From contig CAWDEM010000004.1 in the NCBI GenBank assembly GCA_963801355.1, forward strand, positions 1,440,001 through 1,504,000: a stretch of 64,000 nucleotides of DNA, written 5' to 3'. Source of the DNA: Ignavibacteriota bacterium. Lineage in GTDB: Bacteria; Bacteroidota; Ignavibacteria; UBA10030; UBA6906. The translations under genes were made by a program, and so were the position numbers. Shown piece by piece: positions 1 to 64,000 of the stretch (positions are counted from its first letter, which is position 1; each line of letters starts with the position of its first letter). The notes beneath the pieces are model-generated. The model was not told where the DNA came from. It made no database searches and saw nothing but the letters and a program-made list of their open reading frames with translations.

Positions 1-171
1 GATGCCCGGGAAGTCATCGTGTCACCGGCACGGGCGCATTCGATGGCAGCCCTGCAATGGGACCTCCCGCGTCGGCCGGTGGTGCCGCCCGACCTCCGCC
101 GGATCCGCGAAAGTGATCCGCGTCGCATGCTTGGTGACCTGTATTCAACCATGCTGAGGAGACTGAAGTGA
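1..171 (+). CDS. 3' end of an upstream CDS (partial, unknown product)
   Basis: Frame +1 is open from base 1 to TGA at 169-171, which overlaps the GTG start of the next gene (GTGA coupling). Confidence 0.6.
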   Translation, partial: DAREVIVSPARAHSMAALQWDLPRRPVVPPDLRRIRESDPRRMLGDLYSTMLRRLK

Positions 172-1193
172 CCGTTCACATAGGCGGGTACCAGTCCCTT
201 TCGATTCTGAGGGGAGGGCCGCTCACGCAAATCCGGGAGACCGTCAAGGGGCTGCGTGCGGTCGGGTTGGACGTCCGGCTGTTTGATGTCTGGAATCCGC
301 CGAATTTCGCTTCCGGCGACCTCTTCCACCTCTTTGCCGCGAACATCGGCACATACCATCTGGCACGTGAGATCCATGCCTTGAATGTGCCTCTCGTGGT
401 GTCTCCCATCACTTATTCCCGGCACTCCCCCCGTTTCGTACGGGCGGGGCTGGCGGGCTCGCGTGTGCTGCAAAAGATCGGTCCGGGCATCTGGTCAGAC
501 TATGCGTTGTGTGCGGATATCTGCGGCTGGGCGGCAAAGGTGCTGCCAAATACGCGGGCCGAAGCTGACCTGCTGAAGAAGGGTTACGGTATCCCGGCAT
601 CCAGAATAACCGTTGTTCCCAACGGAGTTGAAGCGCGATTTGCAGATGCGGACCCTTCGCTCTTCGAGAGAACGTATAAGCGGCGGAACTTCATCCTGAA
701 TGTCGGACACATCGGACATGCACGCAAGAACGTCCTGACGCTCATTCGAGCGTTGGCGGCGATCGATCACCCCGCGGTCATCATCGGGCGCATCATTTCC
801 GGTCCTTACGGAGATGCCTGCGTGCGGGAGGCCGCCAGACACAAACATATTTTGTTGATTGACGGCTTGGACAATTCCTCGGACATGCTTGCTTCTGCAT
901 ACGCAGCATGCGATACATTCGTGCTTCCGTCGTTGTTCGAGACTCCAGGGATCGCGGCTCTGGAGGCCGCCCTTGCCGGCGCAAAAATCGTCATTACTCC
1001 CTATGGCGGAACTACCGAGTATTTCGGTGCGAGCGCCCGGTATGTGGAACCGTCATCGTCAGCATCAATCCGGAAGGGGATAGAGGACGCACTGCAGGCA
1101 AAGAAGACACCCGTCTTGCGCGAGCATGTCCTGAACAACTACACCTGGAAGGTCGTGGCGGAGAGAACCGCTGCTGCGTACAGAGAGGTGTGA
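168..1193 (+). CDS. Glycosyltransferase family 4 (GT-B) protein
   Basis: VVPNGV, KNVLTLIRA and FVLPSLFETPGIAALEA (ExxG...E) GT4 motifs; ends YTWKVVAE. Confidence 0.9.
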   Translation: MTVHIGGYQSLSILRGGPLTQIRETVKGLRAVGLDVRLFDVWNPPNFASGDLFHLFAANIGTYHLAREIHALNVPLVVSPITYSRHSPRFVRAGLAGSRVLQKIGPGIWSDYALCADICGWAAKVLPNTRAEADLLKKGYGIPASRITVVPNGVEARFADADPSLFERTYKRRNFILNVGHIGHARKNVLTLIRALAAIDHPAVIIGRIISGPYGDACVREAARHKHILLIDGLDNSSDMLASAYAACDTFVLPSLFETPGIAALEAALAGAKIVITPYGGTTEYFGASARYVEPSSSASIRKGIEDALQAKKTPVLREHVLNNYTWKVVAERTAAAYREV

Positions 1194-1228
1194 TGCTGAC
1201 GGGGGAGGGGCGAGTCCTGCCCCGTCAC

Positions 1229-1684
1229 CTATGGCTGTGAACGTCCAACTCGCAATTCCACATCTTCGCCGCTCATGATGCCCACTGCAAGATCGTAGCG
1301 CTCACCCTGAATGGTTATTGTTCCCCAGCCCGGCGTTGCATACACGCCGTCGGATGCACGCCGTGCGAAGTTGAGTATAATGCCCTCCCCAAAATCCACC
1401 GTCACCCACCCGTCTCCCTGTGCAAGGATCCGTCCCGGTGTCGTTTGATTGATCAATAGGGAGCGATGGCCTGTCTTTCTGAAGGGCCCGGTCTGCTGCA
1501 CCGAATCCAATTGACGCAGTGATCGGAACTCAACCGTTGAAGAAACGTGGAAAACGAGGGACTGGAGATCTTGTTCTCCGACAACCGTTCTGTAGCTTTC
1601 GGAGAAGAATGGAAATTCGGAAGCACAGCCCCCCACAAGAACGACAGCAACGAGAAAGGCAACGACTCGAGCGTGTGGACGCAT
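1229..1684 (-). CDS. Hypothetical lipoprotein (~151 aa)
   Basis: ATG at 1684 gives MRPHARVVAFLVAVVLVGGC, a signal peptide II with lipobox. The ORF-track extension to 1993 overlaps the BMC-P gene and is rejected. Confidence 0.65.
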   Translation of the reverse strand: MRPHARVVAFLVAVVLVGGCASEFPFFSESYRTVVGEQDLQSLVFHVSSTVEFRSLRQLDSVQQTGPFRKTGHRSLLINQTTPGRILAQGDGWVTVDFGEGIILNFARRASDGVYATPGWGTITIQGERYDLAVGIMSGEDVELRVGRSQP

Positions 1685-1873
1685 GGAGAGATTCCCTGGA
1701 TTGAGAAGATTCATTTGGATCAGTTTGCCGCCGGCGACTGGATTTCCTTCAACATACGCATACGGCGGGGAAAATCCCACTATTTTTGCCCGGATTCGTC
1801 TTGCTGCTGGATTTCCGTGAATTCGTTTCGTACATTTTTGAATCAACTCTTCCTTCAAACATGGAATAACCCA

Positions 1874-2167
1874 ATGGAACTCGGGCGCGTCGAAGGGACT
1901 ATAGTCTCCACTGCAAAAGCTGCCCGGTTGAAGGGGCGCAAGCTGCTTCTCGTAAATCTGGTGGGCCCGGATACCAAGCCTTCCGGCAACCATGTCGTCG
2001 CGGTTGATGCGGTGGGTGCAGGTGAAGGGGAAGTGGTGATCGTGGTCCGCGGCAGCTCGGCGCGGCAGGTGGACGATCTCACGAATATTCCCACCGATAC
2101 CAGCATCGTGGCCATCGTGGACTCGATCGAATACGGCGGAAAAACCGTGTTCCGAAAGGGCTCATGA
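1874..2167 (+). CDS. BMC pentamer shell protein (EutN/CcmL family) #1
   Basis: MELGRVEGTIVSTAK...KLLLV...VAVDAVGAGEGEVV...GSSAR...IVAIVD; true start ATG 1874 lies inside ORF 1547..2167. Confidence 0.95.
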   Translation: MELGRVEGTIVSTAKAARLKGRKLLLVNLVGPDTKPSGNHVVAVDAVGAGEGEVVIVVRGSSARQVDDLTNIPTDTSIVAIVDSIEYGGKTVFRKGS

Positions 2168-2445
2168 AGCTCGGACGCGTCACGGGAAAGGTCTGGGCGA
2201 CCGCCAAAGACCCCAAACTGAACGGCCTCACTCTGTATGTTATGCAGCCGGTGGATGAAAACGACAAAACCCTGGGAACAGAGCTTATCGTCGTGGACAC
2301 CGTCGGCTCGCGTGAAGGGGATCTCGTCTACTGGGTCGGCGGCGCAGAGGCAACGTTTCCCTTCTCTGACCGTCAAATCCCCAGCGATGCCACCATCGTC
2401 GGCCTGGTCGACCGGCTCGACATAGTCACGGACGGCACAGCATGA
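2164..2445 (+). CDS. BMC pentamer shell protein (EutN/CcmL family) #2
   Basis: MKLGRVTGKVWATAKD...VVDTVGSREGDLV...DATIVGLVD; ATGA overlap with the previous gene. Confidence 0.95.
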   Translation: MKLGRVTGKVWATAKDPKLNGLTLYVMQPVDENDKTLGTELIVVDTVGSREGDLVYWVGGAEATFPFSDRQIPSDATIVGLVDRLDIVTDGTA

Positions 2446-2726
2446 TTCTCTGCAAGGTCGTGGGCAACGTGGTCTCGACGATGAAGCACGATGCATATCT
2501 CAATAAGAAAATCCTGCTGGTCAGGCCTGTGACTCCCGAGGGAAATCTCAAATCCGGCACAATGGTCGCTGTGGACACCGTCGGAGCGGGGGTGGGAAAT
2601 CTGGTTCTGGTTGCTTCTGAGGGCCGGGCGGCGATGGAGATCCTTGGCTTTTCCTCGCGTCAGCCGTTGCGCAGCGTCATTGTCGGGATTGTGGACAGCG
2701 TCGATCGCGAAAGGAGCGGCGTATGA
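2442..2726 (+). CDS. BMC pentamer shell protein (EutN/CcmL family) #3
   Basis: MILCKVVGNVVSTMKH...VAVDTVGAGVGNLVLV..EGRAA...IVGIVD; ATGA overlap. Confidence 0.95.
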   Translation: MILCKVVGNVVSTMKHDAYLNKKILLVRPVTPEGNLKSGTMVAVDTVGAGVGNLVLVASEGRAAMEILGFSSRQPLRSVIVGIVDSVDRERSGV

Positions 2727-3373
2727 CGGATGGGGAGCTGCGCACCATCGTCGAACGCATGGTGCGGGAAGCTGTGGAGAAACAAGTTCGCGGAACTGCC
2801 GGCAAAGCGGTCCCGATGAATATTTCCGCCCGGCATATGCATATCTGTCAGGAACATCTGGAGGTCCTCTTCGGCCAGGGGGCGTCATTGACAAAATTGC
2901 GCGACCTGATGCAGCCCGGCGAATTCGCCGCCAACGAGACGGTTGCCGTTGTCGGCGTGAACCGCCGGGTCTTTGAACAGGTGCGCATCCTCGGTCCTGT
3001 CCGCAAAGCCACACAGGTTGAACTCTCGTATACTGACGGCCGCTTTCTCGGCATGGATCTGCCCGCCCGCATTTCCGGCGACATTGCGGGAACCCATCCG
3101 GCGGTGCTGATCGGCCCGAAAGGGGTCGTGCAACTCCGCGAAGGAGTTATCCGGGCGCTGAGACATGTTCATATCGGTGAGGATGATGCCGCCCGCATCG
3201 GTGTGCGCAATGGACAACAGGTCAGCGTGCGGACACCGGGACCTCTGGGCGTGACCTTTGATCAGGTGTTGATCCGGGCAGGGAAGAATGCTCTCCGCGA
3301 GATGCATATCGATACCGATGAGGCCAATGCGGCGGGTCTTGGAACCGGCGCGACCGGTGAACTCATATTCTAA
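2723..3373 (+). CDS. pduL: Phosphate acyltransferase PduL with N-terminal encapsulation peptide
   Basis: NISARHMHI, QPGEFAA, VRILGPVR, RHVH, EMHIDTDEANA; N-terminal amphipathic helix ELRTIVERMVREAV. Confidence 0.95.
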   Translation: MTDGELRTIVERMVREAVEKQVRGTAGKAVPMNISARHMHICQEHLEVLFGQGASLTKLRDLMQPGEFAANETVAVVGVNRRVFEQVRILGPVRKATQVELSYTDGRFLGMDLPARISGDIAGTHPAVLIGPKGVVQLREGVIRALRHVHIGEDDAARIGVRNGQQVSVRTPGPLGVTFDQVLIRAGKNALREMHIDTDEANAAGLGTGATGELIF

Positions 3374-3402
3374 ATCGTTTTGCAGGGAAGTGATATCTTC
3401 AT

Positions 3403-4830
3403 ATGATCCTTGACCAGTCAACGCTCACGGAGATTATTCAGACTGTCATTGCCCGTCTTCACGCCGAGGGTTTAGTACCGTTGGCTGGCCGTCGCGCGTC
3501 GGGCGACGAAGGGATTTTTGATGATGCGGCAGATGCCATTGCGGCCTCGCAGGAAGCGCAGCGGCAGTGGGCGGGCTCCTCACGGGAGACGCGGGACCGC
3601 GTGATCGACGCGTTGCGGACAGCGATGCACCAGAATGCAGAAGTTTTCGCGCGTCGCGAGGTGGATGAAACCGGCCTCGGACGGTACGAAGACAAGGTGG
3701 TGAAAGTTCACAACGCAGCGAGCGCCACGCCGGGGACGGAAGATCTCACGACGCGGTCTTGGAGCGGTGACAAAGGCCTCGTCGTCGAGGAATATGCTCC
3801 GTACGGGGTCATTGCCGCCGTCACCCCCTCCACTCATCCGATCCCTGTCCTGTTCAATAGTCTGGTGATCATCATTGCGTCGGGGAACAGCGTGGTATTC
3901 AATGTGCATCCGGCGGCAAAGAACACCTCTGCGTTTGCGCTGCAGCTGTTTCACCGGGCTATCCGGGCCAATGGAGGCCCCGAGAACCTCGCGACGATGA
4001 TCCGCGTCCCCACGATCGAGAGCGCCGATACCCTCTTCCGTCATCCCGCAGTGCGGTTGATTGCAGCGACCGGGGGACCGGGGCTTGTCAAGGCGGCGTT
4101 CGGATCGGGAAAGAAAGTCATCGCGGCAGGACCGGGGAACCCCCCGGTGGTCGTGGATGCCACGGCGGATCTCGACCGCGCGGCGAAGGCGATCATTGAA
4201 GGGGCTTCCTTTGACAATAATATCCTCTGCATTGCAGAGAAGGAAGCCTTCGTTGTCGACGCGGTCTTCGACCGCTTCATGGATGCCATGGCGCGCAACG
4301 GCGCCGTCCGGTTGACGCAGCCGGAGATCGAACAGCTGGCATCGAAGGCAATTCCGAAGGATGCTCACGGCGAGGCGACGGTGAACAAGGAGTTCGTCGG
4401 CAAAAATGCCAGTGTCCTTGCCGCCGCGGCAGGCAGAACAGTGCCGGAAAGCACACGACTGCTGTTCGGTGAGGCCCGTTTCGATTGCGTGTTTGTTCAG
4501 GAAGAGCAAATGATGCCCTACCTTCCTGTCGTCAGAGTGCATGATGTTGAAGAAGCCCTTGCACTTGCGGTGAAGGCGGAGCACGGTTTCGGCCATACGG
4601 CGATGATTCATTCTCACAATCTCGACGTGATCACCCGGTTCAGCAAGATGATGAACACATCGATCGTGGTGGTCAACGGCTCGAGTCTTGCGGGGCTCGG
4701 CGGGATAGGCGGAGAAGGGCAGTTTTCTCACACAGTGTCAAGTCCGACCGGCGAAGGAGTCTGTACACCGCAGGATTTTGCGCGTGTACGGCGGCTGGCC
4801 GTGAGCGGTAATCTGCGGATTGTTCCGTAG
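3403..4830 (+). CDS. CoA-acylating aldehyde dehydrogenase (EutE/PduP family) with N-terminal encapsulation peptide
   Basis: APYGVIAAVTPSTHP, ATGGPGLV, AGPGNPP, FDNNILCIAEKE (catalytic Cys), EHGFGHTA, PTGEG; N-terminal TLTEIIQTVIARL helix. Confidence 0.95.
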   Translation: MILDQSTLTEIIQTVIARLHAEGLVPLAGRRASGDEGIFDDAADAIAASQEAQRQWAGSSRETRDRVIDALRTAMHQNAEVFARREVDETGLGRYEDKVVKVHNAASATPGTEDLTTRSWSGDKGLVVEEYAPYGVIAAVTPSTHPIPVLFNSLVIIIASGNSVVFNVHPAAKNTSAFALQLFHRAIRANGGPENLATMIRVPTIESADTLFRHPAVRLIAATGGPGLVKAAFGSGKKVIAAGPGNPPVVVDATADLDRAAKAIIEGASFDNNILCIAEKEAFVVDAVFDRFMDAMARNGAVRLTQPEIEQLASKAIPKDAHGEATVNKEFVGKNASVLAAAAGRTVPESTRLLFGEARFDCVFVQEEQMMPYLPVVRVHDVEEALALAVKAEHGFGHTAMIHSHNLDVITRFSKMMNTSIVVVNGSSLAGLGGIGGEGQFSHTVSSPTGEGVCTPQDFARVRRLAVSGNLRIVP

Positions 4831-4932
4831 CGCACCGGGCGGAAGCAATCACCGCAGCAGGGACCAGGTACCTGATATCAGCGTGTGGATGCGAACACAC
4901 CATCATCACTTCAACGTTAAGGAGAGACAGAC

Positions 4933-5217
4933 ATGGCAATGGAAGCGCTTGGCATGATTGAAACCCGCGGGCTTGTCGGGTCGATCGAGGCGGCGGATGC
5001 GATGGTTAAAGCGGCACGCGTGCAGCTCATCGGCAAAGTGCTGGTGGGAGGCGGATTGGTGACCGTGTTTGTGCGCGGGGATGTCGCAGCCTGCAAAGCC
5101 GCCACCGATGCCGGCTCGGCGGCGGCGCAGCGTGTCGGGGAACTTGTCAGCTCCCATGTCATCCCCCGCCCGCACGACGACATTGAGACCATTCTTCCGC
5201 AACGAATCGAGAAGTAA
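4933..5217 (+). CDS. BMC hexamer shell protein (EutM/PduA family)
   Basis: [24 protein letters not shown]...GDVAACKAA...HVIPRPH; strong SD TAAGGAG upstream. Confidence 0.97.
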
Positions 5218-5232
5218 CAGAAGGGACAGCGC

Positions 5233-6018
5233 GTGAGCAATCTCCTCACTCTCAAACGAGAAATCGTGGAGGTCGGGCGCCGCGTGTATCAGCGCGGATA
5301 TGTGGCCTCCAACGACGGCAACATCAGCGCCCGCCTTGACGACAAACGCATCGTGATCACCCCGACGGGCGTCAGCAAGGGATTCATGACTCCGGAGGAT
5401 TTGATCGTTCTCGACATGGAAGGCAAGGTCGTGTCGGGCATCAAAAAGCCTTCCTCCGAGATGTTCATGCATCTCTCCGTGTACAAGCACCGCCCGGACG
5501 TCATGAGCGTTTGCCACGCCCATCCGCCCTATGCGACGGGATTTGCGGTGGCGGGCATCCCGCTGGACAAGTGCATCCTCCCCGAGGTGGTCATCGTGCT
5601 GGGCGGCATTCCCATCGTGGAATACGGAACGCCCGGTACGTCGGAATTCTTCCAGCCGGTGCTGAAGATCATCGACAAGTATGATGCCTTTCTCCTGGCA
5701 AACCACGGCGCCCTCACCATCGGCAAGGATGTGGTCAACGCGTACCACAAGATGGAGACGCTGGAACATTTTGCGCACATTGCGTTTGTCGCCCAGCAAC
5801 TGGGTCATATGAACGTACTGAACAGCGAACAGGTACGGAAGCTGACGGATTTGCGCACAAAGTTCGGCATCCGGACGACTGTCGGTTGTGCATCCTGTGA
5901 AGATGAACAGACCTGTCCTTCGCCGGACGACATCCCCGGACCTGAAGCCCGGTCAAAGGATGATATCGTTGCGCAGATTACCGACGCGGTGATGCAGCGT
6001 TTGAAGATGCTTCAATGA
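5233..6018 (+). CDS. Class II aldolase (fuculose/rhamnulose-1-phosphate aldolase-like) with C-terminal encapsulation peptide
   Basis: DGNISAR, ITPTGVSKG, PSSEMFMH, HAHPPYAT, LANHG (Zn ligands); C-terminal DDIVAQITDAVMQRL helix. Confidence 0.92.
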   Translation: MSNLLTLKREIVEVGRRVYQRGYVASNDGNISARLDDKRIVITPTGVSKGFMTPEDLIVLDMEGKVVSGIKKPSSEMFMHLSVYKHRPDVMSVCHAHPPYATGFAVAGIPLDKCILPEVVIVLGGIPIVEYGTPGTSEFFQPVLKIIDKYDAFLLANHGALTIGKDVVNAYHKMETLEHFAHIAFVAQQLGHMNVLNSEQVRKLTDLRTKFGIRTTVGCASCEDEQTCPSPDDIPGPEARSKDDIVAQITDAVMQRLKMLQ

Positions 6019-7208
6019 ATGTCATTGTCTGCAACATCGGCTCCAGCAGTTTCAAATTCCAGTTGCTGGATATGCCTTCCGAGCGTGTTCGTGCCCGGGG
6101 CTATACCGAGCGTGTGGGCAAGGAAGACGCCATCATCACCTACTGGGTGGACGAGCGCCAGGTGGACAGCCGGGTGCAGCCGGTTCCGTCGCACCGTGAG
6201 GCCGTGAAGGACGCGCTGCATTTCCTGGCGGAATCTCCACATGCAGTTCTGCACGGGCTCCAGGACATTCAAGCCGTCGGCTTCAAGACCATCCAGGCCG
6301 GCGAGAAGAACGGCTCCGTGCTGCTGACCGAAGATGTGCTGGAGGCCATGGAGGCGTACCGTGACCTCGCTCCCGCGCACAACCCGCCGTACCTCACTGC
6401 AATCCGGATGTTCAAAGAGTTGCTCCCGCAGGTGCCGCTCGTGGGTGTTTTTGAACCGGGATTCCACACCACTATTCCTACGTATGCCCGGCTCTATGGT
6501 GCGCCGTATGAATGGTTCGAACGCTATGGGGTGAAGAAGTACGGTTACCACGGCGCCTCGCACCGCTTCATTGCAACAGAAGCTGTCCGGATCCTCGGAC
6601 TCCCGCCGGACAACCACAGGCTGATTTCCTGCCATCTCGGGGGATCCTCATCCCTTTGTGCGGTACAGAACGGGGCATCAGTCGATACATCCATGGGATT
6701 CACGCCGCAATCCGGCCTGCTGCAGGGGACTCGTGTGGGCGACATCGATCCTTTTGTTTTTCCCTATATCATGGCAAAGAAGGGAATCACGCTGGATCAA
6801 GCGCTCGCGGAATGTTCAAAAAACGGCGGTCTGGCGGGAATTTCCGGAGTCTCTGCAGACATGCGGGAAATCAATGCTGCGATTGCCGGGGGGAACAACC
6901 GGGCCTTGCTGGCACGCCAGCGTTTCATCTACGACATCAAGAGGTACATCGGCGAGTATCTTGTGCTCCTTGAGGGAGCGGATGCCATCGTCTTTACGGG
7001 AGGAATAGGCCAGCGCGATGCTGCACTGCGGCGCGAGGTTCTGGGTTCGCTCGGATTTCTCGGCGTACGGCTGGATGAAGAGAACAACCGCCTTCATGCA
7101 CAGATCATTACGGAGCCTGCATCAACAATCACCGGCATGGTCGTGGTCACGAACGAAGAACTTGTCGTGGCGCGGGAAGCTCTCAGAATACTGTCCACGC
7201 CCCGTTGA
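6015..7208 (+). CDS. ackA: Acetate/propionate-family kinase (divergent, BMC-associated)
   Basis: NIGSSSFK, APAHNP, YGYHGASH, CHLGGSSS, DTSMGFTPQSG, GTRVGDIDP, FTGGIG, TNEEL. Confidence 0.9.
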   Translation: MNVIVCNIGSSSFKFQLLDMPSERVRARGYTERVGKEDAIITYWVDERQVDSRVQPVPSHREAVKDALHFLAESPHAVLHGLQDIQAVGFKTIQAGEKNGSVLLTEDVLEAMEAYRDLAPAHNPPYLTAIRMFKELLPQVPLVGVFEPGFHTTIPTYARLYGAPYEWFERYGVKKYGYHGASHRFIATEAVRILGLPPDNHRLISCHLGGSSSLCAVQNGASVDTSMGFTPQSGLLQGTRVGDIDPFVFPYIMAKKGITLDQALAECSKNGGLAGISGVSADMREINAAIAGGNNRALLARQRFIYDIKRYIGEYLVLLEGADAIVFTGGIGQRDAALRREVLGSLGFLGVRLDEENNRLHAQIITEPASTITGMVVVTNEELVVAREALRILSTPR

Positions 7209-7217
7209 GGGGACCGG

Positions 7218-8360
7218 TCAACTCGCCGGCCCGGTTGTATCCGGCAGAGAAATCTCCTCAACGCTGGAGACAATGTTCATCACGCGCGACTGGTGATCGA
7301 TCGACTCCTTGTGGATGATCTCAAAGAGCTTTTGCACGAAGCCGGCTGAAAGGTTCTTCTCCAATCCCACCTTCATCCGGTTGCGGACGATTTCGTCCCA
7401 CCGGGTCGACTGCAGAATGGTGATGTTGTTGTCCTTCTTGTACTGACCGATCTCATCGGCGACCGACATACGGTCCGCCATAATCTCCAGCAGGTCCCTA
7501 TCAATCTTGTCGATCTTCTCACGAAGCTCCACCAGCTTTGTCCGGGTGAGAACGTCGTCAATGGATTCATGACGGAAGACAAGTCGCGACAGCAGCGTAC
7601 CCAATTCCGCCGGGGTCAGCTGTTGTTTCGCATCGCTCAACGCCTCCGCCGGGCGGATGTGTGCCTCGATCATCAAGCCGTCGTAGTTCAGGTCGAGTGC
7701 CGTCTGTGAGACCGGCTGAAGCAGTTCCGTCGACCCGCACATATGGCTCGGATCGCAGATCAGGGGAAGTCCGGGGATCCGTCGCTTCAGTTCGATGGGG
7801 ATTTCCCAGTTGGGTTTGTTGCGGTACCGCGACCGTTCGAACGTCGAGAAGCCGCGGTGGATGGCGCCCAGCCGGGTGATGCCTGCCTTGTTGATCCGCT
7901 CGAGCGCTCCGATCCAGAGTTCAAGATCCGGATTTACCGGGTTCTTCACGAGGACCGGGACATCCGAACCCCTGAGCGCGTCCGCAATTTCCTGCACCGC
8001 GAAAGGATTGGCTGCGGTGCGCGCCCCCACCCAGAGAATCGAAATTCCCGCTGCAAGCGCCTGCTCGACATGCCTGCTGTTGGCGACTTCGATCGCCGTG
8101 GGCAGACCGGTTGCCTCCTGGGCCATCCGGAGCCACGCAAGGGCCGGTCGTCCCATGCCTTCGAACGCCGATGGTCGCGTCCGGGGTTTCCAGACTCCGG
8201 CGCGCAGTACGTGGACCCGCTTCAGCGCCGCGAGAGCCCGGGCGGTGGACATCACTTGCTCCTCGCTTTCCGCGCTGCACGGGCCCGAGATGATGATCGG
8301 GCGATCCAGCGTAAGCCCGAGGGGTCGGTCCTTTATGAAATGCAGATGCGCTTCCATCAT
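7218..8360 (-). CDS. Bifunctional DAHP synthase (type I beta-like) / chorismate mutase
   Basis: SGPCSAES, RAGVWKPRTRP, VGART, KNP, HRGF, CDPSH, plus a C-terminal AroQ domain (LREKIDKIDRDLLEIMADRM...IGQYKK). Confidence 0.92.
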   Translation of the reverse strand: MMEAHLHFIKDRPLGLTLDRPIIISGPCSAESEEQVMSTARALAALKRVHVLRAGVWKPRTRPSAFEGMGRPALAWLRMAQEATGLPTAIEVANSRHVEQALAAGISILWVGARTAANPFAVQEIADALRGSDVPVLVKNPVNPDLELWIGALERINKAGITRLGAIHRGFSTFERSRYRNKPNWEIPIELKRRIPGLPLICDPSHMCGSTELLQPVSQTALDLNYDGLMIEAHIRPAEALSDAKQQLTPAELGTLLSRLVFRHESIDDVLTRTKLVELREKIDKIDRDLLEIMADRMSVADEIGQYKKDNNITILQSTRWDEIVRNRMKVGLEKNLSAGFVQKLFEIIHKESIDHQSRVMNIVSSVEEISLPDTTGPAS

Positions 8361-9262
8361 TCTGTCCTCTCATGAGTTCCAGCAGGCGCGGCCGGGGGTT
8401 GTTTGCCGTTCCCGTTCAGCCCGGAAAGAACGCGGCGTATCTCGTTGGCCTGTTTCATCGTGGTGTGCAATGCCTGATGCGACCCTGCCTCGATCATTTC
8501 CTTGAAGTGCGTGATGTTGCGGATATAGGCATCCAGAGCCTCACAGACGTATGTGGCATTCTGCATGAATATCGGTGTCCACATATCCGGTGAGCTTTTC
8601 GCCAGACGAACGGTCGATTCAAAACCGGAACCCGCGAGATCAAATATGGTTGAGGTATTTTTCTCGATTTCCAGAACCGTCGTGGCCAGCACGAAGGATG
8701 TGATATGGGAAATGTGCGAAACGTACGCGACATGCAGGTCATGGGACTGTGCATCCATCGTCAGGAGGCGCATACCGACAATACCGTAGATGCGGCGGAT
8801 CAGCGCGACGGCGTCCGGATCGCTTTGCTCGAGGTTGCAGAGAATGCCCAGCTTGTCGCGGAACAGTCCGGCGAGCGCGGCTGCCGGACCGCTGTTCTCC
8901 GTGCCCGCGATGGGATGCGAAGCCACGAACCGCCCGCGGCGGGGATGCCGTTCCACTGCAGAACAGATGCCGTGCTTGGTCGAGCCCATGTCGGCCACCA
9001 CCGCGGATGGAGGGATGCCGTCCAGCACCGCAGGGAGGAGCTGCGCAGTGGCAGTGACCGGGACGGCAATGATGACCAGATCTGCTGACTCTATAGCCTG
9101 TTCGAGGGGACGGATTTCATCGACCAGTCCGATGGCTTGTGCCAGGCGTGCATTCCCGGGGTTGTTATCGACGCCGATGATCCGGGAGGTGAATCCGGCG
9201 GCACGGAGGTCTCTCGCCCATGAGCCGCCAATGAGGCCGGGACCGATGACAACGGTGGTCAT
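8357..9262 (-). CDS. tyrA: Prephenate dehydrogenase
   Basis: VIGPGLIGGS, DMGSTK, SHPIAGTE, HDLHVAYVSHISH, STVRLAKSSPDMW; start 9262 overlaps the upstream stop (ATGA). Confidence 0.93.
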   Translation of the reverse strand: MTTVVIGPGLIGGSWARDLRAAGFTSRIIGVDNNPGNARLAQAIGLVDEIRPLEQAIESADLVIIAVPVTATAQLLPAVLDGIPPSAVVADMGSTKHGICSAVERHPRRGRFVASHPIAGTENSGPAAALAGLFRDKLGILCNLEQSDPDAVALIRRIYGIVGMRLLTMDAQSHDLHVAYVSHISHITSFVLATTVLEIEKNTSTIFDLAGSGFESTVRLAKSSPDMWTPIFMQNATYVCEALDAYIRNITHFKEMIEAGSHQALHTTMKQANEIRRVLSGLNGNGKQPPAAPAGTHERTE

Positions 9263-10446
9263 GACGTCCTCCAGGATGAAGAGGCTGTACACGTGTGTAT
9301 GAGCGCCAATGCCTCCGTGAGTGTGGGCACGGGGCTGCAGAGTGACAGGCGGAGATAGCCGGCGCCGCGCTCCCCAAAAACCGATCCGGGAACGAGGAAG
9401 ACATGCGCCCGGTCGAGGACCTCATCCGCCAGGGTTTCTGCGTCTTCCGCAGAATCCACGATTTCACCCCACACAAACATTCCTGCCTGGGAGGGACTGA
9501 CTGTACAACCCAGGCGGTTAAGGATCCGTTCGCCCATCATCCGGCGTGCGCGGTACTCGGCCCGGAGACGGTCATACCAGGAACGATCGCTCTGAAGGGC
9601 CACCGTTGCCGCATGCTGGAGTGAAAGCGACATTCCTGATTCGACATTGCTGGCGACACGGCCGATCGCATCGATGTACGCATGATTGCCCGCAGCCCAT
9701 CCGATGCGCCAGCCTGAGAGGTTGTGCGATTTGCTCATGGAATGAAGTTCAATTGCGAGTTCGCGCGCCCCGGGGCATGCCAGAATGCTCAACAACTCGT
9801 CGCTGTCGCCGAGCTGCGGGTAAGGATTGTCGTGGCAAAGGAGAATCTGGTGCTCCCCGGCAAATCGCACGAGGTCGTTGAGTACTGATTTCCGGGCGGG
9901 AGCGCCTGTCGGCATATGGGGATAGTTCGCCCAGAGAAGCTTCACGCCATGCAAATCCATTTGTGCGAGGAAGGCCCAATCCGGGGCCCAATCATGTGCC
10001 GGATCGAGCGGATACGGCAGGACCCGTGCTCCTGTCATCCTTGCAACGCCCGCGTATGTGGGATATCCCGGGTCGGGAACGAGCACAGCATCGCCGGGAT
10101 TCACGAAGGCAAGAGTGACGTACAACATCCCCTGCTTTGAACCGGGGAGGGGAAGTATTTCCGTGGACGGGTCGAGATCGCACTTGAAGTGCTGGCGCAC
10201 ATAGCCGGCCATTGCAGTACGAAGTTCGGGAATTCCTCTATACGGCTGATAGCTGTAGTGACGTCCGTCTGCCGCCGATGCAACGAGGCAATCGATGGTC
10301 TCACGGGACGGCGGGAGATCGGGGCTCCCGATGCCAAGATTGATGACGCGTTGACCTGCCGATTCCATTTCCCGGATCTGCCGCAATTTGACGGCGAAGT
10401 AGTACTCGTCAACAGTGTGCAGACGGTCGGCGAGAGGTACAATCAT
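9259..10446 (-). CDS. PLP-dependent class I/II aminotransferase (aromatic amino acid pathway)
   Basis: INLGIGSPD, NYPHMPTG, HDNPY, SMSKSHNLSGWRIG (PLP Lys); operon context. Confidence 0.9.
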   Translation of the reverse strand: MIVPLADRLHTVDEYYFAVKLRQIREMESAGQRVINLGIGSPDLPPSRETIDCLVASAADGRHYSYQPYRGIPELRTAMAGYVRQHFKCDLDPSTEILPLPGSKQGMLYVTLAFVNPGDAVLVPDPGYPTYAGVARMTGARVLPYPLDPAHDWAPDWAFLAQMDLHGVKLLWANYPHMPTGAPARKSVLNDLVRFAGEHQILLCHDNPYPQLGDSDELLSILACPGARELAIELHSMSKSHNLSGWRIGWAAGNHAYIDAIGRVASNVESGMSLSLQHAATVALQSDRSWYDRLRAEYRARRMMGERILNRLGCTVSPSQAGMFVWGEIVDSAEDAETLADEVLDRAHVFLVPGSVFGERGAGYLRLSLCSPVPTLTEALALIHTCTASSSWRTS

Positions 10447-11288
10447 GCGTTCTTCTTTCCCCGCGGATATTCTCCGAGGATCTTCATTTCTTGAACGTGA
10501 GGTGCAATGGCCTCCAGGCCCGCCTGATAGTGCTCCGCTGACTCAAACTCCAGGTCGACATGCATATAGTACTCCCACTCACGCCCGAGGACCGGCAACG
10601 ACTGGATCTTGGTGAGGTTGCAGCCCTCATGCGCAAGGATAGTGAGGACGCGGGCAAGACTGCCGCGGGTGTGGGGCACGTGGAAGGCGAGTGTTGCTTT
10701 GTCAGGTGCCGGACGGGTTCCGTTGATCTCGGAGCGTTGATGCAGCACGAGGAAACGCGTGAAATTGCGCTTGTCGGTCTCGATGCCCGCGGCGAGCACC
10801 TGGAGTCCGAACAGCTGAGCCGCCCGTTTGCCGGCGATCGCCCCGAAGCCATGCTTCTTATGCCTGGCGATCCATAATGCGCTCGCTGCGGTGTCCGTCG
10901 TCTCGACAAGGCGTACTTGCGGATGTCTTTCAAAGTATGCCTGGCACTGCTGGATGGCCATGGGGTGTGAGTGTACTTCCCGTATGTTCTCGAGTTTTTG
11001 TCCAGGAAGGCAGAGCAGGTTCTGGTGGATCGGCAGATAGATTTCTCCGATGATGGCCATGTCGGAGGTCCGGAGGAGCGCATAGTTCGGCAGGATCGTT
11101 CCGGCGACGGTGTTTTCAATGGCCATGACTGCATACTTCACCTTCCGCTTTTTGAGCAGGATGAACATGTCACGGAAGGTTTCGCAGGGGACCGGCAGGT
11201 ACGCACCGGTGAAATACTGTGCCGCCGCTTCGTCGTGAAACGATCCGGCGATTCCCTGGATGGCGACGGTTTCTGATGGAGTGTCCAT
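10443..11288 (-). CDS. pheA: Prephenate dehydratase with ACT domain
   Basis: IQGIAGSFH, AIENTVAG, SHPMAIQQC, NFTRF, NLTKIQSLP; start ATG 11288 lies just after the attenuator. Confidence 0.93.
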   Translation of the reverse strand: MDTPSETVAIQGIAGSFHDEAAAQYFTGAYLPVPCETFRDMFILLKKRKVKYAVMAIENTVAGTILPNYALLRTSDMAIIGEIYLPIHQNLLCLPGQKLENIREVHSHPMAIQQCQAYFERHPQVRLVETTDTAASALWIARHKKHGFGAIAGKRAAQLFGLQVLAAGIETDKRNFTRFLVLHQRSEINGTRPAPDKATLAFHVPHTRGSLARVLTILAHEGCNLTKIQSLPVLGREWEYYMHVDLEFESAEHYQAGLEAIAPHVQEMKILGEYPRGKKNA

Positions 11289-11295
11289 AATAACG

Positions 11296-11318
11296 AAAAA
11301 ACCCGACTGAGAGTCGGG
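11296..11318 (-). terminator. Attenuator terminator hairpin upstream of pheA
   Basis: Minus strand reads CCCGACT-CTC-AGTCGGG-TTTTTT, ending 7 nt before the pheA ATG. Confidence 0.85.
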
Positions 11319-11349
11319 GTTCCTTGTTTCTGCGATGGTCAAGGGAGAG

Positions 11350-11421
11350 TCATTCCCGACACGAGGGCCTCATGGCGCGGTAAAAATAGAAAAAGTAGCC
11401 GGAGAATGACGTGGTTTTCAT
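11350..11421 (-). CDS. Phe/Tyr-rich leader peptide (pheL-like), 23 aa MKTTSFSGYFFYFYRAMRPSCRE
   Basis: Translated by hand. 7 of 9 consecutive codons are Phe or Tyr; it lies directly upstream of a terminator and the Phe/Tyr biosynthesis operon. Confidence 0.85.
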   Translation of the reverse strand: MKTTSFSGYFFYFYRAMRPSCRE

Positions 11422-11428
11422 ACCATGC

Positions 11429-11456
11429 AATCTATGAAAACTGCACAGAGATGCAA
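11429..11456 (-). promoter_or_regulatory. Putative sigma70 promoter of the leader/pheA operon
   Basis: Minus strand TTGCAT-N16-TAGATT, 7 nt upstream of the leader ATG. Confidence 0.45.
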
Positions 11457-11488
11457 GAAAAAAAGCCCTGTGATGTCGAGCTGTCTTT

Positions 11489-12403
11489 CTACGGCTGAAG
11501 TATCCCGTTTTCCTTCAAAAATACCCTGATCATGGCAAAAATGCGCACCATGTCATCCCGCGAAAAACCACCATGCTTGTCCCCCGGGATCGTTACAAGC
11601 TTGTTTGGCACGCCTGCCTTGTCAAGTGCGGAATGCAGCCGCACGGCGTGCGAGTACGGGACGAGATCGTCATTGTCGCCGTGGATCGTAAAGACCGGGG
11701 GCACGTCTTTCCGCACGTAGGTGAGGGGCGAAAGACGCGCGGCAAGCCGGTCGCGGTCAGGCTGACTTCCCAACCATGAGACGGCATAGTTCTGCCGGTT
11801 TGGACCGGCAAGCAGGTCTTTCACGTCAGTGATGCCGTACCAGTTGACGATTGCTGCAACCTTCAGCGGGACCAGGTTCTGATCCCACTCGCGCGTTGCA
11901 TCGAAACCTGCGGCCGAGTCGAGCATGCCGGTCATGAGCGCGAGATGCCCGCCGGCGGAGCTTCCTGTCACAATGATCCGGCTGGAATCGAAGTTGTACC
12001 TCCGTGCATTTTTCATCACCCACCGCAACGCCAGCCTGCAATCCTCCACCGCAGCGGGGGCGAGGGCGACCCGCGCGAGGCGGTAGTCCACGTTCACGAC
12101 GGAGAGGCCCATTTCCAGATAGGGGAGAAATGCCAGCAACGCCGTTTCCTTCGTGCCGATCACCCAACCGCCCCCGTGGATGAACACGACTGTGGGCACG
12201 GGTGCGTCTGTTCCTTTCCGTACGTACGCATCCAGCTTGCAGTCGAAGTTGTCGGCAGTCGCGTAGATGACATCCGGTACAATTGAGTAGTGCTGTGCGA
12301 GGTCAACAGACCAGCCGAACCCGTCCGCCGGCGCCGTTTGTCCCGGAACCGTCTGCGCGGCAAGAGCGATAGCGCAGAGCAGTGCAATCAGCGTGCGATG
12401 CAT
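11489..12403 (-). CDS. Secreted alpha/beta hydrolase (HSL-like/BD-FAE-type esterase)
   Basis: Signal peptide, HGGGW, DYRLA, GSSAGG nucleophile, HGDNDDLVP, catalytic His in HGGF; SD GGAGG before ATG 12403. Confidence 0.88.
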   Translation of the reverse strand: MHRTLIALLCAIALAAQTVPGQTAPADGFGWSVDLAQHYSIVPDVIYATADNFDCKLDAYVRKGTDAPVPTVVFIHGGGWVIGTKETALLAFLPYLEMGLSVVNVDYRLARVALAPAAVEDCRLALRWVMKNARRYNFDSSRIIVTGSSAGGHLALMTGMLDSAAGFDATREWDQNLVPLKVAAIVNWYGITDVKDLLAGPNRQNYAVSWLGSQPDRDRLAARLSPLTYVRKDVPPVFTIHGDNDDLVPYSHAVRLHSALDKAGVPNKLVTIPGDKHGGFSRDDMVRIFAMIRVFLKENGILQP

Positions 12404-12436
12404 GACAGACCTCCCTGGTTGAACCTGTGTGTTCAC

Positions 12437-12736
12437 TTAGACAATTCTCTCCAATGGCAGCTGGAAAAGACGGATCTTGTCATCCGCGCGAAGTATTCCT
12501 TTGTTCGTTTCGATGATCTCCGTCACGAGTTTCTCGAGCAGCTCTTCCTCGCGAAAGGCGATCATCAGCACGGAGTTATGTCCCGGGAAGCTTCGCGTGC
12601 CGAGGTGCGGTTCCGTTCCGTGCCCTTTCCCCTTCACCTCATCCCACTGTGTGTAGAAGTCGATACCAAGCGTATGAAGAACCGACATCAGTCGAGGGGT
12701 GTATACATCGTTGCATACCGTGAGTGCGATTTTCAT
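12437..12736 (-). CDS. PII-like transporter-associated protein (PG0541-like)
   Basis: 99 aa with YTQWDEVKGKGHGTEPHLGTRSFPG; coupled to the RND permease stop. Confidence 0.7.
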   Translation of the reverse strand: MKIALTVCNDVYTPRLMSVLHTLGIDFYTQWDEVKGKGHGTEPHLGTRSFPGHNSVLMIAFREEELLEKLVTEIIETNKGILRADDKIRLFQLPLERIV

Positions 12737-15700
12737 GAGTGAGATTTCCTTTTCATTCCGGGAATGACTCCGGCAAGTTTGCGGAACAATGCGCCGAAGG
12801 AGAAGTCATCGAGAATCGAATAGACCACCGGCACGACAAAGAGCGTGAGCAGTGTGGAGGTGATCAAGCCGCCGATGACTGCCTGTCCCATGGGTGACCT
12901 GAGCTCGCTTCCTTCGCCGAAGGCCAGGGCCACGGGCATCATCCCGAAGATCATGGCAAAGGTGGTCATGAGAATCGGGCGCAGCCGTGTGGCACCCGCC
13001 ATAATCAATGCCTCAGACCGTTCGTGCCCTCTGTCACGAAGCACGTTGGCAAAATCGACAAGCAGAATGCCGTTCTTGGTGACCAGGCCCATCAGCATAA
13101 TAATGCCGATCAGCGACATAACGGAGAGGGCGCTGTTGAACAGAATCAGGGCAACGATGGCGCCGATGAGTGACATAGGGAGGGCGAGCATGATCGCAAA
13201 GGGGTACCGGAAGCTTTCAAATTGCGAGGCCAGCACGATGTAGACGAACACGATCGCCAGTCCCAGAGAGAGAAGAATATTGCCAAACGATTCCGCCTGC
13301 ATTTCGCCCATACCGACGACGCTGACGGAATAGCCTGACGGGAGCCCGGCCTGTTTGATGCGCGCCTGGACATCGCCCAGCACCTCCCCGAGGAGTCGTC
13401 CGTTGAGATTCGCGTCGATGCGAATCTCGCGCTGGCGGTCGAAGCGGTTGATCTTGGAGGGTCCGGATGCCTGCTGGATATCCGCCACCGACCCGAGAGG
13501 TATCAGGAATTTCTGGCCGTTGCCGGCGTCCTTGGTGCTTTTGATGGTCATCGCCCGTACGTTTTCGAGCGACGACCTGTCGGTTTTATTCAGGCGGACC
13601 CGGACATCATACTGTTCTTCCCCCTCCTGGAATTTTGTTGCGACGTAGCCGTCGACCATGGCGCGGGCGCTCGTAGCGATCAGGCCGACATTGATCCCGA
13701 GGTCTGAAGCTTTTTCCCTGTCGATGTTCAGCCGCACTTCGGGTTTCGACGTCTCGAGGCTGTTCTCCACATCGGCGGCCCCGGGAGTCGTACGGAACAC
13801 ATACTCCACCTGGCCGGCAATGTCCCGCAACGTTGCGAGATTTTCTCCCCGGACACTCATGATTGCCGCCTTCTGGTTTCCCCCCATGCCGCCCGAGACC
13901 TGAAAACCGAAATTCGCGCCGGCAGTACGGCTGATTTCACGTCGCGCCTCATCCATGATTTGCTCGACGCCTTTACGGCGTTCCGCTTTCTTGACCAGTT
14001 TGACGAGAATCGTCCCCTTGGTCACGGGATCGTTGCCTGCACCGATCGTTGTGAGTGTGGTGGTCACTTCCGGAAAGGTCCGGAGGACTTTCTCTGCCGA
14101 CAAGCAGAGGTTGCTGGTTTGTGCGAGCGAGCTGCCCGGCGCCGCGGTGACAACGACATTGAATTCGCTCTGATCCATGGCGGGGAAGAATGAGGTGCCG
14201 AGGAAGCGGATCAGGAAAAAGCTGAAGAGAAAGATGCCGATGGATCCCAGGACAACAGCAGCACGGTGGCCGAGCGACCAACGAATGGCGTCCCGGTATT
14301 TCTGACTCAGGACGGTGAACGCATGGTTGAACCAGTAGAGCCCGCGCCGGATGATGTTTCCTTCATTGGTGAGCTCTTCATCCTTCTCAGTCAGCCACCG
14401 GGAGGAGAGCATCGGGGTGAGCGTGAACGCCACGAACAGCGAGACGAGCACCGACACCGAAACGGTGATGCCGAATTCATAGAAGAACCGCCCTACAATA
14501 CCCGGCATAAATGCCACAGGAATGAATACTGCCACGATGGTGAAGGTCGTCGCCATGACTGCGAGGCCGATTTCGCTTGTTGCCGCCTTCGCCGCCTCCA
14601 TCGGTGTCTCACCGTCCTGCATATGGCGATAGATATTCTCGATCACCACGATGGCATCGTCGATCAGGAGACCCACGGCCAGGGAGAGCGCCAGCAGCGT
14701 CATGGTGTTGAGCGTGAAGTTGAGTGCGAACATGATGATGAAGCTGGCGATAATGGATGTCGGTAATGCGATTGCACTGATGAGGGTTGAGCGTATGTTG
14801 GCAAGGAAAAGGTACACGACGATGACGGCGAACAGACCGCCGTACAGGATGTCGAAGATGACGTCGTTCACCGACTCGCGAATGAATGTGCTGTTGTCGC
14901 GCGCGATCGTCAGATGCATATCGGGCGGAAGTTCCGACCGGATCTTTGCGATTTGTTTCTGGATGGCGTCGGCGACGCGCACCGTGTTGCTGCCGGATTG
15001 CCGCAGTATGCTGAGGCCGACGGCCGGCATGCCGTTCACCCGTGAGAGGCTCTTCTGTTCCTCGATGCCGTCCTCAACCGTGGCGACCTCGGAGAGGTGG
15101 ACGACCTTTCCGCCGGGTGTCGCGACGACCACCTTGGCGAAATCCCCGACACTGGTATATTTCCCCATTGTGCGGAGGAGGATCTGCCGGCTGCCCTGTT
15201 CGAGATTTCCTGCGGGGATCTCGACATTCGCCGCCGCAACGCTCTGGATGACGTCCTGGATGGAGAGATTGTACGCCTGAAGCCGTGCGGCATCAACGGT
15301 GACATGTATCTCCCGCTCCGCGCCGCCGATCAAGTCCACCCGCCCGACCCCCGAGACGGTTTCGAGACGTTTCTTGATGACGTTTTTTGTGAAGGTCGTG
15401 ATGTCTTTCGGCGATTGTTCGCCGGACACGGTCAACGTGAAAATCGGCGTGCTGGCGGGGTCGAGACGTTGGATGACCGGATCCTCGATGTCCGCCGGAA
15501 GGTCGCTCCGTATGGCGGCGATTTTCTCGCGCACATCCTGGGCGGCTTGCTGTCCCTTCACCTCCAATTTGAACTGGATGATGACGATGGACACGCCTTC
15601 CTGGGATATGGATTGGATGTGATCGACACCCGCGATGGTGTTGACGGCGTCTTCGATCTTCTTGGTCACGTCGGTTTCGATCTGTTCGGGCCCGGCCCCG

Positions 15701-15855
15701 GGGAGCACCGTTGTCGCGGTGACATACGGGAAGTCGACGTCAGGAAATTGGTCGATATTCAACTTCATGTATGAGAACAGCCCCAGCACAATGAGAGCGA
15801 GAATCATCATCGTCGCAAACACCGGGCGATCTATGGAGACATCAGCAAGCTTCAT
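12733..15855 (-). CDS. RND efflux permease (AcrB/AcrD/AcrF family)
   Basis: SIDRPVFA, GLLIDDAIVVIENI, GLVTKNGILLVDFAN, RLRPILMTT. Confidence 0.96.
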   Translation of the reverse strand: MKLADVSIDRPVFATMMILALIVLGLFSYMKLNIDQFPDVDFPYVTATTVLPGAGPEQIETDVTKKIEDAVNTIAGVDHIQSISQEGVSIVIIQFKLEVKGQQAAQDVREKIAAIRSDLPADIEDPVIQRLDPASTPIFTLTVSGEQSPKDITTFTKNVIKKRLETVSGVGRVDLIGGAEREIHVTVDAARLQAYNLSIQDVIQSVAAANVEIPAGNLEQGSRQILLRTMGKYTSVGDFAKVVVATPGGKVVHLSEVATVEDGIEEQKSLSRVNGMPAVGLSILRQSGSNTVRVADAIQKQIAKIRSELPPDMHLTIARDNSTFIRESVNDVIFDILYGGLFAVIVVYLFLANIRSTLISAIALPTSIIASFIIMFALNFTLNTMTLLALSLAVGLLIDDAIVVIENIYRHMQDGETPMEAAKAATSEIGLAVMATTFTIVAVFIPVAFMPGIVGRFFYEFGITVSVSVLVSLFVAFTLTPMLSSRWLTEKDEELTNEGNIIRRGLYWFNHAFTVLSQKYRDAIRWSLGHRAAVVLGSIGIFLFSFFLIRFLGTSFFPAMDQSEFNVVVTAAPGSSLAQTSNLCLSAEKVLRTFPEVTTTLTTIGAGNDPVTKGTILVKLVKKAERRKGVEQIMDEARREISRTAGANFGFQVSGGMGGNQKAAIMSVRGENLATLRDIAGQVEYVFRTTPGAADVENSLETSKPEVRLNIDREKASDLGINVGLIATSARAMVDGYVATKFQEGEEQYDVRVRLNKTDRSSLENVRAMTIKSTKDAGNGQKFLIPLGSVADIQQASGPSKINRFDRQREIRIDANLNGRLLGEVLGDVQARIKQAGLPSGYSVSVVGMGEMQAESFGNILLSLGLAIVFVYIVLASQFESFRYPFAIMLALPMSLIGAIVALILFNSALSVMSLIGIIMLMGLVTKNGILLVDFANVLRDRGHERSEALIMAGATRLRPILMTTFAMIFGMMPVALAFGEGSELRSPMGQAVIGGLITSTLLTLFVVPVVYSILDDFSFGALFRKLAGVIPGMKRKSHS

Positions 15856-15887
15856 GGTCTTCTGCCTTGTTGTCTAGTGGGATCTCT

Positions 15888-16964
15888 TCAGCGCGAACCG
15901 GCCTGCTGCGCGACGGTCACATAACTGCTGTCGCGAACGTTGTTGATGCCAACCGTTGCCACACTGTCGGTGGGGAGGATGCCCTTGAGAATGGCGGTCC
16001 GTTCCCCGTCGCTCATGCCGACCTCCACGACCCGCTGATGTGCCTGACCATTCTTCACGACAAAGACCTTGCTTATGACGCCATCTGTCTGTATGGCTGT
16101 GTTGGGCACCGAGAGGATACCGGCTCCGGAGCTTACCTGCAGCCGTGCCCTGGCAAACATGCCGGGGCGGAACCAGCGATCCGGCGTGTTCGCAAACATT
16201 GCCTTCACTTCGAACGAACGGGAGCGAACATCGGCCGAGCGGGAAATCTGCACGATGCTGCCCTGCACCGTGAGATCCGGCCGGGCTTCCGAAGTGATGC
16301 CGACCTTCTGCCCGACGGCCAGAGCAGTGACATCGGTTTCGTTGAGATTAAAGATGGCCTTCATCCGGTCAATCCGTGCCACAGTGGCGAGCGTTGCTCC
16401 GGGCGACGTGAGGTCTCCGATATTTGCGTTCACGGCAGTGACCACGCCGGCGATCGGTGTCGTAAGCTCAACCATGCTGCGGGCAGCAACGTAATTCGCG
16501 CGCGCAACGTCGTATGCGGTCTGCGCAGCGTCAAGGGTCTGCAGCGAGACCGCGCCTTCGGCATAGAGGGATTTCATCCGCCCAAGGGACTTCTCGGCAT
16601 TCCGGTAACCTGCCTCGGCCTGGTAGAACTGTGACGAGGCTCCGGCCTTGTCCAGTGTCAAAACCAACCTCCCGGCGGGAACGGCCATCCCCACCCTGAC
16701 ATGAACTCCGGCAATGCGTTCGGAGATCTTGGGAACGATGTTGGCCTGCTCCTGTCCCTCGAGCGTTGCAGAGTAGACTCGTGCGACGGAGATGGCTCCT
16801 TTCTGTACCGTGGCAACCTCGACAGGCACCCTGATTATTGCCCCTTCGGCTTCACCCGGGACGGAGTCGGACTTGTGGGTTCCGCAACCGGCGAGCAGAG
16901 CCAGGGTCACGAGGCCAAGAACGCACGCGCTCCGGGCCAGGATGTTCTGCAAAGTAGTCTTCAC
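15888..16964 (-). CDS. RND periplasmic adaptor (membrane fusion lipoprotein)
   Basis: Lipobox LLAGC, TPIAGVV, RPGMFARA, VPNTAI; position in the operon. Confidence 0.92.
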   Translation of the reverse strand: MKTTLQNILARSACVLGLVTLALLAGCGTHKSDSVPGEAEGAIIRVPVEVATVQKGAISVARVYSATLEGQEQANIVPKISERIAGVHVRVGMAVPAGRLVLTLDKAGASSQFYQAEAGYRNAEKSLGRMKSLYAEGAVSLQTLDAAQTAYDVARANYVAARSMVELTTPIAGVVTAVNANIGDLTSPGATLATVARIDRMKAIFNLNETDVTALAVGQKVGITSEARPDLTVQGSIVQISRSADVRSRSFEVKAMFANTPDRWFRPGMFARARLQVSSGAGILSVPNTAIQTDGVISKVFVVKNGQAHQRVVEVGMSDGERTAILKGILPTDSVATVGINNVRDSSYVTVAQQAGSR

Positions 16965-17052
16965 TGGTGTGTGTCTCCTGATTATTCTCTATGTCTCTCT
17001 GGTTTCATGTCTACAAGCCGTCGTGCGCGACACGCTCTCTTTCGGCGATCCA

Positions 17053-18423
17053 TCAGCGCGGCCGGCCAACTGCGTTCTCCCATTCAGCCCGTGCGACGAG
17101 ATAGTCATAGATCGCCTGGGCGTAGTTTGTTTGCGTGCGTGTCATGGCAACCTGTGTGTCCATCAGCTCCAGCTGAGTTCCCACACCGCTCTTGAACCGT
17201 GTTTGTGCAATCTGAACGGCCTTCTGAGCCTGGCCGAGAGACTTCTCCTGTCCCTCGATACGTTTCTTTGCTTCCGCCATGCGCAATTCAAAGGACTGGA
17301 TCCGGAGCCGCAGGCCTTCTTCCGCCTTCTGCCGGGTCGTCACGATCTTCTGGTGGTCAATGATGGCTTCCTCGGTTCGCGCGCTCGCCCTGAATCCATC
17401 AAAAAGCGGGAATGAGAGCTTGAGGCCTACGTTGAATGAGTTGGCCCAGAGGTAGTCCTTGAACATGAACGTGTTGTCCTGGGATTGCCATTGATACGAA
17501 CCGGACAAATCCAGCGTGGGGTAGTGGGCAGCCCGTTCGATACTGATGTTCTTTTCAAGCAGGGATTCCTGAAGAGCAAGCTGGGCGATTGCAGAGTTGG
17601 TGGCGATGGCCTCACTCCGGCGCAGCTCAAGGACATCCTGCTGAACATCCTGATAGGTAAGATCTCCCTGCACATCGATGTCCTGGTCGAGCGGGAGAGC
17701 CAAAACGTTCTTCAGGCTGTTTTTGGCCAGCTCAAGTGAATTCTCCGCCGCGATATAGAGGGGTTCGGTGTTGGCGACCTGGACCTCGGCCCGCAGGAGG
17801 TCAAATTCAGCCGCCGTACCATTCTTGTACTGAGCGCGTACATTTTCATGGTTCGCGCGCACAACATCGAGTCCTTCGCGATTCGCACGCACTAGCTCAC
17901 GCATGAAGAGGGCGCCGTAAAATGCTTTTTTGGTCTGCAGCGCGACATCTTCCTGTGTCGTTTGGTAGGCACGTTCGACGTAGTCGGAGTACGTCGTGGC
18001 GATATCCATGGCGACGCCCACGCGCCAATTCAAGAGTGGCTGAGTGAGCGTGGCTCCCGCCTGGTAGGCGTTTGCCGATCCAAATTCAATCGTCATCGTT
18101 TTGGAAGTCGGATTGATAAGGCTGTTGGGGGGGACAAACATCACCGCGTTCTTGATATTCCGGGTGTACAGTGCGGAGACATTCAGCTGGGGGAAAGCCC
18201 CGGCGCGTGCCTCGGTAATCTGAGCTTCGGCCTTGAGACGATCCTGAGCCGCAACCTGAATGTCGCGATTCTGTTTGGCCGCGATTTCCAAAGCCTTGTC
18301 GAGCGTGATAACCATCGGCGTTCCGGCATTCTGCGGGTACACCGGAACGGCGGTCATGATCAAGAGTACAAGGACGGCACCTCCAACGGCAAAGCCGAAC
18401 AGGGCCGGACGGTGAGCATTCAT
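17053..18423 (-). CDS. TolC-family outer membrane efflux protein
   Basis: Signal peptide, LDKALEIA, AFPQLN, YKNG..AEFDLLRAEV, PLFDGF, RFKSGVGTQLELMD. Confidence 0.93.
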   Translation of the reverse strand: MNAHRPALFGFAVGGAVLVLLIMTAVPVYPQNAGTPMVITLDKALEIAAKQNRDIQVAAQDRLKAEAQITEARAGAFPQLNVSALYTRNIKNAVMFVPPNSLINPTSKTMTIEFGSANAYQAGATLTQPLLNWRVGVAMDIATTYSDYVERAYQTTQEDVALQTKKAFYGALFMRELVRANREGLDVVRANHENVRAQYKNGTAAEFDLLRAEVQVANTEPLYIAAENSLELAKNSLKNVLALPLDQDIDVQGDLTYQDVQQDVLELRRSEAIATNSAIAQLALQESLLEKNISIERAAHYPTLDLSGSYQWQSQDNTFMFKDYLWANSFNVGLKLSFPLFDGFRASARTEEAIIDHQKIVTTRQKAEEGLRLRIQSFELRMAEAKKRIEGQEKSLGQAQKAVQIAQTRFKSGVGTQLELMDTQVAMTRTQTNYAQAIYDYLVARAEWENAVGRPR

Positions 18424-18427
18424 GGGA

Positions 18428-19081
18428 CTATCCTCTGCTTTTTCTTTCTACGATACCATCCAGAAACACCGACGTAATAAGCTCAGCGGGCGCAGCGAAA
18501 TCGTCATCGGCGCGCGCACGATCAACCGTGAAGCGCTGAAAACAATATCCTCTCACCATGCCGTCAAAAAGGACAATGAGTTGCGTCGGATCGCTCTGGC
18601 GCAACGTGCCGGCGTCTATACTCTCTTTCAAAGATTCAGCCAGCACCTGCCACGAGCCGTGTGCGCGGTTCATCATTTCTCGCATCTTGGTGACGCTCGT
18701 GGGGCCATCGCTCCGGTGCAACTCATGATAGATGATGTGGAGCAACTCCCCGTTGGCCCTTACATAGGCGATCATTTTCCCGGCATAGCTGCGAAGCTTC
18801 TCCCTGATATCCCCCGGCGCGGACGCGGACTCTCGCGCGATAGCCAGAGTCTCTTCAACTGCTTGTTCGATTATGCCAAGAAAGATCTCGTCTTTGTTCG
18901 CGAAGTAGTTGTAGAGTGTGCCCTTGCCAAACTCCGCGTGGCGTGCGATTTCATCGAGGGTGGTCTCATGAAACCCCCTGGAAATAAAGAGTTCGCGCGC
19001 AGCCTTCAGGATTTCCTGTTGCCGGGTGCGCTTCTCCCGCTCTTTCCGGGATAGGGCTTCCTGTGTAGTGAGTTCGCTCAT
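18428..19081 (-). CDS. TetR/AcrR family transcriptional regulator
   Basis: ILKAARELFISRGFHETTLDEIARHAEFGKGTLYNYFANKDEI helix-turn-helix. Confidence 0.96.
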   Translation of the reverse strand: MSELTTQEALSRKEREKRTRQQEILKAARELFISRGFHETTLDEIARHAEFGKGTLYNYFANKDEIFLGIIEQAVEETLAIARESASAPGDIREKLRSYAGKMIAYVRANGELLHIIYHELHRSDGPTSVTKMREMMNRAHGSWQVLAESLKESIDAGTLRQSDPTQLIVLFDGMVRGYCFQRFTVDRARADDDFAAPAELITSVFLDGIVERKSRG

Positions 19082-19102
19082 TCGTCCACCCAGTCCTAAA
19101 AT

Positions 19103-19136
19103 TGACTGTCGAGTAATCGTTATGACTAATGGGTCA
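19103..19136. promoter_or_regulatory. Tandem palindromic operators (TGAC-N6-GTCA), likely TetR autoregulation
   Basis: TGAC-TAATGG-GTCA at 19123-19136 and the imperfect TGAC-TGTCGA-GTAA at 19103-19116 lie 20 bp apart, over and just downstream of the predicted transcription start. Confidence 0.6.
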
Positions 19137-19137
19137 C

Positions 19138-19166
19138 AATATACAACGACCAGTCAGAGGAGTCAA
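19138..19166 (-). promoter_or_regulatory. sigma70 promoter of the tetR-tolC-MFP-RND operon
   Basis: Minus strand TTGACT-N17-TATATT. Confidence 0.75.
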
Positions 19167-19202
19167 GCTATTTCTTTCTCCGCTATGAAAAAAAGGTAAA
19201 GA

Positions 19203-19231
19203 TTGCAAAAAACGCATGTATTTGCTATACT
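19203..19231 (+). promoter_or_regulatory. sigma70 promoter of the nucleoside transporter operon
   Basis: TTGCAA-N17-TATACT with an extended -10 TGn. Confidence 0.7.
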
Positions 19232-19329
19232 TTCGAAACGGTCCTCGGTGGCCCTGTTCCATCCGGAAGTCACTTCACCGCCACCCTGGCTCCCTCCCGG
19301 ATCATGTCTGCTCTCACACACAGGATTTC

Positions 19330-20649
19330 ATGGATATTCTCAGCCTTCTCCGCGGCCTTGGCGGACTCGTGTTTGTTACCGCCCTTGCGTTCGCCTTTTC
19401 CGGCAACCGTCGCAGTATTAACTGGCGTCTGGTAGTTGTCGGCATCCTTCTGCAGTTTGCCTTTGCCTTCCTTGTGCTGCAAACCACCATCGGCCGCGAC
19501 ATCTTCTTTCAGATCAGCCGTTTCTTTGTCCTCCTGTTCAGTTTTGCGGGCGAGGGCGCGCAGTTCGTGTTCGGCTCGCTGGCAAAAGGGCCCGGGGCCG
19601 AAGGGAGCATGGGTTTCTTCTTTGCATTCCAGGTGTTGCCGACAATCATCTTTTTCGCTTCCTTGATGGCCGTGCTGTATTTTCTCGGAATCATGCAGCG
19701 CATCGTTCAGGGAATGGCCTGGGTCATGGCACGCCTGATGCGTACGAGCGGTGCAGAGTCGCTGTGCGTTGCTGCCAATGTCTTCATCGGCCAGACAGAG
19801 GCGCCGCTGGTCATTCGCCCCTACATCGCCGGCATGACCCAATCGGAACTGCTGACCATCATGACCGGCGGTATGGCCCACATTTCCGGCGGCGTGCTCG
19901 CCGCCTACATGCAGATGCTGGGAGTGGCTTACGCGACCTGGCAGGGTGTGGCTCCCGGGCCTTCGCAGATCATGTTCGCGGGCCATTTGCTCGCAGCCAG
20001 CATCATGGCAGCACCGGCAACGATGGTCGTCGCCAAAATGCTCTATCCGGAGACGGAAATGCCTGCCACGCTGGGCACCGTGCGCGTGAAGATCGAGCGT
20101 GCGCATGCGAACATCATCGAAGCCGCCGCAGGCGGCGCAGGGGACGGGCTCCGGCTCGCGTTGAATGTGGCAGGCATGCTCCTCGCATTCATTGCGCTCA
20201 TCGCACTCCTGAATTTTCTGCTTAACGGTCTCGGTGACATTACCGGACTCAATGCACTGTGTGTGACGAGTTTCGGCAAACCCCTCTCCCTCGAACTCCT
20301 GTTCGGTCTCGTCTTCCAGTTCATCGCCGTTATTATCGGTGTCCCCTGGAAGGACGCGCTGAACGTCGGCTCATTGATGGGCATCAAGCTTGTCCTGAAT
20401 GAGTTCGTCGCATATATGCGGATGGCGGAACAGGTGGGAGCAGGTCTCCTCTCGCAGAAGGCGATAGTCATTGCCACATATTCCCTGTGCGGGTTTGCCA
20501 ACTTCTCTTCCATCGCCATCCAGATCGGCGGCATCAGTCCGCTGGCGGAAAACAGAAGGAGCGACATTGCGAAATTCGGACTCAAGGCGGTGCTGGGCGG
20601 CACGATTGCCACGTGGATGACCGCCTCCATTGCCGGCATACTCTCATAA
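19330..20649 (+). CDS. nupC: Concentrative Na+/H+ nucleoside transporter (NupC/CNT family)
   Basis: FFAFQVLPTIIFFASL, TSGAES, FIGQTEAPL, KLVLNEFVAY, LCGFANFSSIAIQIGG; start moved to ATG 19330. Confidence 0.93.
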   Translation: MDILSLLRGLGGLVFVTALAFAFSGNRRSINWRLVVVGILLQFAFAFLVLQTTIGRDIFFQISRFFVLLFSFAGEGAQFVFGSLAKGPGAEGSMGFFFAFQVLPTIIFFASLMAVLYFLGIMQRIVQGMAWVMARLMRTSGAESLCVAANVFIGQTEAPLVIRPYIAGMTQSELLTIMTGGMAHISGGVLAAYMQMLGVAYATWQGVAPGPSQIMFAGHLLAASIMAAPATMVVAKMLYPETEMPATLGTVRVKIERAHANIIEAAAGGAGDGLRLALNVAGMLLAFIALIALLNFLLNGLGDITGLNALCVTSFGKPLSLELLFGLVFQFIAVIIGVPWKDALNVGSLMGIKLVLNEFVAYMRMAEQVGAGLLSQKAIVIATYSLCGFANFSSIAIQIGGISPLAENRRSDIAKFGLKAVLGGTIATWMTASIAGILS

Positions 20650-20667
20650 ACCACACACGATGACACT

Positions 20668-22278
20668 ATGAACGATACCACTGCGCGCTACCGCTGGTTC
20701 ACGCTCGGAGACTTCAACGGCTTCTTCGGGTTGATGTTTGACAATCTTACCGTGCTCTCTTTTCTCGCGGGCATCCTGACATTTGCATTCGGCTTTCCGG
20801 CGGATATCGTGTTCACGCGCATGATTCCCGGCACGGCGTTCGGTGTTCTCTTCGGCGATCTGGTGTACACGTGGCTGGCGTTCCGTCTTGCGAAGAAGAC
20901 CGGCAACCGCACCGTCACCGCCATGCCCCTCGGATTGGATACACCCTCCACCATAGGCATCGCCCTCGTCGTTCTGGGGCCTGCCTTCCTCGACCTGAAG
21001 GCATCGGGGATGACGGAACGCGACGCGGCCATGATGACCTGGTATATCGGCATGGCGACGATGGTCATCATCGGGCTTGTGAAAGTCGTCTTTTCCTTCG
21101 TCGGACAATGGGTCCAGAAAATTGTGCCGCAAGCAGGCCTGCTCGGTTCCCTTGCGGGCATTGGTCTGGCTCTCATCGGCATGATCCCCCTCGTGGACGT
21201 ATTCGGCATCCCGCTCGTTGGGCTTGTGGCACTTGGAATCGTTCTGTACACGCTTGTTGCGGGGATCAAGCTGCCATGGAACAGCCCTGGCGTCCTGATA
21301 TCGGTGGTTATCGGCACGCTCCTATACTATGTTCTCGGGAACACCGGTCTGGTGGGTGGGACTTTTCCCGGGCTTCCCGTGGGCAACTTCCACTTCGGGC
21401 TGCCGATCCCCACACTCTCATTTCTGGATGGAATCGGACCGGCACTGAAATACCTTCCCATTGCTATTCCTTTCGGCATCCTGACCATTGTGGGAGGCAT
21501 CAATGTCACGGAGAGTGCGCGCGTTGCGGGAGACAATTTCAAGACCCGGGACATCCTCCTCACCGAGGCGGTAGCGACGCTCATCGCCGGCATCTGTGGC
21601 GGTGTCGCACAGTCCACCCCCTATATCGGCCAGCCTGCCTACAAGAGGATGGGTGCGCGGTCCGGGTACACGCTGCTTACGGGAATCTTTATCGGCCTCG
21701 GCGGAATGCTGGGCTATATATCGTTCATTATCGAGCTTATCCCCCGCGCGGTTCTGGCGCCAATACTCATTTTTGTCGCCCTTGATATTATTGTGCAGTC
21801 ATTCCAGGCCTGTCCGGCACGACATGCCCCTGCTGTGGCGCTGGCATTTTTCCCCACTGTTGCCCGTCTCCTGGCGATCAAGCTGGGCAATCCCGAAATG
21901 GTTCTGCCCGCCACTTTCGACAAGCTGATGAATGCGCCCGGGGGACCGCTGCCGGAACTGCTGGTGACCGTAGCTCTGGGCAACGGGTTCATCATCACGG
22001 CGATGCTCTGGGGTGCTTTCCTTGCCGAGATGATCAACCGCCGCATCCGGGTGTCTGCGGTATACCTCCTGGTCCTTGCCTGCCTCACGTTTTTCGGGGT
22101 CATTCATTCAGCGATGCCCGATGGCAGTATGTATTTCCCGTGGACACTGACCGGACTGGCGCAGCAAATTCCCTATCAATTCGCACTTGCGTATGCAGTT
22201 CTGGCAGTCCTCATGATATTTCTTTCATTTACACGCGAGGCCAAAGAACCAGCTCCCGAATCGGCTCACATGTCCTAG
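20668..22278 (+). CDS. Xanthine/uracil/vitamin C (AzgA/NCS2-like) permease
   Basis: Polytopic membrane protein with GDFNGFFGLMFDNL, TAMPLGLDTP, ESARVAGD, TPYIGQPAYKRMGAR. Confidence 0.75.
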   Translation: MNDTTARYRWFTLGDFNGFFGLMFDNLTVLSFLAGILTFAFGFPADIVFTRMIPGTAFGVLFGDLVYTWLAFRLAKKTGNRTVTAMPLGLDTPSTIGIALVVLGPAFLDLKASGMTERDAAMMTWYIGMATMVIIGLVKVVFSFVGQWVQKIVPQAGLLGSLAGIGLALIGMIPLVDVFGIPLVGLVALGIVLYTLVAGIKLPWNSPGVLISVVIGTLLYYVLGNTGLVGGTFPGLPVGNFHFGLPIPTLSFLDGIGPALKYLPIAIPFGILTIVGGINVTESARVAGDNFKTRDILLTEAVATLIAGICGGVAQSTPYIGQPAYKRMGARSGYTLLTGIFIGLGGMLGYISFIIELIPRAVLAPILIFVALDIIVQSFQACPARHAPAVALAFFPTVARLLAIKLGNPEMVLPATFDKLMNAPGGPLPELLVTVALGNGFIITAMLWGAFLAEMINRRIRVSAVYLLVLACLTFFGVIHSAMPDGSMYFPWTLTGLAQQIPYQFALAYAVLAVLMIFLSFTREAKEPAPESAHMS

Positions 22279-22302
22279 CACGGTCCCAGGGAGCGCGGTC
22301 CC

Positions 22303-22385
22303 GGGGTCAGACCCCATGCGCCACCTCATGCGCCAGGGGTCAGACCCCTATGACCACATCGTGCGCCAGGGGTCAGACCCCTATG
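22303..22385. repeat. Three tandem REP-like palindromes GGGGTCAGACCCC, 33-bp period
   Basis: Copies at 22303-22315, 22336-22348 and 22369-22381; copies 2 and 3 share the longer unit TGCGCCAGGGGTCAGACCCCTATG. Confidence 0.85.
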
Positions 22386-22398
22386 GCCTCTATGACCT

Positions 22399-23862
22399 AT
22401 GAACATCACCCCTCCAGAGGGCTTTAGACGCGAATTGAGGGTTCTGGACGCCACCATGATCGTTGTCGGATCAATGATCGGCTCCGGGATCTTTATCGTG
22501 AGTGCTGATATCGCCCGCACAGTGGGTGGTGCGGGATACCTGCTGCTTGTCTGGCTCATCACCGGCGTGATCACCGTGGCCGGAGCCCTCTGCTACGGGG
22601 AGCTTGCGGGTATGTTCCCGAAGGCGGGCGGGCAATATCTGTTTCTCCGCGAGAGCTACAGTCCGTTCGTCGCCTTCCTTTATGGCTGGACATTCTTCGC
22701 CATAATTCAGACCGGGACAATTGCCGCCGTTGCTGTTGCCTTTGCCAAGTACACCGCCGTCCTTCTGCCGGGCCTCGGCACCACTCTCCTCGAGTACGGC
22801 ACCTTCCATGTCACAAGTGCGCAGGTGCTCGCAATCGCCAGCATCCTCACACTCACATTCATCAGCACACGGGGGATCCGCGGGGGGAAAATACTGCAGG
22901 ATGTCTTCACCTTTGCGAAGCTCGCTGCGCTGATCGGCGTCATTCTCATCGGCGTCATTGTCGGAAAGAACGCCGAGGCGATTGCCGCAAACCTGACCTC
23001 TTTCTGGAACGCCACATGGACGCATGTCGCAGCAGGAAACATCATCAGCATCGAGGCATTGTCGGGCATCGGCATACTCACCGCACTGGGCGCCGCGATG
23101 GTCGGGGCTCTGTTCTCCAGCGATGCCTGGAATAACATCACCTTTGCCGCAGCAGAAGTGGTTGAGCCACGAAAAACGATTCCGCTGAGCCTGGTCCTGG
23201 GGACGGGAGTCGTCGTTGTGCTCTATCTGTTTGCCAACCTCGCCTATCTCATGGTGTTGCCGGTGCAGGGGACACCGGGAGCCACGGAAATCGCCCGGCG
23301 GGGAATTCAGTTTGCGACGGAAGACCGTGTCGCGACGGCTGCCGCATCGTTGATATTCGGGGATACTGCGGCGTTGATCATGGCCGCGCTGATCATGGTA
23401 TCGACGTTCGGGTGCAACAACGGGTTGATCCTCGCGGGCGCGCGCGTATATTATGCGATGGCAAGGGATGGACTCTTTTTCCGGAGCGCGGGATCATTGA
23501 ACCGCCATGCGGTTCCCGCGACCGCCCTCTGGGTCCAGGCGTTCTGGGCGAGTCTGCTCTGCCTGTCGGGCACGTATGGCGATCTGCTGGACTACGTGAT
23601 CTTTGCGGTCCTGATCTTCTACATCCTCACAGTGGGGGGTATTTTTATATTGCGCCGGCGTCGCCCGGATGCGGACCGTCCATATCGGGTCTGGGCGTAT
23701 CCCGTTCTTCCCGTACTGTATATGTGCGCCGCGGCAGCCATCGCAGGGGATTTGCTGATTTTTAAACCCTCCTATACGATACCCGGAGTAGGCATCGTCC
23801 TTCTGGGTATCCCGGTCTACTTTGCCTGGCAGCGGTGGGGAAACCGTTTGCGCCGGACCTGA
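22399..23862 (+). CDS. APC-family amino acid permease
   Basis: VVGSMIGSGIF, YGELAGMFPKAGGQY, SSDAWNN, ARVYYAMARDG, RPYRVWAYP. Confidence 0.93.
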   Translation: MNITPPEGFRRELRVLDATMIVVGSMIGSGIFIVSADIARTVGGAGYLLLVWLITGVITVAGALCYGELAGMFPKAGGQYLFLRESYSPFVAFLYGWTFFAIIQTGTIAAVAVAFAKYTAVLLPGLGTTLLEYGTFHVTSAQVLAIASILTLTFISTRGIRGGKILQDVFTFAKLAALIGVILIGVIVGKNAEAIAANLTSFWNATWTHVAAGNIISIEALSGIGILTALGAAMVGALFSSDAWNNITFAAAEVVEPRKTIPLSLVLGTGVVVVLYLFANLAYLMVLPVQGTPGATEIARRGIQFATEDRVATAAASLIFGDTAALIMAALIMVSTFGCNNGLILAGARVYYAMARDGLFFRSAGSLNRHAVPATALWVQAFWASLLCLSGTYGDLLDYVIFAVLIFYILTVGGIFILRRRRPDADRPYRVWAYPVLPVLYMCAAAAIAGDLLIFKPSYTIPGVGIVLLGIPVYFAWQRWGNRLRRT

Positions 23863-23902
23863 AACTGCACCGGCGGCGGTTTCTGCACATGAGGAAGGCA
23901 CT

Positions 23903-25846
23903 CTATGCCTGACGGGCAGCGCTGCCCCGGCGTCGCCCGAGAACCCGTCTGATGATCCACAGCGCGACAGAGAGAAATGCCAGCACCAGGACCGCGGCGA
24001 TTGCCGCAAACCGGTTGGGGTTCTTCACGAGGTCGATCGGGTTCAACGAAGACTCAGCTCCGAACCGTCCTGCCGGAGCGCTGTACCGGCCGGGAATGTC
24101 CGGCGTGCCGGGGTGTTGCGGGGAGGAAAACGATTGGAGATAACGCAGGAGGGCCACCCAGGCCTTGAGTTCCTGCGTGCCGGGCTGAATTCCGTCTGCA
24201 TCGACAAAAGTCTCCTGCCAGTCGGCGATCATCGTGCCATCCCTCCTGCGGGGTTGGATGGTAATGAGCCCGCGACTGAGCGAAGATATTTCGCTGAGCA
24301 TGATACCGGAATAGAGACAAATGCAGACGCGATAAAGCTGATCGTCCACGATGGGATGGAGATTTCCGGTGGAGTCAATCACTTGCGCCTCTGTCACACG
24401 ATTGCAGGGAAGCCGGTAGGGGTTGTAGCGAAAGCGTACGCCGCCAATTTGCAGATGCGCATCTTCTTTCAATGCGGCAAGGGTGGTTTCGATCTCCAGG
24501 GTGTTCAGCAGGTCCGTGCCTGTGACATAAAACGTGATGAGCGGATACCCCGGCTGCTTGTCCGGGCCCAGGCCGAGTGAAAGAACCTGGAAGACATCCG
24601 CGACGGTGAGCGGGCCGCGGAGAAAAGACCCGCGGATCATGCCGATCGGGACTATCACTGCATCAATCGGAGGATCGCCGGCCGGGCCGACTTTCGTGGC
24701 CGCGTAGCGATACGCGTCGGCAACGAGATCGCCCAGGCCGGTTTCTCCGGGGTGTGCGTATGCGTACTCCAGCGGCTCAAAGTCAAAACCGGATTCCGCT
24801 ATCACCTGATTCTGCGTCAGGCCATAGCGTGCGGACAATGTGCTGTCAACGAGGGCGCCGAAAACCTTGATTGCTCCGGCAATTGCACTGTCTTCGGGCA
24901 GCGTAGAGTCGATAGGCATGAGCTCATAGTGTTCGAGGATTGGTCGTGCGGGAGGAGCAACCTGCACGTCCAGAACTCCCAGATGTGAGCCGAATGCACC
25001 TGCCGAGCAGATGATCGTTCTTCCCTCCAGCAGGGGCTTCTGTAGTATCCGGTGTGTGTGGCTGCTGATGATAACATCGATCCCGGGAACGCTGCGGGCA
25101 AGATCGATGTCGTTTTCTAGGGTCTGGGTCTCGGTCGTCCCCGTATGCGACAGGCAGAGCACTATATCAGCCTTTGCGGAGTCACGGAGCATTCGTACGG
25201 TGCGTCGTGCCGTACCGACGAGATCCTGGAATGATGCACCTTCGAGAAATGGTAGGTCTTCCGCTGCATCTTTCCCCATGAGTCCGAAGATTCCTACGCG
25301 CACACCTTTGCGTTCGATAACGGCCAGATGCCGCACGCCGTACCCCTCGAACGACCTCCTCAGTGAGTCATTGGCCTCTGTGAGAGCGCTGATGTCGAGA
25401 TTTGAGATGACGGCTTGCGGGAGGTGTGATCCCTTGGTGCGGGCGATGGTGAGATAGGCCGCAAGTCCCTCGAGGTGGAAGTCGAATTCGTGATTGCCGA
25501 AGGTGACAACATCGTACCCCATCGCACCCAACAGGCGGAGCTCGGGGCTTTCGGTGAGGTAGAGGGCGTTATACAACGTTCCCATAGTGAAATCGCCCCC
25601 GTCAACTATCACGGTGCCATCGGGGTCAATGGATGAGGAGTGTTTCAGAGCGGAGGCGAGCCGCGCAAATCCTCCCGACGACACATGTCGGCCGTCGGCG
25701 GCGAGGACCGTGTGCGGGGTAAGCGTCGAATGCAGGTCGTGGGTAAAGAGAATCCTCACCCGGACTTGTGGTCGGGCAGGTGTTGGAAGTATGAGTGTTG
25801 CGGCAGCAGCAACTACGAGTAAGCGCACGAACCCGGGGAAACGCAT
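23903..25846 (-). CDS. Membrane-anchored 5'-nucleotidase / UDP-sugar hydrolase (UshA-like metallophosphoesterase)
   Basis: Signal peptide, THDLHS, DGGD, FGNHEFD, LSHTG, SSHTH, C-terminal 5'-NT domain (ETGLGDLVADAY, GMIRG), C-terminal TM plus basic tail. Confidence 0.88.
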   Translation of the reverse strand: MRFPGFVRLLVVAAAATLILPTPARPQVRVRILFTHDLHSTLTPHTVLAADGRHVSSGGFARLASALKHSSSIDPDGTVIVDGGDFTMGTLYNALYLTESPELRLLGAMGYDVVTFGNHEFDFHLEGLAAYLTIARTKGSHLPQAVISNLDISALTEANDSLRRSFEGYGVRHLAVIERKGVRVGIFGLMGKDAAEDLPFLEGASFQDLVGTARRTVRMLRDSAKADIVLCLSHTGTTETQTLENDIDLARSVPGIDVIISSHTHRILQKPLLEGRTIICSAGAFGSHLGVLDVQVAPPARPILEHYELMPIDSTLPEDSAIAGAIKVFGALVDSTLSARYGLTQNQVIAESGFDFEPLEYAYAHPGETGLGDLVADAYRYAATKVGPAGDPPIDAVIVPIGMIRGSFLRGPLTVADVFQVLSLGLGPDKQPGYPLITFYVTGTDLLNTLEIETTLAALKEDAHLQIGGVRFRYNPYRLPCNRVTEAQVIDSTGNLHPIVDDQLYRVCICLYSGIMLSEISSLSRGLITIQPRRRDGTMIADWQETFVDADGIQPGTQELKAWVALLRYLQSFSSPQHPGTPDIPGRYSAPAGRFGAESSLNPIDLVKNPNRFAAIAAVLVLAFLSVALWIIRRVLGRRRGSAARQA

Positions 25847-26078
25847 TCCCACTGAAGACCTTTCGCCCTATTGAATGGCGGGTGGATGCAGAGGCGATTC
25901 TGTCATTTCTCACCTCTTTGCGGTATGGCAAATGTAAGGAATATCGCCGTTGGATGCATTCTGTGGAAGCAACCGGTATGCTGATGTAATGGAGAGATGA
26001 AGGAAGGCCCCCACCCGGCCCTGAATCATGGATTTCAGATATCAGCACAGGATGGGGGGTGAGAATCGTCGGAACGGG

Positions 26079-26486
26079 CTACGCCTGCGGTGCCGGTGCA
26101 GGGGGTTGAATCACCGTTGCCTGTGTGTTCTGGAAGAGCGCGCGGGTTTCATCATTCATGAGGATCCAGATCGAGTACACGCCGATGGCTGTGCCAATGG
26201 GAATGTCGATGAGGCTCAGTATGCCTACAACCAGAGCCGTAATCCGGCCCCATTCGCGTCTCAAAAGCACGCCGATGCCAGCCAGAACGCATGGAATGGC
26301 GAGCGCGACGAGGAGGAGCATGAGTGCCGTGCCAATGAATCCAAGTACCCCGAGGGCTGTGCTATCGTCCGAAATAACTCCGACACCCGTCAGAAGCCCA
26401 AACAAGATAACACCGATGAGCAGAACCAGCGCGCCTCGCGCGATATGGAGTACGCCGAGAAGGGTGATGTGATTCTGTCGTGTCAT
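26079..26486 (-). CDS. Small integral membrane protein
   Basis: 135 aa with 3-4 hydrophobic segments; IPIGTAIGVYSIWIL. Confidence 0.7.
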   Translation of the reverse strand: MTRQNHITLLGVLHIARGALVLLIGVILFGLLTGVGVISDDSTALGVLGFIGTALMLLLVALAIPCVLAGIGVLLRREWGRITALVVGILSLIDIPIGTAIGVYSIWILMNDETRALFQNTQATVIQPPAPAPQA

Positions 26487-26619
26487 GCCGAGCCTCGCCG
26501 ATTACCTGGAATGGGGGATTTGCAGTTCTCTCCTGCATCATTCTACGCGGATGAGTGAGGATAGTTACGTGTGCATAAGGCATAAATGCCCGGCAAAAAA
26601 AAATGGTGCATCCACAGGC

Positions 26620-26648
26620 TTGAACTTGGGGTGCTTCCATCGTACTTT
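26620..26648 (+). promoter_or_regulatory. Putative sigma70 promoter of the cupin-PL10-esterase gene
   Basis: TTGAAC-N17-TACTTT, 30 nt before ATG 26679. Confidence 0.45.
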
Positions 26649-26678
26649 TTGTGAACCACGATTCGCCAGGGAACGCAG

Positions 26679-29174
26679 ATGAGTACTCCTTCAATCGTTA
26701 TGACCGCCCTCGCAGTCATGTGTCTCCCGATGGTACCGTCCGCTGCACAAACACATGCAGTCGCCGGCGGGAACACTTATGACATTGACCGTTGCGTGAA
26801 CAGTTTCACGCAGGCCCGGATTGAGTCGACCGGTGCCGGATACCAGTACTGGTTTGCCGACAAGAAGTTTCTGGACGGCCGGACGTTGAAACTGAGTGTC
26901 ATCAGACCGCACGAAGGAACCCATCCCCCTCATGCTCACCGGGAAGACGAGTTTTTCTTTGTACTGGAGGGACGGGCGGAATTCTCCCTCGACGGAAAGA
27001 CCCGGGTGGTGGATCCTTATACCAGTCTTTATTGTCCGCCGCAGGTCAGGCACGGCATTCGGAATGCCGGCGACGGAGAGCTGAAGTATCTGGTAATCAA
27101 AAAGTATCCGATGCCTGACCCGGGAGCCATGGGCAACGCAGACACCGTAAGTACCCAGAGTTTCTATGACAGTGCACATCACTGGTACGATATCCGGGAT
27201 GAGGCGCGCGAAATAGATCCTCAACCCGGACGACCCAGATACGGCACGCAGGAAGTGTCACGGATTGCGGACAATATTGTGCTCTACCAGAAGCCGAATG
27301 GCGGGTGGCCCAAGAACTACGATATGCGGGCGATCCTCACCGATGCACAGAAAAGCATCCTTGCGAAGAAACAAAACGGGAGGTCGACGACCTTTGACAA
27401 TGGCGCCACGCACTCACAGGTGCAGTATCTCGCCGAAGCGTATCGCATCACGCATCAGGGCCGGCACCGCGACGCATGTGTGCGCGGGATTGATTTCATC
27501 CTGAAGGCGCAATTGCCCAACGGCGGATGGCAGCAGTTCTATCCGGACACCACCGGATACCGCCGCTACATCACGTTCAACGACGGTGCGATGATCGGCG
27601 TGATGAAAGTGCTTCAGCGGATCGTGGAGAACACACCGGAGTACTCGTTCCTCGATCCGGCACGGCGTGCCAGAGCACGCAAGGCATTCACGAAGGGGGT
27701 GGAGTGCATCGTGAAGTGTCAGATCAGGGACGGAGAAGGGCTGACCGCATGGGCACAGCAGCACGACAATCACGACTTCAGCCCCCGGCCGGCTCGTTCG
27801 TTCGAACCCGTGGCAATCACGGGAATGGAAAGTGCGGAAATCGTGCTCTTTCTGATGTCATTGCCCGCACCGTCGGCAGAAGTCGTCAACGCCGTTCAGT
27901 GTGCGGTACGGTGGTTTGACCGGACGCGCATCACCGGCGTGCGGGTGAGGGAAATGCGAGCGCCACGGGCGCAGTACATGTACCACACTACCGAGACGGA
28001 CAGAATCCTCGTGTCTGATCCCAACGCTCCGCCTCTCTGGGCGCGCTATTACGAACTCGGGTCGCAGGTACCTCTCTTCTGCAACCGCGACGGGAAAATA
28101 GTCTATTCGCTCGCGGAGGTCGAACGGGAACGTCGAACGGGGTACGCGTGGTACACGGAAGATCCGGCAGAAGTGTTGAAGCAGTATCCGGTCTGGCAGC
28201 AAACCCATGCACCGGGGGCGAACGTAACCGCGAGGCCCCGGACTCCGGATCCCATGTCACCACCTCTGGATACGTCATTTACGACATGGATTGTGTGGCA
28301 GAAGCTTCGTGAGGAGCACCCCCGGGCAGTGCCTGTGGTGGTGCCGCCGTCACCTGAGGTTCGTGTCTGGGTGAACCTCGTGTACACCGCGCATGGGTAC
28401 AGGCATCTTTCGCTTGACCTGTTCGCTCCCGAGGATCAGGGTGAGGGGCCGTTCCCGGGTGTTGTGATCATTCATGGCGGCGGTTGGCGTTCGGGCGACA
28501 GGAAGATGGAGACGCCGATGGCGCGCTATCTTGCCGCCCACGGGTTCGTCGCTGTCACCGTAGAGTACCGGCTTTCGCCGGAGGCGCAGTACCCCGCGGC
28601 AGTGCAGGATCTCAAGGCGGCAATCAGGTGGATGCGCGCTCATGCCGGCGAGTACCGCATCGATTCGTCGCGCATCGCCGTCATGGGTGGGTCAGCGGGA
28701 GGGACGCTCGCGGCCCTCCTCGGAACGACGGGAGACCGGAAGGAATTCGAGAGCAAGGGCACGCATCCCGGCTATTCCACGGCCGTGCAGGCGATTATCG
28801 ACATCGACGGGGTTGTGGACTTCACCGACAGTGCCGAAAGCGGGAAGGACCTTGATCCGGCGAAGCCTTCGGCGGGGAAGCTGTGGTTCGGAAATGCGTA
28901 TCATGACCGGCCGGAGCTCTGGAAAGAGGCGTCACCACTGACGTGGGCGAGTGCGGTGACGCCGCCGATCATGTTCATCAACAGTTCAATCGAACGGTTT
29001 CACGCGGGACGGGATGCGATGATTGCCAGACTGAACGCTCGCGGTGTGTATTCCGAAGTGCACACGTTGCAGGGGACACCGCACACCTTCTGGCTTTTCC
29101 ACCCCTGGTTCAATGAAACCTCAACGCTCGTCGCGGCATTTCTCAACCGGACACTGCGGGGGACTACTCGGTGA
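26679..29174 (+). CDS. Secreted three-domain fusion: cupin + PL10 (PelA-type) pectate lyase + alpha/beta esterase
   Basis: Cupin HPPHAHREDEFFFVLEG...HGIRN; PL10 YQKPNGGWPKN, TFDNGAT, ITFNDGAM, AWAQQH, ARSFEP, ERRTGYAW; hydrolase HGGGW, EYRLSP, GGSAGG, HTFW. Confidence 0.88.
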   Translation: MSTPSIVMTALAVMCLPMVPSAAQTHAVAGGNTYDIDRCVNSFTQARIESTGAGYQYWFADKKFLDGRTLKLSVIRPHEGTHPPHAHREDEFFFVLEGRAEFSLDGKTRVVDPYTSLYCPPQVRHGIRNAGDGELKYLVIKKYPMPDPGAMGNADTVSTQSFYDSAHHWYDIRDEAREIDPQPGRPRYGTQEVSRIADNIVLYQKPNGGWPKNYDMRAILTDAQKSILAKKQNGRSTTFDNGATHSQVQYLAEAYRITHQGRHRDACVRGIDFILKAQLPNGGWQQFYPDTTGYRRYITFNDGAMIGVMKVLQRIVENTPEYSFLDPARRARARKAFTKGVECIVKCQIRDGEGLTAWAQQHDNHDFSPRPARSFEPVAITGMESAEIVLFLMSLPAPSAEVVNAVQCAVRWFDRTRITGVRVREMRAPRAQYMYHTTETDRILVSDPNAPPLWARYYELGSQVPLFCNRDGKIVYSLAEVERERRTGYAWYTEDPAEVLKQYPVWQQTHAPGANVTARPRTPDPMSPPLDTSFTTWIVWQKLREEHPRAVPVVVPPSPEVRVWVNLVYTAHGYRHLSLDLFAPEDQGEGPFPGVVIIHGGGWRSGDRKMETPMARYLAAHGFVAVTVEYRLSPEAQYPAAVQDLKAAIRWMRAHAGEYRIDSSRIAVMGGSAGGTLAALLGTTGDRKEFESKGTHPGYSTAVQAIIDIDGVVDFTDSAESGKDLDPAKPSAGKLWFGNAYHDRPELWKEASPLTWASAVTPPIMFINSSIERFHAGRDAMIARLNARGVYSEVHTLQGTPHTFWLFHPWFNETSTLVAAFLNRTLRGTTR

Positions 29175-30393
29175 ACTTCGCGAGCACATCACGGGCCGCA
29201 TCTTTGTGCACAGAGATCCCGAGCATTTTCAACTTCACATAGTCTTCATGGAAGAAGTAGTACCCCGGGTGCGCGCTGTTGTAAGCAGTGCTCCATGAAT
29301 CTTTGACCAGATACCAGTCTTTGCCATCCTTTTCGGTGTACCCCACAAGGTGCAGTCCGTGATCATCGGTGGTGGTCCCGTTACTAAAACGGAACTGCCG
29401 TGACAGCTCGTCGATTCCCGAAGAGAGGATATCAAATGACGGCACGACGGCGATCCCGGCGGAGCCGTAGGAATACCCCGCCTCGGAGAAGTCTCCCCCG
29501 ATTGCTACGGAATACCCGTTGCGGATGGCATTCTTGAGTGTTCGCATGAAATCATCCAGGGGGATGTTGTAGTAGTCCATGCTGTGCCACCAGTTGTCCG
29601 GCACTTCGAACTCCACCTTCCGGAAGTAGGGTTTTTCCATCAGCGAAAAGAGGTCCACGTAGTCGTCGGGATTCAAACGCACGACATCGGCCAGATATTC
29701 CTGGGGGGTCATGTTCCTGCCGTCCACTGTCACCGTTGCAGGCGGGGGGCCCAGATAGTGGTCCAGGATGGAACGGACTGTTGCGACGACCTCCTCCTCA
29801 TTCCAGGCATTGCGGTCCCTGATGCCGTTGAGATAGTTCTCGATCTCGGGGAAAAGAGTGTTTTCGTGGTCATGGAATTTCATTCCGCTTTTGAAGCCGG
29901 TGTACGCCGGGCCGGGCACGGCACCGTATTTCTTCCAGATGCGGAACACCGCGTTTGCCTCCGAGCCTTCGCCGATATGTGTCTTCCCTCGTGTCTGTAC
30001 GAACGCTCTTGCTTTCTCAACATACTCCCAGTACACCGTGTGCAGTTCGGAAAGCTTGATCTCGCATCTTGTCAGTCGATAGATCTCCGATTCGAGGAGG
30101 GATGTTGTGGAGAAGGACCAGCACATCCCCGAGAGGCCCTGGGGAAGAGGAGGGAAATGCCAGACGCTTTTGAATTCAGGGATTGCTGAGGGGGCCGATA
30201 TAGTCGAGAAATCAAGCTGCATCTTCTCCTTTGCCGGTTCGTCCGGCCCGGCTCGTTTCAATTCCGCTTTGATGGAATCTTTCATGCGATCGTTCTTTAC
30301 TTCGAACACCGCGCGGTCGCGGCGGTCCTGCGCCCGCAGTCCGAGCAACGCGGGGAGAAGTACGATCAGGAGAAGGCCGGCAATTCGTTTCAC
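29164..30393 (-). CDS. Secreted C1-family cysteine aminopeptidase (bleomycin hydrolase/PepC-like)
   Basis: QGLSGMCWSFS (Cys), TDDHGLHLVG (His), VKDSW. Confidence 0.9.
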   Translation of the reverse strand: MKRIAGLLLIVLLPALLGLRAQDRRDRAVFEVKNDRMKDSIKAELKRAGPDEPAKEKMQLDFSTISAPSAIPEFKSVWHFPPLPQGLSGMCWSFSTTSLLESEIYRLTRCEIKLSELHTVYWEYVEKARAFVQTRGKTHIGEGSEANAVFRIWKKYGAVPGPAYTGFKSGMKFHDHENTLFPEIENYLNGIRDRNAWNEEEVVATVRSILDHYLGPPPATVTVDGRNMTPQEYLADVVRLNPDDYVDLFSLMEKPYFRKVEFEVPDNWWHSMDYYNIPLDDFMRTLKNAIRNGYSVAIGGDFSEAGYSYGSAGIAVVPSFDILSSGIDELSRQFRFSNGTTTDDHGLHLVGYTEKDGKDWYLVKDSWSTAYNSAHPGYYFFHEDYVKLKMLGISVHKDAARDVLAKFTE

Positions 30394-30420
30394 GGGTTCA
30401 CTCCTTGAGACTGCACACGT

Positions 30421-32619
30421 TTATCGGCGTGGGCCGATCTGTTCAAACGGAATTGGTTGAAACTCCGGCAGGTTCCGGTACACGTCGGCGTCTTTCTTCA
30501 AGCGAAAATCGAGAGCTCCGGAATTGACAAAACCCGGATCCGTCCGGGTGATATAGTTGTCACCAAAATCACACTGCGCATACTTACCCACCAGGCGAAA
30601 CGTTTCGTCGTAGTTCACGAGCACGTTTCTGTCAAAAGTATTTCGCCGGGGGCGCATACCGACATAGGTCTTGCCGTCCGGAAGAAGGTCGAGCCAATCT
30701 TTCAGCCCGGGGTAGCGTTCACTGTAGGGAGGGATCCGGATGTCCACAGAACAGGTCAACCGGTTCGTGTAGATGCCGTTTTCACCGAAGAAGTAGGGGA
30801 TTTCAAACTGCCCGAAATCATACCACATGGACTTGAGCTGGTACGCCGGCCCGAAGCCCTCAATGAAAATATTGTTGCGTACGGTGATATCGTGTCCGCC
30901 GTTGCTGTACACCGTTCCGTACGAAGCGACGCGATAGAAGACGTTTCCTTCGATCAGCACGCCGCAGGTTGCATCATCGCAATACACACCCATCATCCAC
31001 TTCCGGTCGGGGCGTCCAACTTCGTAGAAGAAGTTCCATCGGACGATGTTGCCCTGGTCACTCGGGTCGCGCCCGAGGTACCAGGCCGAGGCGTCATTCG
31101 CGTTGCGGGCGACATGGTGAATTCGGTTGAATTCGCACACGTGATCATTTCCGTGGACGATGATCGCCTGCAGGTCGCCGTCGAATATTTCATTGTGAAC
31201 CACGCGGTTGCCGCAGCCGTCGACGATCACACCGGCGGCGCCCGCCTTGTTCCTCCGTGTGAACTCATGAATCCGGCAATCGGTCACGGTGCATCCTCCC
31301 GCGACCAGGTCTTTCTTGCTCCCGCCGCCAAGAATAATTCCGCCGGAGCCGGTGTTGTAGATGTCGCACCGTTCGATGACGTGGCCCTTGCCCGCATTGC
31401 GATCCCAGACGGTATTCCGGTACATCTGTGAGTGCAACGAACCCACTTCACGTGATGAGGGAACACCGGTGTAGTCATCTGCGGTGATATGCGGAAAGGT
31501 CTGGCGGGCTCCGCATCCCAGCATCACCCCGACCGTCCCGAAGTTCCTGATGGTACATCCGGCGATGCGGTTGCGTGCCCCGCCTTCCATGGAGATGCCC
31601 AGGCCCCGGCCATTTTCGACAATGAGGTTTCGCAACACGCAGTCCGAGGCCTCTTCAATGGCAATCAGCGGTTGTTCCAGAATGGAAACCTCAATGCGTG
31701 CCGTTGTCATGTCCCCGGGGGGCCAGAGGAAAAGAAGTCCGGAAGGTGGATCCACGTACCACTCGCCGGGGGTGTCGAGCTCTTCGAGAAGATTCAGCGC
31801 CACGTATTGATTGAAATTCTCGCCGCTGCCGAGTCCGTACATGTGGGGAGATGCCAGCGTCACTTCCTGCCGCACGGTGTCGATCCGGGCTATCTTGATC
31901 TTGTCGTCGGCGAAGCCGTGATGAAAGAAGCCCTGCAGCCATGCATCCGGTGCAGAGACCCACCTGTTGTGGCGGACATCGGTATACCGGAACCGTCCGG
32001 CACGCCCGCTGTAGTCACCGATACGCGGTACCGATCCGGTATCGATCACCGGACCCATGAGAATGGCGCCTGCGTTCGGATAGCGTGCGATTTGCATCAC
32101 CGAATCGTTCCAGAATAGCTCCATCGGGGCGGGCACAACCGGCAGCCCGTGTCCGTACTGTCTGTGCGTGCCAAAATCCCTGATCCCGAGTGCTCGCAGA
32201 TCGGCTTCGACAACAAAAGGGCGCGACGACGCCGGGAGGCGTTGCAGCGCTGCAGGGGCTCGTGCCGAACGGAAAGCCGTGACCGGCAGGGGGACGCCTC
32301 CGGAAAGGCGCACAGTTTCATTGCCGTATGCCGAGATAACCAGGGGTGCGTCCGGTGTTCCTGCATCAGCCTTTCCGAGCTCAAACGTCCGGACGAGGGC
32401 GTACGTGCCTCTCCGTAGCCAGATCGTTGCGGTGTCGCCGTTTGCGATGCCACCCTCCGCTCTGAGCGAACGCACACGGTCCCTGGCGGGTTCCAGTGTC
32501 CTAAAGGGCTTGTCGGGTGTTCCCGGATTCTTATCGTTGCCGGCGGGTGAAACATAGAAATCGGCCGCATTCGCCGATGACACCAGGGCACATAATACCA
32601 GAGAGAAGAGACTCTTCAT
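30421..32619 (-). CDS. Secreted right-handed beta-helix protein (GH141-like glycoside hydrolase candidate)
   Basis: Signal peptide; FYVSPAGNDKNPGT..PFRT, LRRGTY, IARYPN, LEELDTPGEWY, repeated NxIxxN beta-helix turns, GVYCDD. Confidence 0.75.
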   Translation of the reverse strand: MKSLFSLVLCALVSSANAADFYVSPAGNDKNPGTPDKPFRTLEPARDRVRSLRAEGGIANGDTATIWLRRGTYALVRTFELGKADAGTPDAPLVISAYGNETVRLSGGVPLPVTAFRSARAPAALQRLPASSRPFVVEADLRALGIRDFGTHRQYGHGLPVVPAPMELFWNDSVMQIARYPNAGAILMGPVIDTGSVPRIGDYSGRAGRFRYTDVRHNRWVSAPDAWLQGFFHHGFADDKIKIARIDTVRQEVTLASPHMYGLGSGENFNQYVALNLLEELDTPGEWYVDPPSGLLFLWPPGDMTTARIEVSILEQPLIAIEEASDCVLRNLIVENGRGLGISMEGGARNRIAGCTIRNFGTVGVMLGCGARQTFPHITADDYTGVPSSREVGSLHSQMYRNTVWDRNAGKGHVIERCDIYNTGSGGIILGGGSKKDLVAGGCTVTDCRIHEFTRRNKAGAAGVIVDGCGNRVVHNEIFDGDLQAIIVHGNDHVCEFNRIHHVARNANDASAWYLGRDPSDQGNIVRWNFFYEVGRPDRKWMMGVYCDDATCGVLIEGNVFYRVASYGTVYSNGGHDITVRNNIFIEGFGPAYQLKSMWYDFGQFEIPYFFGENGIYTNRLTCSVDIRIPPYSERYPGLKDWLDLLPDGKTYVGMRPRRNTFDRNVLVNYDETFRLVGKYAQCDFGDNYITRTDPGFVNSGALDFRLKKDADVYRNLPEFQPIPFEQIGPRR

Positions 32620-32824
32620 GATGGTATGTTCTATGGGTGAAGAGAGCTGTGAAGGATGAGAAAAAAGGATAGATGACGATATCAATCTATGATTTGGCCG
32701 GCCAATGTCAAAGGTGCGATTTTGGGGATGCGGCTTTGTGTGCGGCTTTATGGCTCTTTCCGCTTGACATTTTCACCGCAATCACTGTTCTTGAATACAT
32801 CTCCATGACCATAGTGCCGACCCC

Positions 32825-33166
32825 GTGACACATGTGCGAAACATAGCGATGATAATGCTTGCGCTCCTCTATCTCGGAGGAGCCTGTGCACAGGCATCCG
32901 GAGTGACGTTTCCGCCCACCGGCACCGGCAACAAGGTCTACGCCGACTTCAAGGGGAAGGGGAAGGAACCACCGCGTCTCACGGTCTCCTACCGCCGGCA
33001 CATGCCGTTGGTCAAACCAGTGGTAGTTCCGCCGGCCGTTGCCGTTCTTCAGCCTCAGATCCATCAGCATGAAGAATGTGAGATCGTTCCCGAGCCACGA
33101 TTCTGCCTCACCCCGCACGCCTCGCTTTCGTTCTGCCGCAATGATAGGGCTCCTCCGCGCATCTGA
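32825..33166 (+). CDS. Small secretory protein ending in RAPP (candidate translation-arrest uORF)
   Basis: N-terminal signal/TM IAMIMLALLYLGGACAQA, Pro-rich linker, C-terminus NDRAPPRI-stop; TTGACA at 32764. Start uncertain (GTG 32825 or ATG 32849). Confidence 0.6.
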   Translation: MTHVRNIAMIMLALLYLGGACAQASGVTFPPTGTGNKVYADFKGKGKEPPRLTVSYRRHMPLVKPVVVPPAVAVLQPQIHQHEECEIVPEPRFCLTPHASLSFCRNDRAPPRI

Positions 33167-33330
33167 CTGCCACGCCGGTCCGGCGTTTCGATCCAGCGCA
33201 ACACATTGTCCTGCCTGCAAGCGTATGATCCCGTCCTTCACCTCATCTGCCGGGACGGGCAGTCGATGGTGCAGGGTACGGGAGGAAACGACCCCTTGCC
33301 CGCAGGCCCAATATGACCGAGGAGTACTTC

Positions 33331-33558
33331 ATGGCACACCGCAGCAAAGCACGTCGTCAATCTGTCGCAGAACCGACCACGCCCGAAGTGAAGATCGAGG
33401 GCCCGATGGTCGCCAAACCGGCAGGCAAACCCGCGCCGGTTCCACAGGCGAATACCAGCGTTGATTCAGGCAGACCGGCATGGCAGGTCATTTTTGTGCT
33501 CTCTGCAATTGGCCTCAGCGTTCTCCTGCTGATTGCCAAGGCGGTCGGTCTGCTGTAG
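33331..33558 (+). CDS. Small tail-anchored membrane protein (75 aa)
   Basis: SD GAGGAG before ATG 33331; hydrophilic N-terminus and a single C-terminal TM (WQVIFVLSAIGLSVLLLIAKAVGLL). Confidence 0.65.
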   Translation: MAHRSKARRQSVAEPTTPEVKIEGPMVAKPAGKPAPVPQANTSVDSGRPAWQVIFVLSAIGLSVLLLIAKAVGLL

Positions 33559-33624
33559 TGCCGGCAGCTGTTCCACAGCTGTCGATCGCTTGACGTTCTG
33601 GCACTTTCAAAGAAAGTGGGTGAG

Positions 33625-34866
33625 ATGACTTCGTCTCACGGTTCGGCGCCCCGGAAGAAACGTCCGCATGGCGTTGCCTCCCGGAAGCGGGCCATCATGT
33701 ATGTCGGGATCGCGGGGATTGCACTGCTTGTCCTGGCGGCGGCCTTCCTCGTGGTGAATCCTGCCAGGGATTCTCCTCCGGCGCGTCTCGCAAAGAGTGA
33801 GGCCGGAGGGGGCAGCCATCAGCCCCTGCCGACGGATCTCTGGCTCCAGCGGGCGTATCTGATTGACCGTCTTTATCATCAGGTCTATACGCCCGGCTGG
33901 GAGGGTGCATATGGGGCAATGGGGGATGCATACCTGTTTGCGGCCACGCACGACTCCGCCCTCCTCCGGTTTCACTTTGTGGAACAACCCCTCACCCGGC
34001 TTTCCAACGGGTACTGGCTGGACGACCGTGCATGGGCATGTCTCGCCCAACTCACATGGTGGGAGATCACCGGCAAGACCAACATGGGGCTGGTCAGCGA
34101 TGCCGCGCAACGGTACAACGACGCGCGTGCGGCAGGAATGCTTTCAAACCACGAAGGATACTGGACCTGGTACAACTACCCGCGTGGCGCGCGGGTGAAC
34201 GATCCCGTGTTTACCAACACGAATATGAACCAGATGGCACAGGTCGCATGCCGCCTGTACGATGCGACGCGCGATGAACGGTATCTTAAGGATGCCCTGC
34301 TGGTGTGGAACGGAGATGCAATCTCTCCGGGCGTTGAGAAGAGGCTGTATCGTGGAAGCGGCCGGTGGCAGGGGAGGGAGGGAAGGGCTGCTTTCGGACG
34401 GGAGCTTCCGTGGGACGGAGCAGGGTACTGTTCACTCGGCGCATCGTTGTACCGGACGACAGGGGATCCCCGGTACAAGAAGATCGTCGTTGAAACAACA
34501 CAGCGGATTCTTTCCCCGGAAGCCGGTTGGGTTGACCCTGTCGATTTCTACCAGCTGCACATGGATGGAAACGGTGCATTCGTTCATTTTCTTATGGATG
34601 CGTACTCGATCGCACCGGCCGAGTTGCATGACGTTCCCGTGAAGGTCGCGAAGATGCTCGAGCACGTCTGGACGAACCACCATGGTGCCGCGCGGGTGCT
34701 CCTTCACCGGGAGGCCGATCACGGTATCCGCAACGGGTGGAATCCGGAGGGCGGAGAAGATGGGTACGGCGTGGACGAAATCGGCACCGTCCACGCTCAG
34801 GGAGAGGCGGTCAGGGCTTTTGGCGTCTTTGCATACTTCAGGAATGCCCCGGTCGCGGGGCGGTAG
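33625..34866 (+). CDS. Membrane-anchored (alpha/alpha)6 glycoside hydrolase, GH76-like
   Basis: N-terminal TM; YWLDDRAW resembles the GH76 YxDDxxW catalytic Asp pair; NTNMN, LYDATRDERYL, LYRTTGDPRY helical repeats. Confidence 0.65.
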   Translation: MTSSHGSAPRKKRPHGVASRKRAIMYVGIAGIALLVLAAAFLVVNPARDSPPARLAKSEAGGGSHQPLPTDLWLQRAYLIDRLYHQVYTPGWEGAYGAMGDAYLFAATHDSALLRFHFVEQPLTRLSNGYWLDDRAWACLAQLTWWEITGKTNMGLVSDAAQRYNDARAAGMLSNHEGYWTWYNYPRGARVNDPVFTNTNMNQMAQVACRLYDATRDERYLKDALLVWNGDAISPGVEKRLYRGSGRWQGREGRAAFGRELPWDGAGYCSLGASLYRTTGDPRYKKIVVETTQRILSPEAGWVDPVDFYQLHMDGNGAFVHFLMDAYSIAPAELHDVPVKVAKMLEHVWTNHHGAARVLLHREADHGIRNGWNPEGGEDGYGVDEIGTVHAQGEAVRAFGVFAYFRNAPVAGR

Positions 34867-34869
34867 TCT

Positions 34870-36687
34870 TCACCGGCTGCTGTCCATGGAACAGAGAATA
34901 TCCCCTTTATAGCTCAGCAGCTTTATCTGGTGATCGATCGATTGCAGCCGGGCTTCGGCGAGGCAAACCTTCACCCGGAAGGATCCGGCCGAGTTAACCA
35001 CACTCATGGACTCCGGCGGAATGGTGTCGGAGCCCACACTGTCACGATCTGACAACACGGTTCGTGCGAAACGCCCAATATCGATCCTCGCGGAATCCAG
35101 GGGTATCCCGTCTCGTGTAAACGTGACGGTCAGCGTATCCAGGCTTGCACTCACCCGGTAGCTGAAGTGCTCGCAACGGTATGTCCGGCCGGTTTTTTCC
35201 GCGTTAATGTTCTGTGACCGCATCATGTAGTCGTAGCCGCGAATATCAAAAGCCTTATCTCTATCTGCCGTCAGGAGAGTAACGCCGCCGGGCAGTTCCC
35301 GGGCCCGCGTGTACTGAATCCCCAACAGAGCCGCAACATCTTCCGCGCTCTTGTACCTCACACCCGCCTTCGTCGTATCTTCCCTCAGGGCTTCGTTGTA
35401 CCAGGGTTGGATTGCATCGTATCCATGAATATCATGGAGATAGGAGAGGATGGCGCTGATTTCCCGTGTGTCGGATGCCTGGAGAATGCCGGCCGACTTC
35501 ACAGCTTTCCCGCCGGCGAACATGGCATTTTTCTGTAAGAGTGCCTCAAGGCGACTGACCTGGCTATGTTCCGCGACTGCGAAGACGCTCCAGGGTCCGA
35601 ACGTCACCAGTATGGTGCCCAGGAACAGCGATGCCGGTATGAACTTGATGTTTTTCCGGGGGAGGGCGAGAAAATAGAAAACCACGACGGCCAGCCACAC
35701 ACCAAGGGCAACGGCAAGATATCGCCCTTCCGTGACGCCATATTCGGAGACCCTTCGCCAGACCGCGAGGAAGAGCATGACGATGACGGGGATCAACGCA
35801 ACGTAGAACCATCGTGTCATCGTGCGGATCCAGAGATTCTCCGTCCGGCCGCTGAGAGGGTGCAACAGCATCAGACATAGTATTCCGGTGCCGGAAAATC
35901 CCAGTATAAGTTTGCTGACCCACCCCTCCGGCCACTCCCACGAAATGAGAATCTTGCCGAGGTAGGCGTAGAGAATCACCAGGTAGATGAGAACGATGGG
36001 CAGCAGAATGTGCTGTGCAAAGACTCTGAGCCCTTTGGGATAGTCCGATGAAGCACTGAATGATTCCCTCTCTTCGGGGATACCGGTCAGGAAGAACCAT
36101 GTGGTGAACATCCCGTTCACCAGAATGAAGAGCTGCGGGTAGCGTCTGCCGGGAATCTGCATGCCGAAGAGGTTGTCCAGGGCGGCCAGGGCGAATGCCA
36201 GACCGGCGAACACCACCTGGGCAAAGAGTGCCGAGATGAAGATCCTCAGAAAGAGCGTCTTATTGTACTGCCAGAACGCGTTGATATCCCGGTCGGCGAT
36301 GAAGGGGGCGAATGAGACAAACAGGTGTGCGGCGAAGGCCAGTAGAAGCAGCCGGATCGCGTGTATCGCGGGTGCCTCGCCGAGGTCGGAAGGGACCGTG
36401 CAGGCGTATGCGGCGACAATGAGTACTGCAGCGATCTTTATGCCCCATTCTCCACCACGGCCCCAATTCCGTTTCTCGACCGCGAGCGTGACTCCGGTGA
36501 GAATGGAGATTCCGAGAATGCCCCCGAAAAGCATACTCCAGAAAACTGTTGGTTGTGCCGGTCCTTCATGATCCAGGAGAATTACTGCCGAAGCGGTTCC
36601 TATCATGGCGCTGAGAAGCGGGAGAGGAAAGCGGGCGAACGTCTCTGCTGCATCGTGCGCGATATTTTGCATTGACGGGAGTCTCAT
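34870..36687 (-). CDS. DUF4153-type multi-pass membrane protein
   Basis: FARFPL, FWQYNK, ILLPIVLIYLVILYAY, RRVSEYGVTEGRY, FGPWS, SQVSRLE. Confidence 0.75.
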   Translation of the reverse strand: MRLPSMQNIAHDAAETFARFPLPLLSAMIGTASAVILLDHEGPAQPTVFWSMLFGGILGISILTGVTLAVEKRNWGRGGEWGIKIAAVLIVAAYACTVPSDLGEAPAIHAIRLLLLAFAAHLFVSFAPFIADRDINAFWQYNKTLFLRIFISALFAQVVFAGLAFALAALDNLFGMQIPGRRYPQLFILVNGMFTTWFFLTGIPEERESFSASSDYPKGLRVFAQHILLPIVLIYLVILYAYLGKILISWEWPEGWVSKLILGFSGTGILCLMLLHPLSGRTENLWIRTMTRWFYVALIPVIVMLFLAVWRRVSEYGVTEGRYLAVALGVWLAVVVFYFLALPRKNIKFIPASLFLGTILVTFGPWSVFAVAEHSQVSRLEALLQKNAMFAGGKAVKSAGILQASDTREISAILSYLHDIHGYDAIQPWYNEALREDTTKAGVRYKSAEDVAALLGIQYTRARELPGGVTLLTADRDKAFDIRGYDYMMRSQNINAEKTGRTYRCEHFSYRVSASLDTLTVTFTRDGIPLDSARIDIGRFARTVLSDRDSVGSDTIPPESMSVVNSAGSFRVKVCLAEARLQSIDHQIKLLSYKGDILCSMDSSR

Positions 36688-36847
36688 GGTGTGCCTCTGC
36701 TGAGAGAAGTTGCTGACCTTCAGAGCCCGGGGATATTCGGAATATGGCAAAGAATTCTCACAAAAGGGGAAAAGATTAGGAAACGAATTGAAAATTGTTC
36801 ATCTTATGCTGTGAGTTAAGCATGTCCCATACGCAGGATTAAATCGC

Positions 36848-37144
36848 ATGAATCTCTTTGTTGGGAACCTCAGCCGCGACGTGACGGAAGTGGAACTTCG
36901 TGAGCTTTTTGAGCCCTTTGGAAAACTCGCCTCTGTCAGCATTGTCAAGGACAAATTCTCGGGTGTTTCAAAGGGATTTGCCTTCGTAGAGATGCCCGTG
37001 AAAGAAGAGGCCGAGGCGGCCATCGCAGGGTTGTACAGAAAGCAGCTCAAGGGACAATCCATGGATGTTACAGAAGCCCGGCCGCGCGAGGCAAGAAAAT
37101 CGGGTCCCGGTGGGCGCGGCGGCGGAAAGCGCCGTTCATGGTAG
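36848..37144 (+). CDS. RRM (RNP-1/RNP-2) RNA-binding protein
   Basis: LFVGNL (RNP-2), SKGFAFVEM (RNP-1), EARPRE, Gly/Arg tail. Confidence 0.95.
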   Translation: MNLFVGNLSRDVTEVELRELFEPFGKLASVSIVKDKFSGVSKGFAFVEMPVKEEAEAAIAGLYRKQLKGQSMDVTEARPREARKSGPGGRGGGKRRSW

Positions 37145-37490
37145 AGGGAAGATTGCCGTGAAGGGAAGAGATCGCGATTTCATTAGGAAGTGATCGGCGA
37201 AATCACTATCATGAAGTGTTGATGATGATGCGTCAGGTTCTGTCGGGACTGAAACAGTAGACCGCTATCCGTTATTCCCCCGGGTACCGCTCCTCCGAAG
37301 TTTATCGACACAACACTCGCCTCCAGTTCTACCAGCGCGTTCAGCTGTATTGTAGACCATCACCTGGGCCCCCGGGGTTCTTGAGCCCGCGTCCGGCGTT
37401 TCTCCATTGTGTCAAACGTCCAGCGTCTGCTCCCCTGCCTCCGGATTGCCCGAGCAGTTCATTGTTGTATCATATTTCACAAAGGTTTTT

Positions 37491-38825
37491 ATGAGTTTTA
37501 CATCTTTTGGTCTTTCTGACAGGATTTTGGACGCAGTTCACGCGGTCGGGTATACGACACCGACGCCCATCCAAACGCTCGCCATTCATCCGGCGCTGGC
37601 GGGGAAGGATCTTATCGCTAGTGCACAGACAGGCACCGGAAAGACCGCGGCATTTGTATTGCCGCTCTTGCACCGGCTCGCCGCCGGTGTTACGCAGCAC
37701 GGTCACCAACGTGATCCCCGCGCACTCGTGCTCACGCCCACGCGCGAACTTGCGCAGCAAGTCCAGCAGGCAGTGGCCGACTACGGCCGCTTCCTCTCTT
37801 TGCGGGCGCTTTCCGTGTATGGTGGCGTGAGCATTGACGCCCAGCTCAAGCAGCTCCGGATTGGAGCGGATATTGTGGTTGCCACCCCCGGTCGTTTGCT
37901 GGATCACATGCAGCGCGGTTCCGTCGACCTCTCGCAGGTGGAAGTTCTCGTCCTTGACGAGGCGGACCGGATGCTGGATATGGGTTTCATCAAGGACATC
38001 CGGAAAATTGTGGGTGCGATACCCAAGAAACGGCAGACGCTGCTCTTCTCGGCCACGATTTCTTCTGATATCGCGTCGATGGCGGCCAGCATTCTGCATG
38101 ATCCTCAAACCGTGGAAGCAGACAGGCAGGGGAATCCCGTGGCAGCGATCGAGCAACACTTCTATGCAGTCCCGAAGGAGTCGAAGACGGACCTTCTCGT
38201 CCATGCGCTCAAGCAGGAAAACATGGAAAGCGTGCTGGTGTTCTCGCGGACCAAGCATGGTGCGGACAAGATCACCCGCCGGCTGAGTCAGCGCGGTGTT
38301 GCAGCCGTGGCCATTCATTCCGATCGCACGCAGGGGCAGCGAGAGCGTGCGCTGGAAGGCTTTCGCCGCGGGCAGGTCCGGGTGCTTGTGGCAACGGACA
38401 TCGCAGCACGCGGCATCGACGTCACCGGGATCTCGCACGTCATCAACTTCGACGTCCCCCCGTATCCCGAAGACTACATCCACCGCATCGGCCGCACCGG
38501 CCGTGCCGGGGCAACCGGCTCTGCGCTGACGTTTGTCGGCAACGAGGAGCAGGACTACCTTCGCAAGATTGAACGGTTCACCGGACGCCGGTGTACGTTG
38601 AAGCAGTATCCCGGAGTGCCCGCGGCGGTTGCCGCACCGGCCGCGCCGGGTGAACGACCCGCGATGCCGGATCGTGCACGGCCGAAGTACCGCCCGCAGA
38701 TCGGCCGTCATGCACGTCCTCAACGCAAGAATGCGCCGGAAATGACCGCGCGGAAGAAGAAGCCGATCCACAAGATGGAGTCATACTCATCCTCCGCGGG
38801 CGAGCAGCGCTGGTCAAACCACTGA
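37491..38825 (+). CDS. rhlE: DEAD-box RNA helicase (RhlE-like)
   Basis: Q motif GYTTPTPIQ, AQTGTGKT, PTRELA, TPGR, DEAD, SAT, ARGID, HRIGRTGR. Confidence 0.93.
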   Translation: MSFTSFGLSDRILDAVHAVGYTTPTPIQTLAIHPALAGKDLIASAQTGTGKTAAFVLPLLHRLAAGVTQHGHQRDPRALVLTPTRELAQQVQQAVADYGRFLSLRALSVYGGVSIDAQLKQLRIGADIVVATPGRLLDHMQRGSVDLSQVEVLVLDEADRMLDMGFIKDIRKIVGAIPKKRQTLLFSATISSDIASMAASILHDPQTVEADRQGNPVAAIEQHFYAVPKESKTDLLVHALKQENMESVLVFSRTKHGADKITRRLSQRGVAAVAIHSDRTQGQRERALEGFRRGQVRVLVATDIAARGIDVTGISHVINFDVPPYPEDYIHRIGRTGRAGATGSALTFVGNEEQDYLRKIERFTGRRCTLKQYPGVPAAVAAPAAPGERPAMPDRARPKYRPQIGRHARPQRKNAPEMTARKKKPIHKMESYSSSAGEQRWSNH

Positions 38826-38831
38826 AATACG

Positions 38832-38858
38832 CCCCGCGGCGGCAGTCCGCACGCGGGG
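38832..38858 (+). terminator. GC-rich hairpin after the helicase gene
   Basis: CCCCGCG-GCGG-CAGT-CCGC-A-CGCGGGG, followed by a weakly T-rich tail. Confidence 0.5.
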
Positions 38859-38938
38859 ATATGTTGGTTGTTACGGCGGGAATTCGTATTTTACTTTGAT
38901 TTGTACGCATGCACAATCTCATACCTGGAGGTAGTATC

Positions 38939-39631
38939 ATGAATGTATACTGGGCCGCCGCCCTCGTGGTCGGACTTGCCGGATGCCAGAGCACAAGCGA
39001 GAAGCAGGTGAAACTCGAGACGCAGACTGACAAAGTCAGCTACAGCATCGGGCTGAACATAGGTCAAAATATGAAACGGGATTCCATCAAGATCAACCCG
39101 GATGTGCTGGTACGTGGCATCATGGACGCCTCGTTGGACAGTGCCAGCCGTCTCATGACGGACTCGCAGATGCAGGAAACCATGACTGCCTTCCAGAAGG
39201 ACATGCAGATGAAACAACAGGAGAATGCCCGGCTGGCCGGAGAAAAGAACCGTGTTGAAGGTGAGGCCTATCTGACCGCCAACAGCAAGAAGGAAGGCGT
39301 CATCACGCTGCCGAGCGGATTGCAGTACCGCATCCTGACAAAGGGGACCGGCAAAAAGCCGTCGGCAACCTCAACGGTGACGACGCACTACGTGGGCAAG
39401 CTGATCAACGGGACGGAATTCGACAGCTCGGTGAAGCGGGGAGAACCCGCGACATTCCCGGTGAACGGTGTTATCAGAGGATGGACCGAAGCCCTGCAGA
39501 TGATGCCGGTGGGTTCGAAATGGGAGCTCGTGATACCCCCGTCGCTGGGTTACGGCGACCAGGGGGCGGGCGGCGTCATTCCGCCCAGCGCGGTTCTGGT
39601 GTTCGAAGTGGAGCTGCTGGCAATCAAGTAG
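38939..39631 (+). CDS. FKBP-type peptidyl-prolyl isomerase lipoprotein (FkpA/Mip-like)
   Basis: SD GGAGGT, lipobox LAGC, SYSIG, LPSGLQY, HYVGKLINGTEFDSS, VIRGWTE, IPPSLGYG, FEVEL. Confidence 0.93.
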   Translation: MNVYWAAALVVGLAGCQSTSEKQVKLETQTDKVSYSIGLNIGQNMKRDSIKINPDVLVRGIMDASLDSASRLMTDSQMQETMTAFQKDMQMKQQENARLAGEKNRVEGEAYLTANSKKEGVITLPSGLQYRILTKGTGKKPSATSTVTTHYVGKLINGTEFDSSVKRGEPATFPVNGVIRGWTEALQMMPVGSKWELVIPPSLGYGDQGAGGVIPPSAVLVFEVELLAIK

Positions 39632-39665
39632 TGCCCCGGTTGTCCGGTGCAAGCGCAGGCATACG

Positions 39666-39710
39666 ATTGCCCATGATCCCCTCGGTACGGATCATGGGCA
39701 ATATTTTTTT
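39666..39710 (+). terminator. Rho-independent terminator between the convergent FKBP and gatD genes
   Basis: 14-bp stem ATTGCCCATGATCC / GGATCATGGGCAAT, then ATTTTTTT. Confidence 0.85.
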
Positions 39711-39719
39711 GTGCCCCGA

Positions 39720-41102
39720 CTATCTTCTGTACCGCGAAATGAACTCCTCGACCTCCGGTATTCCTCCCTGGAAAATCAAGTAGCCGTTACTCGGCTCGCG
39801 CTCGGTGATCTCCCCGGCGATCGGGGTCATCATGATTTCCCGCACCTTCTGTACGTCATGAGTTTGTCCCAGTGCCCATCCCAGTTTGACGTAGGCAACC
39901 TCGGGCAGCATGTTCGCCCCGGGGACGACCCCTAATTCCATCATGTCGCGGCCGGTATCGTACACATACATCTGTACATACCCCCAGAGCGTTTGCACGG
40001 TCATATACACCGCAATCCCCTTCTCACGCGCGCGTTTCAACGACGGGTAGAGCGGCTTGTTGACATGTCCGAGGCCGGTGCCGGCGATAATGATGCCGCG
40101 GTAGTCATTATCGATCAGGGATTCGATGATATCCGGCTTCATGTTCGGATAGTAGTACACAATGCTGACCTTCTCTTCGAAGGCGGTGTTGACCACAACG
40201 TGCCGGTCTCTCCGGCGGCGTTTGTAGTCTCCCCGGAGAGGAGTAATCTTCTCGCGGCTGACCATTGCCAGGGGGATGTCACCGATGGTGCGAAATGTGG
40301 AACGATAACTCGAGTGCATTTTCCGGACCCGTGTACCACGGTGGAGAAGCCCGTAGTCGTCGGAGGTGGGTCCGAACATGCACACCATCGTTTCGGCGAT
40401 GTCGCTCTCGGCGGCGGTTTTCACGCTGTGCATCAGGTTCAGCGCGGCGTCCGACGACGGCCGGTCACTTGAACGTTGTGAGCCGACCATCACGATCGGC
40501 ACAGGCGACTCCTGCACCATGAAGGAGAGAATCGCCGCGGTGTGATGCATGGTGTCGGTACCGTGCCCGATGACGATGCCCTGAACTCCCTTTTCGATCT
40601 CCCGACCGATCGCCTGCGCTGTCCCGATCCATTGCTCGGGCCCCATGTTCTCGCTGAAAACTCCGTACAGCTTTTCGGTTTCGAGATTGCAGAGATCGGC
40701 GAGTTCGGGCACAGAGCCGTAGAGTTCTCCCGGTGAAAAGGCAGGGATGACCGCGCCCGTCCGATAATCCAGACGGCTCGCGATGGTCCCCCCCGTGCCA
40801 AGCAATTTCACGCGCGGCTTCTTGGGATCATACGGGAATTCCTTCTCGGGGATTTTGTAGTGGGCTTCCTTGCGCCCATGAACTGCGATGGCCTGCACGC
40901 TCCGTGCTGCGATACCGACATTGTACCCGCTCCGCAGTTTCAGCACGATGTGGTTCGCATCGGCAGTTTCCGAACGGGGGAGAACAATTCCCGTGAAAGA
41001 TCCGCGATCGGTCCGCACTTCTACGTCGCTCCAGACCTGGGCATTGTACTCCGTCAACGTGCTGAGGGCTTCACCGCGGTAGCCACGATAGTTGTCGTTC
41101 AT
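39720..41102 (-). CDS. gatD: Archaeal-type Glu-tRNA(Gln) amidotransferase subunit D
   Basis: GatD-specific N-terminal domain (GIVLPR...VLKLRSGYNVGI) plus an asparaginase-like domain with GTGGTIASRLDYRTGAV, HGTDTM, GSQRSSDRPSSDA, RGTRVRKMH, GTGLGHV, MLPEVAYVKLGWALG; ATGA-coupled to gatE. Confidence 0.93.
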   Translation of the reverse strand: MNDNYRGYRGEALSTLTEYNAQVWSDVEVRTDRGSFTGIVLPRSETADANHIVLKLRSGYNVGIAARSVQAIAVHGRKEAHYKIPEKEFPYDPKKPRVKLLGTGGTIASRLDYRTGAVIPAFSPGELYGSVPELADLCNLETEKLYGVFSENMGPEQWIGTAQAIGREIEKGVQGIVIGHGTDTMHHTAAILSFMVQESPVPIVMVGSQRSSDRPSSDAALNLMHSVKTAAESDIAETMVCMFGPTSDDYGLLHRGTRVRKMHSSYRSTFRTIGDIPLAMVSREKITPLRGDYKRRRRDRHVVVNTAFEEKVSIVYYYPNMKPDIIESLIDNDYRGIIIAGTGLGHVNKPLYPSLKRAREKGIAVYMTVQTLWGYVQMYVYDTGRDMMELGVVPGANMLPEVAYVKLGWALGQTHDVQKVREIMMTPIAGEITEREPSNGYLIFQGGIPEVEEFISRYRR

Positions 41103-43015
41103 CGCCCGGCCTCCGGTGTCATCAGTCCGAGGTACTCTGCCACCGCGCGGCCCGGGATGCGTCCCCGGACCTGCCCCATGACGAGACCCATGAGCCGCCG
41201 CTTCGCATTGGCCGGGGAATGCAGCCTGATGGCCTGAAGGTCGGCGCTGCAACGACCGGCGATGGACTGGAGTTCGTCATGCGAACAGGGAGGGGGGAGG
41301 GCGTGGCGCACAAACTGTTTTCCCTGTGCCACGGCAAGAAGAGAGGGAAGAATGCCCTCCCTGGCGAGGGATTTCTCGTGGATTGCCAGGAGTACTTCCT
41401 GCATGGTTTCTACGGTGAATCCCTCCCGGTTGCCGGTTTTTTTCTTGATCCTTTTTGGAAACTGCACAAGAGTCTCGGCGGCGATCGCCGGAGCGACATT
41501 CCATTCTTTCACTGCGCGCGCGAACAGGCCGGCAAACGGCGAAGTGCTGAGCGGAACCACAAGATCCTCCGGGACACCGATGACATGGTACCATCGCTCC
41601 CGTTCCCAGTAAGGCGGAGGAATGTCCACCCGGAGTCGTTCCAGCCGTTCCTTCATGATGCGGAGGGGGGGAAGGTCCGTGTCGGGGTACATCCGGTCGG
41701 GGCCGGGGAGAATCCTCTCGAAGCCGTTGGTTCCGTCGCGAAGCGCCTGGCGCGTTTCTGACGGAATGCCGATGGTCGCCTCGCGCGCCCGGAGAGCGAT
41801 CTCAGAGGCCCCCAGGGCGGCGTCCTGTGGACTCCCCCAGACGGCCACCAGCGTGTCATCGTCAGTGGCCCCCATGCTTTTGCGCAGCGTGCGCCACTCT
41901 GAGGATGGGAGTGTTTCGCTCGGGCTGTCGGAGTGGATGATATTCGGCAATGTCGTCAGGCAGGCCACGACCCTGACGCGGTCGGAGATCTCACGTGAGA
42001 AGAATGTGTCGGTCTGTGTTTGCCAGCGCAGCAGTCCCTGAAAGCCCCTCAGGAGAACGCCCTGCACCACGAGTCCGTCGGCCACCGCATTTCTGATCGG
42101 CTGATAGCGGGTCTTGCGAAGGAGCTTTGTCACCACTTCGGTCCTTGCGTCGAAGGAATCCCGGGTGATGCCGCGCCGGTGGAGCTCATCTCTGAGGCGC
42201 AGAAGATTTCGCTGGCGCATTGCTTCGTTGTAGGTGAGCAGCGGGATGTCGGGAATGCGGGGAACACCCTTGATCTCGATGCGGGTTCCCCCCGTGATGC
42301 TCACATTCACATCCTGCCGGGCGGCGCCCCCGCCCGTACGGACCTTTGATGTGCTGCGGACGAGTCTTCTCAGAATTTCGGCAACCTCCGCGACTTCTTG
42401 AGGCGTCCGCATGTCCGGTGCGGTGACGGTCTCGATGAGAGGCATCCCGAGTCGATCCGTGAGATAGGTTCTGCGGTGCCCCACGTCGCTCACCTCCCGG
42501 CATGCATCCTCCTCAAGGCCGAGCTGCACAATGGTGATAGTGCGGTCCCGGAATGGAATCGATCCGTTGACACCCACGATAGTGGTCCGCTGGAATCCGG
42601 TGGGGATGCTTCCGTCGAGATACTGTTTCCTGGCGATGTGGATCTCATCGACCATAGAGCAACCGTAGAGCATTCCGATGCCGAGCGCAATGTCCAGTGC
42701 ATCATCGTTCAGCTCGAACGGCGGGGTGTCGTCCATCTCGTAGGTGCATACCGTGTCCCGATGGATCTGGTAGATGATCTCTTTCTTTGTCTTGAACTCC
42801 ATGAGTGCTGTGCCGTCGTATTCACCCAGTTCGGACAGCGTGGGCCGCATGTGACGCAGGATCTCCGCGTCAAAGTGATCGCTGTAGCGTGCGGCGGGGC
42901 ACCGGCAAAAGAGCTTCTTCGACGTCAGCAGTTGTTGATGGATTTCGAGACCGGATTTGAATCCGAGAGCGGCATAGTCGTTCCCGGTCATTTCGGAGAA
43001 GGGTTTCGTGGGCAT
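41099..43015 (-). CDS. gatE: Archaeal-type Glu-tRNA(Gln) amidotransferase subunit E
   Basis: GLEIHQQL, KLFCRC, RPTLSELGEYD, DGS..GFQRT, LEEDA, DRLGMPLIE, RQDVNVSI, AspRS-like insertion domain (IIHSD), PSETR..L.DG...LPG..RMYPDTD, YqeY-like tail LMGLVMGQVRGR. At 638 aa it has GatE rather than GatB length. Confidence 0.93.
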   Translation of the reverse strand: MPTKPFSEMTGNDYAALGFKSGLEIHQQLLTSKKLFCRCPAARYSDHFDAEILRHMRPTLSELGEYDGTALMEFKTKKEIIYQIHRDTVCTYEMDDTPPFELNDDALDIALGIGMLYGCSMVDEIHIARKQYLDGSIPTGFQRTTIVGVNGSIPFRDRTITIVQLGLEEDACREVSDVGHRRTYLTDRLGMPLIETVTAPDMRTPQEVAEVAEILRRLVRSTSKVRTGGGAARQDVNVSITGGTRIEIKGVPRIPDIPLLTYNEAMRQRNLLRLRDELHRRGITRDSFDARTEVVTKLLRKTRYQPIRNAVADGLVVQGVLLRGFQGLLRWQTQTDTFFSREISDRVRVVACLTTLPNIIHSDSPSETLPSSEWRTLRKSMGATDDDTLVAVWGSPQDAALGASEIALRAREATIGIPSETRQALRDGTNGFERILPGPDRMYPDTDLPPLRIMKERLERLRVDIPPPYWERERWYHVIGVPEDLVVPLSTSPFAGLFARAVKEWNVAPAIAAETLVQFPKRIKKKTGNREGFTVETMQEVLLAIHEKSLAREGILPSLLAVAQGKQFVRHALPPPCSHDELQSIAGRCSADLQAIRLHSPANAKRRLMGLVMGQVRGRIPGRAVAEYLGLMTPEAGR

Positions 43016-43167
43016 TGGCTGGAGGTTCGGAGTCGTATTTTCCTTAATTTACGGAATCGGGGCGCGAATATCCATTGAGCACGCCTTGACTTTCTCTCCC
43101 GGTGCACGTTAATTGCTGCAGCATACGGCCGGAAGTTTGACCAACTACAAGCCGAGAGGACAAGGAA

Positions 43168-43599
43168 ATGACGACTGCTCGCAAACTCCTGGAGAGAAAA
43201 GGGTCGAAGGTGCTCACTATTGAGGCCGCTGCATCGGTCTTTGAGGCCCTGAAAGTCATGGCGGAGCACAACGTCGGTGCCCTGGTCGTGATGGATGCTA
43301 CCAGGCTGGTGGGTATTTTTTCCGAACGCGACTACGCCCGGAAGATCGTACTGAAGAACAAGTTCTCCCGGGATACAGCAGTCCGTGAAATCATGACCCA
43401 CGATCCCATCCTTGTGACGCCGGAATCCGAAGTCCGGGAATGCATGCGGCTCATGACCGATCATCAGGTGAGGCATCTTCCAGTCATAGACAAGGAAAAT
43501 CTGGTGGGCATCATCTCGATCGGCGACGTTGTCAAATGGATCATCGAGGATCAGGCCGACTCCATCCAGTTTCTGGAACGATATATCAAAGGGAGGTGA
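43168..43599 (+). CDS. CBS-domain pair protein
   Basis: MAEHNVGALVV, GIFSERDY, VREIMT, RHLPV, GIISIGDVVK. Confidence 0.93.
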   Translation: MTTARKLLERKGSKVLTIEAAASVFEALKVMAEHNVGALVVMDATRLVGIFSERDYARKIVLKNKFSRDTAVREIMTHDPILVTPESEVRECMRLMTDHQVRHLPVIDKENLVGIISIGDVVKWIIEDQADSIQFLERYIKGR

Positions 43600-43690
43600 C
43601 ACCGGGGGGAGAGTGCCCCTCTCCTCTGAACGGAACCCGCCGCGCCGATCCGCTGTTTATGATGTCAACAGATGAAAGGCTGTACGATAG

Positions 43691-44422
43691 ATGATCTTTT
43701 TGCTCGCGCTTCTGCTCCCACTCGGTTCAGTGGATGCCACCCCGGAGGTCTTTCCGGGGGACAGGGAGTTTGTCACGCGCGATTACGTGTCTGCGATTGC
43801 CGCGTACCAGACGCTTCTCGAAACCCGTCCCGATACTGCCGGCGTGTTCTGGCGGCTTGCCCGGGTGGAAGTGTGTCTGGGTGATGTCACCGAGGGTGCG
43901 GAGAGTGAAGCGCACTATCGCAAAGCGGAACAGCTGGCCCGCGGTGCAGTCAGACTCGATTCAATGAATGCGGATGCCCATACGTGGCTGGCGGTTGCGT
44001 TGGGGAGCATTGCCATGTTTGAGGGGAGCAAATCGAAGGTGCGGATGGCGCATGAGATCAAGTACCATCTCGACAGGGCAATCAGTCTCAACCCCAACGA
44101 CGACGTCGCTTACTCCGTGCTGGGCAGTTTCTACGCCGCGTTGGGAGACGTGAGCTGGCTGGAGCGCCAGCTGGCCAAAGTGTTTCTGGGCCGCCTCCCC
44201 GATGGGGGATATGAAGAAGCTGAAGTTGCGTTCCGCCGGGCCATCGCTCTGGCGCCGACGGTCATCAGGCACCACTATGCGTTCGGACTCCTTTTAAAGG
44301 CTCTGGACAGGGATGTGGAAGCCCGTAAGGAGTTTGAAAGCACGCTGTCTCTTCCCGTCGTTCTTGCCCGTGATGTCAAAGACCAGCTTGCCTCCCGCAG
44401 ATTTCTCTCTACCTTGCAATAA
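43691..44422 (+). CDS. Secreted TPR protein (RMD-like)
   Basis: Signal peptide; WRLARV, ADAHTWLAVALG, LDRAISLNPND, AFRRAIALAP helical repeats. Confidence 0.75.
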   Translation: MIFLLALLLPLGSVDATPEVFPGDREFVTRDYVSAIAAYQTLLETRPDTAGVFWRLARVEVCLGDVTEGAESEAHYRKAEQLARGAVRLDSMNADAHTWLAVALGSIAMFEGSKSKVRMAHEIKYHLDRAISLNPNDDVAYSVLGSFYAALGDVSWLERQLAKVFLGRLPDGGYEEAEVAFRRAIALAPTVIRHHYAFGLLLKALDRDVEARKEFESTLSLPVVLARDVKDQLASRRFLSTLQ

Positions 44423-44428
44423 CCCGTC

Positions 44429-47400
44429 TCACCAACGCAGCATGTGTACCACCTGAGCCAGAAGCACGAACTCCTGGTCCCCCGAGGATTTGTTGAGCAG
44501 GGTCGTCTGCAGACCTCGTTCGAGGGCCAGCGCTTTCTCCCGGTGTTTGTTGAACACCTCGAGTGACCACCTGGCGATGTCACTCGCGGGCTCTTTTCTT
44601 TTCCACTCTTCAAGCCTTGTCTGTGCCTCCCTCGTCTTCCCGGATGCGCGCAGTGCCAGTGCGCCGGCAAGTTTCGATGCACTTCCCGGCGTGCTTCGAT
44701 TGCGCGTGTACTTGCACACCTTCGAGAGGAGCACGGCAGAACCTTCTTGGTCCCCTTTCTGCTTCAGCAAGAAGGCTTCCAGGTAATCTTCGAGGCGCGT
44801 ATCGACGTCGTACGGCCTGCCCGCCCCGAGCCGCTCCGGCCACAAACGTGCCTGCCGCATCAGCGCGAGCGCTCCCTCGACGTCATTCTGAAGCGATTTC
44901 TGTGCAGCCAGGAGGATGCAGGCCTGGCGGTAAGCATCGTGCCCGTACCGGGCTCCCTCGAAGGGGAGGATTGTCAAGGTATCAAGAATTGCGTGACCGG
45001 CGCCATATTTCTCATTGAAGAGCAGTGTCCGCGCGAGGAGGAATTCCAGCACGTAGGAGTGCGGAAACCGTTCCACGGCGTGCTCGCAGACCCGCAAGGC
45101 TTCCACATACTGCCCCTGGGCGTTCAGGAATGTTGCCAGGGCGTTGTACGTACGCCATTCGCCGGGATCAACCTGCACCGCCTTTCGATAGTCCTGCAAC
45201 GCGCGTTGGGGTGCATCCGCCCAAAAACCTGCACGCGAAAGATAGAAGGGTCCGAAATCCGGCGTGTCTTCGCACGCGGCAAGCAACGTCCCGGCCTCCT
45301 CTTTTCTTCCCAGGCTCCACGCGAGGAGCGCGCGGTAGTACAGAATTTTCCAGTGATGTGCGCGCTGTTCTGCCCAGAGGAGAACCTCCCGGTCCTCCTG
45401 TCTGTGTGGAAAAACGAGTTGAGGGCTCGCAGCGAGCGCGCTGTCCAGCAGCTGTGCGCTCTTCTGGATCCGCCCGCTTCGTGATTCGAGGTAGGCACGC
45501 CAGAGAAGCACCATCGGGTGGTCAGGAGCCAGGGAAAGAATCTCCAGGGCATCCCCTGTCAGACCGAGCCTGGCGAAGTACGTGGCAAGTTCCAGAAAGG
45601 ATTCCTGGGGCAGTTCGTTGCGTATCATCCCGACAAAAGCATCGCGACTCTCCGGGGTCGGCGCCAGTCGGTATGCCACAAAACGCGCACAATGGTTCAA
45701 CGGATCAATGGCCAGAATGTCAGAGATGAATTCGCTCACGGCTGCGGAATCCCGGCGGTGTACGGCAGCAAGAGAACGCAGTTGCAGGGCCGGGATGTTG
45801 TCAGCACCGGCCCGGGAAGCGCGGAGTGCGAACTCCTCCGCATCATCCCATTGACCTTCGATGAATGCCATTTCGGCCAGCTGAAGATATGCGGCGGGAC
45901 GGTAGGCAGCCGAACGCGCGGCAATCCCGAACCCATCGCGGGCGTCGTACGGTTTCCCGAGGCTCCGCTGCGCCAGACCGTACAGGTAATTGCTCTCGGG
46001 ATCATAGGTGTCTACAGTGAGAGATCGCTTTGTGAAGGCCAGTGCCGAATCGTGATCCATCCTGCGAAGGTAAAGCTCGGCGGAACCCGAAAGCGCAGGC
46101 AGGAACTCCGGGTCTTTGTGCAAAGACGCCCGATATGACTCAAGCGCTCCCTTCGGATCGCGTTGGCGAACGCGCTCGCGGGCATCAACAGCCAAACCAT
46201 AAGCCGAATTCCAGTCAAAGGGTGTCTCCTCCTTCACCGGCCTCTCAAGAAGCCGCGCCGTATCGTCGCTGCTGCGGTAGTGAAGAAGGTTTCCGATGTG
46301 AATCTCAACATCGCCATCCGGCCTTCCGGCAACCACCGAATCCTGAACGACCTGTAGTGGCTGGAGCTCCACGGAACGCGAGAAGCATGGTTTGCCTTCG
46401 ATTGTCACCGTAATGACCTGCGTGGACTTTCCGGTAGGACAGAAGCCGAAGTGGAGCACACCGTTTGACGCGCGGACGTGCAGCACGCCGTCCGGCGTTG
46501 CCCGCGTGACGCCGCCGAGGTTTCTGAATGGGAACCATGTTTCATTGAAACGTTCGGAGGTCTGCGGGAGAAACGTCATATGCTTGAAAGGCGTCCTGCT
46601 GCTCTGCATCACCGCCTGATTGAAGTGGAGACCTGATTGGAGCTCGACATACTGGGTATTGCCCAGCGAGGAATCGGTGAGCAAACCCTTCCAGATTTCC
46701 CCTTCCCGTGAAAGTCCCCAGATCCATAGTTTCTTCCCTGGTTTGTCGGTATACCGGGACCAGTGGATGACGCCGAAATCATTCCAGCGTGCACCGAAAT
46801 AGTCGGTGAAGGCGCCCAGGACGTGGTACGATTTGTATGACCCGAACGCGTTGTTTTGATACCAGGAAAGATCCCTTCCCTGAGTGTCGACCGGCCATGG
46901 CGAAACCTCCCCGCCGTGGCTGATGTAGGTATTGCCCGGATAGATCAACTGGAGGGTCGAATCCGCGCCGGCCGCTGCGTTCATCCAATGATAGAGCGAG
47001 GTGCTCACCGCCGTGGGATTGTACCATAATGAACGTGTTTCCACCACGGCCCGGTCGGGCGGAAGCCGGATCTCCACGCGCCACTCCGTGCGCGAAGGAA
47101 GGTCAAGCGCTCCGACGATGCAGCTCACGCTTCCGTCGGCATTTGTGCGCGTGAGATAGTCCACGGGTGTGGCAGTCGCCGGAGTGTGTCCGATATCGCC
47201 GAAATTGAACTCGATCCCGCCGGATGTCCAGGGTCCGCGCATTGCGATTTCGCGGAACTTCATTACGCGGTTGTAATAAATGAACTCCCGTCCGGTGGAT
47301 TTTTCGAAGGCACCGAGAATCTTGCCCCCGATTTCCGGGGCGACAAGCACGCGGATGAACCGGTTCTCCAACGTGACAACCTTCCATGGACGATCCACCG

Positions 47401-47614
47401 GTGTCATGCTGTATCCCTGGTAACGGAAGTAGGGATAGATGTTGCTCATTCGTGCCACCGGATCCGGGTCGGAAAATGGATACGTGCGGAATGTCTGAAC
47501 GGTTTCAGAGATTGTCGCCCGCTGTGCCGGCGACTCGGCGCAGGGCCCCAGGAGCAGAAGCATTGCCGGGAGGATCAAGAAAAGACGAACATGTGATAGG
47601 GGCGACTGTTCCAT
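44429..47614 (-). CDS. DUF5107-type domain plus TPR repeat protein
   Basis: YPFSDPDP, LENRFIRV.V.PEIGGKI, GPWTSGGIEFNF, WMNAA, PGKKLWIWG, YVELQSG, then a long TPR region. Confidence 0.75.
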   Translation of the reverse strand: MEQSPLSHVRLFLILPAMLLLLGPCAESPAQRATISETVQTFRTYPFSDPDPVARMSNIYPYFRYQGYSMTPVDRPWKVVTLENRFIRVLVAPEIGGKILGAFEKSTGREFIYYNRVMKFREIAMRGPWTSGGIEFNFGDIGHTPATATPVDYLTRTNADGSVSCIVGALDLPSRTEWRVEIRLPPDRAVVETRSLWYNPTAVSTSLYHWMNAAAGADSTLQLIYPGNTYISHGGEVSPWPVDTQGRDLSWYQNNAFGSYKSYHVLGAFTDYFGARWNDFGVIHWSRYTDKPGKKLWIWGLSREGEIWKGLLTDSSLGNTQYVELQSGLHFNQAVMQSSRTPFKHMTFLPQTSERFNETWFPFRNLGGVTRATPDGVLHVRASNGVLHFGFCPTGKSTQVITVTIEGKPCFSRSVELQPLQVVQDSVVAGRPDGDVEIHIGNLLHYRSSDDTARLLERPVKEETPFDWNSAYGLAVDARERVRQRDPKGALESYRASLHKDPEFLPALSGSAELYLRRMDHDSALAFTKRSLTVDTYDPESNYLYGLAQRSLGKPYDARDGFGIAARSAAYRPAAYLQLAEMAFIEGQWDDAEEFALRASRAGADNIPALQLRSLAAVHRRDSAAVSEFISDILAIDPLNHCARFVAYRLAPTPESRDAFVGMIRNELPQESFLELATYFARLGLTGDALEILSLAPDHPMVLLWRAYLESRSGRIQKSAQLLDSALAASPQLVFPHRQEDREVLLWAEQRAHHWKILYYRALLAWSLGRKEEAGTLLAACEDTPDFGPFYLSRAGFWADAPQRALQDYRKAVQVDPGEWRTYNALATFLNAQGQYVEALRVCEHAVERFPHSYVLEFLLARTLLFNEKYGAGHAILDTLTILPFEGARYGHDAYRQACILLAAQKSLQNDVEGALALMRQARLWPERLGAGRPYDVDTRLEDYLEAFLLKQKGDQEGSAVLLSKVCKYTRNRSTPGSASKLAGALALRASGKTREAQTRLEEWKRKEPASDIARWSLEVFNKHREKALALERGLQTTLLNKSSGDQEFVLLAQVVHMLRW

Positions 47615-47853
47615 TGGGCACTTGCCTGTTGTTGGGGTAGCTACCGAGATCCACCCTCCAGCGGGTGCGATGTGTATCGTCAACGGTGGGGAATTGACTT
47701 ATCATACGCAATATTCCCGATTTGTGAAAGAAGCAACGGACCGGTGACCGGCCCTTGTTCTTGATTATCCCGTTCATAAGCTGTACTCTTTCGAGAGCAT
47801 CAAGCCCGTCCTTCTCTCGGTCCGAACCGCAATCAGACATCGGAGCCGCCCCA

Positions 47854-50463
47854 ATGAATCTTCGTTATCTCCTTGTTGCACTGCTCATCGTCACGCATTC
47901 CGGGGGCATCGCAGAATCACAGATCACGCCTGGAATCCTCCAGCGCTTTCAGACACTTCAACCCGGAGCTGATTTTCTCACGTTCCCCGAGGACCGGGAG
48001 CATCCCATCCGGCTTCGCGACGAGATTCCCGATGCATGGGTGTCGCGGACAGCAGGTGAAATGCGTCGATTTGCCGGATCAACGCGGCCCGGCGAGTACT
48101 TTGTATTCCAGATCGGCGTACTCGCGCACCGGAGAGATCTTGACCGGCTCACCGCGACATGGGTCCCCCTGCGGGGTCCTCAAGTCATTCCAGAATCCGC
48201 CATCACCTGTTTCAATACACAGGGGAGGGACCATCGCGGAAGACTGTTCAGCAAGGTGCTGCGGGTTACGCGTTACCGTATCCAACCGCTCTGGTTCGGT
48301 GTGCAGGTGCCGGCGAATGCACATGGGGTGTACCGGACATCAATTACACTCAGCGCGGCCGGCGTCACATCCCGGGCTGTAGAAGTTGTTCTTCACGTTT
48401 CAGGGGACCCCGTGGTGAACAACGGTTTCGACTCCTCCAGAACGCTTTCGCGTCTGGCATGGCTCAATACCGCCGTCGGAGCGGATGACCGGTGTTCAAA
48501 AGGATACGAGCCGATCCGCCGCGATGCACGTGGGCTCCACATTCAGGGTCGCACAGTCACGCTCGGTCCGGATGGGCTCCCGGCTGCGATCACATCGTTC
48601 TTTGAACCCTCCAATCAGTTCCTCGTCAACAAAGGGACACAATTGCTCCGCGACCGGTTCCGCTTCATCGTTGAGAAGCAAGATGGTTCTTTCATGCGGC
48701 TGGTTCCGGGAGAGCTTCGTTTTCGACAGGAGACCCCTTCTACCGTCGCATGGGAAATCAAGAGCAGCAGTCCCGAATGCGATCTGTTCTGCCATGGTCA
48801 GATGGAATTCGACGGCTTTCTGGACTACGCACTCACCGTGAAGCCCAGAAAGGCCATGGTGGTGCGTGACATCCGGCTCGAAATCCCGATGAACAGGGAA
48901 TGCACCGGCTACATGATGGGCCTGAACCACGAAGGCGGACTCCGTGCCGGCGGGTGGGAATGGCACTGGGACACCACGAAGAATCAGGATATGCTCTGGA
49001 TCGGGGACGTGAACGCCGGATTGCGCATCAAATGGAAAGCCGAGAACTATGTACGGCCACTCATCAATCTCTACTACGGGTGGGGTCCATTGCGTCTCCC
49101 GCCCTCCTGGGACAATGCAGGCAACGGTGGAGTCAGCATCGCCGATTCCGGCACCACGACGTATGTCAGAGCATATTCCGCGCCCCGCAGACTTTCGGCG
49201 GGAGAGGAGCTGCATTTCGACTTCGAACTCCTTGTGACGCCGTTCCGGACGATCGACACGGGAGTGCGCTGGGGCGACCGGTATTTTCACGGAGGCGGCA
49301 CCAATGCATTCCGCAAGATTGCCATGGCCGACAGTGTCGGAGCAAACATCATCAACATCCACCATGCCGAAGATCTCTATCCGTTCATCAATTACCCGTA
49401 TCTCGACGAAAACGTGCCGGCTCTTCGCCTGCTGGCCGACAGTGCCCATCGGGCACACAAACGGTTGAAACTGTACTATACCACGCGTGAACTGACAAAG
49501 AATCTTCCGGAGTTCTGGGCCTTCAACAGTCTCAACGGCGAGATCATCTATCCCGGGCCGGCGAGCGCCTGTACGACTATCATTAATCCGAAAGGACCGG
49601 ATGAGTGGCTGAAGAAGAACCTCAAGGAGAACTACATCCCCGCGTGGCTGAATTGGATCAAGGAGGGGCCTTTCCAGGGTGAACTGGACCTGGCCGTGAT
49701 CACTACTCCCGACGGCAGGTTGAACAATTTCTACATCGGTGGTCTGGACTGGATGCTGGATCACCTCGGCATCGATGGCGTCTATATCGATGATTCCGCA
49801 CTCGACCGCGAGACCGTGCGGCGGGCCCGAAAGCTGATTGACCGGTATCGCCCGGAAGGCCGGATTGACTTCCACAGCTGGAATCATTTCAACGACAAGG
49901 CCGGTTTTACCAATTGCCTGAACCTGTACATGGACCTTCTCCCGTACATCGATCTTGTCTGGATAGGTGAGATGCGGGATTACAATCGGTTGCCGGATCA
50001 CTGGCTGATCGAAGTCTCCGGCATCCCGTTCGGTCTGACCGGGCAAATGCTGAATGGCGGAGGGAATCCCTGGAGGGGAATGGTGTACGGCATAACAAAC
50101 CGGCCGGGATGGGCGGGAGATCCGTCACAGCTCTGGAAATTCTGGGACGCATACGGCATCGCATCAAAAAGCATGGTGGGGTACTGGGACAACGAGAACC
50201 CCGTGAAGACAGGGAATAGTCTCGTCAAGGCCACACTGTACAAGGGAGTCGGACAGTGCATTATTGCTGTCGCGGGGTGGGGGGACCAGGATCTGTCCAG
50301 TGCGCTCACACTTGACTGGAAAACGATCGGCCTTGATCCGGCCAGGTGCACGGTGAGCATTCCTGCCATTCCCGGTTTTCAGGAAGGCCGGCACAATGTG
50401 ACACTCGGAGATCTGACGATACCGGCGGGAAAGGGATATCTGATTGTACTGGAGAAGAATTGA
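47854..50463 (+). CDS. Secreted glycoside hydrolase-like protein (DUF6067/GH123-like)
   Basis: Signal peptide; [68 protein letters not shown]. Confidence 0.7.
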
Positions 50464-50488
50464 AAACGCCGTGCATTTTGTGTACTTT
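50460..50488 (+). promoter_or_regulatory. Putative sigma70 promoter of glnS
   Basis: TTGAAA-N17-TACTTT; SD GGAG before ATG 50522. Confidence 0.5.
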
Positions 50489-50521
50489 AAACAATTCGAT
50501 CACGCACACCTCCGGAGTATC

Positions 50522-52213
50522 ATGGCTGTCAACGAAAAAGCTGATTTCGTCCGCGAAATCGTCGCGGAGGACCTCCGCACGGGCAAGTATCAGGGTCGGG
50601 TGCACACGCGCTTCCCTCCCGAACCCAACGGCTATTTGCATATCGGCCACGCGAAGTCCATCAATCTCAACTATGGGATCGCGAAGGAGCATGCGGGGGG
50701 GATGTGCAACCTCCGCTTCGACGACACGAATCCGGAAAAAGAGGAACAGGAATATGTCGACTCCATCATCGAGGACGTGAAATGGATTGCGGGTGACATC
50801 GAGGAGAGGGTCTTCTACGCCTCGGACTACTTCGAACAGATGTATCAGTGGGCGGTTGACCTGGTCAAGAAGGGGAAGGCGTTCGTCTGCGATCTGACTG
50901 CGGACGAGATCCGCGAAACGCGCGGCACGCTCACGGAGCCCGGGAAAGAAAGTCCGTACCGCAACCGCACTGCGGACGAAAACCTGGACCTGTTCACCCG
51001 AATGCGGAACGGGGAATTTCCTGACGGTTCCCGCACGCTCCGGGCAAAGATTGACATGGCGTCGCCGAATATCAACCTTCGTGATCCGATCATGTACAGG
51101 ATCGTCCATGAGTCGCACCACCGCCAGGGGGATGCGTGGCCGATCTACCCCACCTATGATTGGGCGCACGGCCTTGAAGACTCGATCGAACGCATTACCC
51201 ACTCGATCTGCACGCTCGAGTTCGAAAACCACCGGCCTCTCTACGACTGGTATCTCGATGCCCTGGATGTCTACCACCCCCAGCAAATAGAGTTTGCGCG
51301 GTTGAACCTCAGCTATACGGTGTTGAGCAAACGGAGGCTGTTGCAGCTTGTCCAGGGGAAGTTCGTATCGGGATGGGACGACCCGCGCATGCCCACCATC
51401 GCCGGTTACAGGCGGCGGGGGTACACGGCGGAGTCTATCCGTACTTTTTGCGAGAAGATCGGCGTCTCCAAAAAGGACAGCATCATTGATGTTGCATTGC
51501 TGGAATGGAGTGTCCGTGAAGATTTGAACGCCCGTGCGCAGAGGGCGATGGCCGTGCTCAACCCGCTCAAGGTGATCATCACAAACTATCCTGCAGGCCG
51601 GACGGAAGAGCTTTCATCGCTCAACAATCCGGAGGATGAAGCAGCGGGCACGCGCACGGTGCCGTTCTCACGCGAGATCTATATCGAGCAGGAGGACTTC
51701 CGCGAGGTCCCGCCGCCAAAGTATCACAGACTCAGCCCCGGGAAAGAGGTGCGATTGCGGTCTGCATATATCATCAAGTGCGAAGAAGTCGTCAAGGACA
51801 ACGCGGGGAACGTCATCGAGCTCCACTGCACGTACGATCCTGAAACAAAGAGCGGGGCACCTTCGGCCAATCGCAAGGTGAAAGGGACACTCCACTGGGT
51901 TTCAGCCCCCCACGCCGCCGATGCCGAGGTGCGTCTGTACGACCGGCTGTTCGTCAAGCATGACCCCAATGAAGTTGCCGAATCGGAAAGCTTCCTGGTC
52001 AACCTCAATCCGGACTCGCTGAAGGTTCTGTCACGGTGCAAAGTCGAGCCAATGCTGGCGCATGCAGCGCCCGGGGCACGCTTCCAATTTGAACGGATGG
52101 GATATTTTTGTGTAGATGCGAAGGACTCCAGACCGGGTGCACCCGTGTTCAACAGGATCGTGACCCTGAAGGATACCTGGGCCCGGATCGAACAGAAAGG
52201 GAAAGCCGGTTGA
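50522..52213 (+). CDS. glnS: Glutamine--tRNA ligase (no YqeY tail)
   Basis: [54 protein letters not shown], GlnRS anticodon barrels ([32 protein letters not shown]). Confidence 0.96.
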
Positions 52214-53631
52214 ACCGACTCCGCATAGGACTCTTTGGTGTTGGCCTGGATACCTACTGGGGCCAGTTCTCGGGGTTGCGGGAGAGACTGGAAGGCTATC
52301 TCGGGCAGATCAACACCCGCTTGTGCGGTTCCGGGGCTGAAGTGATTTCGGCCGGCCTTGTGGACAGCGTGGACAAAGCTCAACGCGCTGCCGGGTTGTT
52401 TGCGACGGAAAATGTGGGCATCGTGTTTCTGTATGTCTCGACCTATGCCCTTTCGTCCACGATTCTGCCGGCGGTGCGTACCGCGCACGTGCCCGTCATC
52501 GTTCTGAACCTGCAGCCGGAAAGCCGCATCGACTACGCCCGGTTCAATGCTCTCGGTGACCGCGGGACGATGACCGGAGAATGGCTCGCATTCTGCCAGG
52601 CGTGCGCGATTCCCGAAGTTGCGAGTGTCTTCCATCGTGCGGGAATACCGTTCCATCAGATTACGGGAACACTTGCCGACGCCTCGGTATGGTCGGAGAT
52701 TGATGAGTGGGTGGATGCCGCGCGGGTGGCGGAGACGATGCGGACGACCCGTCTGGGCATCCTGGGGCACTACTACAACGGCATGCTCGATGTGTACTCG
52801 GATCCCACGATGCAAACGTCGGTGTTCGGGACGCATGTGGAGCATCTGGAGATCGACCTTCTGAAGAATCTCCGGGGGAAAGTCACGCCTGCCGAGCTGC
52901 ACACAAAGATCGGGGAGATCCATCAGGCATTTGCAGTCTCCCCTGAATGCGTTCCCGCGGAGATCGAGCGGGCTGCGCGAACGGCCTGTGCGTTGGACCG
53001 CCTGGTTGCCGAGAAGAGCCTGGGAGCCATTGCCTATTACTACGAAGGAAATCCGGGCAGCGAAGAAGAAGATATCATTACATCGATCATTGTCGGGAAC
53101 TCGCTTCTGACCGCACGGCATGTTCCCGTCGCGGGGGAGTGCGAGGTGAAGAATGCCCAGGCAATGAAGATCATGGACGCCTTTGGCGCGGGCGGGTCGT
53201 TCAGCGAGTTCTATGCGATGGATTTTGATGATGATGTCGTGCTCCTCGGCCACGACGGTCCGGGTCACATCGGGATTGCGGAAGGGAAGCCTATTCTCAA
53301 GCCGCTGGGCGTCTACCACGGAAAGCCCGGGCACGGGCTCTCCGTGGAAATGCGTGTGCGGAACGGCCCGGTAACGCTCCTCTCAGTCGTCCAAACCCAT
53401 GATGGCAAGCTGAGACTTCTGGCCGCCGAGGGTGTATCCGTGCCCGGTCCGATTCTCGAAATCGGAAACACAAACAGCCGTTATCGGTTCGCCCCCGGCG
53501 TGAAGGGTTTTATCGATGGGTGGAGCAGGGAAGGACCGGCCCACCATTGTGCCATCGGTTTGGGGCGTGTTGCGTCCCGACTCCGCAAACTCGCTGCAAT
53601 AACAGGGATGGATTTCGTTCAGGTATGCTAA
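52210..53631 (+). CDS. L-arabinose/L-fucose isomerase family protein
   Basis: [53 protein letters not shown]; TTG start overlaps the glnS stop (TTGA). Confidence 0.82.
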
Positions 53632-54839
53632 GGACCACGTGGGAATGGAAGTCCGGCGTGCCGCATGTCTTGAGGGGAACATGGGCCCTGGCGCTTGTGG
53701 TGGTTTCGTGTTGCAGTGTCGTCGGCGGGGACCTCGTCTCCTCGAAAAGTGAAATTGAGCGCTGGGAACGCCCGCGCATTCTCAGGTTGGCAGACAGCCT
53801 CCTGACAACCGAACCGCAGACAATCACGGCCATTCCTTGCGGGAGGAGCGCCGGCGGGAGGCACGATTATTTTTCAGAGGGGGACTACTGGTGGCCTGAT
53901 CCGGATCACCCGCAAGGTCCGTACATCCGGCGGGACGGCCTTACCAATCCGGAAAACTTCGTGGCCCATCGCAACGTGCTGCGCTCGATGAGCATCACCG
54001 TCCCTGCACTCGTTGCCGCGTTCAAGGTCACCGGTGACCGGCTGTATGCCGATCGCGCTATGGAGCATCTCATCGCCTGGTTCATCGATACCACCACGAT
54101 GATGAACCCCCACTTCACATATTCCCAGGCTATCAAAGGTATCTGTACCGGGCGGGCACCGGGGGTCATCGACGGCATTCACTTGGCTGAAGTCGCCCAA
54201 TCCATCAGGGCCCTGGAGCGGTCGGGCTATCTCAAGGGTGCCGATCTGGCTTCGCTGAAAAACTGGTTCCGGCAATTGCTGTGGTGGCTTACCACACATC
54301 CGTACGGTCTGGAAGAACGCGGCCTGGGAAACAACCACACGGTCTGTTGGACTGTCCAGGTCGGCGCATATGCGCTGATGTTGAATGACAAAGAGCGGTT
54401 GGATTCGTGCGTTGCCTTCTTCAAGAACGTACTGCTGCCCGATCAGATGGCGGGCGACGGGAGCTTTCCGAAGGAACTGCAACGGACCAAGCCGTATGGG
54501 TACAGCCTGTTCACCCTCGATGCGATGGCAATGGTCTGCCAGATTTGCCTGCTGGGCAGGGAGGACCTGTTCGCGTTTGCGTTGCCTGATGGACGGTCAT
54601 TCAAACGAGGTATGGAGTTCATGGTCCCCTTCATTCGGGACAGGAGCACCTGGCACAAACCTCCTGATGTCATGTACAACGACTACTGGCCTGTCAGGCA
54701 CCCGGCGCTGCTCCTTGCCGGGCTGGCATTTCATGAACACTCCTACATAGAGCTCTGGAAATCACTCGAGGCGGATCCGTCGGTGGAGGAAGTGGTGCGG
54801 AATTTTCCGTACCGTCAACCGGTGCTCTGGCTCGACTGA
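53625..54839 (+). CDS. Alginate-lyase-fold polysaccharide lyase (PF05426/PL38-like)
   Basis: HDYFSEGDYWWPDP, PYIRRDG.TNP, MNPH..YSQ, NNH catalytic motif, DGSFPKELQRTKPYGYSLF; start uncertain. Confidence 0.82.
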   Translation: MLRTTWEWKSGVPHVLRGTWALALVVVSCCSVVGGDLVSSKSEIERWERPRILRLADSLLTTEPQTITAIPCGRSAGGRHDYFSEGDYWWPDPDHPQGPYIRRDGLTNPENFVAHRNVLRSMSITVPALVAAFKVTGDRLYADRAMEHLIAWFIDTTTMMNPHFTYSQAIKGICTGRAPGVIDGIHLAEVAQSIRALERSGYLKGADLASLKNWFRQLLWWLTTHPYGLEERGLGNNHTVCWTVQVGAYALMLNDKERLDSCVAFFKNVLLPDQMAGDGSFPKELQRTKPYGYSLFTLDAMAMVCQICLLGREDLFAFALPDGRSFKRGMEFMVPFIRDRSTWHKPPDVMYNDYWPVRHPALLLAGLAFHEHSYIELWKSLEADPSVEEVVRNFPYRQPVLWLD

Positions 54840-57800
54840 GCTGCCTCCGCCGGCGTATGCTCTTTTGAGAAGAACGTGTAGATCGCGGGTATGACGAAGA
54901 GGGTAAGTATGAATGCAAACAGAAGGCCGCCGATCACCACGATGCCCATGGAGATCCGGCTTGTTGCTCCCCCGCCGAGGGCGAGTGCAATCGGCAGTGC
55001 ACCGAGCATGGTGGCGAGGCTGGTCATGAGAATAGGTCTGAATCTCGCCGCCGCTGCAAAACGCGCTGACTCCAGGCGATCCTTCCCCTTAGCTTTCTGC
55101 TGATTCGCAAACTCCACAATCAGGATCCCATTCTTCGTCACGAGGCCGATGAGCATGATAATTCCGATTTCGCTGAAGATATTCAGTGTCTGGCCGAAGA
55201 CCCAAAGTGAAATCAGCGCACCTGCCAGAGCCAGCGGCACAGTGAGCATGATCGTGAACGGGTCCCTGAAGCTCTCGAATTGGGCGGCCAGAATGAGGTA
55301 GACCAGGATCAGGGCCATCAGGAAGGCGAAGACGATATTTGATGAGCTTTCTGAAAAGTCCCGTGAAGCGCCGGCGAGAGCCGAGCGGAAGGTGTCGTCA
55401 AGCACACTTTTCTCGATGCGGTGCATCTCGTCGATGCCGTCGCCGATGGTCCTGCCGGGGGCGAGGCTGGCGCTCACGGTGGCCGATTTAAAACGGTTGA
55501 AATGGTAGAGCTGGGGCGGAGCGCTTTCCTCTTTCATCACCACCAGATTGTCCATCTGCACAAGCTTACCCCGGTCGTTCCGGACGTACAACGATTTCAG
55601 ATCCAGTGGCTCATCACGGTTCGCTCGATCCACCTGTCCGATGACCTGGTACTGGAAGCCGTTCATTTCGAAATAGGAAAACCGCTGACCGCTGAACGCC
55701 AGCTGGAGTGTCTGGGCGATATCCATGACTGAGACTCCGAGGTTCTGCGCCCGGTTTCGGTCGATACTCAGATCAATCTGTGGTTTGTTGAATTTCAGGT
55801 TGACGTCGGAATTCTGAAACACGCTGCTTTTGCCCACCTCCTCCATGAATTTCGGGAGAGCCTGGCGGAGTTTGTCGAAACTCTGGTTCAGCAATACATA
55901 CTGTACCGGCATACCCCCGCGTGCTCCGCCTCCGCTGGCGGAGATGGTCTGCTCCTGGTTCACGAACACGCGCGCTTCGGTCATCCGCCGTGTTTTAGCC
56001 GAAATGTAGTCGGCGATCTCCTGTTGTGTTCGATTCCGTTCAGACGGGTCGGAGAGCCTGATGCGCACACTGCCGGAATTCACCGAACCTCCTCCGTACC
56101 CGGGAGCGGTGACAGCCATACAGGTGCTGACTTCGGGGATCGAATCATTGATGAATGCCGCCAGACGATCCATGAACGCATCGGTGTATTCGAAGGATGT
56201 CCCCTCGGGAGCGGTGACATTCACGCGGAGAAAGCTCCTATCGTCCAGCGGTGCGAGTTCCGACTGGAGTGTGCTGCCGATGAGCACAATGAGCGCCAGG
56301 GTGACGGCGATGATGCCCCCGGCCCACCACCGGTGTTTCAGGAACGTGTTCAGGAGTCCTTCATACACCCGGTTCATCCGCTCGAAGTACGGTTCGGTGA
56401 TCTCGTAGAACCGGGTATGTTTCCGTTTTTTTCGGATCATCCGGGCATTCAGCATGGGCGTCAGGGAGAGCGAGACGAACGCCGAAATGAGCACGGCACC
56501 GGCGATAATAATGCCGAACTCGCGGAAGAGTCGGCCAACAAAGCCTTCGAGGAAGATGATCGGCAGAAACACCGCGGCAAGGGTGACGGAGGTGGAGATG
56601 ACTGCGAAGAAAATCTCCCGGGACCCGGCAAATGCCGCCTCCATCGGCGTCATGCCCTGTTCCACCTTTTTGAAGATATTCTCCGTCACCACGATGCCGT
56701 CGTCAACCACGATACCCGTGGCCAGCACAATCGCCAGTAATGTCAGAATATTGACGGTGAAGCCCATGAGATACATGATGAAGAAGGCGCCGATCAACGA
56801 AACGGGAATATCGATCAACGGTCGGATTGCGATGACCCAGTCGCGGAAGAATATCCATATGATCACAATAACAAGTGTCACGGCCAGGAGAATGGTCTCT
56901 TCCACTTCCGTGATAGAGAGCCTGATGAAGCGGGTATTGTCAACCGCGATGCTTAATTTCAGGTCGGCCGGCAGGTCCTTCTGTATCTGCGCGAGCCGTT
57001 TATAGAACTCATCTGCGATTTCGACATAGTTGCTGCCAGGTTGGGGGACGATCCAGACGCCGACCATCGGCGTTCCGCCCAGTTTCAGAAACGTTTCCTC
57101 GTTTTCGGGACCGAGGTTCGCAAAGCCGATGTCGGAAAAACGCACCGTGTTCCTGCCGTCCGCCTTGACAATCAGGTCATTGAATTCATCGACGGTTGTG
57201 AGCCGGCCCTTGGTGTTGACAATGAGTTCTGTCTGGTTCCCGGCGATTTTTCCCGAGGGCAGTTCCACGTTTTCCCTGCTCAGGGCTGTGCGCACGTCGA
57301 GCGGGGTCAGCCCGTAGGCGGCAAGTTTCGCGGGATTCATCCAGAGGCGCATCGAGTAGCGCTTCTGCCCCATGATCCACGTGGCGCTGACTCCGGGAAT
57401 GGTTTGAATCGTCTGGGCGAGGACGTTTTCGGCGTAATCGCTGATCTCCAGCTGATTTCGGGTGTCACTGGTCACGGTGACAGAGATGATCGCATCAGCA
57501 TTGGCATCGGCCTTGGTGACAACGGGGGGCGCATCGATGTCCTGCGGGAGAGATCGCAAAGCGCCGGACACTTTGTCGCGCACATCATTGGCGGCGGCCT
57601 CCAGGTCCGCATCGAGATTGAACTCCACAGTGATGCTGCTGGAACCCTGGCTGCTTGTCGATGAAATAATGCGGACCCCCGGAATGCCGTTCAGCGCCTT
57701 TTCAAGCGGCTCGGTGATCTGGGATTCCACCACGCTGGCATTTGCTCCTGCGTAGTTTGCACGGACGCTGATGATCGGGGGGTCGATGGCAGGGTACTCG

Positions 57801-57904
57801 CGAACGCCGAGGAATGTGGCGCTGATGAGGCCGAACAACACGATCACCAGTGACATCACGATCGCGAGCACCGGTCGCTTGATACTTATGGAGGCAAGAC
57901 TCAT
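54815..57904 (-). CDS. RND efflux permease (AcrB family)
   Basis: SIKRPVLA, GIVVDDGIVVTENI, GLVTKNGILIVEFAN, RFRPILMTS. Confidence 0.96.
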   Translation of the reverse strand: MSLASISIKRPVLAIVMSLVIVLFGLISATFLGVREYPAIDPPIISVRANYAGANASVVESQITEPLEKALNGIPGVRIISSTSSQGSSSITVEFNLDADLEAAANDVRDKVSGALRSLPQDIDAPPVVTKADANADAIISVTVTSDTRNQLEISDYAENVLAQTIQTIPGVSATWIMGQKRYSMRLWMNPAKLAAYGLTPLDVRTALSRENVELPSGKIAGNQTELIVNTKGRLTTVDEFNDLIVKADGRNTVRFSDIGFANLGPENEETFLKLGGTPMVGVWIVPQPGSNYVEIADEFYKRLAQIQKDLPADLKLSIAVDNTRFIRLSITEVEETILLAVTLVIVIIWIFFRDWVIAIRPLIDIPVSLIGAFFIMYLMGFTVNILTLLAIVLATGIVVDDGIVVTENIFKKVEQGMTPMEAAFAGSREIFFAVISTSVTLAAVFLPIIFLEGFVGRLFREFGIIIAGAVLISAFVSLSLTPMLNARMIRKKRKHTRFYEITEPYFERMNRVYEGLLNTFLKHRWWAGGIIAVTLALIVLIGSTLQSELAPLDDRSFLRVNVTAPEGTSFEYTDAFMDRLAAFINDSIPEVSTCMAVTAPGYGGGSVNSGSVRIRLSDPSERNRTQQEIADYISAKTRRMTEARVFVNQEQTISASGGGARGGMPVQYVLLNQSFDKLRQALPKFMEEVGKSSVFQNSDVNLKFNKPQIDLSIDRNRAQNLGVSVMDIAQTLQLAFSGQRFSYFEMNGFQYQVIGQVDRANRDEPLDLKSLYVRNDRGKLVQMDNLVVMKEESAPPQLYHFNRFKSATVSASLAPGRTIGDGIDEMHRIEKSVLDDTFRSALAGASRDFSESSSNIVFAFLMALILVYLILAAQFESFRDPFTIMLTVPLALAGALISLWVFGQTLNIFSEIGIIMLIGLVTKNGILIVEFANQQKAKGKDRLESARFAAAARFRPILMTSLATMLGALPIALALGGGATSRISMGIVVIGGLLFAFILTLFVIPAIYTFFSKEHTPAEAAQSSQSTG

Positions 57905-58959
57905 CGTTCAGGCACGCGCACGTTGACCGGCATGCCGGGGCGCAGCTGCATGATGCCCGTGGTAATCACGGTGTCACCGGGAGTGAGTCCATCGGTGATC
58001 TGCACGCTGGTCGATGTCCGAATGCCGATTTTCACGGGGACGGATCGCACCACGCCGTGCTTCCGCACCAGGACGGTCTGACCCTTCAGGACGGGGATGA
58101 CTGCTTGTGTGGGGATCAGCAGGGCGTTGGGAATGCGTTTGAGGTGCAGTTCAATTTGCACAAATGCTCCGGGAATGATCAGCTCGCCCTTGTTGTCAAA
58201 CATCGCCCGCAACTGCAGTGTGCCCAGTTGCTGGTCGATTCTGGGTTCGATGGCATACAGCTTTCCCGTGAATTCAAGATTCTTCTCCTCGCTGCGCAGA
58301 ATGACACGATCGCCGACTTTAACCTCTCCCGTGTATCGTTCCGGTATGGAAAAATCCACTTTCAAAGGGTTGATCTTCTGCATTGAGGCAATGCGTGTTG
58401 TCGGCGTGACATACGCTCCCTCGCTCACGTACCGGAGACCCACAATGCCGTCAAACGGGGCCCGCACCTCGCGTTTGCGGATTGACGCCAGGAGATTGTC
58501 ACGGTCAGCTTTCAGCATGTTCAGCTGGCTGAGAACAATATCATACTGCTCCTTGCTGATCGAATTCTTGTCAAAGAGATAGCGCTGGCGTTTTTCCTGA
58601 TCGGCAGAGAGCTGGATCTGCAGTTCAGTCTTCCGGAGCTGTGCCTGCAGATCGTCGTCGTTGATCTTCACAAGCACGTCGTTCTTCCTGACCCTTGAGC
58701 CTTCCCGGAAGGCGATACGCTCGATACGCCCCGCAGCTTCGGGAGCGAGATCGACGGCTTCCGAGGCGAGAACGGTCCCGGACGAACGGACGGCGTTGTC
58801 CAGCGGTTCCGGCACAACGACGATGCCCTGAACGGTCATGGACGCAGGAACCGCCCGGGATTGTGAAGGAGCATCGCTGCTTCTGGATCCACACGAGGTG
58901 AGGAACAATGCACAGCAGAATGCGGAAATCAGGAAGAAAATTCGCAAAGGAGAGCGCAT
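57901..58959 (-). CDS. RND periplasmic adaptor lipoprotein
   Basis: Lipobox LTSC, APFDGIVG, DFSIPE, IPTQAV; ATGA-coupled to the permease. Confidence 0.92.
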   Translation of the reverse strand: MRSPLRIFFLISAFCCALFLTSCGSRSSDAPSQSRAVPASMTVQGIVVVPEPLDNAVRSSGTVLASEAVDLAPEAAGRIERIAFREGSRVRKNDVLVKINDDDLQAQLRKTELQIQLSADQEKRQRYLFDKNSISKEQYDIVLSQLNMLKADRDNLLASIRKREVRAPFDGIVGLRYVSEGAYVTPTTRIASMQKINPLKVDFSIPERYTGEVKVGDRVILRSEEKNLEFTGKLYAIEPRIDQQLGTLQLRAMFDNKGELIIPGAFVQIELHLKRIPNALLIPTQAVIPVLKGQTVLVRKHGVVRSVPVKIGIRTSTSVQITDGLTPGDTVITTGIMQLRPGMPVNVRVPER

Positions 58960-59120
58960 AATCCTATCGGTTTTGAACAATATTGGAAAATCAGAGGCGA
59001 AATGCAACGACCGAATCCTGTGAACTTGCACAATGATCGAATCCTTGAATGCAATTGAAGCATTCGCTATGTTGTACACTACTACCAGTCCACACTGACT
59101 CTCCCCTCAGGGTACCTGCA

Positions 59121-60500
59121 ATGAGACCAAAATCCTGGTTCACCTACTTGGCTGGATTCCTGTTTGTGCTTGTCCTGGCCGCCAATGTGTATGTCTTTCT
59201 CACCCGCGAATGGGAGTCGTCATTCATGCCGACCTCGTACGCGACCCTGTATTACCCGCTGGACATTCCCACAATACGGAAATGGACCGTGGTGAACCGC
59301 GACACGATACAACTGCACCTTGTGTGCAACCAGAATATCGCGGAATGGAGGGTGCTGACGGATGGTGCGCAACCGCAAACGGTACCCGGAATGCAGCCTG
59401 CTTTCCGCATCGATACAGCGGACCAGAAACTTCATACATACGATCTCATCCCGGTTTCCAAGAATTACTGTCCTGCGATTGAGATCAGCATCCGCTTCTA
59501 CTCCCGGGAGTTCTACGGCTCCCTTGGTATGCAGCATGAAGATGTCTATATCGTCCGCTCAAATGTCGCCTGCGGAGAATTCGATCAACTCACCGTCGCC
59601 GACTGGATCGATGATTACGCATACGTGGGGGAAAAGAATCTCGCTGATGCGCACCGCGTACTGAAAGATGACATCGGCATTCTGTACACGGACCCGACGT
59701 TCGTCAAAATGGAAAAGCTTGTTCCTTTCCTCCGGAAGAAACTGAAGGGAACAGGTGGTGTCCCCAAAGATGAGGAGAGGTGGATGGATCCGTGGACGCT
59801 GTACAACGAAATGGTCAGCGGGACAGGAAAGGGGTGGTGCACGCAGAATGCGCAGATCTACGTGTTCTGGGCAAACCAGGCGGGGATCCCCACGCGGTTC
59901 GTTTTCGGGGCGCGCACGCAGGACAACACCATCGTGTACACCGGCCACGCGTTTGCGGAGTCGTACATCCGGGAGCAGAACCGATGGGCGTTTGTGGACC
60001 TGTCGCAGGCGCAAATCTATATTGCCAACAAGGGGGGGGAGGTGCTCAACACAGCGGAGCTGTTTCACCTGAACCAGCAGAATGCCTTTGACAGTACGTT
60101 TGCCAGAATCTACGTGGATTACGCCTGGGAGAAGCTTCCCGGAGTGCCGCGCACCGATACCGTCATGACCGTATCCTTCCCGCTCTGCAACGCGAACATA
60201 CGGAACGAGTTCACGGCGCACTCGATTCTCAAGTACCGCCGTCCGCCGAATGTCGAGGATGTCCGGGATATCTACACGGGGTTATTCACGGACTGGGCGT
60301 TTCTCAAAGGCAACGTGGAGCGGTACCTGTGCAAACCCCAGCTGGCGTACTCCTTCTACCCGACTGAAGGCGGAGAGACGTACTTACTGCGCCGGGCGCT
60401 TATCCTTGGTCTGCTTGCCAGCTTTCTGCTCTGGGCAGGGGCACTGATTGTCGCGAGTATGAAGAGGAGGTCTATTTCAAAAGAAGCATCGTCCGGGTGA
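59121..60500 (+). CDS. Membrane-anchored transglutaminase-like (Cys-His-Asp) protein
   Basis: GWCTQNA...AGIPTR, GHAFAESY, WAFVD; hydrophobic segments at both termini. Confidence 0.72.
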   Translation: MRPKSWFTYLAGFLFVLVLAANVYVFLTREWESSFMPTSYATLYYPLDIPTIRKWTVVNRDTIQLHLVCNQNIAEWRVLTDGAQPQTVPGMQPAFRIDTADQKLHTYDLIPVSKNYCPAIEISIRFYSREFYGSLGMQHEDVYIVRSNVACGEFDQLTVADWIDDYAYVGEKNLADAHRVLKDDIGILYTDPTFVKMEKLVPFLRKKLKGTGGVPKDEERWMDPWTLYNEMVSGTGKGWCTQNAQIYVFWANQAGIPTRFVFGARTQDNTIVYTGHAFAESYIREQNRWAFVDLSQAQIYIANKGGEVLNTAELFHLNQQNAFDSTFARIYVDYAWEKLPGVPRTDTVMTVSFPLCNANIRNEFTAHSILKYRRPPNVEDVRDIYTGLFTDWAFLKGNVERYLCKPQLAYSFYPTEGGETYLLRRALILGLLASFLLWAGALIVASMKRRSISKEASSG

Positions 60501-61758
60501 GCGCGACGACCCCGGAAGTGAGTCTGTACACATACACGCCGCTCGTCAAACCCCGGTTCTGGAAGTGAACGGCATATTCGCCCGGCGCCTTCATCCCGTC
60601 CACCAGCTCTGCCACTTCGCGGCCCAGCAGGTCATAGACGACGAGCCGTACCCTCCACGCGCCTGTTGCCTCGCGACCATTGCCTGTCGCCGGCAGGCTG
60701 TAGCCAATTGTCGTGCCCGGATTGAACGGATTCGGAAAGTTCTGCCCGAGGGCGAACGTGGCCGGCAGTGGAGGTTGGTCCTGTGCAAGCGGGGACGAGG
60801 TGACGTGGAGCTCGTCTGCGATGCCCCGTAGTATGGCGTTCGCGGTGGAATCAAATGCGCGCGCAGACGGGTCGTTCATGTCTTCGTATGTGAGCGCAAG
60901 AACACTCTCGCCGCAGTTCTTCCAGAACCAGCTTTCGGGATAGACCTGCGATGGCGCGCTCGTCCAGGACACAAAGAAGTCGTAGGGCCTGATTCCTCCC
61001 GGGAAGTAGCTCCGCACGGTATTAATGAACCGCTGTTCTATGGCGGCATAGCCGGGTGTTGTGCCCGCCGCGGCGTGGTACACAAAATACCTGTCCGTGC
61101 CGTACGCCGAATGCATGTTGAGCGCAATGCGGATGGGATTGGGCTGTGCCATGAGCTGCACGAACATGGCACGCAGCGCCTGCACTTCCGGCTCGCCGGG
61201 GACCGCCGTCCAGTTGCTTTCGATGTCAATATTGTTGGCATTCTGTCTGGGCAGCTTGAGCTCCACGCCATCGGGATTGATCATTGGCAGGATATTGAAC
61301 ACACACCCGCCCCGAAGTCGCCGCGCGAGTTGTGATGTGTCCAGCAACTGTGCGATCATCCGGTTTGTCACCCATGTTCCCTGCACTTCGTTGGGATGAG
61401 TTCGCGCGTGAATCCAGACGCGTTTCCGCGGGGTCGCGCTCGAGACCGTGTCCTGAATCGTCAGGAGATACAAGGTGCGGTTGAGCACGCTTGCCCCGAC
61501 AACATCCACGGTGACAAACGGGCTTGCGGACCACCGGGAGATATCGGCCTGCAACGAGTCGTAGCCGTATCCCCAGTTCAGCGATGCTGCAAGACGGTAG
61601 GCCGGTGAGGTCGTGTCGGGGAGTCCGCACGGGTCTTCATTGGCAGGAGAGGGTCGGAGGCCGTGCTCTTCGGCGATCGAGATCCGCACAGCGAGCGTCG
61701 CGAGACTGACTGCGAGCAGGGCGCGATATGCGGTGGTGCAGAGGGGATGGGAGAACAT
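60472..61758 (-). CDS. M14-family zinc carboxypeptidase with T9SS C-terminal sorting domain
   Basis: HARTHPNE, PMINPDG, RQNANNID, NMHS, LTYE; CTD FALGQNFPNPFNP...VYDLLGREVA.LV...SGVYVYRL...MLLLK. Confidence 0.88.
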   Translation of the reverse strand: MFSHPLCTTAYRALLAVSLATLAVRISIAEEHGLRPSPANEDPCGLPDTTSPAYRLAASLNWGYGYDSLQADISRWSASPFVTVDVVGASVLNRTLYLLTIQDTVSSATPRKRVWIHARTHPNEVQGTWVTNRMIAQLLDTSQLARRLRGGCVFNILPMINPDGVELKLPRQNANNIDIESNWTAVPGEPEVQALRAMFVQLMAQPNPIRIALNMHSAYGTDRYFVYHAAAGTTPGYAAIEQRFINTVRSYFPGGIRPYDFFVSWTSAPSQVYPESWFWKNCGESVLALTYEDMNDPSARAFDSTANAILRGIADELHVTSSPLAQDQPPLPATFALGQNFPNPFNPGTTIGYSLPATGNGREATGAWRVRLVVYDLLGREVAELVDGMKAPGEYAVHFQNRGLTSGVYVYRLTSGVVALTRTMLLLK

Positions 61759-61877
61759 GTTTCCTTGGGATGCTACTGTCAAAGTACGAACAGAACAGAA
61801 GAAATGAAAGGCGGTTTCAGGTGTGCGTGGGGAGAAGAGGTGACCGGTTTACCGCTGGAGAGGGCAGGCTCAGAATG

Positions 61878-61902
61878 AGGGCCGGATCACCGATCCGGCC
61901 CT
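61878..61902 (-). terminator. Perfect hairpin downstream of the YidB-like gene
   Basis: AGGGCCGGATC-ACC-GATCCGGCCCT; no clear U-tract. Confidence 0.5.
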
Positions 61903-61921
61903 ATCCTGAAAGAGAACGGTT

Positions 61922-62320
61922 TCACTTCAGGAGGCTTTTGAGAAGATTGACCCCCTGTGATGCGATATCCGTCTGACTGACCTTACCATTCGGCGTAAGT
62001 TTGTCGACTATCTGGGGAAGAAGTTGAGCGAGTTGGGTTGTCACTGCCTCGGGAGTGAGTCCCGCCTGAGATGCGATCTGCGAAATCATCTTCCCGCCGA
62101 GGCCCTGCGTGATCTGTGCAGGCGTGATGGGGAGATTTTTCCCCGTGCCTACCCAAGAATTGACGATGTCTCCCAGGCCATTGCTGGTCAGTTGCTTGAT
62201 CAATCCGTTCAGTCCACCCTGCTGTTGATTTCCGACAATACTCAAGACGGCATTGATGAGATTGCCCTGAGTACTCTTGCCGCCGAGAACCTGGTTGGCC
62301 AAGTTATCGAGTAAACCCAT
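61922..62320 (-). CDS. YidB/DUF937 family protein
   Basis: MGLLD...GGLNGL...GLGDIVNSWVGTGKNLPIT...LPQIVDKLTPNG. Confidence 0.9.
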   Translation of the reverse strand: MGLLDNLANQVLGGKSTQGNLINAVLSIVGNQQQGGLNGLIKQLTSNGLGDIVNSWVGTGKNLPITPAQITQGLGGKMISQIASQAGLTPEAVTTQLAQLLPQIVDKLTPNGKVSQTDIASQGVNLLKSLLK

Positions 62321-62389
62321 GATCGTGCCCTTCAAAAAAAGAGAATGGTAAATACACAACACACTATTCTGTGACCTGTGATATCCGCC

Positions 62390-62417
62390 CGAGGCGTCTT
62401 CGAAGGAAGACGCCTCG
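62390..62417 (-). terminator. 12-bp perfect hairpin downstream of the OmpA gene
   Basis: CGAGGCGTCTTC-GAAG-GAAGACGCCTCG; no U-tract, so it may be a stability or processing stem. Confidence 0.55.
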
Positions 62418-62428
62418 CGCGATTGACC

Positions 62429-63943
62429 TTACTTCGTCCGGTAGAACTCGATGCGTCTGTTCTTCTGCCGGCCTTCAGGTGTCGAATTGTCCGCAATCGG
62501 ATTCTCGGGGCCGTTGCCCTTGACTCCAACGCGCAAGGAATTGATGCCCTGCTTCACAAGCCAGGAGCGTACGGCTTCCGCGCGGCGGAGGGAGAGTTTC
62601 TTGTTGGCTGCGACCTTGCCGACGTTGTCGGTGTATCCGTGGATCTCGACAGAGATCTCCGGGTTGTCTTTCAACGTATTGAAGGCTTCCATGAGCGTCG
62701 GTTCTGATTCCGGTGCGATGGTAGACTTCCCGGACTTGAACACGATGCCTTCGAGCACGATGGCTTTTCCGACTTCAACGATCTTCGGCTTTGGAATATC
62801 GTCGGTCGGGTCAAGCGGGTTCATCGCCTTTGCGATCTCGGTTCCGTCATTGACGGTGCCGCCATCCGTATCGGCCTTGAGCGGATCGGTGCGGTGTTTG
62901 AGGACCTCGTCACCGTCCTTCAGACCGTCGCCATCCGTGTCAGCCTTCATGGGGTCGGTGCGGTACTTCGTCACTTCGTCACTGTCGTTGAGACCGTCGC
63001 CATCCGTGTCAGCCTTCGTGGGATCGGTGCGGTATTTCACGACCTCATCGCCGTCAGACAGACCGTCGCTGTCCGTATCAGCCTTGAGCGGATCGGTGTG
63101 ATTCTTCACCACTTCGTCGCCGTCCTTCAGACCGTCGCCATCTGTGTCTGCTTTGACCGGGCTGGTCTTGAGTTTTGTGACTTCCTCGAAGTCGCTCAAC
63201 CCGTCATCGTCAGTGTCGGCCTTGTTCGGGTCGGTGCCGATGGTCTTCTCGTAACCGTTGGTAAGCAGGTCGCCATCATCATCATCGTCGTCGCTGCTGC
63301 CAAAGAAGAAGCTCAATCCGAGCCTGCCTGTGGGGTAGAAATCGGTCCCGAGGAAGGTCTTCGTGCCGGTCTTGAAATTATCGGTTGCGTTGTCCATGAT
63401 CCGCGCGCCAAGGTCCAGATTAACGGCGAGGTGTTTGGACACTGCCAGGTCGAGACCGATGCCGACGGGAACATGAATTGTGGTGTATTTCTCGTCTGCC
63501 GGCCAGGGTGCGTCACCTTCGACAATCCGTTTGTAGATGAATTGGCCTACACCTGCATAGATGTACGGTGAAACGGGCTTCCCGGCGTTCATGTGGAGCC
63601 ACCCAACCAGATCGCCGTTGTATCCGCTGATTTGGATAAATGAGTGACGCAGTGCATTGCTCGTCGCTACGATATTTTCGTTCTTCGAATGCAGAACGTC
63701 GAACCCACCCATGAAACCGAGTGAGAAATAGCGACTCAGTGAATAACGCAGAAAGGCATCGCCACCGCCCGTCATGTCCTGACGGTCAAAGTCGTTCTGC
63801 CACATGTTCATGCCTCCCTGAACACCGAACGACCAACGGCCGTAGCGGTTGAACGATCCCGGGCTTTGCTGTGGCAGCACCTGGGATAGCCCCACTTCTG
63901 CCATCATGGCAAGCAAGAAAACGGCAAGTATGCTTCGTTTCAT
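62429..63943 (-). CDS. OmpA-family outer membrane protein with Ca-binding DxDxDG repeats
   Basis: Signal peptide, beta-barrel, about 7 repeats of DTDGDGLxDGDEVxxxxTDPxKA, C-terminal OmpA domain (GYTDNVG, LSLRRAEAV, NRRIE); SD AGGAG. Confidence 0.92.
   Translation of the reverse strand: MKRSILAVFLLAMMAEVGLSQVLPQQSPGSFNRYGRWSFGVQGGMNMWQNDFDRQDMTGGGDAFLRYSLSRYFSLGFMGGFDVLHSKNENIVATSNALRHSFIQISGYNGDLVGWLHMNAGKPVSPYIYAGVGQFIYKRIVEGDAPWPADEKYTTIHVPVGIGLDLAVSKHLAVNLDLGARIMDNATDNFKTGTKTFLGTDFYPTGRLGLSFFFGSSDDDDDDGDLLTNGYEKTIGTDPNKADTDDDGLSDFEEVTKLKTSPVKADTDGDGLKDGDEVVKNHTDPLKADTDSDGLSDGDEVVKYRTDPTKADTDGDGLNDSDEVTKYRTDPMKADTDGDGLKDGDEVLKHRTDPLKADTDGGTVNDGTEIAKAMNPLDPTDDIPKPKIVEVGKAIVLEGIVFKSGKSTIAPESEPTLMEAFNTLKDNPEISVEIHGYTDNVGKVAANKKLSLRRAEAVRSWLVKQGINSLRVGVKGNGPENPIADNSTPEGRQKNRRIEFYRTK
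62800..63290 (-). repeat. In-frame ~69-bp tandem repeats encoding 23-aa DxDxDG units in OmpA
   Basis: Recurring agaccgtcgccatccgtgtcagcctt and ggatcggtgcggt at ~69-bp spacing; boundaries approximate. Confidence 0.8.
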
Positions 63944-64000
63944 GGACAACCTCTCCTGATATGTTATGTTAAGGTGTGAAGTAAATGCGAGCACAGCGTT

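Follow-up and report, generated by a model that had tools for sequence, protein, structure and literature searches.

What an archaeal-type amidotransferase does in a bacterium that already encodes glutaminyl-tRNA synthetase (GlnRS) is the question raised by a gene pair in the genome of an Ignavibacteriota bacterium. In the available portions of reviews published up to 2022, GatDE is described as occurring only in archaea, a restriction on which arguments are built and which is tied to the co-evolution between GatDE and archaeal tRNAGln and to archaea lacking GlnRS (PMC9499178, PMC8007984). According to the accessible text of one of these, GlnRS is absent from all archaea (PMC9499178). A preliminary description of the 64,000-nt stretch of DNA analyzed here (the window) had reported a coupled gatE-gatD pair at 39720-43015, and the reading frames and their ATGA overlap are found at these positions, with a gene for GlnRS nearby:

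41099..43015, minus strand: gatE, an open reading frame of 638 aa with an ATG start, encoding the kinase/amidotransferase subunit of GatDE.
39720..41102, minus strand: gatD, an open reading frame of 460 aa with the ATG at 41102 as its start, encoding the amidase (asparaginase-fold) subunit.
41099..41102, minus strand: ATGA overlap of the gatE stop and the gatD start, read from the sequence and indicative of translational coupling.
41110..41114, minus strand: GGAGG, a Shine-Dalgarno-like motif within the 3' end of gatE that precedes the gatD ATG by 7 nt, with a presumed function in gatD translation initiation.
43016..43167, no strand assigned: divergent intergenic region of 152 bp between gatE and the CBS-domain gene in the reading-frame map, the presumed gatED promoter region.
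50444..52213, plus strand: glnS (GlnRS), an open reading frame matched by TIGR00440, given as context, outside the operon and 7.6 kb from gatE.

The longest open reading frame of gatD begins with a TTG at 41252 and would yield 510 aa; the start was set at the ATG at 41102 (460 aa) because homologues begin there, as in L021, whose GatD reading frame is also 460 aa long. Since neither a sigma-70 consensus in 43016..43167 nor an Rfam match anywhere in the 64,000-nt window was found, the gatED promoter is only presumed. The genes around the pair are ordinary bacterial ones, as had been noted from FKBP and CBS: DUF4153, RRM, DEAD-box helicase and FKBP genes lie on the gatD side, and CBS, TPR and DUF5107-TPR genes on the gatE side. 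Among 80 named bacterial gatE loci, gatD was found in 78 and lies no more than 150 nt from gatE in 74; the loci share no other conserved neighbour and contain no tRNA gene.

Profile searches (NCBIfam) distinguished the pair from GatB accompanied by a free asparaginase (AnsA). GatE scores 518.2 bits on NF003107 (cut-off 456) and 438.5 bits on TIGR00134 (cut-off 319.55), and 128.4 bits on the best GatB model (cut-off 338), placing it far below every GatB cut-off. GatD scores 520 bits on NF003217 (cut-off 310) and 515.7 bits on TIGR02153 (cut-off 324); it passes the type I asparaginase model TIGR00519, yet at a lower 386.7 bits. Any GatD passes this asparaginase subfamily model. Pfam places GatD_N at residues 22-71 (E 5.3e-14), followed by Asparaginase and Asparaginase_C, which bears out the GatD-specific N-terminal domain earlier recognized from KLRSGYNVGI (residues 55-64). 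The closest solved chains are 1zq1_A and 2d6f_A, and GatD aligns with 1zq1_A at the blocks GTGGTIAS (102), HGTDTM (180), and VRKMH (259). With both subunits above equivalog cut-offs, GatB models far below and AnsA lower, the AnsA/GatB identity was rejected, and assignment as a true GatDE can be regarded as confirmed at the level of profiles and modeled structure.

The closest solved chains to GatE by sequence are 1zq1_C and 2d6f_C, from Pyrococcus abyssi and Methanothermobacter, and the alignment runs end to end (model residues 12-629; 1zq1_C residues 13-628). The AlphaFold2 model (pLDDT 84.6) reaches a target-normalised TM of 0.83 against 1zq1_C and 2d6f_D in Foldseek and is predicted to comprise a catalytic cradle, an AspRS-like insertion at ~290-410, and a helical and YqeY-like tail at ~455-636. 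The length of 638 aa and the two accessory domains had been proposed previously; the length stands and the domains are supported by fold, including weak local Foldseek matches to the AspRS insertion domain and YqeY, but in Pfam, which recognizes GatB_N, they are only sub-threshold (GAD at 307-392, E 0.038; GatB_Yqey at 497-627, E 0.0064). When 88 bacterial GatE sequences are compared with 18 from named archaea, 73 residues are near-invariant, among them E24, H26, E168-E169-D170, R233, D235, N237, S239, K249, and D447, and only four differences are fixed. This conserved core is taken here to be the active site, with the catalytic residues presumably among the 73. Relative to other members of the genus, dN/dS is ~0.09 for gatE, within the 0.07-0.13 of the flanking genes, and ~0.03 for gatD, with dS saturated in these comparisons. 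GatD is the more conserved subunit, with a median identity of 84.7% vs 66.1% for GatE over 78 loci from several phyla, and 254 of its 460 columns are at least 97% identical among 66 bacterial sequences.

The bacterial pair thus resembles archaeal GatDE (1zq1 from P. abyssi; 2d6f from Methanothermobacter thermautotrophicus with tRNAGln) in its two subunits, domain order, adjacent genes, equivalog-level scores, GatE fold, invariant core, and GatD N-terminal domain. It differs in its bacterial host, in a GatE 33-39% identical to named archaeal GatE, in the sub-threshold GAD and YqeY parts, in a host tRNAGln with U1-A72 rather than the archaeal A1-U72, and in coexisting with GlnRS, whereas the archaeal enzyme works as the only route to Gln-tRNAGln. 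Bacterial GatCAB, which is present in the same genome, shares the chemistry and the kind of tRNA-binding tail, but is heterotrimeric, its GatA (amidase family) taking the place of the asparaginase-fold GatD, and its GatB, the paralogue of GatE, lacks the AspRS-like insertion.

The view of GatDE as archaea-specific, on which the preliminary description relied, does not hold for this class. GatE occurs in 51 of 251 Ignavibacteria genomes (the host, G000, included) and in metagenome-assembled genomes (MAGs) labelled Aminicenantes/Acidobacteriota, Coatesbacteria, Desulfobacterota, and others; named relatives of the host GatE come from Coatesbacteria, Desulfaltia, Aminicenantes, and others. The best 80 GatE loci in species genomes are all MAG records, 69 placed in Bacteria and 11 unplaced. 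A bacterial GatDE clade had been anticipated, and the sequences indeed form one well-supported bacterial-type clade spanning several phyla, within which the host locus is unexceptional. As part of the best explanation, the clade would be monophyletic and deep and would have moved between bacterial phyla. The proposal of an undescribed system fares less evenly: no published description of bacterial GatDE was found in searchable papers, but NCBI and JGI already name these proteins GatE. It follows from the distribution that gatE and gatD are unsafe as archaeal marker genes unless checked.

Bacteria are commonly assigned GatCAB or GlnRS instead of GatDE, but the host holds all of these together. 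A survey of its genome for gatCAB, gltX, and asnS recovered GatA, GatB (566.5 bits, elsewhere on the contig), a single GluRS, and AsnRS, in addition to GlnRS, which scores 723.5 bits on TIGR00440 (cut-off 425.8) at G000:C4:1490600-1492183, or window 50600-52183. GatDE therefore fills no gap in this genome. Of the other 50 GatE-positive genomes in the class, 48 also have GlnRS, as do 11/11 GatE-bearing relatives. Among 41 relatives, seven have no GlnRS match; none of these carries GatE, and all seven have GatB-type matches, so the indirect pathway exists in the class. Among GatE-positive genomes of the class, no high-quality genome with GatDE as the clear sole route was found; G193 lacks GlnRS and GatB matches, in an assembly that is 96% complete and in ~140 contigs.

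Within the 251 genomes, 30 GatE-positive genomes have GatB and 21 do not, compared with 189 and 11 of the GatE-negative ones, and the complementarity is sharpest in two families. In f23, GatB is present in 1/10 GatE-positive vs 10/11 GatE-negative genomes, and in f15 in 0/3 vs 6/7. Because the sampled genomes are kin, these counts do not amount to a statistical test. GatDE appears often to stand in for GatCAB, being the sole predicted amidotransferase in many relatives, and in entire families the clade seems to have supplanted GatCAB.

The reading favored here, at a probability of roughly 0.6, is a functional gatE-gatD operon from this deep, mobile bacterial clade, producing a heterodimeric GatDE that would operate in parallel with GlnRS and be redundant with GatCAB in the host, while replacing GatCAB in many relatives. 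Judged from sequence, the pair most likely works as a Glu-tRNAGln amidotransferase that has adapted to the U1-A72 tRNAGln of bacteria. By homology, GatD would release ammonia from glutamine or asparagine, and GatE would phosphorylate the side-chain carboxyl of Glu on tRNAGln and then amidate it to glutamine. The substrate would be supplied by the single bacterial-type GluRS, acting as a non-discriminating enzyme; some relatives without GlnRS must work in this way. The host retains the Arg aligned to Thermus GluRS Arg358, but this residue is uninformative on mischarging of tRNAGln, since 5/5 GlnRS-less relatives have it as well. Observations against the favored reading are that the canonical need is absent, as GlnRS is present here and AsnRS in all 21 GatDE-only genomes, that no high-quality genome was found with GatDE as the clear sole route, and that the host tRNAGln is U1-A72, not A1-U72.

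Both host tRNAGln genes have U1-A72 and a short D-loop, as do the tRNAGln(UUG) genes of three genomes with GatE and no GatB (GatDE-only), and the host tRNAGlu genes have G1-C72 and a longer D-loop. In the available part of PMC2330236, A1-U72 of tRNAGln is an identity element for archaeal GatDE, and bacterial GatCAB reads U1-A72 and the size of the D-loop. The host enzyme would thus have to accept the bacterial acceptor end. The locus gives a well-assembled view of one member of the large bacterial GatDE clade found with GlnRS and U1-A72 tRNAGln, which makes it possible to test whether a GatDE can read bacterial tRNA identity elements and why bacteria with both direct synthetases retain an amidotransferase.

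An unlikely alternative, though one with some plausibility, is that the substrate has widened or shifted to Asp-tRNAAsn, alone or with Glu-tRNAGln, so that GatDE would serve tRNA-dependent asparagine synthesis or clear Asp-tRNAAsn as GatCAB does. The near mutual exclusion of GatDE and GatB in f23 and f15, where both kinds of genome have GlnRS and AsnRS (the latter in 21/21 GatDE-only genomes of the class), suggests that GatDE can do the job of GatCAB there. Five GatDE-only genomes, G041 (closed), G042, G044, G105, and G207, have no AsnB-family or AsnA matches, and G000 has no AsnA and a sole AsnB-family gene split by a frameshift. U1-A72 is common to bacterial tRNAAsn and tRNAGln according to the accessible text of PMC2330236, and an enzyme adapted to it could meet both tRNAs. 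In the available portion of PMC4206432, Bdellovibrio, Thermus, and Deinococcus likewise keep an amidotransferase despite both direct synthetases, but there it is GatCAB that is retained, with asparagine synthesis given as the reason, whereas most hosts of GatDE have AsnB-family genes. Such genes are found in 19/21 GatDE-only genomes of the class and in 16/16 GatB-only genomes of f23 and f15, so asparagine synthesis is no general reason for retaining an amidotransferase. Moreover, AsnB and both amidotransferases are missing from G036, which shows that the class includes auxotrophs, and the part of PMC7509429 available characterizes G041 as degrading proteins. Archaeal GatDE rejects Asp-tRNAAsn, at least in the text seen of PMC2330236, and the scarcity of fixed differences between bacterial and archaeal GatE in the conserved core also argues against a shift.

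The origin of the clade bears on a further reading. Bacterial-type GatE sits on a long, fully supported branch, and the best archaeal relative of the host protein is from Heimdallarchaeota/Asgard (P0160, 428.9 bits, 40% identity). Three rooted trees place the clade sister to Heimdallarchaeota GatE, with a support of 99 with one outgroup and SH-aLRT 80-84 with six GatB outgroups; another one-outgroup tree places the root inside the bacterial-type clade. In the AU test, a tree holding all 25 archaeal rows together was not rejected (p-AU 0.77) and was better than the free quick tree by 15 lnL units, so the clade may lie outside all sampled archaeal GatE. Of the old, ameliorated archaea-to-bacteria transfer proposed earlier, the bacterial clade is upheld, and the direction and age are left open by the modest SH-aLRT, the discordant root, and the AU result. 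The clade could derive from an Asgard-like archaeon, as most trees favor, or be as old as archaeal GatDE, and a single export can now be tested against a GatDE that preceded the bacterial-archaeal split. It is rather doubtful, but conceivable, that bacterial GatDE did not arrive recently from archaea and is an old independent lineage as deep as the archaeal one, acting as a general amidotransferase for U1-A72 tRNAs (Glu-tRNAGln and Asp-tRNAAsn), which would explain the displacement of GatCAB in many Ignavibacteria and Aminicenantes with GlnRS and AsnRS. GatDE and GatCAB have reportedly both been traced to LUCA, an origin on which such a deep bacterial lineage, if real, would bear.

A role outside routine aminoacyl-tRNA supply, such as a conditional back-up that serves in certain nitrogen regimes, or the amidation of a different acyl-tRNA or metabolite bearing a carboxyl group, is quite improbable. 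The pair is under strong purifying selection although it seems redundant with GlnRS, GatCAB, and AsnRS in this genome, and GatD is unusually conserved. Both points would fit such a role, but no conserved neighbour indicates another pathway, archaeal enzymes share the conserved tRNA-binding tail and catalytic core, and the distribution complementary to that of GatB points to a task of the same kind. It is very improbable that the pair is a neutral or decaying relic of transfer: the gene inventory makes it redundant and gatE is in two frames in the relatives G007 and G017, but this is contradicted by open frames, dN/dS of 0.03-0.09, coupling and gene order conserved in 74/80 loci, and retention in 5/5 genomes of the genus.

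An assembly chimera or archaeal contamination of a bacterial bin has a negligible probability, as no point in its favor emerged from the checks made and the placements of the best 80 loci speak against contamination. The genome is 100% complete with 0.14% contamination, and the locus lies mid-contig within 1.66 Mb that also carry GatA, GatB, and GlnRS of bacterial type. Synteny was checked at both junctions: the flanks are identical in four other assemblies of the genus (L017, L018, L021, and L022), whose members are labelled Ignavibacteriae, consistent with a bacterial host, and contigs from other runs span both ends of gatED. The composition is ordinary, in agreement with the earlier impression of no obvious shift, with the tetranucleotide distance at the 59th and GC at the 89th percentile of 355 genome windows, and GC3 at about the 88th percentile among 1416 long open reading frames.

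GatD and GatE form a textbook pair, and the two are encoded by coupled genes on the minus strand of the window, in the following setting:

41099..43015, minus strand, gatE, open reading frame of 638 aa with an ATG start
ATG at 41102, end at 39720, minus strand, gatD, open reading frame of 460 aa
50444-52213, plus strand, glnS, 7.6 kb from gatE
Flank on one side: DUF4153, RRM protein, DEAD-box helicase and FKBP isomerase genes
Flank on the other side: CBS protein, TPR protein and DUF5107-TPR protein genes

The longest reading of gatD begins at a TTG at 41252, while the ATG at 41102 agrees with the starts of homologues; this ATG shares an ATGA overlap with the TGA of gatE and is preceded by GGAGG 7 nt upstream. 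Against NCBIfam models, GatE obtains 518.2 bits with NF003107 (cut-off 456) and 438.5 bits with TIGR00134 (cut-off 319.55), but only 128.4 bits with the best model for its paralogue GatB (cut-off 338). GatD reaches 520 bits on NF003217 and 515.7 on TIGR02153, and the type I asparaginase model scores lower (386.7). Pfam places GatB_N on GatE, and GatD_N (22-71), Asparaginase and Asparaginase_C on GatD, and the nearest solved structures to both proteins are the corresponding chains of 1zq1 and 2d6f. The GAD and YqeY parts of GatE are weak in Pfam (E 0.038 and 0.0064, respectively). An AlphaFold2 model of GatE, built from an alignment of 13 sequences (pLDDT 84.6, pTM 0.81), has 1zq1_C and 2d6f_D as top fold matches (target-normalised TM 0.83), followed by GatB chains, and it also gives weak, local matches to the AspRS insertion domain and to YqeY. 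A preliminary description, made from the sequence alone, had read 39720-43015 as a coupled gatE-gatD pair, with a GatD-specific N-terminal domain and with an AspRS-like insertion and YqeY-like tail in GatE; the open frames, their overlap, the profile scores and the local fold matches bear this out. Judged by sequence and predicted fold, the locus has all the defining features of the GatDE enzyme family. The features of the archaeal context, namely an A1-U72 tRNAGln, the lack of GlnRS, and occurrence in archaea only, do not hold for it. Promoter, terminator, and Rfam scans at the locus gave no usable match.

The window lies inside a contig of 1,657,278 bases (G000:C4:1440001-1504000) of a host genome, G000, for which completeness is given as 100% and contamination as 0.14%. 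Within the genus, four further assemblies (L017, L018, L021, and L022), two of them labelled Ignavibacteriae bacterium, also carry gatED flanked by the CBS and TPR genes, and two of the four keep the FKBP, helicase, and RRM flank as well. Unrelated public runs, whose contigs cover the stretch only piecemeal, supply sequence across both ends: 1083 nt over the FKBP/gatD junction (39334-40415) and 250 nt over the gatE start (42820-43069). Together with the synteny in the genus, these contigs support a true bacterial locus rather than a chimera at either junction. The tetranucleotide distance of the locus falls at the 59th percentile and its GC at the 89th (355 windows), with GC3 at about the 88th among 1416 long ORFs. 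Thus, the ordinary bacterial flanks and the lack of a composition shift, both noted in the preliminary description, stand. Both gatE and gatD are under selection. In comparisons with genus relatives, gatE has a dN/dS of 0.085-0.097 and gatD one of 0.022-0.032, and the CBS, FKBP, and helicase genes beside them range over 0.07-0.13; these ratios are rough because dS exceeds 1. Comparison of 88 bacterial GatE sequences with 18 named archaeal ones shows 73 near-invariant positions and only 4 that are fixed differently; in GatD, 254 of 460 columns are at least 97% identical across 66 bacterial sequences.

Among 41 close relatives including the host, GatE scores above cut-off in nine, including all five genomes of the genus. 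Two further relatives of the same family have gatE in two adjacent open frames (G007:C8:37586-39446, model positions ~3-262 and 261-621; G017:C87:13-1618, positions 39-260 and 305-620), a split that reflects either frameshift or decay. In a class sample of 251 genomes with completeness of at least 90%, 51 genomes have GatE, spread over 32 of the 123 genera; the gene is near fixation in one family, f13 (18/19), and patchy in the others. Four further GatE matches in the class (G077, G207, G182, and G071) contain one internal stop. A scan of species genomes confirmed at least 572 GatE stretches, the best 80 of which are all from bacterial MAG records (69 placed in Bacteria, 11 unplaced), labelled Ignavibacteria/Bacteroidota/Chlorobi, Aminicenantes/Acidobacteriota, and a few others. 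The claim that GatDE is specific to archaea is therefore not upheld. At these best 80 of at least 572 loci, GatE is 61-78% identical to the window protein (median 66%) and GatD 73-93% identical (median 85%); gatD is present in 78, of which 74 have it no more than 150 nt from gatE, and neither further conserved neighbours nor tRNA genes were found around gatED. Representatives at 43-59% identity bear bacterial labels wherever named (Deltaproteobacteria MAG, CSSED10-310, Coatesbacteria, Desulfaltia, Clostridiales MAG, and Aminicenantes). These sequence comparisons fit a spread of gatED among bacterial phyla that had already diverged, because GatB is far less alike than GatDE in the same genome pairs: the host shares 51% identity in GatB, 69% in GatE, and 86% in GatD with comparison genome G045, and 44%, 66%, and 84%, respectively, with G043.

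The origin of the bacterial-type clade, the GatE branch that includes the window protein, is less settled. In every tree, this clade is set apart by a long, fully supported branch. Its top-scoring archaeal relative is P0160, whose group includes many members named Heimdallarchaeota or Asgard archaeon; the archaeal identity of unnamed "clade A" rows is taken from named rows in the same grouping, an organism name having been obtained for 7 of 30 representative proteins. GatB-rooted trees place the bacterial-type clade sister to the P0160 group with SH-aLRT of 99 (one outgroup), or of 84 and 80 when six GatB outgroups are used; the tree giving 84 contained a wrong ORF from L101 (end branch 10) among its outgroups, which the tree giving 80 leaves out. 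However, in another one-outgroup tree the root falls inside the bacterial-type clade, and GatB rooting of the GatE tree is unstable. In an AU test, a tree keeping all 25 archaeal rows together lies 15 lnL above the free quick tree (p-AU 0.77). These sequences make one old transfer from an Asgard-like archaeon a fair reading but no more, since the root shifts between runs and the AU test allows the archaea to be held together; alternatively, bacterial-type GatDE could be an ancient separate lineage. Of the old archaea-to-bacteria transfer put forward in the preliminary description, the distinct bacterial clade stands and the direction is left less certain. P0509, a GatE named Thermoplasmata archaeon, sits inside the bacterial-type clade, with its cluster on a 5.16 Mb contig, and is either a mislabelled record or a true archaeal member of that clade.

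Statements in reviews from 2021 and 2022 give GatDE as archaea-only (PMC8007984; PMC9499178). A search of the open-access literature and bioRxiv returned no description of bacterial GatDE, though subscription papers may hold one, and the word amidotransferase is absent from the paper on the organism of G041, a closed Ignavibacteria genome. NCBI and JGI annotation already name these bacterial proteins GatE, and the suggestion of an undescribed system thus holds for the open literature and not for the gene names.

The surprise of the locus is the gene inventory of its genome. A whole-genome survey, proposed in the preliminary description, found GatDE accompanied by GatB (566.5 bits), GatA (619.6), AsnRS (492.2), one bacterial GluRS (513), and GlnRS (723.5 bits, match at 50600-52183). 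In genus relative G004, glnS lies ~1.8 kb from gatE (G004:C3:708149-713391), so both routes to Gln-tRNAGln are encoded near each other in the genus. All 11 of 11 GatE-bearing relatives also encode GlnRS, as do 48 of another 50 GatE-positive genomes, and AsnRS is present in all 21 GatDE-only genomes (GatE without GatB) and in five of five genomes of other lineages. GatB is absent from 21 of the 51 GatE-positive genomes in the class sample, compared with only 11 of the 200 GatE-negative ones. GatB is encoded by 1/10 GatE-positive and 10/11 GatE-negative genomes in family f23, and by 0/3 and 6/7, respectively, in family f15. These counts are descriptive and carry no test because the genomes are mutually related. 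Outside the class sample, G041 and the Aminicenantes genomes G042 and G044 encode GatDE, GlnRS, and AsnRS without GatB, while G043 has GatDE and GatB without GlnRS. The plain reading of these gene complements is that GatDE would do the job of GatCAB, the usual bacterial amidotransferase, in these bacteria. The GluRS gene gltX sits directly beside the GlnRS gene glnS in 12 or more genomes of the class and Aminicenantes (L107, L109, L111-L114, L116, L117, L121, L125, L134, and L135; in G041, gltX at 1271803-1273233 and glnS at 1273391-1274968); in the host the two genes lie on different contigs. Two GluRS genes score above cut-off in G146, G147, and G043, the first two of which lack both GatB and GatE.

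In the most economical version of GatCAB replacement, the family chemistry would be kept: GluRS would still mischarge tRNAGln and an amidotransferase would convert the product. Seven relatives without a GlnRS match have GatB-type matches and no GatE, and must therefore depend on mischarging by GluRS and amidation. Archaeal GatDE is described as reading the A1-U72 pair of tRNAGln (in a passage of PMC2330236), whereas both tRNAGln genes of the host, and those of three GatDE-only genomes, have U1-A72. Bacterial GatDE would thus have to accept a U1-A72 tRNAGln. In the Thermus literature, Arg358 of GluRS serves as a mark of discrimination. Of 30 sequences with data, 28, the host's included, have Arg at the aligned position, and G105 and G146a have Tyr. 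As a discrimination test this position was discarded: all five GlnRS-less relatives with data also carry Arg and yet need a non-discriminating GluRS, which makes the position uninformative here.

A bolder proposal is that GatDE amidates Asp-tRNAAsn, in addition to or in place of Glu-tRNAGln. Five GatDE-only genomes that lack both AsnA and AsnB-family genes would agree with it, as would the host, which lacks AsnA and whose sole AsnB-like gene is frameshifted. However, AsnB-family genes occur in 19 of 21 GatDE-only class genomes and in 16 of 16 GatB-only genomes of families f23 and f15, and one genome with neither amidotransferase lacks AsnB too. The asparagine-synthetase survey gave no clear pattern, and AsnB-family presence is weak evidence because the matches include paralogues. 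The host match (G000:C8:243475-245173, outside the window) spans two reading frames with a break at ~243870, which may reflect a frameshift, a pseudogene, or an error of sequencing; if the split is true, tRNA-dependent Asn synthesis or uptake would be needed.

The Asn pathway question is also touched by the host tRNA set. Neither ARAGORN nor Rfam RF00005 detects a tRNA-Asn(GUU) gene in the whole assembly, and a pattern search for a GUU anticodon arm and T-loop gave no credible match; the gene probably lies in a gap of this eight-contig assembly. Each tool finds 47 tRNAs, among which all the other amino acids and tRNA-SeC are represented. Since a tRNA-SeC(UCA) gene is present (G000:C4:1340667-1340765, outside the window), the organism probably uses selenocysteine.

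Follow-up and report, generated by a model that had tools for sequence, protein, structure and literature searches.

A bacterial GatDE amidotransferase encoded beside glutaminyl-tRNA synthetase in Ignavibacteria, with a possible role in amidating Asp-tRNA(Asn)

GatD and GatE form a textbook pair. The available portions of reviews (PMC2330236, PMC2811023, PMC9499178) present GatDE as confined to archaea, where it evolved together with tRNA(Gln), and as dedicated to Glu-tRNA(Gln); a literature search returned no paper describing a bacterial GatDE. Archaeal GatDE, where characterised in the accessible text of PMC2330236, is specific for Glu-tRNA(Gln) and rejects tRNA(Asn) through its first base pair. 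The accessible text of PMC2811023 places a positively charged GatE loop, with the archaeal consensus KVKRGxGTIRQD, beside base pair 1 of the tRNA, and implicates a motif in the GatE tail, GXXAXGX, in the rejection of Asp-tRNA(Asn).

We analyzed a 64-kb stretch of DNA, here called the window (positions 1,440,001-1,504,000 of contig CAWDEM010000004.1, assembly GCA_963801355.1), from an Ignavibacteriota bacterium of the class Ignavibacteria. It encodes both GatDE subunits and a GlnRS (Table 1). A preliminary description had placed the locus at 41099..52213; this interval does hold gatE and glnS, but gatD lies outside it, the left end being the gatE stop codon. As read from the sequence, gatE and gatD form an ATGA-coupled operon in which the gatD ATG overlaps the gatE stop. 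Family assignments are at the level of NCBIfam equivalogs: GatE scores 518.2 bits against NF003107 (cut-off 456) and 438.5 against TIGR00134 (cut-off 319.55), and GatD scores 519.5 bits against NF003217 (cut-off 310) and 515.2 bits against TIGR02153, with the Pfam domains GatD_N, Asparaginase and Asparaginase_C. The GlnRS matches TIGR00440 at 723.6 bits (cut-off 425.8) and contains three Pfam class-Ic synthetase domains, including the anticodon-binding barrels (tRNA-synt_1c, _C, _C2), a HIGH motif (LHIGHAKS) and a KMSKS-type motif (VLSKRR). The full-length glnS of the preliminary description is thereby confirmed, as is the coexistence of GatDE with an intact GlnRS, the distance from gatE start (43015) to glnS start (50522) again measuring 7.5 kb. 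A promoter also claimed for glnS was not recovered: a sigma-70 consensus scan of 50200-50600 gave 0 sites, although that consensus may not suit the phylum. The same kind of scan found no site on the minus strand of the divergent intergenic region upstream of gatE, which we presume to be the gatED promoter region. A 204-aa minus-strand ORF overlapping the gatE start (42988-43602) has no family match and was dismissed as an antisense shadow of the CBS-domain gene.

Table 1. Features of the window considered in this analysis.
Feature	Position	Strand	Details
gatD, asparaginase-type glutaminase subunit	39720..41102	-	460 aa; NF003217, TIGR02153
gatE, kinase/amidotransferase subunit of GatDE	41099..43015	-	638 aa; NF003107, TIGR00134
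Divergent intergenic region, gatE / CBS-domain gene	43016..43167	.	152 bp; presumed gatED promoter region
CBS-domain pair protein (context)	43168..43599	+	143 aa; Pfam CBS 98.3 bits
TPR protein (context)	43691-44422	+	Pfam
DUF5107/TPR protein (context)	44429-47683	-	Pfam
GH123-type glycoside hydrolase (context)	47755-50463	+	Pfam
glnS, glutaminyl-tRNA synthetase	50522..52213	+	563 aa, ATG start; TIGR00440

A profile search of the same genome also detected GatB (566.5 bits), GatA (619.6), AsnRS (492.2) and a single bacterial GluRS (513), all of which the preliminary description had missed. Because GatCAB and AsnRS are encoded in addition to GlnRS, three enzymes and not one make GatDE redundant on paper. 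In the neighbourhood of gatA, no adjoining gatC was found. There is one bacterial-type AspRS, with no archaeal-type second copy found in the genome; we know of no reliable sequence signature for a non-discriminating AspRS. No asnA was found in this genome, and a single frameshift interrupts its sole asnB-like gene, marking either a pseudogene or an assembly indel.

GatDE is not a singular feature of this genome. The operon belongs to a large bacterial clade that recurs widely among Ignavibacteria and their relatives, normally in the company of GlnRS and AsnRS; the co-occurrence of GatDE with GlnRS is thus the rule across this clade and no peculiarity of the window. We found gatD in 99/401 genomes of the class and 11/41 of the order, and the operon in all 5 genomes of the genus. 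The order gatE then gatD holds in 88 of 90 loci, and 88 loci from several phyla share 77-94% identity in GatD. Estimates of dN/dS are 0.08-0.13 for gatE and 0.02-0.04 for gatD, and synonymous sites are already saturated among members of the genus. By sequence, gatE-gatD is an intact, translationally coupled and catalytically complete gene pair under strong purifying selection. Its patchy spread in the order and class might instead mark a remnant of recent transfer, or genes that are decaying and no longer have a role, and gatE is read in two frames in two relatives (G007 and G017). However, dN/dS far below 1, presence throughout the genus, the high identity of GatD across phyla and a GC content matching that of the surroundings all speak against either reading, which we disfavor as highly improbable.

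The preliminary description had treated the substrate of GatDE as an open question, and this view is supported. Decay has already been addressed, and the Mg ligands and asparaginase motifs are intact (see below). Nor does glnS look like a recent arrival whose relatives carry gatDE only: it is present in 34/41 genomes of the order, among them every one of the 11 that carry gatD, and in 43/50 further GatDE species genomes.

Gene neighborhoods offered few functional clues. Among 80 loci, only gatE and gatD recur, with no conserved third gene beside them; downstream of gatD, a GAF-histidine kinase is found in 14 of these loci and a sigma-54 activator in 8. The DUF5107 and GH123 genes of the window were matched in only 2/90 gatE loci. 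No tRNA-Gln or tRNA-Asn gene lies near gatED in 90 loci (1.16 Mb), which contain six tRNA genes in total. Linkage of glnS to gatE was rejected as a functional clue, the two genes being close only within the genus (G003 and G004). In congener G004, glnS is 1.8 kb from gatE, with a homolog of the TPR gene between them; in three other genomes (G020, G022 and G025) the genes are on separate contigs or, in the case of G020, share a contig at a distance of more than 1 Mb.

GatE aligns over its full length, up to residue 628, with the solved archaeal chains 1zq1_C and 2d6f_C. Its residues H26, E168 and E195 align with H15, E157 and E184 of the Methanothermobacter thermautotrophicus protein, to which the accessible part of PMC2330236 assigns Mg-binding roles, and the catalytic pocket residues, Mg ligands included, are invariant across archaeal and bacterial GatE groups in a 60-sequence alignment. 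Pfam GatB_N spans GatE residues 21-458 on 277 profile positions, implying an inserted domain. The AlphaFold model of GatE (pLDDT 92.3) has solved GatE, 1zq1_C and 2d6f, as its top PDB matches, along with weak matches to AspRS; it superposes on solved GatE with a TM score of 0.82-0.83 (on target) at 34-36% identity to the solved chains. By this alignment and model, the cradle, the AspRS-like insertion, and the helical and YqeY-like tail are all kept. GatD matches the PDB chains 1zq1_A and 2d6f_A at ~400 bits and retains the GTGGTIAS, HGTDTM and VRKMH motifs.

Since the enzyme is redundant on paper in most genomes that carry it, GatDE might have taken up a new substrate altogether. Among 120 close homologs, conservation is lowest in the C-terminal helical and tail regions (50% and 38% identity to this GatE, compared with 86-87% for the catalytic cradle), which read the D-loop in archaeal GatE, and Pfam did not detect the YqeY-type tail, PF02637, in this GatE. 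Yet the whole GatE architecture, with a confidently modeled helical tail, is retained, the pocket residues do not vary, and no conserved neighbor in the 80 loci points to another pathway. We regard a new substrate as improbable, and the non-tRNA substrate listed among the options of the preliminary description is without support.

In this genome a U1-A72 pair and a 7-nt D-loop are common to both tRNA(Gln) species (UUG and CUG) and to tRNA(Asn), while tRNA(Glu) and tRNA(Asp) begin with G1 and carry D-loops of 9-10 nt; the exons of the intron-containing tRNA-Asn(GUU) give U1-A72 and G73. Because tRNA(Gln) and tRNA(Asn) share U1-A72, the archaeal first-base-pair rule cannot operate here. A special tRNA substrate was considered and rejected: the genome has only two ordinary tRNA(Gln) genes, and relaxed-threshold "tRNA-Asn" matches are not tRNAs. 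The GatE loop expected beside base pair 1 reads KVRTGGGAARQD in this protein and does not match the archaeal consensus. GatE sequences of bacterial type form a separate clade (39 rows, against 76 archaeal-type rows) in which the loop reads GAARQD and not GTIRQD as in the archaeal group; the T and the I are each conserved in at least 80-90% of the archaeal-type rows, and A/A is the majority state in the bacterial-type rows. The GXXAXGX tail motif is absent from this GatE, where the aligned stretch is PANAKRR, and the bacterial-type group shows no G/A conservation, although the motif is only moderately conserved in the archaeal sample compared (G ~50%, A ~60%). The closest named archaeal GatE sequence, at ~40% identity, is from a Heimdallarchaeote.

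Co-occurrence with other amidation and charging genes was scored in 50 GatDE-bearing species genomes and in 41 genomes of the order (11 with and 30 without GatDE), and 60 GatDE genomes were pooled; every count rests on calling genes present or absent in samples that are rich in MAGs and not phylogenetically independent. GlnRS is present in 53 of the 60. GatB is missing from 22/50 GatDE species genomes (23/60 with relatives added) as opposed to 3/30 GatDE-less relatives; 21 of these 22 GatB-less genomes have GlnRS, and no second GluRS or archaeal-type AspRS was found in GatB-less genomes. Likewise, asnA occurs in 0/50 and 0/11 GatDE genomes versus 9/30 GatDE-less relatives. In seven of the 50, asnA, asnB and gatB are all missing, a state that requires seven separate changes on the GatE tree. 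Rechecking five of the seven, one of them a complete chromosome, revealed neither asnA nor a second AspRS, nor any gatA over cut-off; the asnB model (TIGR01536, whose matches may include non-AsnB paralogs) gave GATase-domain matches only, of <=93 bits. These five genomes have AsnRS, lack AsnA and AsnB, and possess GatDE as their only amidotransferase. Within the window's order, all 12 genomes without asnA and asnB keep GatB, so this lineage habitually makes asparagine on tRNA; synthesis of this kind is shown for Bdellovibrio in the accessible portion of PMC4206432. The gene patterns across relatives hint that GatDE may serve asparagine and not glutamine. A switch to Asp-tRNA(Asn), one of four options in the preliminary description, gains comparative support from these GatB, asnA and asnB patterns.

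Use of Glu-tRNA(Gln) alone is a strong rival to a role in asparagine synthesis, though we think it somewhat unlikely. The single GluRS would then be non-discriminating or leaky, so that GatDE would have to be retained beside GlnRS as another route to Gln-tRNA(Gln), running in parallel or cleaning up, and GatCAB would serve asparagine. Membership in the family at equivalog level fits this well, every GatDE characterized in the available parts of PMC2330236 and PMC9499178 being a Glu-AdT, and archaea without AsnRS and GlnRS divide the labor between GatDE and GatCAB in just this way, according to the same portion of PMC2330236. The tRNA(Gln) species here also have the short D-loop read by GatDE, whereas tRNA(Glu) has extra bases. 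However, six of the seven GlnRS-less GatDE genomes keep GatB and, because AsnRS and asnB are also present in five of the six, GatCAB looks to be needed for glutamine there. Only one of the 60 GatDE genomes lacks both GlnRS and GatB, an Aminicenantes MAG of uncertain completeness (G075); if these absences are real, GatDE would be the Glu-AdT in that organism. The GluRS of our genome has Arg at the position of Thermus thermophilus Arg358, the discriminating state, which argues weakly against leakiness. The single GluRS of two GlnRS-less, Chloroherpeton-type genomes, necessarily non-discriminating, also has Arg; we therefore dropped this criterion, and its uninformativeness in the lineage leaves room for a non-discriminating GluRS. 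Exclusive use of Glu-tRNA(Gln) would, moreover, leave the seven genomes above with no route to asparagine, and it sits poorly with U1-A72 in tRNA(Gln) and with the altered loop of GatE.

We tentatively favor, with somewhat less than even confidence, the view that GatDE is a functional amidotransferase which has become adapted to the U1-A72 tRNAs of bacteria, that it is able to take the place of GatCAB, and that its substrate is probably Asp-tRNA(Asn), with Glu-tRNA(Gln) as a possible second one. GatD would free ammonia from Gln or Asn, and GatE would phosphorylate and then amidate the acidic aminoacyl-tRNA. Adaptation to bacterial tRNA(Gln) and tRNA(Asn) would explain how GatDE could stand in for GatCAB, and the U1-A72 and short D-loop identity set shared by these tRNAs would have made the substrate switch possible. 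The most likely physiological task would be amidation of Asp-tRNA(Asn) produced by a non-discriminating AspRS, yielding tRNA-dependent asparagine synthesis and clearing of mischarged tRNA; in the present genome GatDE would be a second amidotransferase beside GatCAB. Slightly more cautiously, we extend this to the whole bacterial clade as an Asp-tRNA(Asn) or dual Asp/Glu amidotransferase that repeatedly replaced GatCAB as the tRNA-dependent asparagine route in bacteria with GlnRS and AsnRS. Several points weigh against a role in asparagine synthesis. Nothing in this genome requires GatDE, GatA and GatB being present, and 15 of the 22 GatB-less genomes have an asnB-type gene, where a need for asparagine cannot explain retention of GatDE unless AspRS is non-discriminating. 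The seven genomes without asnA, asnB and gatB could simply import asparagine. Besides the Glu-tRNA(Gln) specificity of archaeal GatDE, the archaeal GatE insertion domain, kept here, is modeled to clash with AspRS in the accessible text of PMC2330236.

A strongly conserved bacterial clade that accompanies GlnRS and AsnRS in one quarter of the sampled class contradicts the claim that GatDE is restricted to archaea and reopens the matter of its specificity. If Asn-tRNA(Asn) is indeed made, use of that substrate would be new among known GatDE enzymes, tRNA-dependent asparagine synthesis would have been solved a second time, independently, and an enzyme portrayed in textbooks as exclusively archaeal and glutamine-specific would have switched substrate. 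It would also change genome-based prediction of auxotrophy for Ignavibacteria, Chlorobi relatives and Aminicenantes, several of which would otherwise count as asparagine auxotrophs. The question is directly testable with established E. coli assays.

Compared with archaeal GatDE (M. thermautotrophicus, 2D6F; Pyrococcus abyssi, 1ZQ1), the enzyme described here has the same two subunits and domain make-up, the H/E/E Mg ligands of GatE, and the Thr nucleophile and Thr-Lys-Asp motifs of GatD. It differs in residing in a bacterial host with GlnRS, AsnRS and GatCAB, in facing tRNA(Gln) with U1-A72 (both genes) in place of archaeal A1-U72, and in belonging to a separate clade whose first-base-pair loop and tail motif are altered throughout. 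A second parallel is GatCAB beside AsnRS and GlnRS in Bdellovibrio bacteriovorus, T. thermophilus and Deinococcus radiodurans. There too an amidotransferase is seemingly redundant with the synthetases, AsnA and AsnB are absent in part of the genomes, and tRNA(Asn) has U1-A72 (PMC4206432, in the part available). Our genome resembles Bdellovibrio in its single bacterial-type AspRS and, unlike Thermus and Deinococcus, has no archaeal-type second AspRS; the enzyme is GatDE, for which the accessible portions of the reviews report no Asp-tRNA(Asn) activity. Finally, archaea with both GatDE and GatCAB are matched by this genome, by 22/50 other GatDE genomes and by most GatDE-bearing relatives. Those archaea, as described in the available text of PMC2330236, need both enzymes, GlnRS and AsnRS being absent, whereas here both synthetases are present.

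The gatE and gatD genes lie in that order on the same strand, the gatE stop codon being overlapped by the gatD ATG (ATGA). Past the neighboring CBS-domain gene come a TPR gene, a DUF5107/TPR gene and a GH123-type hydrolase gene, and then glnS. The preliminary description placed GatDE and an intact glnS, with its own promoter, within 41099-52213. While gatE and glnS are as described there, gatD lies just left of that range, and a search upstream of glnS gave no sigma-70-type promoter. GC content is uniform over the gatDE-glnS region. A 204-aa ORF over the gatE start was rejected as an antisense shadow of the CBS-domain gene, which, lying opposite, also accounts for the seeming conservation of this ORF in relatives. 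The gatE to glnS distance is 1.8 kb in the congener G004, so the DUF5107/TPR and GH123-type genes look like an insertion in the window genome. The 507-aa ORF downstream, as listed, overlaps the end of glnS, and its real start is therefore probably later.

Features of the window and of contig C8 of the same genome
Feature	Coordinates	Strand	Description
gatD	39720-41102	-	460 aa; NF003217, 519.5 bits (cut-off 310)
gatE	41099-43015	-	638 aa; NCBIfam NF003107, 518.2 bits (cut-off 456)
Rejected ORF	42988-43602	-	204 aa
Divergent spacer			152 bp, upstream of gatE, between gatE and the CBS-domain gene
CBS-domain gene	43168-43599	+	143 aa
DUF5107/TPR and GH123-type genes	44429-50463		1084-aa protein and 902-aa glycoside hydrolase, between the TPR gene and glnS
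glnS	50522-52213		563 aa; TIGR00440, 723.6 bits (cut-off 425.8); HIGH and LSKR motifs
Downstream of glnS	52108-54839		507-aa ORF, weak L-arabinose-isomerase C-terminal domain match; alginate lyase (251.3 bits)
asnB-like gene	C8:243475-245173		Sole copy; one frameshift near C8:243870, just ahead of conserved KVRLLLARDR stretch
tRNA-Asn(GUU)	C8:1895347-1895731 (locus L107:548-932)	-	Sole copy; 312-nt group I intron between anticodon positions 34 and 35

GatE residues H26, E168 and E195 align with H15, E157 and E184, the Mg ligands of M. thermautotrophicus GatE (PMC2330236), and the GTGGTIAS, HGTDTM and VRKMH motifs are kept in GatD. The AlphaFold model of GatE (60-sequence alignment, pLDDT 92.3) has as its top PDB matches GatE structures (1zq1_C, E 1.6e-50; 2d6f, 1.7e-46), with GatB chains next. 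Comparison with seven to ten orthologues gives gatE a dN/dS of 0.08-0.13 and gatD one of 0.02-0.04, values that are approximate since dS exceeds 1 even inside the genus. Both genes are plainly under purifying selection, and with such ratios it is scarcely credible that gatDE is decaying. A search of sequencing runs turned up no RNA run containing the operon.

An HMMER search over 50%-identity representatives returned 667 matches to GatE at E <= 1e-30. In a FastTree phylogeny of 115 full-length rows, the window GatE falls in a 39-row clade (support 100) separate from the other 76. Ten members of each group were looked up: the three named taxa among the 76 rows were a Heimdallarchaeote, a Thorarchaeote and a Thermoprotei archaeon, and the only taxon name in the 39-row clade was CSSED10-310 bacterium. 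The nearest archaeal GatE, a Heimdall sequence with 40% identity, shares the LEEDSCRE signature with the bacterial-type group. GatDE was termed "an archaeal signature protein" in a 2008 review (PMC2330236) and "occurs exclusively in archaea" according to a 2009 paper (PMC2811023); no description of a bacterial GatDE was found in the literature searched. The clade proteins are already named GatE and GatD by the NCBI and JGI pipelines. The window operon is unexceptional within a large clade of bacterial GatDE, annotated by databases and ignored in the literature.

Among the 41 genomes of the order, gatD occurs in 11, with GatE over the cut-off in nine and a two-frame reading in two more. The class sample (401 genomes, completeness >=90%) has gatD in 99 genomes and 55 of 190 genera, and its prevalence is strongly family-dependent, for example 18/19 in one family and 0/25 in another. 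At least 572 stretches of species-representative genomes encode relatives; the best 80 of these carry Ignavibacteria, Kapabacteria, Chlorobi (including Chloroherpeton MAGs), Bacteroidota, Aminicenantes and Acidobacteriota labels. More than 120 database clusters are >=69% identical to the window GatE. gatE precedes gatD in 88 of 90 loci, with identities to the window proteins of 77-94% (GatD) and 57-92% (GatE), and no further conserved neighbor gene was found in the loci compared. None of the 90 loci has a tRNA-Gln gene beside gatED. The gene after gatD encodes a GAF-HisKA-HATPase-receiver hybrid kinase in 14 of the 80 gatED loci and a sigma-54-dependent (NtrC-type) activator in 8 (e.g. loci L043:11393-13144, L034:13133-14350 and relatives), which may point to nitrogen-linked regulation in one subclade. 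In the GatE tree, Aminicenantes and Acidobacteriota are nested within the Ignavibacteria/Bacteroidota radiation, and an Aminicenantes genome shares 39% identity with the window genome in GluRS as against 85% in GatD and 66% in GatE. This points to transfer between phyla, plus extreme constraint on GatD.

The window (C4:1440001-1504000) belongs to a 4.8-Mb assembly of 8 contigs, rated 100% complete, that also encodes GatB (566.5 bits), GatA (619.6 bits), AsnRS (492.2 bits) and a single GluRS (513 bits) and a single AspRS, both of bacterial type. Neither an archaeal-type AspRS nor asnA was found in this genome, and gatC was not located adjoining gatA. Its asnB-like gene is either a pseudogene or broken by an assembly indel. 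The copy in congener G004 is split at another site and congener G003 has none, reflecting either a decaying asparagine synthetase in this genus or indel errors of long reads. The intron in tRNA-Asn(GUU) matches Rfam RF00028 (86.3 bits, gathering score 50); because of it the gene is missed by default scans, by which the genome appears to lack tRNA-Asn, and was found once introns were allowed. A literature search gave no clear report of a group I intron in tRNA-Asn of non-cyanobacterial bacteria.

The co-occurrence tabulation proposed in the preliminary description was run on the order's 41 genomes (11 with GatDE, 30 without) and on a species set, 50 of the best 80 GatDE-bearing species genomes (30 loci, mostly short, were left out). 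One genome is common to both (G053 = G025), giving 60 distinct GatDE genomes. glnS is the normal partner of GatDE, occurring in 34/41 genomes of the order, 43/50 of the species set and 53 of the 60 GatDE genomes. The question of what GatDE acts on beside a GlnRS 7.5 kb away stands, with glnS present in all 11 GatDE genomes of the order and gatDE under selection. asnS was found in 38/41 and 50/50 genomes, an asnB-type gene in 24/41 and 39/50 (E <= 1e-90 in the latter), and asnA in 9 of the 30 GatDE-less genomes, 0/11 GatDE genomes of the order and 0/50 of the species set. In the order, where gatB was taken from GatB-type matches, it is missing from two genomes with GatDE (G001, G025) and three without (G008, G033, G036). 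The species set has gatB in 28/50 (26 over the cut-off), one copy being split at an A-rich run, probably by an assembly indel. In all, GatB is missing from 23/60 GatDE genomes versus 3/30 GatDE-less ones. Within the species set, 22 genomes have both GlnRS and GatB, 21 GlnRS alone, six GatB alone, and one neither (the Aminicenantes MAG G075; its clade mates do have GlnRS).

gltX adjoins glnS in all five GatB-less GatDE genomes examined (loci L101-L106; G042, G079, G044, G053, G043). Two GlnRS-less GatDE genomes, G071 (L108/L113) and G041 (L112/L114), carry two GluRS genes each, with Arg at the Arg358 position in one and His or Glu in the other, recalling the GluRS1/GluRS2 split of Helicobacter. 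Arg at this position (T. thermophilus numbering) is found in the window genome's GluRS and also in GlnRS-less genomes, and is thus no guide to GluRS discrimination.

The lineage demonstrably relies on tRNA-dependent asparagine synthesis: 12 genomes of the order have neither asnA nor asnB, and all 12 have GatB. Eleven genomes of the species set lack both genes, seven of them also lacking GatB. Five of these seven, one a complete chromosome, were rechecked; they showed no asnA, no gatA over the cut-off, only GATase-domain matches to the asnB model (<=93 bits, cut-off 267), and one bacterial AspRS each. In G043 one such match is ambiguous and covers the greater part of the model. With the GatE gene tree as species-tree proxy, seven separate changes are needed for the seven genomes and eleven for GatB absence. 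These scattered genomes would have no means of making asparagine unless GatDE does so.

GatDE is essentially never the sole route to Gln-tRNA(Gln), and GatCAB is freely lost where GatDE and GlnRS are present and is not lost where GlnRS is absent. Five of the six GlnRS-less genomes keeping GatB have AsnRS and asnB, which would make GatCAB dispensable for asparagine, yet it is retained. This retention and the seven genomes make it less likely that GatDE acts canonically, on Glu-tRNA(Gln) only, a reading that is still a strong rival and for which G075 would argue if complete; a wholly new substrate seems improbable. The loss pattern and the seven genomes are as expected if GatDE can replace GatCAB for Asp-tRNA(Asn) and not, or insufficiently, for Glu-tRNA(Gln). 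From presence and absence in related, mostly metagenome-derived genomes, we tentatively suggest, at somewhat less than an even chance, that GatDE here is an Asp-tRNA(Asn)-capable amidotransferase. The co-occurrence analysis newly gives the substrate question a direction.

Archaeal GatDE discriminates against Asp-tRNA(Asn) by its first base pair and by D-loop positions 19-20 and not by the anticodon (PMC2330236). In the window genome, tRNA(Gln) (UUG and CUG; G73) and tRNA(Asn) (GUU) have U1-A72 in common and near-identical 7-nt D-loops; tRNA(Glu) and tRNA(Asp) have G1 and D-loops of 9 and 10 nt. The shared first pair and D-loop could have let GatDE specificity change. Two GatE elements tied to tRNA(Asn) discrimination, a loop beside base pair 1 and a GXXAXGX tail motif (PMC2811023), differ throughout the bacterial-type clade. 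Archaeal-group sequences have GTIRQD in the loop, with T and I each retained in at least 80-90% of the 76 rows, while the window GatE and the majority of the 39 bacterial-type rows have GAARQD. The tail motif, which gives way to PANAKRR in the window GatE, is not conserved in the clade, and only moderately in the archaeal sample too. GatE identity within the clade is lowest in the helical (50%) and tail (38%) regions, versus 86-87% in the cradle.

Besides G075, three observations count against activity on Asp-tRNA(Asn): GatCAB is present in the window genome, where GatDE is thus not needed for either amide tRNA; an asnB-type gene occurs in 15 of the 22 GatDE genomes that lack GatB; and the window GatE retains the AspRS-like insertion domain, modelled in archaeal GatE to clash with AspRS (PMC2330236). 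The model case for the proposed tRNA-dependent asparagine role is Bdellovibrio, which has AsnRS, GlnRS, GatCAB and a single non-discriminating AspRS without AsnA or AsnB (PMC4206432), although its amidotransferase is GatCAB.
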